This document shows, one piece after another, positions 1 to 32,000 of a stretch of DNA of 32,000 bases. This stretch comes from Patescibacteria group bacterium (GTDB lineage: Bacteria; Patescibacteriota; Minisyncoccia; UBA6257; HR35), in the NCBI GenBank assembly GCA_030549845.1, contig JAUQQN010000004.1, forward strand, positions 10,269-42,268. The letters run 5' to 3'. The position numbers and the translations under genes were made by a program. Every line of letters begins with the position of its first letter. The first letter of the stretch is position 1. Under the pieces are notes generated by a model. It did no database searches. It was not told the DNA's origin and was given only the letters and a program-made list of their open reading frames with translations.

Positions 1-906
1 TATTTTTCTTTTTAAAAATCTTTTGTAGGTAACTTGTAAAATTACTGAACCAGATTCTAAAATAAAAACTGGGGCCAAAAGAGGCAATAAAAGATAAACA
101 CCTTCCAATAAAGAAACTATTGCTATATAGCTTCCTAATGCCATTGATCCTGTATCGCCCATAAAAATTTTTGCTGGATAAATATTAAACCATAAGAAGC
201 ATAATATTGCACCTAAAATCACTACAGAAAGTGCAGTTAAATTATAATGTCCATTTATAAAAGAAATTATAGCTAAAGCTCCTATAATTGATAAAGAAAC
301 TCCTCCTAAAAGTCCGTCTAGACCATCTGTTTCATTGGCAGAAAAAGACACTGCTATCACATAAAAAATTAAAAAAATAAAAAAGATGGCTATATGTAGA
401 TAAATCCTTCCCCAAAATGGAACATATAAATATCTAATGCCTAATTTTGCTGTGAGCCACCAAGCAACAACTAACGAAAACGCAAAGTATATTATTAACT
501 TTTCTTGTATTGAAAGGCCTTTCTTTTTTCTAAAATTTACAATACCCAAAATATCATCTATTAGACCTACTATCCCTCCTAAAATTAAAAAACCTAGAGG
601 AAGAAAAGTTTCTTTTCTATTTAAAAAATTGATCCATTGATAGAAGTCAGGAGTTAAAAAATTAAAAATATAAAGTAAAAGCAAAAGTAATGGCGGGGTT
701 AACCAAAAAATAACTCCTCCCATAGTTAGAGTTCCTGATTTTTTACTATGAAGAGATTGAAATACAGGAGCATTTTCTTTTGCAATTTCTTTTTTTATCT
801 TCAATTTATTTAATAAATGAATGATCAAAGGAAAAATTAAAAAACTCAGTAAAAAACTAAAGATGCCCAATGTAATTATTTTTATTATCAAAAGTTGTAA
901 TTCCAT
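1..906 (-). CDS. mraY: phospho-N-acetylmuramoyl-pentapeptide transferase MraY (C-terminus runs off the window start)
   Basis: Absent from the ORF track because it stays open to the window edge. My minus-strand translation from ATG at 906 reads MELQLLIIKIITLGIFSFLLSFLIFPLIIHLLNKLKIKKEIAKENAPVFQSLHSKKSGTLTMGG. The in-frame motif GDTGSMALGS lies near 130-159. Both are MraY-type motifs, and the profile is multi-TM hydrophobic. Confidence 0.85.
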   Translation of the reverse strand, partial: MELQLLIIKIITLGIFSFLLSFLIFPLIIHLLNKLKIKKEIAKENAPVFQSLHSKKSGTLTMGGVIFWLTPPLLLLLLYIFNFLTPDFYQWINFLNRKETFLPLGFLILGGIVGLIDDILGIVNFRKKKGLSIQEKLIIYFAFSLVVAWWLTAKLGIRYLYVPFWGRIYLHIAIFFIFLIFYVIAVSFSANETDGLDGLLGGVSLSIIGALAIISFINGHYNLTALSVVILGAILCFLWFNIYPAKIFMGDTGSMALGSYIAIVSLLEGVYLLLPLLAPVFILESGSVILQVTYKRFLKRKI

Positions 907-908
907 TT

Positions 909-1781
909 TTATGATTGATTTTTATAAAAATCTTCTAAAACTTTTAATATATACTCCCCATCTCGAAAACGGTCATTTGAATTTAAGAGTCCTATAAATA
1001 TTAATGGCGATTTAGGAAACTTTACTATCATAATCAAACATTGCCCTGCTTCTTCTGTAAAACCGGTTTTGCTCCCTAAAATATTTTCATCATATTTATA
1101 AATTAATTGATTGGTATTATATAAAATCCTGTTAAACTTTCCTTTCAAGGTAAAACTTTTATCTTTAGAAAAAAAGAATATCTCAGGATAATTTGACAAA
1201 ATATACTCACTTAAATAATAAAGATCATTTAAAGAAGAAATATTTTTATTAGAAAGACCAGTCACATCATCAAAATTTGTGTCACTTAAATTTAAGGATT
1301 TAGCAAGATTGTTCATTTTTTTAACAAATTCATTTTCTGAAATCTTTGAAGCAATAAGTAATGCAGATGCATTTGAAGAAGATATCAACATTGATTTTAT
1401 TAAATCATTCCTATTAAATTCTTCCCCTGGCTTAAATTCTATCTGTGCTTCATAAAAATTAAAATTTTTAGGTACTTTAAATTTCTCTTCTTCATCAAAG
1501 GTAGTATAAGTTACTAAAGCAGTCATTATTTTTGTCAGAGAGGCTATTGGTCTTTTTTCTTTTATATTTCTAGAATAAAGAATAGGGCCTTTTATTTCTT
1601 TTATTAAAACATTTTTTGCTGAGATTTTGTTTTCATCAATTTTTAACAAATTGATCTTTTGCAGTTCTTCTTCTTTTATCAAAGGAGTGGTAGTATTATT
1701 TAAATTATTTACAGTTAGAAAAACATTAGAGGGTGTTAATAATTGCTTGATGAATTCAAAAAAAATTAAAAATTCTACCAT
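909..1781 (-). CDS. D-alanyl-D-alanine carboxypeptidase (S11 serine peptidase / low-MW PBP)
   Basis: 290-aa ORF with the three penicillin-binding motifs SLTK (SxxK), SSN within SSSNAS (SxN) and KTG within GSKTGFT. Its stop lies 2 nt before the mraY start. Confidence 0.8.
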   Translation of the reverse strand: MVEFLIFFEFIKQLLTPSNVFLTVNNLNNTTTPLIKEEELQKINLLKIDENKISAKNVLIKEIKGPILYSRNIKEKRPIASLTKIMTALVTYTTFDEEEKFKVPKNFNFYEAQIEFKPGEEFNRNDLIKSMLISSSNASALLIASKISENEFVKKMNNLAKSLNLSDTNFDDVTGLSNKNISSLNDLYYLSEYILSNYPEIFFFSKDKSFTLKGKFNRILYNTNQLIYKYDENILGSKTGFTEEAGQCLIMIVKFPKSPLIFIGLLNSNDRFRDGEYILKVLEDFYKNQS

Positions 1782-1805
1782 TATTAGTATAATTTTAAAT
1801 AAAAT

Positions 1806-2183
1806 ATGAGAAAATTAAAAGATAAAAGTTCAAAAGGTAAACGATTAGAAAAATTTTTTTCTTTAAAGCTAAAAGAGCTTTTCCCCTCAAGTGAAACAGA
1901 AATAAAACCAAGGATAATTAACTTGAGAAAAGATTTTTGGGGTTTATTTGATGGCTTGACTTTTATAAAATCTAAAAGAAAATATATATTCTGGCAAATA
2001 AAAGGTAAAAAACTATCATCCAATGAAATAAAACATTTTTGGAAGCAATCTAAAATTTTTCAGACTGCAGATATTTTAATTCTTTTAATAGAAAAAACTC
2101 ACTCTGGTTGGAAGATTTTTTACAACAATAAAAAATACGTGACCAAAATAGAAGAAATTAAAAATATCTTAAATTTACAGTAG
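1806..2183 (+). CDS. hypothetical protein, possible small PD-(D/E)XK-like nuclease
   Basis: 125-aa ORF filling the gap between convergent neighbours. The residue pattern GKRLEKFF ... LFDGLTF ... IFWQIKGKK resembles the E ... D ... (E/Q)xK layout of Hjc-like nucleases. This rests on motifs only. Confidence 0.5.
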   Translation: MRKLKDKSSKGKRLEKFFSLKLKELFPSSETEIKPRIINLRKDFWGLFDGLTFIKSKRKYIFWQIKGKKLSSNEIKHFWKQSKIFQTADILILLIEKTHSGWKIFYNNKKYVTKIEEIKNILNLQ

Positions 2184-2187
2184 GAAT

Positions 2188-2454
2188 TTATTTATTTTTA
2201 GTTTGTACCTTCAAAGAAATTGCAGCTCCAACTGCTCCTCCTATGCTCTTTAAGATCTGCCTTATAGCATTTACAGTTTGGCCTTTTCTTCCTATCACCA
2301 AAGCTAATACTTCCTTAGGTCCATTTACTTCAACAAGCACTCCTCTTTCATCAATTTTTGCATCAATTTCTAGCTGGTTAACCTTTGATTCATCAATCCA
2401 CAAAGAAAGGAGCCTCTGGAGCCTCTTTTTGATTTCCTCTAATTTTTCGCTCAT
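2188..2454 (-). CDS. khpA: KH-domain RNA-binding protein (KhpA/YlqC, UPF0109 family)
   Basis: 88 aa with the KH GxxG core VIGRKGQTVNAIRQIL. Size and layout are typical of KhpA. Confidence 0.75.
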   Translation of the reverse strand: MSEKLEEIKKRLQRLLSLWIDESKVNQLEIDAKIDERGVLVEVNGPKEVLALVIGRKGQTVNAIRQILKSIGGAVGAAISLKVQTKNK

Positions 2455-2486
2455 TTTTTTATATTCTTAATTTTCGACCAATTACT

Positions 2487-2831
2487 TTAATTCATGAGAT
2501 AAGAAGAGATTTTAACAAAATATTTTTCAAATTGCAAGATCTCACAATAAGATTCTCTGGCTATTTTAAAATCGCTAGAACTATCAGAAAAAATATTAAC
2601 ATAAAAATCTCTCTTGTGTATTTTCTGTTTTAAATTTTGTAATCAGCCTTGCCATTTGTGTATTTTAGCTTTATTTTTAATAAATAAGCAAAATGTTTTA
2701 GGGGTAGTAGCTCTGTGTTGCCTTTTATTATGCTTTTTAAGATCTCTTATACTTTTGTTTTTTTTATTGTCCTGATAATTATTAAAAAAATTTGAAATCA
2801 TATCATAATATTCGTATTGTTTGCTACTCAA
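2487..2831 (-). pseudogene. unknown ORF interrupted by one in-frame TGA (62 codons from a TTG start, TGA, then 51 more open codons)
   Basis: The track ORF 2643..2831 ends at TGA (2645-2643). The same frame continues LQNLKQKIHKRDFYVNIFSDSSSDFKIARESYCEILQFEKYFVKISSYLMN to TAA at 2489-2487. I recognise no family. Confidence 0.3.
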
Positions 2832-3002
2832 AGTCTTAACAATTTTCCTTTAAAAAATATGCCATAAATAAATATTTTTAGGATTGTCAATTTGTAAAAT
2901 TAATTTTTAAATCCAATAAAACGTTTTTGTCTACTAGCTTACACTTCTCATTTTAACGAAATATCTAGTTGATATTTATGGTTAAAATTCATTCTACAAT
3001 TG

Positions 3003-4847
3003 TTACTGAGGGCAAAGTTCAATACTATTAGGAACCGCTTCAGAAATAGAAGGTGATACGAAAGAAATAGACAATGACGGAGAAGCAATGGATAGATCTA
3101 TAGCAGAACTAGATAAAGATATTGATAGTTGACTAGGAAAATAAGAAGAGATAAGATTGCAATTACCGCAATTACCATTAGAATCTAATTTAATAATAAA
3201 AATGTCGCCATTTGTTCCATAACTATAAGTATAACCTGCAATTATATATCCGCCATCTGAAGTTTGATAAAGACCATTGTTATAAGTATTATCATTATTT
3301 GCTCCGCCAATTGTTTTTGCCCATGAAATATTTCCATTGTTGTCTAATTTAATAACAAGAATATCATAACCCCCCGCTCCATAACTAGTGGTTGCTGCAA
3401 GAATGATATAACCCCCATCTGATGTTTGCTGGATGAAATTACCATAATCATCATTTATTCCACCAATTGTTTTTGCCCATGAAATATTCCCTGAAGAATC
3501 TAGTTTGATAATTATAATATCACGATTACCAACCCCGTAGCTAGAGGTATATCCTAAAATGATGTATCCATTATCAAAAGTTTCGTGGATAGAAAAAGAG
3601 GTATCATCACCACTACCACCCATTGTTTTTGCCCAACTAATATCTCCACTTCCGTTAAGTTTAACAACTAAAATATCTCGATTATTTACTATATAAGTAT
3701 GCCCCGTAAGAATATATCCCCCATCTGAAGTTGGCTGTATTGAATATCCATAATCATTATTTGCTCCGCCAATTGTTTTTGCCCATGAAATATTTCCATT
3801 GTTGTCTAATTTAATAACAAGAATATCATAACCCCCTGCTCCATAACTAGCAGTATTTGCTATCAAAATGTATCCACCATCTGAAGTCTGTTTAATAAAA
3901 TTACCGTAATCGCTATTTGTACCACCAATTGCTTTAGCCCACGAAATATTTCCTATAGAGCTTAGCTTTACTATAAATATATCACGAACGCCTGCTCCAA
4001 AACTACGAGTGTATCCTACAGCAATATATCCACCATCTAATGTTTGCTGCCCTGAATAGAAGGAATCATCCATCCCCCCACCTATCGTTTTTGCCCAAGT
4101 AATATTTCCTGAGTAATCTAATTTGATAATAAAAGCATCCCGGCCTCCTGCCCCTTGACTTTGTGTATTGCCTGTAATAATATACCCACCATCAAATGTA
4201 GGTTGCGAAGACCAAGCTTCTTCATAGTATGTCCATCCTATTGCTTTTGCAAATAAATTGATATACAACGGAAGAGTTGGAATTGCAAGCTTTTTATTAC
4301 TTCCTACCTCATATGAATCAGGATCTGTACCTCCATCGTTTGCAGAAATATTTTGATTTGTTTCGAGCTTGGCTATGAATTTATAACCTTCTCCAACAAT
4401 AAGTGCATAGTAATATGGGGGTTTATTAATAGGATCTATAGGCAAAGAGATAAGATTAAAAAGAGAAAGTTGGTTAAAAGGTATAGGGATCCAGCCAGTA
4501 CCGTCTATGTTAGTAGGATTTGGAGAACATCTATAGACCCATCCCGGAGGTAACTGCGGCAATTTATCACTCCAATTCTCACAAGTAGAAGCACTATCTG
4601 GTAACGAAATGTATACTGTACCAGAAGAAATATAATTTAATTCTTTAAATTTAGGATCTTCTATTTTTAGTAATTTCAAGGTTTTTTCTAGGTTATCTAA
4701 ATGAGAAATTCTTAAAGTATCTCTTGCATTTGGAAACATTTGTGTTGATTTTGTTAGCGTTAGTACTAAAGTTAACATCCAAAGGATTATTATTAATCCT
4801 ATTATAAACTCTAGAAAAGTGAAAGCAAAGTGTTTTACAATCTGCAT
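3003..4847 (-). CDS. type IV prepilin-like N-terminus fused to a 7-bladed beta-propeller repeat domain (surface or pilus-associated protein)
   Basis: The start is trimmed to ATG 4847 (MQIVKHFAFTFLEFIIGLIIILW) because the track start at 4880 runs into tRNA-His. A FTFLE motif with Glu at +5 followed by a hydrophobic helix gives a class III signal. A Cys pair follows (TCENW...YRC). Seven repeats then follow, of the form SDGGYI..G.T.S.G.G..D...IKLD..GNISWAKT.GG. The tail is Ser/Leu/Ile-rich. Confidence 0.8.
   Translation of the reverse strand: MQIVKHFAFTFLEFIIGLIIILWMLTLVLTLTKSTQMFPNARDTLRISHLDNLEKTLKLLKIEDPKFKELNYISSGTVYISLPDSASTCENWSDKLPQLPPGWVYRCSPNPTNIDGTGWIPIPFNQLSLFNLISLPIDPINKPPYYYALIVGEGYKFIAKLETNQNISANDGGTDPDSYEVGSNKKLAIPTLPLYINLFAKAIGWTYYEEAWSSQPTFDGGYIITGNTQSQGAGGRDAFIIKLDYSGNITWAKTIGGGMDDSFYSGQQTLDGGYIAVGYTRSFGAGVRDIFIVKLSSIGNISWAKAIGGTNSDYGNFIKQTSDGGYILIANTASYGAGGYDILVIKLDNNGNISWAKTIGGANNDYGYSIQPTSDGGYILTGHTYIVNNRDILVVKLNGSGDISWAKTMGGSGDDTSFSIHETFDNGYIILGYTSSYGVGNRDIIIIKLDSSGNISWAKTIGGINDDYGNFIQQTSDGGYIILAATTSYGAGGYDILVIKLDNNGNISWAKTIGGANNDNTYNNGLYQTSDGGYIIAGYTYSYGTNGDIFIIKLDSNGNCGNCNLISSYFPSQLSISLSSSAIDLSIASPSLSISFVSPSISEAVPNSIELCPQ
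3291..3388 (-). repeat. 98-nt near-identical direct repeat, copy A (partner at 3753-3850)
   Basis: The sequence atcattatttgctccgccaattgtttttgcccatgaaatatttccattgttgtctaatttaataacaagaatatcataacccc[c/t]gctccataactag is shared. By my alignment there is 1 mismatch, and the offset is 462 nt. Confidence 0.9.
3753..3850 (-). repeat. 98-nt near-identical direct repeat, copy B (partner at 3291-3388)
   Basis: Same alignment as copy A. Both copies encode YGAGGYDILVIKLDNNGNISWAKTIGGANND. Confidence 0.9.
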
Positions 4848-4853
4848 AATTTT

Positions 4854-4928
4854 GGTGGGCGACGGGGCTCGAACCCGCAACCTGAGGCTCCACAGGCCTC
4901 CGCTCTAACCAATTGAGCTACGCCCACC
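4854..4928 (-). tRNA. tRNA-His (anticodon GTG)
   Basis: A cloverleaf folds by hand. Acceptor is GTGGGCG/CGCCCAC with an extra G-1 opposite C73, a His hallmark. The anticodon loop is CTGTGGA and the T-loop is TTCGAGC. No CCA is encoded. Confidence 0.9.
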
Positions 4929-4931
4929 GTT

Positions 4932-5004
4932 TGCCCCCGGCAGGATTCGAACCTGCAACCTTGGGCTTAAGAGGCCCCTGCTCTGCCAATTGAGCTACGG
5001 GGGC
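4932..5004 (-). tRNA. tRNA-Lys (anticodon CTT)
   Basis: Acceptor GCCCCCG/CGGGGGC, anticodon loop CTCTTAA, T-arm GCAGG TTCGAAT CCTGC. No CCA is encoded. Confidence 0.9.
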
Positions 5005-5022
5005 TTCATTAAAAATTATAAA

Positions 5023-5271
5023 TTAAATCCCGGGGGAGGAAACAATTAAATAATATTTCTCTTTTATTAAATCTGCTTCATCTAAAATAGGCTCTATTGA
5101 TCTAGAAACAATTTCACAGTCCCTTAGGCTTATTCTGTCATCTTCTTTATCGATAAATAAAGTAAGTGTTTTTGTGCCCCATTCTCTTTTTATTTCAACC
5201 TTTAATAACTTATAGCCTAATTCTTCTATTTTATCTTTTAAGAGTTTTTCAATTTTTTCTTCTAATCTCAT
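5023..5271 (-). CDS. rimP: ribosome maturation factor RimP, N-terminal domain only
   Basis: 82 aa. The segment ISLRDCEIVSRSIEPILDEADLIKEKYYLIVSSPGI matches the RimP N-domain up to the conserved SSPG motif. The ORF then stops 18 nt before tRNA-Lys. Confidence 0.7.
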   Translation of the reverse strand: MRLEEKIEKLLKDKIEELGYKLLKVEIKREWGTKTLTLFIDKEDDRISLRDCEIVSRSIEPILDEADLIKEKYYLIVSSPGI

Positions 5272-5579
5272 TTAAATTGTATTGTTTCAATTAAAACTTC
5301 ATCGAAATAATTTTTATAGCCCTTTTTCTTTCTGTAGCGAGTTTTTGGTTTGAATTTGATTATCAAAATTTTCTTTTTTATGTGCCTCAAAATTTTTCCT
5401 ACAATCTTTGCATTCTCAATATAAGGATTTCCTATATATGTTTTACCGTCATCATTGATCAGTAAAACTTTATCAAAAATAATTTCTTCACCTACTTCTT
5501 TTTTTGATCTATTGATAATTATCTTATCCCCTTCTTTAACTAAATATTGTTTTCCTGAAACTTCTATAACTGCTAACAT
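5268..5579 (-). CDS. rplU: 50S ribosomal protein L21
   Basis: The N-terminus MLAVIEVSGKQYLVKEGDKI is typical of bL21, and the length is 103 aa. Confidence 0.9.
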   Translation of the reverse strand: MLAVIEVSGKQYLVKEGDKIIINRSKKEVGEEIIFDKVLLINDDGKTYIGNPYIENAKIVGKILRHIKKKILIIKFKPKTRYRKKKGYKNYFDEVLIETIQFK

Positions 5580-5581
5580 TT

Positions 5582-5893
5582 TTAAAAATTGATAAAAAAA
5601 ATATAAATTTCCGTCAACGCCCCTATAAAGAAGACTAAAAAATTTAATTTATTTATTTCTGACTCTTTAACCCCTAAGAATTTCAAAGTAATATTATAAA
5701 GGATAACAAATGAAAAAGCAATAGGAAGAATAAAAATGCTTTCTCTAGGAAAAAGGAGAATGCTTTCTGGATAAGGGTGATAAATAACAACAATTTGAGG
5801 TTCTTTTATTACATAAAAAATGAAAACAGCGACAATCCATAAAATTGCAATTAATAAAAAGTTAAAAATAAAATTATCCATTTTTTCAATCAT
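5582..5893 (-). CDS. small integral membrane protein, unknown function
   Basis: 103 aa with about 3 hydrophobic helices. It overlaps the murG stop by 4 nt, which suggests co-translation. Confidence 0.5.
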   Translation of the reverse strand: MIEKMDNFIFNFLLIAILWIVAVFIFYVIKEPQIVVIYHPYPESILLFPRESIFILPIAFSFVILYNITLKFLGVKESEINKLNFLVFFIGALTEIYIFFINF

Positions 5894-7032
5894 TCCTCTA
5901 AGAAAAATAACATTAATTCCCTTGCTAATATTTCTGTTGCTTCTTTTTTAGCAAATTCTTCTGCATATTTAGCCATCCTTTCTAATAACTCTTTATCGTT
6001 TAAAATTCTTGTTACCACTGAACTAAAAATTGAAGGAGTAAAATTTCTTTCTTCAATTACAACTGCAGCTCCAGTATTTGAATATTCATATGCATTTTCT
6101 ATTTGATGCCTTCCTACTACATTTTCAGGAATGGGAATTAAAATAGATGGTTTTCCTGCTGCTGCAATTTCAAAAATAGCTCCTGCTCCAGCTCTCGAAA
6201 TTATTAACGTTGCCATTTTCATTAGCTTTATCAACTCCTCTTGTTCAACAAAATCTAAAGGATGATATAAATGTTTTCTTACAGGTACATTTTCTAAAAT
6301 AAAGCCCTCTGCTACTTTTTTGTCTTCTTTATAAAGTTTTGGACCTAAAATGTGAATAATTTGAGCAATTTTTAATAATTTATCTAAAGAAAGAATAACA
6401 ACTTCATTAATTTTTGCAGATCCTTGAGAGCCTCCTAATACCAAAATGGTTGGTAAATTTTTATCTAATTTATATCTTTCATAATCTTTATCTGTTGGAA
6501 TAATCTTTTCAAAATCTGGATGAAGTGGTTGCCCTATTATAGCTGTCTTTTTAGGGTTGAAATATTTTTTTGCTTTTTGGAAATTTAAAGCTATTTTTGT
6601 TGCAAATTTTCCTGCTATTCTGTTACTCAATCCTGGAATTGAATCAGATTCATGAATTATTACAGGGATTCTCAAAATCCAAGCTGCTAAAACTACTTCT
6701 AAAGAACCATACCCACCTTTTGAAAAAACTACATTTGGCATTTTTAAAAATAAAACCCATAAAGATTTTAAAAACCCAAATGGGAATTTAAAAATATCAA
6801 TAAAGTTTCGTATATCAAAATATCTCCTAAGTTTGGCTGAAGGTATTGTAATAATATTTATTCCTTCCTTAACCAAAGATTCTCTATTAAATGGTTCTGC
6901 CCCTAAATAAAAGATTTCATAATCCCAACCCTTTAAAGATATTTCTTTTTTTAAAAATTTAGCCACATTAATTAACGGAAAAAGATGGCCGCCTGTACCT
7001 CCTCCTGTAAGACAAATGATTATTTTTTCCAT
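5890..7032 (-). CDS. murG: UDP-N-acetylglucosamine--N-acetylmuramyl-(pentapeptide) pyrophosphoryl-undecaprenol GlcNAc transferase MurG
   Basis: N-terminal TGGGTGGHLFP motif, GT28 architecture, 380 aa, adjacent to ftsW. Confidence 0.9.
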   Translation of the reverse strand: MEKIIICLTGGGTGGHLFPLINVAKFLKKEISLKGWDYEIFYLGAEPFNRESLVKEGINIITIPSAKLRRYFDIRNFIDIFKFPFGFLKSLWVLFLKMPNVVFSKGGYGSLEVVLAAWILRIPVIIHESDSIPGLSNRIAGKFATKIALNFQKAKKYFNPKKTAIIGQPLHPDFEKIIPTDKDYERYKLDKNLPTILVLGGSQGSAKINEVVILSLDKLLKIAQIIHILGPKLYKEDKKVAEGFILENVPVRKHLYHPLDFVEQEELIKLMKMATLIISRAGAGAIFEIAAAGKPSILIPIPENVVGRHQIENAYEYSNTGAAVVIEERNFTPSIFSSVVTRILNDKELLERMAKYAEEFAKKEATEILARELMLFFLEE

Positions 7033-7033
7033 A

Positions 7034-8083
7034 TTATGAATATTCTAAACTATTAATTATCCCTAAACCTATCATCAAAGAAATTGCATTCGATGGCCCA
7101 TAGCTAAAAAATGGAAGTGGCACTCCTGTTGTTACTATTAAATTAGCAATAATATGAACATAAATTTGCGCTGAAAGCATTGTTCCAAACCCATAAACAA
7201 AAAATTTTTTTTCTTCATTTTTAACTAATCTTGCTTTTTGAAAGATTATAACTAAGAAAAGAATAAAAATTAATATTAAAGCCAATGAACCTATAAAACC
7301 TGTTTCTTCTGCATAGATAGCAAAAATTGAATCTGTCATCATTAAGGGTATTCCTATTAATTTAAACTCTGACTTTCCAAAGCCTTTTCCATAAATTCCT
7401 CCTGAGCTTATGGCTAATCGTGCTTGTTTTAATTGATACGCAGTTTCTCCTTCAGTAGTAAAAATACTTAAAATTCTTTTAACTCTATATTCTTGCGTCA
7501 AACCTATCATAAAAATTAAAATCCCTATTAATGCAATTATTAATAAATTTCTGAAAGAGAATTTTAAACCAAAAAATCCTCCTGCTATCCCTGCAAGAAA
7601 TATTAAAAGATTACTTAAGGCAGGTTGCTTATAAATTATTACGCATATGCTTCCAATTATAAATATTGTAATAATTAGGTAATCTCGCCCCCTTTTTATT
7701 AAGGGAACTATAAAGGCTATTAATAATAAGGTTGAAATTTTTAAAAATTCTGTAGGTTGAAAGGAAATGTTTTTAAAATAAAACCAACGAGCAGATTCTT
7801 TCCCGGGTAATTGAAAATATGGCAAAAAAGCTAGTAATGTAAAAATTAAAGAAAATAAAAAAAATGGGAGAGTAATTTTTCTTATTGTGCTCCACTTAAG
7901 AAAAGCAAAAATAAAAAAGAATAAAAAAGGGAGGAGAACATTACCTAGAAGAAACTTGATAAATAAAAATCTATAAAAAATTGGATCTTTTACTACTAGG
8001 ATAGCATATATCCCATAAAAAGTAAATAAACCCAAAAATGTTAACACAGCAATGAAAAATATTAAAGGTTTATCTAATTTCAT
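7034..8083 (-). CDS. ftsW: SEDS-family peptidoglycan glycosyltransferase FtsW/RodA
   Basis: 349-aa polytopic membrane protein with SEDS-like segments (MTDSIFAIYAEETGFIG, GVPLPFFSYGPS). The ftsW call rests on adjacency to murG. Confidence 0.8.
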   Translation of the reverse strand: MKLDKPLIFFIAVLTFLGLFTFYGIYAILVVKDPIFYRFLFIKFLLGNVLLPFLFFFIFAFLKWSTIRKITLPFFLFSLIFTLLAFLPYFQLPGKESARWFYFKNISFQPTEFLKISTLLLIAFIVPLIKRGRDYLIITIFIIGSICVIIYKQPALSNLLIFLAGIAGGFFGLKFSFRNLLIIALIGILIFMIGLTQEYRVKRILSIFTTEGETAYQLKQARLAISSGGIYGKGFGKSEFKLIGIPLMMTDSIFAIYAEETGFIGSLALILIFILFLVIIFQKARLVKNEEKKFFVYGFGTMLSAQIYVHIIANLIVTTGVPLPFFSYGPSNAISLMIGLGIINSLEYS

Positions 8084-8607
8084 TATCTTTTATGCCATTG
8101 AGGTGCCCTTCTTGCTTTTTTGAGTCCATACTTTTTTCTTTCTACTTCCCTTGAGTCTCTAGTTAGATAACCTGCTTTTTTAAGCTTTGGCCTCCATTCC
8201 GGATTTAATTTTACTAAAGCCCTAGCTAAACCTAATTTAATCGCATCTGCTTGGCCATGTAATCCCCCACCTTTTACCTTTACAGTAACTAAATAATGTT
8301 TAAATAATCTTAACTTCCTAAGCGGAGCATCTACTATTTTTTGCAAATACAATACAGGAAAATATTCAGTATAAATTTTACCATTAACATAAATCGGTAA
8401 GGTTTCTTTTGTAGTATTTTGCCAAATTCTTACTCGTGCAATTGCTTCTTTTCTTCTCCCTATTCCTTCAATATATCTTCCTTCTTCAAGTTGGGGAACA
8501 TTCTCAACAATTTCTTTTTCTTCAGTTTTTTTCTCTTCTTCAATTTCAAATTCTTTTAATTCTTTTTCTTCAACTTCTTCTAATGTATCTAATTTTTGTT
8601 CTTCCAT
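8083..8607 (-). CDS. rpsI: 30S ribosomal protein S9 with an acidic N-terminal extension of about 45 aa
   Basis: The C-terminal two thirds are canonical uS9 (GRRKEAIARV ... GGGLHGQADAIKLGLARAL ... LTRDSREVERKKYGLKKARRAPQWHKR). The N-terminus is Glu/Lys-rich. Confidence 0.9.
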   Translation of the reverse strand: MEEQKLDTLEEVEEKELKEFEIEEEKKTEEKEIVENVPQLEEGRYIEGIGRRKEAIARVRIWQNTTKETLPIYVNGKIYTEYFPVLYLQKIVDAPLRKLRLFKHYLVTVKVKGGGLHGQADAIKLGLARALVKLNPEWRPKLKKAGYLTRDSREVERKKYGLKKARRAPQWHKR

Positions 8608-8614
8608 TTTTAAT

Positions 8615-8992
8615 CTACTCTACTAATATTATTCTTTTTAATCTATTTTTTCTTAATTTATTTTTGGGAAGCATCCCCGCTACAGCTTTTTGAATAATTT
8701 TCAAAGGATTTCTTTGCCATAACTCTTTTAATGTATATTTTCTTAAATGTCCAATGTAACCTGTATGTTTATAAATTAATTTTTTTTCAAATTTATTTCC
8801 AGTAAATTTTATGTTTTTCCAATTCTTTATTTTTACATAAACAGGAAAATCTATATAAGGAGCGTAATTTGGTTTATGTTTGCCTTGTAAATAATAAGCA
8901 ATTAAGGTAGAAAGTCTTCCTAATGACTTGTTATTTGCATCAATTTCTATTTCTTCGACTTGTTGTTCTTCTTTTATTGTTTTCTGGAGCAT
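8615..8992 (-). CDS. rplM: 50S ribosomal protein L13
   Basis: uL13-like segments are present (LGRLSTLIAYYLQGKHKP, KHTGYIGHL, AVAGMLPKNKL). The start is trimmed to ATG 8992 (MLQKTIKEE) to avoid overlapping the divergent dnaG. Confidence 0.85.
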   Translation of the reverse strand: MLQKTIKEEQQVEEIEIDANNKSLGRLSTLIAYYLQGKHKPNYAPYIDFPVYVKIKNWKNIKFTGNKFEKKLIYKHTGYIGHLRKYTLKELWQRNPLKIIQKAVAGMLPKNKLRKNRLKRIILVE

Positions 8993-9019
8993 TATTTTAA
9001 TTTTAACAAATTTTTTATA

Positions 9020-10681
9020 ATGAAAAAAGAAATGGAGAGTAGAATATTGCAAGAAATTAAAGAAAAATTAGACATTGTAGAATTTATAGGTGGGTATGTA
9101 GAGTTAAAAAGAGTAGGAAGTTATTATAGGGGTTTATGCCCTTTTCATCAAGAAAGAAACCCCTCCTTTTTTGTATCTCCAGAAAGACAGATGTTTAAAT
9201 GCTTTGGGTGTGGAGCAGCTGGTGATGTAATTACTTTCTATATGAGAATCGAAAATCTCGAATTTAAAGAAGCTGTGGAAAGATTAGCTGAAAAATTAGG
9301 CTTAGAACTTGATATTTCTCAAAAAGAAACAGACTTTCAAGAGATCAAAAAAATCCTAGAAATTAACCGGATAGCCCTAAACTATTATAAAAAAACCTTG
9401 AAAGATGTCAAGGAAGCTTTAGATTATTTAAAAAAACGAGGATTAAAAGATGAAACTATAGAGTATTTTGATTTAGGTTATGCAAATGAAGGTAATTTCT
9501 TAAGAGACTTTTTGCTTTCCTTGGGTTATGATATAGAAGAAATTCAAAAAGCAGGGCTTTTAAATGAAAAGAGGGAAGATAAGTTCCAATCCAGAATAAT
9601 TTTTCCTTTGATTGACATTGATAAAAAAATCGTTGGTTTTACCGGAAGAAGCTTCCCAGAAAAAGAAAGGGCTCCAAAATATTTAAATAGCCCTGAAACA
9701 ATTTTATTTAAAAAATCTAGGTTTATTTATGGACTAGTTTATTCTAAAGATTATATCCTCAAAGAAAAAGAAGCAGTTATAGTGGAAGGACAATTTGATT
9801 TTATACTTTCCTTCCAGAATAATCTAAAAAATTGTATTGCTGTATCTGGTTCTTCTTTGACAAAAGAACAGCTTCAAATTCTAAAAAAATATACAAACAG
9901 ATTAGTATTAGGATTTGATAACGATGACGCTGGTTTTAAGGCCTCCCTAAGGGCAGGTCTTTTGGCATTAGAATCTAAATTTGAAATATATAAATTGATA
10001 TTTGATCCTTACAAAGATTTAGCTGAATTTTTTGAAAATCAAAATACAATAGAAAACTTAAAGAAGGTGCCTTTCATTGATTATCTTTTTGACTACATTG
10101 AAAATAAATTCGATCTTAATGATTTAGATAACAAAAGAAAAGCTTTAAATTTAATACTTCCATTTCTTAAATACTTAGACGTAGTTGCTTCTTCATTTTA
10201 TATCAATAAGCTTTCACTTTTATTAAAAATAAAAGAAGATTTTATAATAAATGAATTAAATAAAGTACAAATAGAAGTCCAAGAGGAGCCAGAAACTCAA
10301 GTTTCTTATTTCACTAATAGATTGTTTGATTTAATAGAAAAATTTGTTGCTCTTTCAAAGCTTTTAAATAAAGAAGAAGAAAAGGAAATATTGCTAAGGG
10401 AGATGGATTATGAGTTTAGGGAATATTTTGAAGAAATAGAGTTCAATGAAGAAAAGCAAGATATATTACGATTGAGAATGTTATATGAAGAACTTAATAC
10501 TTCTGATTTAGAAAAAGAATTTAAATTTATCCAAAAGGAAATTCTAAAGGAATACTACAAAAATAAAATAAATTATTATAAGGAGCTCATAAATAATATA
10601 AATCCTGAAGATTTGGAAAATTTATTAAAACAAGTAAAATTTTATACAGAGAAATTAAAAATACTAGAGAAAAATGCCTAG
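9020..10681 (+). CDS. dnaG: DNA primase DnaG
   Basis: Zinc-binding motif CPFHQERNPSFFVSPERQMFKCFGCGAAGD, and a TOPRIM region (VEGQFD ... GFDNDDAG). The start is trimmed to ATG 9020; the track start at 8960 is a TTG inside the rplM 5' region. Confidence 0.9.
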   Translation: MKKEMESRILQEIKEKLDIVEFIGGYVELKRVGSYYRGLCPFHQERNPSFFVSPERQMFKCFGCGAAGDVITFYMRIENLEFKEAVERLAEKLGLELDISQKETDFQEIKKILEINRIALNYYKKTLKDVKEALDYLKKRGLKDETIEYFDLGYANEGNFLRDFLLSLGYDIEEIQKAGLLNEKREDKFQSRIIFPLIDIDKKIVGFTGRSFPEKERAPKYLNSPETILFKKSRFIYGLVYSKDYILKEKEAVIVEGQFDFILSFQNNLKNCIAVSGSSLTKEQLQILKKYTNRLVLGFDNDDAGFKASLRAGLLALESKFEIYKLIFDPYKDLAEFFENQNTIENLKKVPFIDYLFDYIENKFDLNDLDNKRKALNLILPFLKYLDVVASSFYINKLSLLLKIKEDFIINELNKVQIEVQEEPETQVSYFTNRLFDLIEKFVALSKLLNKEEEKEILLREMDYEFREYFEEIEFNEEKQDILRLRMLYEELNTSDLEKEFKFIQKEILKEYYKNKINYYKELINNINPEDLENLLKQVKFYTEKLKILEKNA

Positions 10682-11813
10682 GAAATCTAAAAAAAATAAA
10701 AAACTAGCAACAAAAAAACAAAGAAAGTCAAGAAAAAAAGCCCTATTCGAAGCAAAAATAAAGGAACTCATAAGAAGAGGTAAGGGGAGGGGTTTTGTTA
10801 CAGAAAAAGAAATATTAGAATTATTCCCCAAAATTGAAGAAGATATTGAATTGTTAGAAAAAATAGCTGAAGAATTAGATTTAGTAGGAATAGAAATAAA
10901 AAGTAGTGGAGAACTTTGGGGATTAAATGATGACTTGGATGAAGAAAGTATTAGCGAAGATATCCAAAAACTTACAGAAGAAGAGGCTTTGGCTCCTCAT
11001 ATTCAACAATATTTAAAAGAAATAAATAAGATTCCGTTATTGACACCAGAAGAAGAAAAAGAGCTTGCAAAAAGAGCAGCCCAAGGAGATGAAGAAGCAA
11101 GAGAAAGATTAATAAAATCTAACCTGAGATTAGTATTTAGCATAGCTAAAAAATATTATGGAAGAAGTAAAAAACTTTCATTTATGGATTTAGTTCAAGA
11201 GGGGACATTAGGTTTAATAAAAGCTATTGACAGATTTGATTGGAGAAAAGGATTTAAACTATCAACATATGCTACATGGTGGATCCGACAAGCAATTACA
11301 AGGGCAATGGCCGATCATGCAAGGACTGTAAGATTACCTGTTCATATTATTGAACAATTATACAGATTAAATAAAATAAAAAAAAGACTAACCGAAGAAT
11401 TAGGCAGAGAACCTACTCCTGAAGAATTAGCTCAAGAGTGTAGGATACCTGAAAGAAAACTTCATAAGTTATTAAAGTTGACTTATGATGTTACTTCTTT
11501 GGAAAAACCAATAGGTGAAGGAGAGACAGAACTTAAAGAATTGATAAAAGATGATAGAGCTTTTTCTCCTGAAAAAGAGGCAAGTTTAGAAGTTTTAAGA
11601 AAAAGACTTCTAGAAGCTATAGAAGATTTACCACCAAAAGAAAAAAGGATTATAATGCTAAGATATGGATTGGAAGATGGTATTATGCATACATTAGAAG
11701 AAATTGGAAAAATTTTTGGTATTACAAGAGAAAGGGTAAGACAACTTGAAATTAAAGCACTTGAAAGACTTAAAAACCATGGAATTGTTTTAGAAATTAA
11801 GAATTATTACTAA
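10674..11813 (+). CDS. rpoD: RNA polymerase primary sigma factor (sigma-70 family)
   Basis: Region 2 (DLVQEGTLGLIKAIDRFDWRKGFKLSTYATWWIRQAITRA), region 3 and region 4 (TLEEIGKIFGITRERVRQLE) are all present. It overlaps dnaG by 8 nt. The N-terminus is Lys-rich. Confidence 0.9.
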   Translation: MPRKSKKNKKLATKKQRKSRKKALFEAKIKELIRRGKGRGFVTEKEILELFPKIEEDIELLEKIAEELDLVGIEIKSSGELWGLNDDLDEESISEDIQKLTEEEALAPHIQQYLKEINKIPLLTPEEEKELAKRAAQGDEEARERLIKSNLRLVFSIAKKYYGRSKKLSFMDLVQEGTLGLIKAIDRFDWRKGFKLSTYATWWIRQAITRAMADHARTVRLPVHIIEQLYRLNKIKKRLTEELGREPTPEELAQECRIPERKLHKLLKLTYDVTSLEKPIGEGETELKELIKDDRAFSPEKEASLEVLRKRLLEAIEDLPPKEKRIIMLRYGLEDGIMHTLEEIGKIFGITRERVRQLEIKALERLKNHGIVLEIKNYY

Positions 11814-11822
11814 AATTATTAT

Positions 11823-12932
11823 ATGCTTTATAGAAAATATCGACCTAAAACATTTAAAGAAATAGTAGGTCAAGATATAATTGTAAGAATTTTAAAGAAT
11901 TTTTTAAAAAATAAAAATAAAATACCTCAAGGCTATCTTTTTGCGGGGCAACGTGGAACTGGAAAAACTTCAACAGCAAGAATTTTTGCTAAAGCTTTAA
12001 ATTGTTTAAATTTTGATTTAAATGATTGTGAGCCATGTAATCAATGTATAAATTGTGAAGCAATAAATAACGGACAATTTTTGGATTTAATAGAATTGGA
12101 TGCAGCTTCTAATAGAGGCATTGATGAAATAAGAAACATAAAAGAACATATAGGATTTAGGCCTATCCAAGGAAAATATAAGGTTTTTATAATTGATGAA
12201 GCTCATATGCTTACAGAACCTGCTTTTAATGCTTTGCTTAAAACACTAGAAGAGCCGCCAAAGCATGCGATTTTTATTTTAGCAACAACAGAACCAGAGA
12301 AAATTCCACCAACTATTTTATCAAGAGTCCAAAGATTTGATTTTAGAAGGATCCCTATAAAAGACATAGTAAGAAAATTAAAAGAAATATCAGAAAATGA
12401 AGGCATAGAGGTAACTGAAAGAGCTTTATATTTAATAGCTGAAGAGGCAGAGGGTGCTTTAAGAGATGCAGAAACTTTGTTAGAAAAAATTATATTATCA
12501 TTAAATCCTCATAAAACAATTACTGAAGAATATGTTGAAGAGTTTTTAGGTAAAGTAAGCACTAGAGAAATTCTTGATTTTCTTGAAAAATTAATAGAGA
12601 GAAATTTCGAAGAATCAATAAAAAAGATACACAAAGTTTATGAAGAAGGATATGATTTAGTGGTTTATGTAAGGTCTATTTTAAAAATCTTAAGAGATAT
12701 TTTGGTTATAAAAACATTGCCTATCTGGGAGAAGCAATTAATAAAAGATTATGAAGAAGAAATTGTTCAAAAAATCATAGAAATTTCTAAAAAAATAAAC
12801 ATAGACTCGGTTAAAAAACTTATAAAACTATTCTCTGAAGCAGAGTTAAATATAAAAAGAGATCCACCAATTTTAACCTTACCGCTAGAACTTGCTGCAG
12901 CAGAATATATTTTTGAAAAAGAAACTAAGTAA
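11823..12932 (+). CDS. dnaX: DNA polymerase III subunit gamma/tau (short form)
   Basis: Walker A GQRGTGKTS, Cys-rich zinc module CEPCNQCINC, the DEAHML box and sensor motif SRVQRFDF. Length is 369 aa. Confidence 0.9.
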   Translation: MLYRKYRPKTFKEIVGQDIIVRILKNFLKNKNKIPQGYLFAGQRGTGKTSTARIFAKALNCLNFDLNDCEPCNQCINCEAINNGQFLDLIELDAASNRGIDEIRNIKEHIGFRPIQGKYKVFIIDEAHMLTEPAFNALLKTLEEPPKHAIFILATTEPEKIPPTILSRVQRFDFRRIPIKDIVRKLKEISENEGIEVTERALYLIAEEAEGALRDAETLLEKIILSLNPHKTITEEYVEEFLGKVSTREILDFLEKLIERNFEESIKKIHKVYEEGYDLVVYVRSILKILRDILVIKTLPIWEKQLIKDYEEEIVQKIIEISKKINIDSVKKLIKLFSEAELNIKRDPPILTLPLELAAAEYIFEKETK

Positions 12933-12934
12933 AA

Positions 12935-13252
12935 CTACCGTACCTTGCTTCCAGGGGTTACTTGTTCTAATGGTACTATTATTACAGGACCATTTTCTGA
13001 ATCTACTGCAAGAAGCATTCCTTCACTTTTGATACCTTTTATTTCTTTTGGTTCTAGGTTATTCACTACAATAACTAATTGACCTAATAACTCTTCTAAA
13101 TCATATTTTTCTCCTATCCCAGCAACTATTGTTTTTCTAACTTCACCTATATTTACAACTAACTTTACCAATTTAGTACCTTCTATTTTTTCTGCTTCTT
13201 CTATTTTCCCTACTCTTAAATCTATTTTATTAAAATCATCTATTGAAATCAT
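12935..13252 (-). CDS. tRNA-binding domain protein (CsaA / EMAP-II-like OB fold)
   Basis: 105 aa. The segments DLRVGKIEEAEKIEGTKLVKLVVNIGE ... IVAGI ... LVIVVNNLEPKEIKGIKSEGMLLA are typical of the stand-alone tRNA-binding domain. Confidence 0.8.
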   Translation of the reverse strand: MISIDDFNKIDLRVGKIEEAEKIEGTKLVKLVVNIGEVRKTIVAGIGEKYDLEELLGQLVIVVNNLEPKEIKGIKSEGMLLAVDSENGPVIIVPLEQVTPGSKVR

Positions 13253-13482
13253 TACATTGGTATTGGACTAGGTATTTCTTTACAATTCTCATTTATAGGA
13301 TAAAAATCTCCATGTTGAATATGAGCCTCCTCAGCGCTTTTATTTATTTCAATTAAAACATATTGATTTTTTTGACTGTGTGTTTTGTGACATATTAAAA
13401 CCTTTTCATTAGCTAAGCTAATGTTTATATAAATTAAACTACCTAATAAAAGAATTATGAGGAGAAATATTGTTTTGTGCAT
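13252..13482 (-). CDS. small secreted protein, unknown function
   Basis: 76 aa with an N-terminal signal-like helix (IFLLIILLLGSLIYINISLA) and a Cys/His-containing mature part. Confidence 0.5.
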   Translation of the reverse strand: MHKTIFLLIILLLGSLIYINISLANEKVLICHKTHSQKNQYVLIEINKSAEEAHIQHGDFYPINENCKEIPSPIPM

Positions 13483-13527
13483 AATTTTAAAAAATTAAAT
13501 TACGACCTTTTAAAATTATATTATAAA

Positions 13528-14412
13528 ATGCAAAAGGTTATCTTTATAACAGGAGCTACTGCTTCTGGAAAATCAGATTTTGCAATCTGGCTTGCAAAAA
13601 AAATAAACGGAGAAATTATAAATGCAGATTCTAGGCAGGTATATAAATTTTTAGATATAGGAAGTGGAAAAATAACAAAAAAAGAAGAAAAAGAAGTTAA
13701 ACATTATCTTTTAAGCATTGCTTCACCAAAAAGAAATTATTCTTTAGGAAAGTGGCTTAAAGATGTAGATAAAGCTATAGAAAAAATTGTAAAAAGGAGG
13801 AAGGTTCCTATTATATGTGGTGGTACTATTTTGTATTTAAAAGCACTAAAAGAAGGGTGGATATTACCTAAAGTTAAGCCTGATTATAAATTAAGAAAGG
13901 AATTAGAAAAATTAGATACTAACACGTTATTCCAAAAATTAGCAAAAATTGATCCAGAAAGAGCTAGAAATATTCAAAAAGAAAATAAAAGAAGGTTGAT
14001 TAGGGCTTTGGAAATCGCTTTAAAGCTAGGAAGGGTTCCTAAACTTATCAAAAAGCCAAAATATAAGATTTTAATACTAGCTCCTTATATTGAATTTGAA
14101 AAATTAGAAAAAAGAATTTATAAGAGATTAAAAAAAAGAATAAAAGGGATTATAGAAGAAATAAAAAAATTACGAAAAATAGGATTAAGCTTTAAAAGGA
14201 TAATAAGTTTTGGATTAGAATATGAATGGTTTGGGAAATATGTTATGGGCAAGATTGATCTTAAATTTGCTATTGAAAAATGTTATAAAGATATCAGAAG
14301 ATTTGCTAGAAAACAAATAAGAGAATTAAATAAAATTGGGGAAGTTAAATGGTTTAAAAATAAAAAAGAGTTATTGAAGATAGTTCAAAACTTTCTTAAA
14401 AATGAAATTTGA
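13528..14412 (+). CDS. miaA: tRNA dimethylallyltransferase MiaA
   Basis: P-loop GATASGKS followed by INADSRQVYKFLDIGSGK. The start is trimmed to ATG 13528 (MQKVIFITG). Confidence 0.85.
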   Translation: MQKVIFITGATASGKSDFAIWLAKKINGEIINADSRQVYKFLDIGSGKITKKEEKEVKHYLLSIASPKRNYSLGKWLKDVDKAIEKIVKRRKVPIICGGTILYLKALKEGWILPKVKPDYKLRKELEKLDTNTLFQKLAKIDPERARNIQKENKRRLIRALEIALKLGRVPKLIKKPKYKILILAPYIEFEKLEKRIYKRLKKRIKGIIEEIKKLRKIGLSFKRIISFGLEYEWFGKYVMGKIDLKFAIEKCYKDIRRFARKQIRELNKIGEVKWFKNKKELLKIVQNFLKNEI

Positions 14413-14605
14413 AGATTTAATAATAATTTTAGGAATTTTTTTATTCCTCATAGGCATATTATTGAAATTAAACTTAAAAATCTTTCCTTTACCTGGCGAC
14501 ATTTTGATTAAAGGAGAAAATTTTGTTTTTTATTTCCCCATTGTAACTTCTATAATTATAAGTATATTAGCTTCTATAATTTTATGGTTTTTAAGTAAAA
14601 AGTAA
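14402..14605 (+). CDS. DUF2905-like small membrane protein
   Basis: 67 aa with two TM helices flanking the LPGDILIKGENFVFYFPI motif. It overlaps miaA by 11 nt. Confidence 0.6.
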   Translation: MKFEDLIIILGIFLFLIGILLKLNLKIFPLPGDILIKGENFVFYFPIVTSIIISILASIILWFLSKK

Positions 14606-14656
14606 GAGTCTTTTAACTAGTTTTTCGAAAAGATAAAAATTTATAAGCAAATATTA

Positions 14657-15571
14657 TTACCCCAATTCTTTAAAAGCTTCAAAAATGGCTTTACTTTCTT
14701 TTTTAAGAACAACTTTTATTTTATCTGAAGGGAATCCAATTTGGATCAATAATTCTCTAACTTGAGGTGAAAATACAACAACACCTTTAATTTTTGATAA
14801 AGGTACTTCTGGATATATTTTAATTTCTGGATTACCTGAGTATCTTCCTTTTAAACTTAAATAAGTTTGTAAGCTTCCCCAAATTTTGTCTCGCAATTCT
14901 TCATCTTCATAATATTCATAAGGCGAATTTTTAAAATAAAGAGCAAGAAGTGCGCAAAAAATTTGGTAAAAATGTTTACCTTCTAAAATTTGTTTCCGGT
15001 ATTCTTCCAAAACCTCTTTTGTTTGATCTTCAGTCAAAAAGTCTATTTCCCATTGAGTTAATCCTGTTAATTTTCGCATAATTTCTAAAATATCTTCCAA
15101 TGAAACTAAAGAAAAGTACTCTTGCAATATAGTAATTTCAACTCCTATTAGGATTTCGCCAAATTGAAAACGAATCGGATTCATGCTGAGAAAAACGAAA
15201 TTATCTAAACCAAATTTTCTATCAAAACCATATGTATGGGTTTTGATTTTCATTCCTAATTCTCTTAATTTTCTCAAAGAATAAATACTTGAACGTTTTT
15301 TCCACATTTTAATAAAAGACTCAGTAGATGTGGAATGAAATAAAACCATTTTATTAACAAAATTTTTTGCTTCTTCTAGTTTTTTAACAAAAATTTCTTC
15401 AGAAATTCCTAATCTTTCAGCTTCTTCTTTAATTTTAGAAAGGATTATTAAAAATCTTTGCTCTCTTTCTTCTTCTGTTCCAAAAGCTTCTATTGGTAGT
15501 TCTTTGGGAATACGTGTAACTACTTCTTGGCTTGAGATATCTTTAGTTTTCTTAAAGAATTTAAAAAACAT
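14657..15571 (-). CDS. hypothetical protein, possible ADP-ribosyltransferase-fold enzyme
   Basis: 304-aa ORF with a clean ATG. The segments VLFHSTSTESFIKMW..RSSIYS, LDNFVFLSMNP and NPEIKIYPEVPLSKIKGVVVF resemble the order of H-x-T, aromatic strand and catalytic Glu strand in H-Y-E ART folds. This is from memory of motifs, not a search. Confidence 0.6.
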   Translation of the reverse strand: MFFKFFKKTKDISSQEVVTRIPKELPIEAFGTEEEREQRFLIILSKIKEEAERLGISEEIFVKKLEEAKNFVNKMVLFHSTSTESFIKMWKKRSSIYSLRKLRELGMKIKTHTYGFDRKFGLDNFVFLSMNPIRFQFGEILIGVEITILQEYFSLVSLEDILEIMRKLTGLTQWEIDFLTEDQTKEVLEEYRKQILEGKHFYQIFCALLALYFKNSPYEYYEDEELRDKIWGSLQTYLSLKGRYSGNPEIKIYPEVPLSKIKGVVVFSPQVRELLIQIGFPSDKIKVVLKKESKAIFEAFKELG

Positions 15572-15713
15572 ATAAATATGTAAAGTTAAAATTTAATTTG
15601 ATATTTAAAAATTTTATATAAAAACCACAGCAACGCAATGGCTATAAAAAATTATTAGCTAAAGAGTTATCCACTAATAGATTTTATTAATTTAAGGTTA
15701 AAATTTTTATAAG

Positions 15714-15785
15714 CGGGGTGTAGCACAGTGGTAGTGCGCTGGCATGGGGGGCCAGAGGCCCCGGGTTCGATTCCCGGCACCCCGA
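15714..15785 (+). tRNA. tRNA-Pro (anticodon GGG)
   Basis: Acceptor CGGGGTG/CACCCCG with a C1-G72 pair, anticodon stem CTGGC/GCCAG, loop ATGGGGG, and T-arm CCGGG TTCGATT CCCGG. Confidence 0.85.
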
Positions 15786-15813
15786 ATAATCTGATCATAT
15801 TTTGATAAAGCCA

Positions 15814-18099
15814 CTATTTTACAACAAAGCTTTGGGTAAAATTTGGAAGAGGAGGCTTTTTTATTTTTTGCCATTTTTCATCAGTAAGCCGATCTCTCAT
15901 CGGATGTTTAAATTCATAATATGAGAAAATTGGGCCAGAGGTTAAATATAATTCACCGCCATCTTTTACCACTACTAATAAATTTAGAGGTTTCCCGATC
16001 GCTTCTTCCAGAACTTGAAATGTATTGCTATCTGTATGAACATCTGCGATGATTTCCATTTTTGTATCTGTTTCTGAAGCAATTTCTTTCATTTCTTTTA
16101 TAGAAAAACTAACCAAATTTTCAAGGATGTGACCTATATTTTTAATAAATTCGTAATCATCCTTTTCTAAATCCTTATTCGTTAATTCTTTTTCAGATAT
16201 TGTCTTTAGGGTCAAAAGAATTTCTTCCATTTTTGTAAGTTTGTATTTGTATTCAGAGCTTAACAAATTTCTCGATTCTAATCCTTCTCGCATGAATTTT
16301 GCTAAAGAAGCAAGCCGAGCGTATACTTCAGGATTAGGTTCTACATAGCCACGGTCTTTTACTGGAGGCCCTGGCTCGAATTCTATAGGCGAAAGAATTT
16401 CCCTAATAGTATAACTTTGTTTTGCATAAAGAATTGTATCATGTCGCAGTTCTGTCCAAGAACCTAAAAATGAATTTAAATCTTTATCCAACCAAGCAGC
16501 TTGTCGCATAAATATTGGATAACCTTTACCTTTCACTGTAAGTGTCGGCAAAAGTGAATACAACCAATTCCAGTATAAATTTTCCACCCATTTGTTTTGT
16601 GGAAGTGATGAAAATTCTTGTCTAAGTTTTTGAAACTGCTCGTTATATCCATAAAAAGCAGAATCCCCTTCTCTATCAAGAATTTCTTTTGCTCTTTTTG
16701 AACCTAAAACTGCAGCAACATCTAAGCCTCTAGGAAAAGCTCTAACGGTTTGAAGTCCGATTGTTTCTGCTGTAAATGGCTGTGGCTCAGTCCCAATGTA
16801 ATCTTTTACATTTGGAAAAACAAGTTGATGAAATATATAAGAATCTGGAACAAAACGTTGTCCCATAAAACGAAAACCTTTAGTTGCCTCAGTAGGATCT
16901 TCTGTTTTTAGAACAAATGAAGAGAAAATTTTAGGACCTAGTAATTTTTTAAGTTCGGCAATTACTTGATCAATTTTTCTATCGTCGGCAAGACTATTAA
17001 CAGATATGTTTTCTCCAAAAACTTTTTTCATTACATTAAAATAATCATAAACATTAAAATCATCTGTTTTACCTACAAAAAAACTAGTAACTTGGTAAAT
17101 TCTATCCCAAACCTTTAATGCATCTTCTTGATTAACTTTCGCCTGTTTAAGCATTAATGAAATCAATAAGGCTTGACGTGTTTCTTCTTGTGAAGTAATT
17201 CTAAACCTCATTCTCCCATACCACATCATTGTTTTAAAATACTTTTTGAAATCTTCATTTCGAGTATAATGCCCGCGTGGGATATATTGACTGTAATCTT
17301 CTATATAGCCAAAAATAGGAGAATATTGAAAGCCTTCATGTTTATCAATTAAACTTAACTCTTTCTCCACAATATTTTTAACATCAGCTGGAACTGAAGT
17401 TTCTGGTTCAAGTAACTTTGAAGCGACCGCAAAATAAGCGACATTTTTCCTAGCGGCAGATTTCAGCTTAGGATCAGTAATGCTATTATACTGATTTATA
17501 GCTGTTTGTAGTAATACTTTGTTTAAGTTTTTTAAATCAGGTATAAATTTATTTAACTCTATATTTCGCAAAGTGTAATCATAAAGAATATGGAAAGCAT
17601 GTAAAACAGAATCAATGGTAACAAAATTTGGTCGACCATTTTCGGTGTTGTCCTTATAAATAGAATAAATTTCATCATATTTAGTTGGTATTGCAACAAA
17701 ACCTTGTTTTATCAACTTTTGTTTAACTTTGTTGCTTAGATTAAATTTTTGCCTATTCTTAATTTTATTCCAATTTACTGGTAGGTTATAGGAGTCAGCA
17801 TTTGGAATTATGTCTACAGTATATGGTTTATATTCAGCAAATTCTGTTAAAATCGTAGATTTTATAGAAATCGGTTGTTCTGTCTCAATCAATTCAGCTG
17901 ATTGGTATAGCTCAGGTGATTGTTGGTTACTTTTGTTACGATAAAAGAAGGTAAGAATAGTTATGGTGATAACACATAAAATACTAGTAATAATCAAAAT
18001 TTTTTTCTTAGCTTTTAGCTTTGATATCACAGAGGAGTTTCGATAATTTTCTTGCAAAGGCTCGTTTGGTTTATGCGGATTAAAATTTTTATCATCCAT
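15814..18099 (-). CDS. large membrane-anchored extracytoplasmic protein, probably DUF3160 family
   Basis: 761 aa with one N-terminal TM helix (ILIITSILCVITITILTFF). The overall size and segments such as YSQYIPRGHYT recall DUF3160. The family call is from memory. Confidence 0.6.
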   Translation of the reverse strand: MDDKNFNPHKPNEPLQENYRNSSVISKLKAKKKILIITSILCVITITILTFFYRNKSNQQSPELYQSAELIETEQPISIKSTILTEFAEYKPYTVDIIPNADSYNLPVNWNKIKNRQKFNLSNKVKQKLIKQGFVAIPTKYDEIYSIYKDNTENGRPNFVTIDSVLHAFHILYDYTLRNIELNKFIPDLKNLNKVLLQTAINQYNSITDPKLKSAARKNVAYFAVASKLLEPETSVPADVKNIVEKELSLIDKHEGFQYSPIFGYIEDYSQYIPRGHYTRNEDFKKYFKTMMWYGRMRFRITSQEETRQALLISLMLKQAKVNQEDALKVWDRIYQVTSFFVGKTDDFNVYDYFNVMKKVFGENISVNSLADDRKIDQVIAELKKLLGPKIFSSFVLKTEDPTEATKGFRFMGQRFVPDSYIFHQLVFPNVKDYIGTEPQPFTAETIGLQTVRAFPRGLDVAAVLGSKRAKEILDREGDSAFYGYNEQFQKLRQEFSSLPQNKWVENLYWNWLYSLLPTLTVKGKGYPIFMRQAAWLDKDLNSFLGSWTELRHDTILYAKQSYTIREILSPIEFEPGPPVKDRGYVEPNPEVYARLASLAKFMREGLESRNLLSSEYKYKLTKMEEILLTLKTISEKELTNKDLEKDDYEFIKNIGHILENLVSFSIKEMKEIASETDTKMEIIADVHTDSNTFQVLEEAIGKPLNLLVVVKDGGELYLTSGPIFSYYEFKHPMRDRLTDEKWQKIKKPPLPNFTQSFVVK

Positions 18100-18116
18100 G
18101 TTTTCTTCTTATATGA

Positions 18117-19943
18117 TTAAATATGATCTCTATTAAAAACTTCTGAATTCAAAATTTCTTCAAATTTTTCAAAAGGCAAATCTCCCAAATCTCCTTCTTT
18201 ATGTTTTCTTACAGAAATTTTATTTTCAGATATTTCTTTATCGCCTATGATGATCATATAAGGTATTTTTTCTTTTTCTGCTTTTAGTATTCTCTTTGAT
18301 AATGTTTCATCTGGTTCCCAGATTTCAACCCTAAAATTGTCTTTCAACTTGTAAAGAATTTTTTTTGCATAATCCATGTGTTTATCATTAATCGGTAAAA
18401 TAACTATTTGTATAGGTGCTAACCATAAAGGAAAATCTCCGCCATAATTTTCAATTAACAAACCGAAAAATCTTTCAATTGATCCCAAAAGCGCTCTATG
18501 AATCATAAATGGTGTTTTTGCTTTTCCATCTTTATCAACATAAGTGATATCAAATCTTTTTGGTAAATTAAAATCTAATTGAATCGTTGAAATTTGCCAG
18601 GTTCTTCCTAATACATCTTTTACTTTTATGTCTATTTTGGGCCCATAAAAAGCTGCTTCACCTTTCATTATTTTATATTCCCAGCCAGTTTTTTCTATTG
18701 CTTTTTTTAACGCATTAATAGCAAATCTCCAATCTTTTTCTGATCCTAAATAATCTTTTTTCTTAGCAGGATTCCATATGCTTAGTTCTACAAAAAATTC
18801 TTTAAATCCAAATTTTTCTAGGACATATTTTACTAAATTAACACAATTTAAAATTTCTTCTTCTAATTGTTCTCTAGTGCATAAAATATGACCATCATCT
18901 TGAGTAAATCCCCTAACCCTTGTAAGCCCTGATAAAGTTCCTGATCTTTCATATCTATAAACTGTACCAAGTTCTGCATATCTTATTGGTAAATCGCGGT
19001 AGCTTTTAGGAGAGTTTTTATAAATCATTAAATGAAACGGGCAATTCATTGGTTTTAGATAGTATTTTTCATTTTCGATATCAATTGGAGAGTACATATT
19101 TTCTTTATAAAAACTTAAATGCCCTGATGTCTCAAATAAAGTTTCTTTTGCTATATGTGGAGTAAATACTAATTGATAACCATTATTTTTATAAGTTTCG
19201 ATAACAAAATCTTGGATTATTTGCCTAATTATCCCTCCTTTGGGAAGCCATAAGATTAAACCAGCACCAATTAATGGATTCGTAGTAAAAAGCCCTAATT
19301 CTTCACCTAGTTTTCTATGATCTCTTTTTTCAATTTCTTCTTGAAGCTTAAGATAGTTCTCTAATTCTTCTTTTGTTTTAAAAGCAATTCCATAAATTCT
19401 AGTAAGCATTGGATTATTCTCATTTCCTCTCCAATAAGCTCCTGCAATTTTTACTAATTTGAAGCCATCTAGGGGTATTTCTCCGCTTCTTTTAACATGG
19501 CCTCCTTCGCATAAATCAATAAAATCTCCTGACTTATAAATTGTTACTTTTTTTATCTTTTTAGGTTTTTTCTTTTTTGTTTTAATCTCTATTATTTCAT
19601 CATAATCTGTTGTTCCATATTTTTGAAGATCATTTAAAAGTTCAATCTTAAAAGGTTGTTTCAATTTTTTAAATAAATTTTTTGCTGATTTTAAAGAAAT
19701 TTCTTTTTTTTCAAATTTAATGTTTGCTTTAATCAATTCTTTGATACCATTCTCTAAATCCTGAAGAATATTCTCATCAATTTTTTTTGAAAATAAAATA
19801 TCATAATAAAAGCCATTTTCAATAACAGGGCCTACACCAAATTTTGCTTTTGGATCAATTTTAAGAGCAACTGTTGCTAAAAGATGAGCTAATGAATGCC
19901 TTATTTTGTATAAATCATCTAATTTCCTTGAAGATTTAACCAT
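18117..19943 (-). CDS. thrS: threonine--tRNA ligase lacking the N-terminal TGS domain
   Basis: It starts directly at the editing-domain HxxxH motif (RHSLAHLL), with CEGGHV further on. Class II motifs are present (YRYERSG, FTQDDGH, GPKID), as is the anticodon-binding domain. Length is 608 aa. Confidence 0.9.
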   Translation of the reverse strand: MVKSSRKLDDLYKIRHSLAHLLATVALKIDPKAKFGVGPVIENGFYYDILFSKKIDENILQDLENGIKELIKANIKFEKKEISLKSAKNLFKKLKQPFKIELLNDLQKYGTTDYDEIIEIKTKKKKPKKIKKVTIYKSGDFIDLCEGGHVKRSGEIPLDGFKLVKIAGAYWRGNENNPMLTRIYGIAFKTKEELENYLKLQEEIEKRDHRKLGEELGLFTTNPLIGAGLILWLPKGGIIRQIIQDFVIETYKNNGYQLVFTPHIAKETLFETSGHLSFYKENMYSPIDIENEKYYLKPMNCPFHLMIYKNSPKSYRDLPIRYAELGTVYRYERSGTLSGLTRVRGFTQDDGHILCTREQLEEEILNCVNLVKYVLEKFGFKEFFVELSIWNPAKKKDYLGSEKDWRFAINALKKAIEKTGWEYKIMKGEAAFYGPKIDIKVKDVLGRTWQISTIQLDFNLPKRFDITYVDKDGKAKTPFMIHRALLGSIERFFGLLIENYGGDFPLWLAPIQIVILPINDKHMDYAKKILYKLKDNFRVEIWEPDETLSKRILKAEKEKIPYMIIIGDKEISENKISVRKHKEGDLGDLPFEKFEEILNSEVFNRDHI

Positions 19944-20434
19944 TCTTTTAATTCTTTAATTTGGCTATCATTTAATATTTTATATTCTTCAATAAGATTT
20001 AAAATAATTTTATAATCATTTTTAATAAATTCAAAATTTATTTCATGAAACCTTCTTAATTTGTCTATTAATAAAAATATTTGTTCGCAAAATTCGAAAA
20101 GGTATTTTTGAGCTTTTTCTTTATTGTAAGCATTATTTAATTCTTCTCTTACTTCTAAAAGTACCTCTTTTAAGTTTTGAAGGTCTAATCTTCTTATAGG
20201 AACTTGATTTACAGCTTCATTGGTTTTTCTATATGTTATTAATTCAAAAATTTCTTTTATTTTCATCCCTTTTTCAGTTATTTTAAAAAATCTTAAGCAA
20301 TATCCAACTTCTAAATAATTTTCTTCTTGAATAGTTTTAACTTCTATTTTTAATGACAATCTTCTGTTATTTATCTTTAATTCAAAAGGCTCTACTGTAT
20401 CCAAAAATGGTTTAAATTCTGGATGTTTTCTCAT
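19919..20434 (-). CDS. hypothetical protein
   Basis: 171-aa ORF with an ATG start, overlapping the thrS start by 25 nt. I recognise no motif. Confidence 0.5.
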   Translation of the reverse strand: MRKHPEFKPFLDTVEPFELKINNRRLSLKIEVKTIQEENYLEVGYCLRFFKITEKGMKIKEIFELITYRKTNEAVNQVPIRRLDLQNLKEVLLEVREELNNAYNKEKAQKYLFEFCEQIFLLIDKLRRFHEINFEFIKNDYKIILNLIEEYKILNDSQIKELKEWLNLQGN

Positions 20435-20459
20435 AAAAAAATTTTAGCAAAATAAAATT

Positions 20460-20495
20460 GGCCGGGTGCAGCCCCCATCTCTCTTGCCCCCGGCC
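20460..20495 (-). terminator. GC-rich hairpin followed by a U-rich tract (minus strand), possible terminator or attenuator
   Basis: The stem GGCCGGG (20460-20466) pairs with CCCGGCC (20489-20495). On the minus strand it is followed by AAUUUUAUUUU and lies 25 nt before the ATG of the 171-aa ORF. Confidence 0.4.
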
Positions 20496-20505
20496 CACCA
20501 CTTTC

Positions 20506-20613
20506 TCATCTCTTCTTTCTTTGTTTTCTTTTGCGGGCGGTTGACTTCAGTCGCCCGCAATTTTGGCACCTACCATTTCGGTAGGTGCCTTTTTTACACC
20601 GCTTACACTTCAT
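20506..20613 (-). CDS. unannotated 35-aa zinc-ribbon-like polybasic microprotein (alternatively part of a structured RNA)
   Basis: My translation is MKCKRCKKGTYRNGRCQNCGRLKSTARKRKQRKKR, giving CxxC-x9-CxxC plus a basic tail. GGAAGGAGGTG lies at 20631-20621, with the AGGAGG core 9 nt from the ATG. The ORF is below the ORF-track size threshold. Confidence 0.5.
   Translation of the reverse strand: MKCKRCKKGTYRNGRCQNCGRLKSTARKRKQRKKR
20565..20595 (+). terminator. perfect 10-bp hairpin plus T6, a plus-strand intrinsic-terminator shape
   Basis: ggcacctacc (20565-74), atttc loop, ggtaggtgcc (20580-89), then tttttt (20590-95). It lies inside the minus-strand micro-ORF, so its role is ambiguous. Confidence 0.35.
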
Positions 20614-20647
20614 TTTATCCCACCTCCTTCCTCTAGAGTAACATTTA

Positions 20648-20677
20648 ATTATATAATTTTTCCCTTTTTTGTGTCAA
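20648..20677 (-). promoter_or_regulatory. consensus sigma70-type promoter (TTGACA, 18 nt, TATAAT) on the minus strand
   Basis: The reverse complement of 20672-20677 is TTGACA, and that of 20648-20653 is TATAAT. The -35 box overlaps the TGA stop (20674-20676) of the upstream membrane-protein gene. Confidence 0.55.
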
Positions 20678-21534
20678 GAGTTTTTTGGTATATTTTGAAG
20701 ATATTTTGTCAAAAGACCTAAAATAGGAAGATATGTTGTTATTATTCTGTAATATATTAAAGAGAACAAAAATAATGTTGGATTATAACCAAGATAATAA
20801 ACATAAAGCAAAGATAAGCCTTCACTCACTCCTGTACCATATAAAAATGGAAATATAGAAGATATTATTACCCAAATTAAATAGGCTATAAAAGAATCCA
20901 TGAGTTTAACCCCTGGTAAAAATATAACGTTACTTAAATAAAAAAGATAAAAACTTAAACTTTCTATTAAAAAGGTTATTAATAGTAATTCTAGAAATTT
21001 ATAAACTTCGATATTTCTAAAAAATTTTCTTTTTATGATAAATGAAAAAATCAATATTAATAAAAATAAAACTGATGGTAAAAATATTTTAAAAATCAAA
21101 AAAACTAGAGAAAAAAACAAAAATGAGCCTAAAAATACAAAATATGTATAAATTAAATAAGAAAGTGAGGCTCTTCTGCTTTCAGATTCTAGATTAATTA
21201 TAGGAGATATAGGGCCAAAAGGAGAGAAAAGTCTTTTTGTGTGAATTTTAAAATACAAGTATGAAGATTGAATTAAATTTTTTTCAAGATCCAAAATTTT
21301 AAAAATTTTGTACCACAATAAAATATGCAATAAAGTAATTGCTAAAAATATTAAAATTGAAGAAATAAGGTAAGTTGAATTAAATAAAAAATAATTTTTA
21401 AATGAAAATAGTTCAATTAAATATCTATCTTCTATTTCTTTCAACTTATAAATTAAAAAAATTACAAAAATAAAAACAAAGATATTTTCAATTAATAATA
21501 AAATAGTTAAAATACTATTTTTATTGATTTTCAT
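20674..21534 (-). CDS. polytopic membrane protein, flippase-like (UPF0104 / LPG-synthase TM-like) family
   Basis: 286 aa with about 8 TM helices. The C-terminal pattern PFLYGTGVSEGLSLLYVYYLGYNP...YYRIITTYLP resembles the P.G.G..E...G...R signature of UPF0104. Confidence 0.5.
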   Translation of the reverse strand: MKINKNSILTILLLIENIFVFIFVIFLIYKLKEIEDRYLIELFSFKNYFLFNSTYLISSILIFLAITLLHILLWYKIFKILDLEKNLIQSSYLYFKIHTKRLFSPFGPISPIINLESESRRASLSYLIYTYFVFLGSFLFFSLVFLIFKIFLPSVLFLLILIFSFIIKRKFFRNIEVYKFLELLLITFLIESLSFYLFYLSNVIFLPGVKLMDSFIAYLIWVIISSIFPFLYGTGVSEGLSLLYVYYLGYNPTLFLFSLIYYRIITTYLPILGLLTKYLQNIPKNS

Positions 21535-21538
21535 TTTA

Positions 21539-21856
21539 TTAGTCTTTTATTTGATAGGTTCGGGCAGCGAATATAAAATATTTTAACCAATTTTTTAATT
21601 TTTCTTCATCTTCTTTATTAGTGATCTCAATTGAGCTTAAAATTTCTTCATATATTGTTTTAATCTCTTCATTTTCAGAAGGCGTAGGGATATAAAGGCC
21701 TTTTATTTCAATTTCTTTTTTTCTTATTTTTTCAAAAAGCTCTAATAAGGCCTCTTTAAATTTTTCTAAATTTTTTATTGTACAACAATTTTTAGCTGAT
21801 TCTATTGCTTTATTAATAAATTCATCTTTTGTCAAAGGCTCTATTTTTTCTTTCAT
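21539..21856 (-). CDS. hypothetical protein
   Basis: 105-aa ORF, Glu/Lys-rich and helical-looking, divergent from lepA. No motif recognised. Confidence 0.45.
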   Translation of the reverse strand: MKEKIEPLTKDEFINKAIESAKNCCTIKNLEKFKEALLELFEKIRKKEIEIKGLYIPTPSENEEIKTIYEEILSSIEITNKEDEEKLKNWLKYFIFAARTYQIKD

Positions 21857-21876
21857 TTTAAAATAATATTATAACA

Positions 21877-23658
21877 ATGGAAGGATATTTAAACAAAATA
21901 AGAAATTTTGCAATTATAGCCCACATAGATCACGGAAAATCCACTCTAGCTGATAGATTTCTAGAAATTACAAATACTATTCCTAAGGAGAAATTGATCC
22001 CCCAATATTTAGATAGATTATCTTTAGAAAGAGAAAAGGGTATAACTATTAAAATGCAACCAGTAAGAATGTTATATAATGGCTATATTCTAAATTTGAT
22101 AGACACCCCAGGACATTCTGATTTTTCTTATGAGGTTTCAAGAGCTTTATATGCTGTTGAGGGAGCAATTCTTTTAATCGATGGTACACAGGGAATTCAA
22201 GCTCAAACTGTTTCAAACTTAAATATAGCTCAAGACCTTGGAATTAGAATAATTCCAGCTATTAACAAAATTGATTTGAACATAATAGAGATTGATAAAT
22301 TAGTAAATGACATCCAAAATCTTTTAAGAACTAAAGATATAAAAATTCATTTAATATCAGCAAAGCTTGGTACAGGAGTTAATGAACTTTTAGATACTAT
22401 CATAAAAGAAATTCCAAAACCAAAAATTTTGTCTGAAAAACCTATTGCTTTAATTTTTGACTCACACTTTGATAAACATAAAGGTGTTATTGCTCATATA
22501 AGAGTTTTTGGTGGTGAGTTTAAAAAAAATGAAAAATATTACTTAAAAGCCGTAGGTTGTCAATTCAAAGCCTTAGAAGTAGGATATTTTACGCCTGATT
22601 TAAAAGAAGCTGACGCCCTAAGAGCAGGTGAAATAGGTTATATTGCTACAGGAATAAAAGAACCAAATATCATAAAGATAGGAGATAGCATAACCAAAGA
22701 TATGAATCAAGAAGCTATTCCAGGTTATAAGGAACCTCAGCCTGTAATTTTTGCTTCGGTTTTCCCCTCAGAAGAGATTTCTTATGAAAAATTCAAAGAC
22801 AATGTTTTTAAATTACAATTAAATGACCCAGCAATCAAATTAGAAAATATAAATTCTCCTGTTTTTGGAAGAGGTTTTTTAATTGGCTGTTTAGGTTTAT
22901 TACATCTTGAAATCTTTCAAGAAAGACTTAAAAGAGAAATGGAAACAGAAGTTATCTTAACAATGCCGTCAATAAAATATAAAGTTATTTTAAAAAATGG
23001 AAAAGAAATTTATATACAAAATCCAAAGGATCTTCCTGATGCCTCACAAATTCAAGAAATTCAAGAGCCTTGGGTTAAGGTTTTTATTTACTCTCCATTT
23101 ACATATATTGAAGATATCTATGAATTATTAAAAACTAAAAGAGGGATGATTTGTGGACAAAAAATTTATGAAGGATTTTTAGAAATTGAAGGAGAACTTC
23201 CTCTAGATGAATTAATTACAGGATTTTTTGACAAATTAAAATCGGTAACTTCTGGATATGCTACATTAAATTATGAATTTTTAGAATATAGAAGGGGAGA
23301 TCTTGTTAAGTTAGATATCTTGATAGCAGAAGAGATCAATCCTTCGCTTTCAAGAATAGTTGTAAAAAATAAGGCAGAAGAAATAGGAAGAAAAATTTTA
23401 ATTGAGCTAAAAAATTCTTTACCAAGAGAACAATTTCCAATTAAATTACAAGCTGCAATTGGGGGGAAAATAATCGCAAGAGAAACAATTCCTGCTTTAA
23501 AAGCTGATGTTGCTGGTTGGCTTTATGGAGGAGATATAACTCGAAAAATTAAATTATGGCAAAAGCAAAAAAGGGGTAAAAAGAAATTACAAAAATTGGG
23601 CAAAGGAAAAGTACGAGTTCCTAATGAAGTTTTAATAAAAATTTTTAGAATCTATTAA
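21877..23658 (+). CDS. lepA: elongation factor 4 (LepA)
   Basis: GTPase motifs AHIDHGKST, DTPGH and NKID are present. The LepA-specific C-terminal part includes GYATLNYEF. Confidence 0.9.
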   Translation: MEGYLNKIRNFAIIAHIDHGKSTLADRFLEITNTIPKEKLIPQYLDRLSLEREKGITIKMQPVRMLYNGYILNLIDTPGHSDFSYEVSRALYAVEGAILLIDGTQGIQAQTVSNLNIAQDLGIRIIPAINKIDLNIIEIDKLVNDIQNLLRTKDIKIHLISAKLGTGVNELLDTIIKEIPKPKILSEKPIALIFDSHFDKHKGVIAHIRVFGGEFKKNEKYYLKAVGCQFKALEVGYFTPDLKEADALRAGEIGYIATGIKEPNIIKIGDSITKDMNQEAIPGYKEPQPVIFASVFPSEEISYEKFKDNVFKLQLNDPAIKLENINSPVFGRGFLIGCLGLLHLEIFQERLKREMETEVILTMPSIKYKVILKNGKEIYIQNPKDLPDASQIQEIQEPWVKVFIYSPFTYIEDIYELLKTKRGMICGQKIYEGFLEIEGELPLDELITGFFDKLKSVTSGYATLNYEFLEYRRGDLVKLDILIAEEINPSLSRIVVKNKAEEIGRKILIELKNSLPREQFPIKLQAAIGGKIIARETIPALKADVAGWLYGGDITRKIKLWQKQKRGKKKLQKLGKGKVRVPNEVLIKIFRIY

Positions 23659-25241
23659 ATAGAAAGATAAAGGGAGCTTAAAGACCAAAGCTGGACAGGA
23701 CATCCCTCAAATCGTAATTCTTTCGCTGAACTTAGTTCGCTCATATAGCCTAAAGTTCCCATTTTTAATAAATTTTTCAAGCTAGCTTCTTTAATTTTAT
23801 TTATTATTTCTTCATATTTTTTATAGGAGATCTCTCTCAGTGCATAGGAAGCAATATTATTTATCCAAAACCAAGAATCACCACTATGATAACTTCTTGG
23901 ATCTTCTCCTGTATGGACTTTGTGAAATTCTTTTGATTCCTTATTTTCTGAAGAAAACCCTCCCCATTCTAAATAAAATTTTTCAATTATCTTATCAAAA
24001 TATTGTAACCATTCATATTCTTCAAAAAAACTTTTACAAAAGAAATATCCTAAAAAAAGGTTTGGAGAAAGAATCTCGTTCTCTGGATAAGAGTTTGAGA
24101 ATATTCTTGCCTTTAATAATGTTTTATATTTTTTATATTCGTCAATCAAATTTAATTTTTCTAGCGCACTTAAGTACATCATATCAATCTCGAAAGCATT
24201 AATTCTATTTTTTGTGTCCATCCAAGTGCTTTTTGGTGGTAATGTTATTATCTCTTTTTTAAAGTCATTTTCCCAAATCTTTAGATATTTAATCAATAAG
24301 TCATAATTATCTTTTATTGCTTTATTGTCTAAAGAATTTATTAAAAGAAGAAAGGTATCTGCTGTTTTAAGAAAGTTCTCCTCCTTATTTTTATCCCATA
24401 TTTCTGCTAAATTGTTTAAATAAAAATTCAAAATCTTTCTTTTAATTTCCAAAATATCTTTATTGAAATTCAAAAATATTAAAGTTAGAAGTTCATCTCT
24501 AAACCACCTTTGAGGGAACCAAAATAAGCCTGCCCTGAATTTTTCTCCATTATATAATGAAAGAATTCTTGAAAATAAAAATTTTTTTAATGGATGTTGA
24601 ATTTCGATATCTATACCACCAAAATAATCTAATAAATCTTCTACCTCAACAACAATTTTGCTTATATATCCTCTCAAAGCTTTTAAAATTTTGAATTTCC
24701 ATTCTTTCGCGTTTCTATTCTTATCAAACTCAAAATCTTCTTCAATAAATTCATTTATAAGCTGCAAGTTTCCTTCAAAATTTATTTTAAAATACAGATC
24801 AAAATTTTCTTCTGTGTTAACAAATTGGATATAAAAAACATTGGTTGAAGGTAAAAAACTATACGGAATTTCTTTATTAAAAACTGAATAAAGTTTTCTT
24901 ACATCAAAATAAATAGTTAAAAAAAATGGCTTTATACTCTCTAAATGTAATTTCCCTTTGTTTAAATAAATTTTGACAACATTTCCATCCCTTAAATAAA
25001 GCTCAGCGCTTTTTGTATTTATTATTTTAATGCTTTCTATTTCTTCTTGAAGTTCAATATCAGAAATAACCTTAAAAATTCCTTCTTTTTTTTCTACCCA
25101 ATATCCCATATATATACTCTGCTTTTTATGAAACTCTTTTATAAACCAATGGTTGTTTTCCGCTAAAACCAAAATAGGATTTTCAACTTTTACTTTATAA
25201 AATTCTTGAAGTTCTTTTAATTCTTCATAAACAACTAACAT
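23655..25241 (-). CDS. amylo-alpha-1,6-glucosidase / glycogen-debranching-enzyme-like protein
   Basis: 528 aa. The segments FRAGLFWFPQRWFRDELL and GDSWFWINN resemble the GDE C-terminal (alpha/alpha)6 family. It lies directly downstream of the glycogen synthase. Confidence 0.55.
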   Translation of the reverse strand: MLVVYEELKELQEFYKVKVENPILVLAENNHWFIKEFHKKQSIYMGYWVEKKEGIFKVISDIELQEEIESIKIINTKSAELYLRDGNVVKIYLNKGKLHLESIKPFFLTIYFDVRKLYSVFNKEIPYSFLPSTNVFYIQFVNTEENFDLYFKINFEGNLQLINEFIEEDFEFDKNRNAKEWKFKILKALRGYISKIVVEVEDLLDYFGGIDIEIQHPLKKFLFSRILSLYNGEKFRAGLFWFPQRWFRDELLTLIFLNFNKDILEIKRKILNFYLNNLAEIWDKNKEENFLKTADTFLLLINSLDNKAIKDNYDLLIKYLKIWENDFKKEIITLPPKSTWMDTKNRINAFEIDMMYLSALEKLNLIDEYKKYKTLLKARIFSNSYPENEILSPNLFLGYFFCKSFFEEYEWLQYFDKIIEKFYLEWGGFSSENKESKEFHKVHTGEDPRSYHSGDSWFWINNIASYALREISYKKYEEIINKIKEASLKNLLKMGTLGYMSELSSAKELRFEGCPVQLWSLSSLYLSI

Positions 25242-26993
25242 TTATTTTCTAAAGCTAACGTAATAAAGATCTAAGTAATATTTAATCAGATTATCCCAAG
25301 AACATAAACTTGCTATTCTTCTTGCTTCTAATTTATTTTGTATTCTTGCAGACCGTGAAAGTCTTGCTATTTTTAACATAATTTCTGAAAGTTCTTCTAC
25401 AACTTCTATGTCTCTTCTGTTTTTTCTTCTAATAAAATAAATCCCTGGATATTCACTATTAAATTCAGTTATGGTTTTTAGATAATCACTAAACCCTGTT
25501 GTATCAGAAGTTATAGTCATAATCCCAGACAAAGCTGTTTCTAGTGGAGTATAACCCCATGGTTCATATAATGATGGAAAGACTCCTAAATGGCAACCTG
25601 AAATAGCATCTTCATATGAAAGATTTAAAAATCCATCTCCGCTTCTTAAATAAATAGGGTAATAAATAACTTTCACCTTATCTTCTGGTTTATTTAATAA
25701 ACCTACTGTTTTTAATAAGGATAAAATTTCATCTTCTGGTTTTAAAAGGTGAGTGGATATTGGATAAGTTTTGCTTGTTTTTAATTGTTTTATAATCTGC
25801 TGAATCTCTAAAAATTCTTCTTTTGAAAATAAAGTTTCACTTTGAATTTTTTCTTTATGTATTAAATAATGTACTAACCTTCCCTTAATTTCTGGCAAAA
25901 GATCCTCTATCTTTTCTTCCAAATTTCTATAGACATTTAAATTATTAAAAATTAAAGGATCTGGCCCTACTGTTTCAGAAGGAACAAAAATAAATGCATA
26001 AATTTGAGGGTCTTTTTCATTTAATTTTTTATTTAATTCTCCCAAAGCTCTTATAAAAATATCAATTCCTTTATTTCTAATTTCTTTCCTTCCACTTATA
26101 AAATATAAAAGGCTCTTTGAAACTTCTACTTTATAAAATGGCGAAAAGAAGTATAAAATAAAATCCCTTATCAAATCTCTGTTTTTTCTATGGAGATAAG
26201 TAATTTCTTCAATTGTAGCAAATTTTGTAATATCAATTCCATTAGGCAAAATAAAGTCTGGCTTTCTTTCTAATATAATTTCTGTTTCCGTTTTTAATAC
26301 ATTACTAATAACTGTAAAAAAGTCTGCTTTTTTAGCTGTAATCTTTTCTATCATATGCTTTGCTTCAACACCATACTTATAAGCTTCCTCATCTGGTTTT
26401 ATTGAATAAAGCTTTTCCCATAAATTACCTCCTGACTCGCTAATCGCTCTTCCTAAAACAGTAGCGTGCGTTGTAAAAATTGTTACAAAAGGTAATCTTT
26501 CAAATAAAATAATAGATCCGGATAACCACTCATGAAGATGCAAAACTTTAGGAATATTGGATAATTTTTCTCCTAATATTTTTAAAAATATAGAAGAGGC
26601 CCTACACCAAGCAATTGGATGATTATAATCATCTCCTGTTCTTAAGCTATCTACTCTATAATTTGCCCAGAGTTCATACTTCAATGCATTAACTTTATCT
26701 AAAAAACTTGAATAATCAATCAAAAAGCACTTTGGTCTGGAATTTATTAACCATTCTCCATAATAAACTTTTATTCCAAATTTTTCTGCTTCTTCTATTA
26801 CATCTTTAAAAATATCTGGTGGAGTAATTTGAGAAAATTCTAAATAGCTTACTTCTGGAATATAAGGCCCAAGTAAATAATATTCCTCGTTAAAGTTTTT
26901 TTGAATATAAGGAGCCTTGCCTTTAATGACTGTATAAATTCCCCCAACTTTGTTTGCTACTTCCCAACTTGCTTCTATTAATAATTTTTCCAT
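25242..26993 (-). CDS. glycogen synthase, GT3 (eukaryote-type) family
   Basis: The N-terminus EASWEVANKVGGIYTVIKGKAP closely matches the animal/fungal glycogen synthase motif EVAWEVANKVGGIYTV. At 583 aa it is longer than GT5 GlgA, and the segment HLHEW is also present. Confidence 0.75.
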   Translation of the reverse strand: MEKLLIEASWEVANKVGGIYTVIKGKAPYIQKNFNEEYYLLGPYIPEVSYLEFSQITPPDIFKDVIEEAEKFGIKVYYGEWLINSRPKCFLIDYSSFLDKVNALKYELWANYRVDSLRTGDDYNHPIAWCRASSIFLKILGEKLSNIPKVLHLHEWLSGSIILFERLPFVTIFTTHATVLGRAISESGGNLWEKLYSIKPDEEAYKYGVEAKHMIEKITAKKADFFTVISNVLKTETEIILERKPDFILPNGIDITKFATIEEITYLHRKNRDLIRDFILYFFSPFYKVEVSKSLLYFISGRKEIRNKGIDIFIRALGELNKKLNEKDPQIYAFIFVPSETVGPDPLIFNNLNVYRNLEEKIEDLLPEIKGRLVHYLIHKEKIQSETLFSKEEFLEIQQIIKQLKTSKTYPISTHLLKPEDEILSLLKTVGLLNKPEDKVKVIYYPIYLRSGDGFLNLSYEDAISGCHLGVFPSLYEPWGYTPLETALSGIMTITSDTTGFSDYLKTITEFNSEYPGIYFIRRKNRRDIEVVEELSEIMLKIARLSRSARIQNKLEARRIASLCSWDNLIKYYLDLYYVSFRK

Positions 26994-27755
26994 TTATAAA
27001 ATCTCAGTTAATACGAGATTTCCTTCTTTTAAAATTGCGACTGTAACTTCAAAATGGGATGAAAGTGAATTATCATGTGTTTTAAATTCAAAATCATTAA
27101 TTTGAACTGCATATTCTGATGAAAAGCTTGCCATTGGTTCTATTGTGAAAATCATTCCTCTTTTTAATTTTAAGCCCTTTCCTTTTTCACCAAAATTTAA
27201 AATTTGTAAATTTCCATGTAAATATTCTCCTATGTCATGCCCACATAAATTTTTTATCACTTTAAAATTATAACTTTCTATAGTATTTTTTATAGCAAAA
27301 CCTATGTCTCCCAATGTATTTCCTTCTCTTGCAATATCTATGGCATTAATTAAAGCTTTTTTTGTTGCCTCTATTAAAAGCTTCGCTTTTTCTGAAATTT
27401 TTCCTACACCTATAGTTTTAGCTGCATCTAGATAAAAATTTTTATAAATAATTCCTATATCCAGTTTTACTAGATCTCCTTCTTTTATTATTTGATTATT
27501 TTTAGCGATTCCATGGACTATAATTTCATTTAAAGAGATACAAATATTTCTTAGGAAAGGTCTTTTTGCAAAGTCTGGCTTATAACCTTTAAAAGCACTT
27601 TTTACATTATATTTTCTAAAAATTTCTCCAGCTTTCCTATCTATCTCTAAAGTTGGAATTCCTGGTCTTATATATTCTTCTAATTCCTGGAATATGTTTT
27701 TTAAAATATTCCCTCCTTCTTTCATTATTTTGATTTTTTCTTCAAATTTTTTCAT
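26994..27755 (-). CDS. map: type I methionine aminopeptidase
   Basis: 253 aa with metal-ligand contexts DIGIIYKNFYLDAA, GHDIG, FTIEP and HFE. Confidence 0.9.
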   Translation of the reverse strand: MKKFEEKIKIMKEGGNILKNIFQELEEYIRPGIPTLEIDRKAGEIFRKYNVKSAFKGYKPDFAKRPFLRNICISLNEIIVHGIAKNNQIIKEGDLVKLDIGIIYKNFYLDAAKTIGVGKISEKAKLLIEATKKALINAIDIAREGNTLGDIGFAIKNTIESYNFKVIKNLCGHDIGEYLHGNLQILNFGEKGKGLKLKRGMIFTIEPMASFSSEYAVQINDFEFKTHDNSLSSHFEVTVAILKEGNLVLTEIL

Positions 27756-28362
27756 TTTGGATATATTTTAAAACGTCCTTATGAACTTCGTTTTGGGATT
27801 TTTCTCCATTTATTTCAATTAATAATTTTCTTTTCTTTAACCAATCCAACATTGGTTTTATTTCTTTTTTAAAAACTTTTAACCTTAATTTAACAGATTT
27901 TAAATTATCATCAGGTCTTTTTTCTTTTCTACCCAATGCTCTTTTAATAGCTGTTTTATCAGATATTTTTAAGTAAAAAAAGAGAATTTTTACATTTTGA
28001 AAGTTTTTTAAAAAATTTAAATACGTTTTTGCCTCAAATAAACTTCTTGGTGATCCTGCAAAAATTATGTTCTTTTTTTCTTTTATTTTCTTTTTTAAAA
28101 CATTTAAAATAATATAGCTAACTAATCTATAAGAGGCAAGTTTTCCTTTTTCCATTATTTTTTTCTGTTTCTGAATATTTATTCTTATCTTCCCTATTTT
28201 TAAATATTTTTTCTTAAATGAATTAATAAAGTTTTTTATTTCTTCGCTTGTAGTTATAACTTCAAAATCTAACTTTTTAGACAATAGCTTCGCTTGAGTA
28301 TTTTTACCGCAAGCAGGTTTTCCTGTAAAGAAAACAATAGTTATAGAAGTAATTTTTTGCAT
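27742..28362 (-). CDS. adk: adenylate kinase (short-lid type)
   Basis: P-loop GKPACGKNT, then GSPRSLFEA and RPDDNLKSVKLRLKVF. The start is trimmed to ATG 28362 because the track ORF extends through tRNA-Ile. Confidence 0.75.
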   Translation of the reverse strand: MQKITSITIVFFTGKPACGKNTQAKLLSKKLDFEVITTSEEIKNFINSFKKKYLKIGKIRINIQKQKKIMEKGKLASYRLVSYIILNVLKKKIKEKKNIIFAGSPRSLFEAKTYLNFLKNFQNVKILFFYLKISDKTAIKRALGRKEKRPDDNLKSVKLRLKVFKKEIKPMLDWLKKRKLLIEINGEKSQNEVHKDVLKYIQNEKI

Positions 28363-28373
28363 ATTTGTGCTTA

Positions 28374-28445
28374 TGGGTGCGCCAGGGATCGAACCTGGGA
28401 CCTCTGTCTTATCAGGACAGCGCTCTACCACTGAGCTACGCACCC
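28374..28445 (-). tRNA. tRNA-Ile (anticodon GAT)
   Basis: Acceptor GGGTGCG/CGCACCC, anticodon stem CTGTC/GACAG with loop CTGATAA, and T-arm CCAGG TTCGATC CCTGG. Confidence 0.9.
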
Positions 28446-28474
28446 TTAATTAAAATTATAAAAAATTTTAAGCC

Positions 28475-28687
28475 TCATTGCATCATGAAGTTTTTAATTT
28501 CATTTTCTAAGTTATTTAACAATTCATCTATCTCTACTTGGGTATTAATTACTCTACTTTCTGCATTTAATTTTTGTAGTTCTTTATAAAGTTTAAATAA
28601 AGGCAATACAAAAAAGACAGCAAACACAACCAAAATTAAAAAAAGATTTATGATTTTTTTAAATTTAAAAATTTTTGACATTTTCAC
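28475..28687 (-). CDS. small bitopic protein, FtsB/DivIC-like (TM helix plus coiled coil)
   Basis: 70 aa with an N-terminal TM helix (LFLILVVFAVFFVLPLF) followed by a heptad-like Leu/Glu/Asn-rich segment. Confidence 0.4.
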   Translation of the reverse strand: MKMSKIFKFKKIINLFLILVVFAVFFVLPLFKLYKELQKLNAESRVINTQVEIDELLNNLENEIKNFMMQ

Positions 28688-29202
28688 AAAATTAAAATTT
28701 CAACTTTAAATAAATAATTATCTCCTTGTCTTAAGACCCTCACTGAGTTAATTTTTGCTTTTATTTTATTAGTTATCAAAATATTTTCGAGCTTTTTAAG
28801 ATCATCAAAATTCCCTGTTAATGAAAAAATAAAAGTTTTCGGTATATCCTCATTATCTTCTTCCTTAAGAATTAAGTTTTCTTTTTTAGCTAAAGAAATT
28901 ATTAAATTTTTAACATCTTGATCTGAAAGTTGAAGTTGAGAAAAAAGTTCTTTTTTAAATTGATTAAAATTTATTTTATATTTTTCTTCAATTTCTCTTA
29001 TTTTTTGTAATATTCTTCCTTTTATAATTTCTTTTTGTGTTTGTTCATTAATGATTCGTAAAATATTTTCTCTTTCTTCTATCGCAGAAGTAAGTTTCAC
29101 CATTAAAAGATTATTAGCCCACAAAAAAAGAGCAATAATTGAAATAAAAATGATTAAAAGGAAAATAATTTTTTTCAAAAGTAATTTAAAAATTATTTCC
29201 AT
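28684..29202 (-). CDS. membrane-anchored hypothetical protein
   Basis: 172 aa with an N-terminal TM helix, a coiled-coil-like stretch and then a small domain. It overlaps the downstream ORF by 4 nt. Confidence 0.45.
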   Translation of the reverse strand: MEIIFKLLLKKIIFLLIIFISIIALFLWANNLLMVKLTSAIEERENILRIINEQTQKEIIKGRILQKIREIEEKYKINFNQFKKELFSQLQLSDQDVKNLIISLAKKENLILKEEDNEDIPKTFIFSLTGNFDDLKKLENILITNKIKAKINSVRVLRQGDNYLFKVEILIL

Positions 29203-29211
29203 TAGATTCTA

Positions 29212-31128
29212 TTATAAATTATTTTCTTCTTCTTGAATAAACATTAAAAGTTCACTTTTTTCAATAATTTTTTCTCTTCTTGCAAATTCTTCTAATGGAG
29301 TAATTACCATTTCTTTAATAATAGGTTTAGGTGCCACTTTATGTTTTTTATTATATTTTAATTGAACTTCTCTTCTTCTGTTTGTTTCATTTATAGCTTC
29401 TTCCATTGATTTTGTTACCTTATCTGCATAAAGGATAACTTTACCATTTAGGTTTCTAGATGCTCTGCCTATTGCTTGAATTAATGTGGTAGAATTTCTT
29501 AAAAACCCTTCTTTATCTGCATCTAATATACAAACTAACGAAACCTCAGGTAAATCTAGACCTTCTCTTAATAAATTAACTCCAATTAAAATATCAATTT
29601 CTCCTTTCCTTAGTTTCCTAATTATTTCTGGTCTTTTTAATGTTTTTATATCTGAATGTAAATATTCTACCTTAAATCCATAATTTGATAAAAATTCTGC
29701 TAAATTTTCTGCTGATCTTTTTGTCACTGTAAGCACAAGAACTCTTTCATTTTTTTGTATTCTCTCGCTAATTTCTTTTAATAAATCAACTACTTGGTTA
29801 GACGAAGGCCTTACTTCTATTTCTGGATCAGGAATAAAGGTAGGTCTTATTAATTGTTCAACTATTTGTGCTGAATTTATTTTTTCAAAAGGACCGGGAG
29901 TTGCAGAGACAAATATTATTTGAAAGTTCTTATTAATAAATTCCTCAAAAGTAAGCGGTCTATGATCAATTGCTGAAGGTAGTCTCCATCCATATTCTAT
30001 TAGTGTTTCTTTCCTTCTTCTATCCCCTCGTGCCATTGCTTTAATCTGAGGTATAGAAAGATGAGATTCATCAATAAAGATAATAGTGTCTTCTGGTAAG
30101 TAATCTAAAATTGTATATGGAGGATCGCCAGGATTTTTAAAATTGAGATGTCTTTCATAATTTTCTATTCCAGGACAATATCCTTTTGTTTCTAAAAGCT
30201 TAATATCAAGTAAGGTTCTTCTTTTTAATCTTTCAGCTTCTATTATTTTGCCTGCTTTGATCAATTCCCAATATCTGTCTTTTAATTCTTGTTTTATATT
30301 GTATATTGCTAATTCTAATTTTTCTTTTGGAGTGACAAAAAATTTAGCTGGATATATTTTTATTCTCTCCAATTCTTCATAATTTGTTCTATCTATTATA
30401 AGTTCTATTTTATTTTTAAATTTCTTTAAAACCTTGAATCTTAAAATTTTTAAAACTTGATTATTTAATATTTCCAATAATATAAAAGAATTTCCATCAG
30501 GGAATGTTATTTCTATTTGGCCTGTAAATTTTTGAGAAAAACTATGTTTTTCAATTCGATAAGTTCCTGATTTAATTTCTCCTTTAAATTTTTCGTATTG
30601 CAGATCTTTTAATTTTTTAATAAATTCTTTTATGTTTAAAACAGAAAATTTTGCTATTTCTAAGCCTATTTTTTCATATTCTTCAGGGTTTCCTATTCCA
30701 TAAAGACAAGAAACAGAAGAAACAACTATGAAATCTCTTCTGGTCAAAACTGATTGAATTGTAGCATGTCTTAATTGATCTAAAAATTCATTAATTCTAG
30801 CATCTTTAGCTATGTATGTATCAGTTTCAGGAATATAAGCTTCAGGTTGGTAATAATCGTAATAACTAACAAAATAATGAACAGCATTATAAGGAAAGAA
30901 TGCATGAAATTCTTGAAAAAGCTGAGCAGCTAACATTTTATTTGGAGAAATAATAAAAGCAGGCCTTTTTGTCTTCTCTATTACCCAGGCCATTGTAGCA
31001 GTTTTACCGCTTCCTGTAACTCCAAGCAATGTCTGGAATCTATAGCCTTTTTTTAATCCTTCCACCAGTTTCTTAATAGCTTGGGGTTGATCACCTGTTG
31101 GTTTGAAATTTGTTACTAATTTAAACAT
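29212..31128 (-). CDS. uvrB: excinuclease ABC subunit B
   Basis: The start reads FKLVTNFKPTGDQPQAI. Walker A GVTGSGKT, DESH and helicase motif VI (QAIGRASRN) are present. Length is 638 aa. Confidence 0.9.
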   Translation of the reverse strand: MFKLVTNFKPTGDQPQAIKKLVEGLKKGYRFQTLLGVTGSGKTATMAWVIEKTKRPAFIISPNKMLAAQLFQEFHAFFPYNAVHYFVSYYDYYQPEAYIPETDTYIAKDARINEFLDQLRHATIQSVLTRRDFIVVSSVSCLYGIGNPEEYEKIGLEIAKFSVLNIKEFIKKLKDLQYEKFKGEIKSGTYRIEKHSFSQKFTGQIEITFPDGNSFILLEILNNQVLKILRFKVLKKFKNKIELIIDRTNYEELERIKIYPAKFFVTPKEKLELAIYNIKQELKDRYWELIKAGKIIEAERLKRRTLLDIKLLETKGYCPGIENYERHLNFKNPGDPPYTILDYLPEDTIIFIDESHLSIPQIKAMARGDRRRKETLIEYGWRLPSAIDHRPLTFEEFINKNFQIIFVSATPGPFEKINSAQIVEQLIRPTFIPDPEIEVRPSSNQVVDLLKEISERIQKNERVLVLTVTKRSAENLAEFLSNYGFKVEYLHSDIKTLKRPEIIRKLRKGEIDILIGVNLLREGLDLPEVSLVCILDADKEGFLRNSTTLIQAIGRASRNLNGKVILYADKVTKSMEEAINETNRRREVQLKYNKKHKVAPKPIIKEMVITPLEEFARREKIIEKSELLMFIQEEENNL

Positions 31129-31152
31129 TTTAAGTTAAGGAGAAAATAAAAT

Positions 31153-31236
31153 TGTCCGGGGCGGGAGTCGAACCCGCACGGCCTTAAAGCCACTGCCCCC
31201 TCAAGACAGCGCGTCTACCAATTCCGCCACCCGGAC
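31153..31236 (-). tRNA. tRNA-Leu (anticodon GAG), long variable arm
   Basis: Acceptor GTCCGGG/CCCGGAC, anticodon loop TTGAGGG, an extra arm (GTGGCTTTAAGGCCGT) and T-arm GCGGG TTCGACT CCCGC. Confidence 0.85.
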
Positions 31237-31399
31237 TATATTAATATTTTAACACGTAAGGGTTATGTATAAAAATTTATTATAATAAAATCTAAACCTA
31301 TAAAACAAATTAACTTTATAGATTTAGCTTAAATTATATACAAATTTTATAAAATTGTAATTTTTTATATTTCACGTTTTGCATAACTTAATATTTAAC

Positions 31400-32000
31400 T
31401 TATTTAGTAGCTTCATATAAAGCCTTAATTTCATCATCAGAAAGAGCTCGGTTGTAGATACGAACTTCGTCGATGAGACCTTGATAAAATCCGGCATAGT
31501 TTTTTCCTATTAAAACAGGCAAAGAGGAAACAGAAGGAGGAACCCATGAATAAGAACCATCATACGTCTTAAGACCATTTTTTATTAAATCCATTCTTTG
31601 TGATGCGATAATCCTTCTAACACCTACTTGATACCAATTGTTGTTAACCATATAAAAGGGACTACTACCATTATACCCGTAAGGACTACAATTACCACCG
31701 CAACTGCCTTGATAAAAACTCATATTTCCGCTAGTTTCCATCGTAAACATATATTCTCCTCCATATGCTTTACCTAATGGATTTTGTCTGCCTTTAGAAA
31801 TATTTGTCGGATATATAAACATAAGAATAGTCAAATCGCCCGTTATTCGAAGAGAGGGTGGATTTCCGATATCTACATAATCATTTACCCCATCAAAACT
31901 TAAAGCTTTACCTACTTTACCATCTACCCATTGAGGTCCATTATATAAGGTTCCATGATTATTGTTTCCTGATAAATCATAAGCTATATTTCCACTTCCT
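31400..32000 (-). CDS. LamG / concanavalin-A-like lectin domain protein (N-terminus beyond the window end)
   Basis: The frame stays open upstream of the track Met to the window edge: ...GSGNIAYDLSGNNNHGTLYNGPQWVDGKVGKALSFDGVNDYVDIGNPPSLRITGDLTI... The C-terminal segment GLIDEVRIYNRALSDDEIKALY is a classic LamG ending. Confidence 0.75.
   Translation of the reverse strand, partial: GSGNIAYDLSGNNNHGTLYNGPQWVDGKVGKALSFDGVNDYVDIGNPPSLRITGDLTILMFIYPTNISKGRQNPLGKAYGGEYMFTMETSGNMSFYQGSCGGNCSPYGYNGSSPFYMVNNNWYQVGVRRIIASQRMDLIKNGLKTYDGSYSWVPPSVSSLPVLIGKNYAGFYQGLIDEVRIYNRALSDDEIKALYEATK

Follow-up and report, generated by a model that had tools for sequence, protein, structure and literature searches.

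Several described systems share features with the locus analysed here. Dual-function sRNAs, such as SgrS/SgrT, RNAIII/hld, and SR1/SR1P, combine a small ORF with a structured or base-pairing part, which is located mostly outside the ORF. The control elements of thrS or leader type include the thr operon leader and the thrS operator of E. coli, as well as the T-box preceding thrS in Firmicutes. At the protein level, the C(P)XCG micro-proteins of Haloferax volcanii are of the one-domain zinc-finger/zinc-ribbon type (PMC6562870). In Flavobacteriia/Bacteroidota, a lineage described as "blind" to the Shine-Dalgarno (SD) sequence, rpsU, coding for bS21, is the single gene carrying an extended SD, and is autoregulated by anti-SD occlusion (PMC7797042, PMC9976891, PMC13000453). 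The bS21 of Bacteroidia represents the only worked-out precedent for such a use of the SD.

In this study, we focus on a window of 32,000 nucleotides from a Patescibacteria group bacterium (contig JAUQQN010000004.1 of assembly GCA_030549845.1). Positions 20449-20677 of its minus strand probably constitute an autonomous, monocistronic mini-gene encoding a strongly basic 35-aa protein with four Cys (a predicted zinc knuckle), the shortened local form of a small-protein gene of Paceibacteria-like Patescibacteria, whose location, flanked by thrS and the gene of a membrane protein, is fixed. The mini-gene is unannotated, and its predicted ribosome-binding site is the sole strong one in a genome otherwise without any. 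A sequence-only reading of this region had listed a consensus promoter, a strong SD, a 35-codon polybasic ORF with a CxxC-x9-CxxC pattern, and three GC hairpins; all were recovered on the minus strand, with every coordinate and hand count reproduced, and these elements are far beyond chance expectation. The G+C content reaches 45.4% over 20506-20613 and 71.7% over 20460-20505, compared with 28.2% for the window, where the only other islands equally rich in G+C are five tRNA genes.

The -35 hexamer TTGACA (20672-20677) overlaps the stop-codon region of the upstream gene, which codes for a 286-aa membrane protein, and is separated by an 18-nt spacer from the -10 hexamer TATAAT (20648-20653). This 12/12 match to the sigma-70 consensus is the sole one within 18000-23000, and one of two perfect matches in the whole window. 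TTGACA is retained in nine of the ten related cassettes of one alignment (A6), the tenth (L030) harbouring CTTGAA, and the -10 box (TAAAAT or TATAAT) is conserved in strain variants and relatives. The inferred transcription start and a conserved 5' leader motif, ACTCTA (20639-20634), located 8 nt past the -10, fall within 20634-20642. The leader segment UUACUCU is able to pair with the SD, and the fold prediction pairs them. The succession of a -10 box, 8 nt, AC(T/A)CTA, an A-rich stretch and GGAGG recurs in L010/L028, L029, L011/L031 and L012, and occurs once in the window (0.01 expected). Sequence and comparison suggest that a transcript of about 190 nt would be made from this near-consensus sigma-70-type promoter.

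The extended SD, GGAAGGAGGTG (20621-20631), places its AGGAGG core 9 nt upstream of the ATG at 20613, and contains AAGGAGGTG, whose 9 nt are complementary to the canonical 3' tail of the 16S rRNA. Assuming a canonical anti-SD, the predicted duplex amounts to -20.7 kcal/mol in the window, versus a mean of -1.36 (sd 3.06) for 95 other ORFs, and the predicted pairing ranges from -14.8 to -21.1 kcal/mol across the cassettes. Just three of these 95 ORFs reach -8 kcal/mol or lower, namely, the syntenic basic ORF of L033 and two Cys-containing ORFs (L010 +697 and L035 +4262). The rarity of SDs pointed out earlier was borne out: among the 28 window ORFs of at least 100 aa, not one is preceded by an SD match of as little as 4 nt, and the 32 kb contain GGAGGTG a single time. 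On a larger scale, the cassette holds essentially the sole extended SD in 156 kb from 22 loci. In one survey, the anti-SD motif was seen in only 48% of Parcubacteria 16S genes (PMC9297842), and since about half of these genes are devoid of a detectable motif, the role of the SD rests on an assumed canonical anti-SD; complementarity that runs past the GGAGG core, as GGAGGUG(A/G)U(C), argues for the existence of such an anti-SD. With SDs virtually absent from the other genes of these genomes, the extended one may provide the mini-gene mRNA with its own way of initiating translation, either privileged or under separate control. That one class of tiny ORFs, Cys-rich or basic, retains an extended SD where the remaining genes of the lineage lack any makes it testable whether the anti-SDs of these reduced ribosomes are still used, and for what.

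The ORF (20506-20613, stop codon at 20508-20506) reads MKCKRCKKGTYRNGRCQNCGRLKSTARKRKQRKKR, with the CxxC-x9-CxxC pattern and 17 Lys or Arg among its 35 residues. The AF2 single-sequence model (pLDDT 79.7) exhibits a beta-hairpin between the two CxxC knuckles and a basic C-terminal helix, and this arrangement corresponds to a zinc-ribbon/zinc-knuckle pattern; a Foldseek search of this model, which is too short for the purpose, gave no matches in the PDB, and the longer, 76-aa L011 protein was modelled with low confidence (pLDDT 53). The ATG, the frame, the SD, the four Cys and the basic tail are retained in five strain variants, where synonymous exchanges (TGT/TGC, AAG/AAA, CAA/CAG, CGA/CGG, CTG/TTG) are observed and a 24-nt insertion/indel stays in frame. 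The reading as a highly expressed zinc-ribbon microprotein, now a prediction supported by these variants, is strengthened by small zinc-ribbon and/or polybasic ORFs at about 25 related loci. The comparison of orthologous loci that had been proposed for distinguishing coding from RNA constraint revealed both, that is, Cys and frame kept with synonymous variation and in-frame indels, together with compensatory changes in the stems. At the level of sequence comparison, the mini-ORF is shown to evolve under protein-coding constraint. Nevertheless, most residues are weakly constrained, given the high nonsynonymous fraction and the strain hypervariability: in strains that are 97-100% identical, the mini-ORF itself is just 76-89% identical, and the mini-gene diverges about 10 times more than its flanks among co-occurring strains. 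This tenfold local excess of divergence suggests either diversifying selection or hairpin-templated mutagenesis. The protein may bind nucleic acid (RNA, ribosome or DNA) via its polybasic segment, the zinc knuckle then serving as a folding or recognition module.

Synteny searches traced this module, in which a promoter and an extended SD precede the small ORF and a terminator follows it, to about 25 related loci of Patescibacteria, where it again lies between the membrane-protein gene and thrS; with the leader included, it is present in L010-L013 and L020-L035. The synteny anchor in the window is the gene of the 286-aa polytopic membrane protein (20674-21534, minus strand), which weakly matches LPG_synthase_TM and has orthologs directly upstream of the cassette in L010, L011, L013 and L020-L035. 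These loci and the window share the order membrane-protein gene, small ORF and thrS, all on the same strand, and the regulatory layout is also common, with a promoter overlapping the end of the membrane-protein gene, a short leader, a start codon that the extended SD precedes by 6-9 nt, and, past the stop, a GC hairpin with its U-tract.

Most relatives encode a protein of 70-77 aa, in which a zinc ribbon is followed by a polybasic run and a Y[IV]NGG.[LM]K.RR C-terminus. In the 10-member alignment of this family, 17 residues are invariant, including the four Cys, and 11 of these 17 show synonymous variation. The N-terminal ribbon motif of the family is W.E..C..CG.(E)FS.P ... [IV].C..C, whose W, E and FS.P are missing from the window peptide (MKCKRC...NGRCQNCG). 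MAFFT sets the second knuckle of the window, NGRCQNCG, against the first one of the family, EGRCENCG, and by eye KKGTYRNGR...LK..AR can be placed against KKGGGYVNGG.LKARR, both being ambiguous short motifs. The window C-terminus, KKGTYRNGR...RLKSTAR, is encoded by the two hairpins of the ORF and is extended by an extra basic tail. A covariance model of the family hairpin and terminator (R1), built without the window clade, matched 20441-20588 with 24.4 bits and an E-value of 0.017, borderline under a rough calibration, and gave E-values of 0.1-0.16 on L009 and L003. On the basis of position, shared regulatory module and ambiguous short motifs, we propose that the window peptide may be a shortened, derived form of the 70-77-aa family. 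The architecture is modular, as L027 and L012 have a basic peptide without a zinc ribbon, and L013 and L035 a zinc ribbon without a basic tail. A shared function is uncertain since the zinc ribbon is dispensable in some relatives.

Within the ORF, mRNA hairpin 1 (20565-20589) is a 10-bp stem, GGCACCUACC/GGUAGGUGCC, with a GAAAU loop, and encodes GTYRNGRC. Hairpin 2 (20531-20560) encodes CGRLKSTAR and has a 7-bp GCGGGCG/CGCCCGC core (20558-20533), which is extended to 9 bp plus two inner pairs in the predicted fold and whose counterpart in strains L003 and L009 is a perfect stem of 11 bp; this hairpin can be likened to the C-terminal hairpin of the family (AACGGCGGG..UUGAAA..CCCGCCGUU). The intrinsic terminator (20449-20495) starts 10 nt past the stop codon and consists of a GGCCGGG...CCCGGCC stem (20495-20460) and AAUUUUAUUUU (20459-20449); the terminator scan matched the inner stem 20473-20460 with AATTTTATTT, and the full fold is a 7+3-bp stem. 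Every relative likewise possesses a GC hairpin and a U-tract after the small ORF, with different stems (GGGCGGUGGU/ACCACCGCCC, GGCCGUGGU/ACCACGGCC or GGCCCAC/GUGGGCC).

The minus strand of 20440-20650 folds at -66.9 kcal/mol (z -5.0), with none of 200 shuffles as good, and z amounts to -6.65 for the ORF alone and to -7.7 for the plus strand. For the window, L003, L009, L010 and L011, z ranges from -4.4 to -7.6 with dinucleotide shuffles, and from -3.7 to -4.6 when synonymous codons are permuted. RNAalifold returned 43 consensus pairs, 15 of them with compensatory changes, and G-U outnumbered A-C in its pair table by about 39 to 9. The strain changes in the stem of hairpin 1 are all one-sided changes to G-U wobble, valid in the sense RNA only, and the stem changes among window strains are wobbles throughout. 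This G-U excess and the restriction of stem changes to wobbles favour the sense strand. A terminator shape in the opposite direction, hairpin 1 followed by T6, had also been reported; it is indeed present in the window sequence but is not conserved, the T6 corresponding to the Lys-Lys codons AAAAAA and being read as CGAACT in strain L003. A plus-strand terminator or sRNA was rejected on the grounds of this lack of conservation of the T6 and of the wobbles, which point to the minus strand. The poly-Lys/Arg codons, rich in purines, invariably pair with a pyrimidine-rich stretch upstream, which codes for Pro, Ser, Leu or Phe and varies in sequence; it is seemingly the complementarity to these codons that dictates the amino acids of the linker.

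As far as predicted folds and covariation can tell, the sense-strand RNA is shown to be under independent selection for stable hairpins, rich in GC, within the ORF. With four to five perfect hairpins laid over a conserved frame of 35-77 codons, this makes an unusually clean natural overlap of selection on protein and on RNA structure. The hairpins may stabilise the short transcript and/or throttle its translation. The mini-gene is, by all appearances, a translated gene with a structured mRNA, and corresponds to no known RNA and to no demonstrated thrS leader. Of the three readings put forward at the outset (microprotein, regulatory RNA, or dual-function RNA), the dual one agrees best with the evidence, though only insofar as a translated mRNA is selected for hairpins; a trans-acting role of the RNA is no part of this support.

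The earlier statement that the locus fits no known family holds for curated libraries, but an uncurated, lineage-specific family does exist. Rfam, searched with the window and with 14 related loci at both the gathering and a permissive threshold, returned just tRNAs and generic-hairpin noise, the best local sub-threshold score being that of NmsRb (26 bits vs 52, generic hairpins), and ARAGORN found no tmRNA. The 35-aa peptide gave nothing significant against Pfam, NCBIfam and PDB sequences; its best zinc-ribbon profile score was 17.1 bits (cut-off 33.2), and the family members reached at most 22.5 bits (cut-offs 27-34). With phmmer, the peptide had no hit at E<=0.001 among 1.84 billion representatives, and an exact-peptide lookup retrieved no record. 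The 43-aa strain variant and the 78-aa L011 protein retrieved only themselves from a 5.8-billion set. A scan of species-representative genomes with a degenerate pattern and the strain-variant alignment produced 112 pattern matches, none of them confirmed, and a scan of viral contigs with the family alignment, as well as PHROGs and PADLOC, gave no match. The peptide is missing from protein databases because it was never called as a gene: the 1.8- and 5.8-billion-protein collections lack it, though its DNA lies on contigs found in the gene-position index of those assemblies. Although the mini-gene is among the best-signalled in these genomes, standard annotation does not see it, which shows that small, fast-evolving genes of candidate-phyla-radiation bacteria are systematically missed.

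In size (35-77 aa) and in having two CxxC knuckles that flank a beta-hairpin, the predicted proteins resemble prokaryotic one-domain zinc-finger micro-proteins, including LysW- and DPH3/CSL-type ribbons, and weak profile matches to Zn_ribbon_8/4/5, LysW and DPH3 were obtained, all below curated thresholds. However, the polybasic run and the Y[IV]NGG.[LM]K.RR C-terminus have no counterpart in the known zinc micro-proteins, and LysW carries an acidic carrier tail, whereas that of the mini-gene protein is basic. Small ribosomal proteins of the bL32, bL36, eS27 and bS22/bTHX type are also tiny and very basic, some of them with four Cys. The CxxC-x9-CxxCG spacing presumably resembles that of bL32-type ribbons, which we take as a lead only. 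Apart from a weak eS27 profile match (E 0.8-2), neither ribosomal-protein families nor ribosome chains of the PDB were matched significantly; the C-terminal location of the basic segment is a further difference, and the strain hypervariability is atypical of ribosomal proteins. Like dual-function sRNAs, the mini-gene, which has a promoter and a terminator to itself, would give a short, autonomous transcript combining a small translated ORF with conserved structure; unlike them, it has its hairpins within the ORF, which they shape, and no target-pairing seed or trans function is evident.

Among the alternatives, the one that survives best, though we regard it as unlikely, would make the product an autoregulated ribosome-associated protein linked to the anti-SD in the manner of rpsU/bS21: the anti-SD would be kept but normally unused, the product would bind near the 16S 3' tail, and protein-free ribosomes would prefer its mRNA, thereby setting its level. 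The likeness to rpsU lies in an SD-poor lineage and a gene for a small basic protein with an exceptional extended SD, whose predicted strength of -15 to -21 kcal/mol (canonical anti-SD assumed) is past the -13 kcal/mol typical of rpsU in Bacteroidota (PMC9976891). The near-uniqueness of this SD in the 156 kb, its match beyond the core, the conserved Tyr-containing C-terminal motif of a small, polybasic product, and the frequent absence of bS21 from Parcubacteria (PMC9297842) all count in the same direction. However, the protein, a predicted zinc knuckle, has no sequence relation to bS21, as no PF01165 (Ribosomal_S21) match was found with the 10 family members at E<=0.1 or with the peptide at E<=1. 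Ribosomal proteins, moreover, are not normally hypervariable among strains or modular like the mini-gene, the hairpin-packed mRNA sets the mini-gene apart from the rpsU precedent, and at least two other SD-led ORFs in relatives (the Cys-containing ones of L010 and L035) indicate that the SD is not confined to one gene. It is a doubtful proposition that, in this SD-less and often bS21-less branch of Patescibacteria, the mini-gene encodes an unrecognised micro-protein binding the ribosome or the 16S 3' tail and set by a specialised SD/anti-SD, an independently arisen analogue of the Bacteroidia bS21 circuit in which the hairpin mRNA could form a second layer, for example, as an rRNA-site mimic.

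It is quite unlikely that the cassette controls the downstream 171-aa ORF and thrS in cis, as a leader or attenuator. In this scheme, ribosomes translating the mini-ORF as far as its stop codon, 10 nt ahead of the terminator stem, would determine whether transcription terminates or reads through. In its favour, thrS is always found downstream of the cassette, being the next gene in L011 and L012, and, as in thr-type leaders, a small ORF is followed by a terminator; a terminating ribosome would cover its 5' arm, and there is no strong consensus promoter between the terminator and the next ATG. However, on inspection of the folds, no antiterminator helix of at least 6 bp was seen to link the arms of the terminator with the hairpins of the ORF, each hairpin being a self-contained perfect palindrome. 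The Thr codons form no run, being neither enriched (2/35) nor conserved (T10A in L009), no T-box or other Rfam leader was matched, and the hairpin loops examined lack the Thr anticodon-loop motif (CUNGUAA). Conserved Cys and C-terminal residues with synonymous variation would also be unexpected for a leader peptide. Furthermore, -10-like boxes occur just before the downstream ATG, as TATAAT in relatives and in the window as a possible extended -10, TGCTAAAAT (20449-20441), located 6 nt before the ATG of the 171-aa ORF (20434-19919; the two span 19919-20449), and 319 nt separate the small-ORF stop from thrS in L011. The 171-aa ORF is an orphan forming one 90% cluster and overlaps thrS (19943-18117) by 25 nt; most relatives have an ORF of 147-148 aa at this position, which is absent in L011, and homology between the two was rejected, their similarity not being significant. 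The strong terminator in all loci and the variable or absent downstream ORF indicate that the cassette is, on present comparison, autonomous. The proposal of a pure sRNA or cis-leader as the main reading could not be upheld in view of the strong coding signatures, the lack of alternative pairing, the Thr codons, and the strength of the terminator.

Very unlikely is a non-coding structured RNA, on either strand, with an incidental ORF. A GC island matched only by tRNA genes in a 28% G+C genome, z-scores of -5.0 (minus) and -7.7 (plus), hairpins conserved with covariation, and an ORF that gene callers never called speak for it. Against it, deeply diverged loci retain the ORF, its start codon, the SD spacing and the Cys while third positions vary synonymously, indels are in frame, the wobble pattern is on the side of the sense strand, the plus strand has neither a promoter nor a conserved T6, and no Rfam family was matched at threshold.

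It is scarcely credible that the cassette is a palindromic element of foreign or mobile origin (MITE/REP-like or phage-derived) carrying the ORF by chance. GC-rich perfect palindromes in an AT-rich genome, atypical Arg codons, a hotspot of strain-level divergence, and independent assemblies breaking inside the cassette (L001, L002, L006, L007, L008 and L022) would fit it. However, different genera have the cassette at one and the same syntenic position, viral contigs, PHROGs and PADLOC yielded no match, there are no terminal repeats or target duplications, and the cassette is single-copy in the 32 kb with no related repeat, so that a dispersed repeat was rejected. The suggestion that the mini-gene is possibly foreign-derived likewise found no support, the same position being occupied in relatives with only 65-74% identity in LepA and about 40% in the membrane protein. 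Four of the eight Arg codons of the mini-ORF are indeed CGN, as counted earlier, and as they lie in hairpin stems, selection on structure explains them better than foreign origin. The accompanying statement that the long genes use AGA almost exclusively was slightly overstated, since the long ORFs contain 255 AGA, 66 AGG and 51 CGN codons.

The cassette is a genuine feature that goes beyond a routine small ORF and constitutes an unannotated, lineage-specific micro-protein gene, and the strongest novelty claims of the sequence-only reading need tempering. Reading 20300-20800 on the minus strand, together with programmatic location of the motifs, recovered every element that had been described: a -35 box TTGACA (20677-20672), separated by an 18-nt spacer from a -10 box TATAAT (20653-20648); an extended Shine-Dalgarno (SD) string, GGAAGGAGGTG (20631-20621), with 9 nt between AGGAGG and the ATG at 20613; the ORF, MKCKRCKKGTYRNGRCQNCGRLKSTARKRKQRKKR, terminated by TGA at 20508-20506 and harbouring hairpin 1 (10 bp, 20589-20565) and hairpin 2 (20558-20533); and a terminator stem GGCCGGG/CCCGGCC (20495-20460) followed by AAUUUUAUUUU. 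No other 12/12 promoter match occurs within 5 kb, and the 32 kb hold just one more perfect one. The claimed GC-rich block is also borne out, with a G+C content of 45.4% in the ORF and 71.7% over 20460-20505 versus 28.2% for the window, where the only other islands equally rich in GC are the five tRNA genes. Likewise, four of the eight Arg codons are CGN, compared with 14% in the long ORFs. Predicted folding of the region gives -66.9 kcal/mol (z -5.0) for the minus strand and a z of -7.7 for the plus strand. AF2, run on the single sequence of the 35-aa peptide, gives a fairly confident model (pLDDT 79.7) in which a beta-hairpin lies between the two knuckles and the C-terminus forms a basic helix.

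LepA, encoded 1.2 kb from the cassette, places the lineage in Patescibacteria near Paceibacter/Minisyncoccia. The related loci L010-L013, where LepA identity ranges from 65% to 74%, each have a GC island on the strand opposite to lepA, 1.3-1.6 kb upstream of that gene. Reading these islands along with ORF listing revealed a shared gene order: lepA is followed on the other strand by an ORF of some 110 aa, the gene for a membrane protein (about 286 aa), the small ORF with its SD, in some loci a 147-171-aa ORF, and thrS. With the membrane protein serving as anchor, 17 further loci were retrieved from metagenomes. In nearly all of them, TTGACA overlaps the end of the membrane-protein gene, and a -10 box and a short leader precede GGAGG and the small ORF. 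A clear family emerges from ten of the small ORFs, 70-77 aa long (alignment A5): after an N-terminal ribbon W.E..C..CG.EFS.P ... [IV].C..C, the linker varies, and polybasic and Gly runs lead up to a C-terminal Y[IV]NGG.[LM]K.RR. Other small ORFs carry only parts of this arrangement: the basic segment and YINGGLMK in L027 (34 aa), an Arg/Lys-rich 54-aa ORF without the ribbon in L012, and the ribbon without the basic tail in L013 and L035. Of note, the more distant relatives L013 (2590-2880, minus strand), L033 (3320-3625), L034 (3300-3625) and L035 (3500-3820) carry about 170 nt of additional conserved sequence ahead of the SD, which holds a hairpin CCGGTTAGG...CCTAACCGG with a T-run, and then three mutually complementary segments, CCAGCGC, GGGCTGG and CCAGCCC, the last abutting the SD. 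This stretch, for which Rfam gave no match, is a possible alternative-pairing switch.

With regard to the window, its 35-aa form is the positional ortholog of the family members and has the promoter, extended SD and terminator type in common with them; its ACTCTA leader is also found in L010/L028, L029 and L011/L031. The residue-level relation is ambiguous: MAFFT pairs NGRCQNCG of the window with the first knuckle of the family, EGRCENCG, whereas an alternative made by eye matches KKG-TYRNGR with KKGGGYVNGG, and CGRLKSTAR with NGGYLKARR. Hairpin 2 (GCGGGCGG-UUGAAA-..CCGCCCGC) resembles the C-terminal hairpin of the family (AACGGCGGG-UAUUUGAAAG-CCCGCCGUU). A covariance model of this hairpin and the terminator, built with the window clade left out, found its best match in the window at 20441-20588 (24.4 bits, E 0.017 by a rough calibration), and matched the same place in the close strains L009 and L003 with roughly calibrated E values of 0.1-0.16. 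Based on positional orthology, the shared module, and this match, the window peptide is likely a homologous, shortened and derived member of the family.

In agreement with the earlier failure to place the peptide in a known family, no curated family was matched. Searches of Pfam, NCBIfam and PDB with the 35-aa peptide gave no significant match, exhaustive phmmer against 1.84 billion representatives gave 0 matches at E<=0.001, and no record of the exact sequence was found. The L011 family protein and the 43-aa form of the window clade were also sequence orphans in protein collections, and profile searches showed only sub-threshold, generic zinc-ribbon likeness (LysW, DPH3/CSL, Zn_ribbon_8/4/5, eS27). 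Contigs bearing the mini-ORF, such as L003, have no gene call at its position, so that its lack of protein database entries is an artefact of annotation and does not speak against coding. In the window, Rfam returned only tRNAs at the gathering score and, at a permissive threshold, only generic two-hairpin noise (best 26 bits versus a threshold of 52 bits).

The mini-ORF is subject to both protein-coding and RNA-structure constraints. Among the 17 invariant residues of the family, 11 show synonymous codon variation, including TGC/TGT at three Cys, GGG/GGA/GGT, TCT/TCG/TCA, CCA/CCG/CCT, TAT/TAC and AAA/AAG. At the same time, the ORF of each member is made up of perfect GC-rich hairpins, encoding CGTEFSVP, GHFIEC, PPRLTYKPRR and VNGGYLKARR*, with the terminator next. 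Folding exceeds that of dinucleotide shuffles (z -4.4 to -7.6), and also that of sequences in which synonymous codons were permuted with the protein fixed (z -3.7 to -4.6), this excess being weak in L013. RNAalifold on the family alignment A6 yielded 43 consensus pairs, 15 of which show compensatory double changes, and the excess of G-U/U-G (about 39) over A-C/C-A (about 9) in its pair table favours the sense strand. The strongest covariation concerns a helix between the purine-rich poly-Lys/Arg codons and an upstream pyrimidine-rich stretch, which encodes PPRL, SPSP, LSLPS, FLPLS or NFF and is thus conserved in composition only; its amino acids appear to be dictated by RNA pairing. In other respects, the SD string of the leader recurs inside the family ORFs as AAAAAAGGAGGTGGTTATG (e.g. 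L025 3559-3585), where it encodes KKGGGY and is followed by an out-of-frame ATG, and the Arg-rich 54-aa ORF of L012 is encoded by a purine-rich stretch (5256-5440, minus strand) in which GGAGG occurs four times or more; these strings might act in ribosome pausing or in titrating the anti-SD.

Strain variants were examined in nine Logan contigs from two sample series, reached via cluster members of the downstream 171-aa ORF, an orphan forming a single 90% cluster. Alignment A1 and translation revealed five distinct versions of the mini-ORF: the 35-aa window version, that of L009 (T10A, Q17W, N18R), two 43-aa versions with an in-frame 24-nt insertion (L003/L004 and L005), and the partial L001 version with a KKLKKIKKK* tail. 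The ATG, reading frame, four Cys and a basic tail are retained in all five, with synonymous swaps at three of the Cys codons (TGT/TGC) and, among others, AAG/AAA, CAA/CAG, CGA/CGG and CTG/TTG. The retained Cys, the synonymous third-position variation and the in-frame insertion favour the protein reading over an RNA-only one. Across strains, the two ORF hairpins are 96.8% paired overall, and the stem changes in hairpin 1 are all one-sided, to G-U, which favours the sense strand because G-U pairs work only in sense-strand RNA. A plus-strand terminator after hairpin 1, as formerly suggested, was discarded: the T6 corresponds to Lys-Lys codons and reads CGAACT in L003. Identity among strains is 97-100% for the flanking genes, but 76-89% for the mini-ORF and 84-87% for its leader. 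Six independent Logan/JGI assemblies (L001, L002, L006, L007, L008, and the relative L022) end inside the cassette (window 20460-20613), consistent with strain heterogeneity at this spot. Several multi-nucleotide changes perfect the palindromes further, e.g. GCGGGCGACTG to GCGGGCGGTTG, and recall the outcome of template switching at quasi-palindromes.

Only 10 nt separate the stop codon from the terminator stem, as would suit an attenuator in which translation of the mini-ORF and the terminator control the thrS region. This makes a weak case, since each hairpin is a palindrome complete in itself and has no other pairing partner, the mini-ORF is not enriched in Thr codons and those it has are not conserved, the peptide is conserved in its own sequence, and the downstream ORF is variable or absent in relatives. 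The proposed cis-leader of the 171-aa ORF and thrS is thus an unlikely reading, and the cassette is neither a new RNA class nor demonstrably a thrS regulator. Of the proposed dual function, a combined coding and structural constraint is borne out by the synonymous variation and compensatory stem changes. The micro-protein gene is a self-contained promoter/SD/ORF/terminator unit at a fixed locus, unusual in combining strain-level hypervariability and an ORF of covarying hairpins with an extended SD, in a lineage that is otherwise SD-less. Its expression would be high, the ORF hairpins may stabilise the transcript and/or throttle its translation, and the polybasic segment of the protein could bind nucleic acid.

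The rarity of SD noted beforehand is confirmed: none of the 28 ORFs of at least 100 aa has a 4-nt match, and GGAGGTG occurs once in the window. Many other genes have -10-like boxes (TAAAAT or TATAAT) about 6-13 nt before the ATG, such as TGCTAAAAT (20441-20449), 6 nt before the ATG at 20434, and the box upstream of lepA at 21877. This proximity and the lack of SD in 28/28 long ORFs suggest that leaderless or very short-leader mRNAs are the default of the organism. With the canonical 16S tail GAUCACCUCCUUUCU assumed, since no locus contains a 16S gene, the predicted SD/anti-SD duplexes of the cassettes range from -14.8 to -21.1 kcal/mol (-20.7 in the window), against a mean of -1.36 (sd 3.06) for 95 other ORFs on the same assumed tail. 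Only three of the latter reach -8 kcal/mol or lower: the basic ORF at the syntenic position in L033; in L010, a 147-aa ORF with Cys residues (697-1140, plus strand; -14.2 kcal/mol), which shares the AACTCTAAAAGGAGG leader and has a TATAAT box; and in L035, a zinc-ribbon ORF of 109 aa (4262-4591, plus strand; -16.9 kcal/mol). A census of GGAGG followed by a start codon in 156 kb from 22 loci agrees with this picture. The L010 and L035 ORFs, the only others with a strong SD, thus also encode small Cys-containing proteins, which suggests that the SD-poor Paceibacteria have a class of Cys-rich genes led by an SD. In all loci, the match reaches past GGAGG to GGAGGUG(A/G)U(C) at the correct spacing, which argues indirectly for the existence of an anti-SD; if the 16S 3' end lacked it, GGAGGUGGU would instead be an RNA or protein-binding motif. 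The extended SD may offer a privileged or separately controlled initiation route in an otherwise SD-less translatome.

A single precedent is on record: in Bacteroidia, ribosomes sequester the anti-SD, and extended SDs (below -13 kcal/mol) are essentially restricted to rpsU, encoding bS21, where the SD mediates autoregulation (PMC7797042, PMC9976891, PMC13000453). The cassette SDs, at -14.8 to -21.1 kcal/mol, are similarly exceptional, a suggestive analogy that presupposes an anti-SD in this lineage. In Parcubacteria, bS21 is often missing, and the anti-SD motif is detectable in just 48% of 16S genes (PMC9297842). It seems improbable that the cassette product is itself a ribosome-associated protein linked to the anti-SD in the manner of bS21. 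A foreign or mobile origin, raised earlier as a possibility, is not supported, the same module being fixed at the same locus in relatives.

Elsewhere in the window, thrS (ATG 19943) overlaps the 3' end of the 171-aa ORF by 25 nt (19919-19943), implying co-transcription and making translational coupling possible. A 761-aa DUF3160 gene beside tRNA-Pro (15714-18099) is a strain-level presence/absence polymorphism: it is present in the window, L001 and L002, and absent from L003-L008, which have only the tRNA between thrS and a 304-aa gene (e.g. L003 6306-6803). Finally, a tandem repeat at 3176-4205 (period about 156 nt, six copies, 66-100% identical) sits in a 614-aa minus-strand ORF (3003-4847), which therefore encodes a repeat-domain protein.
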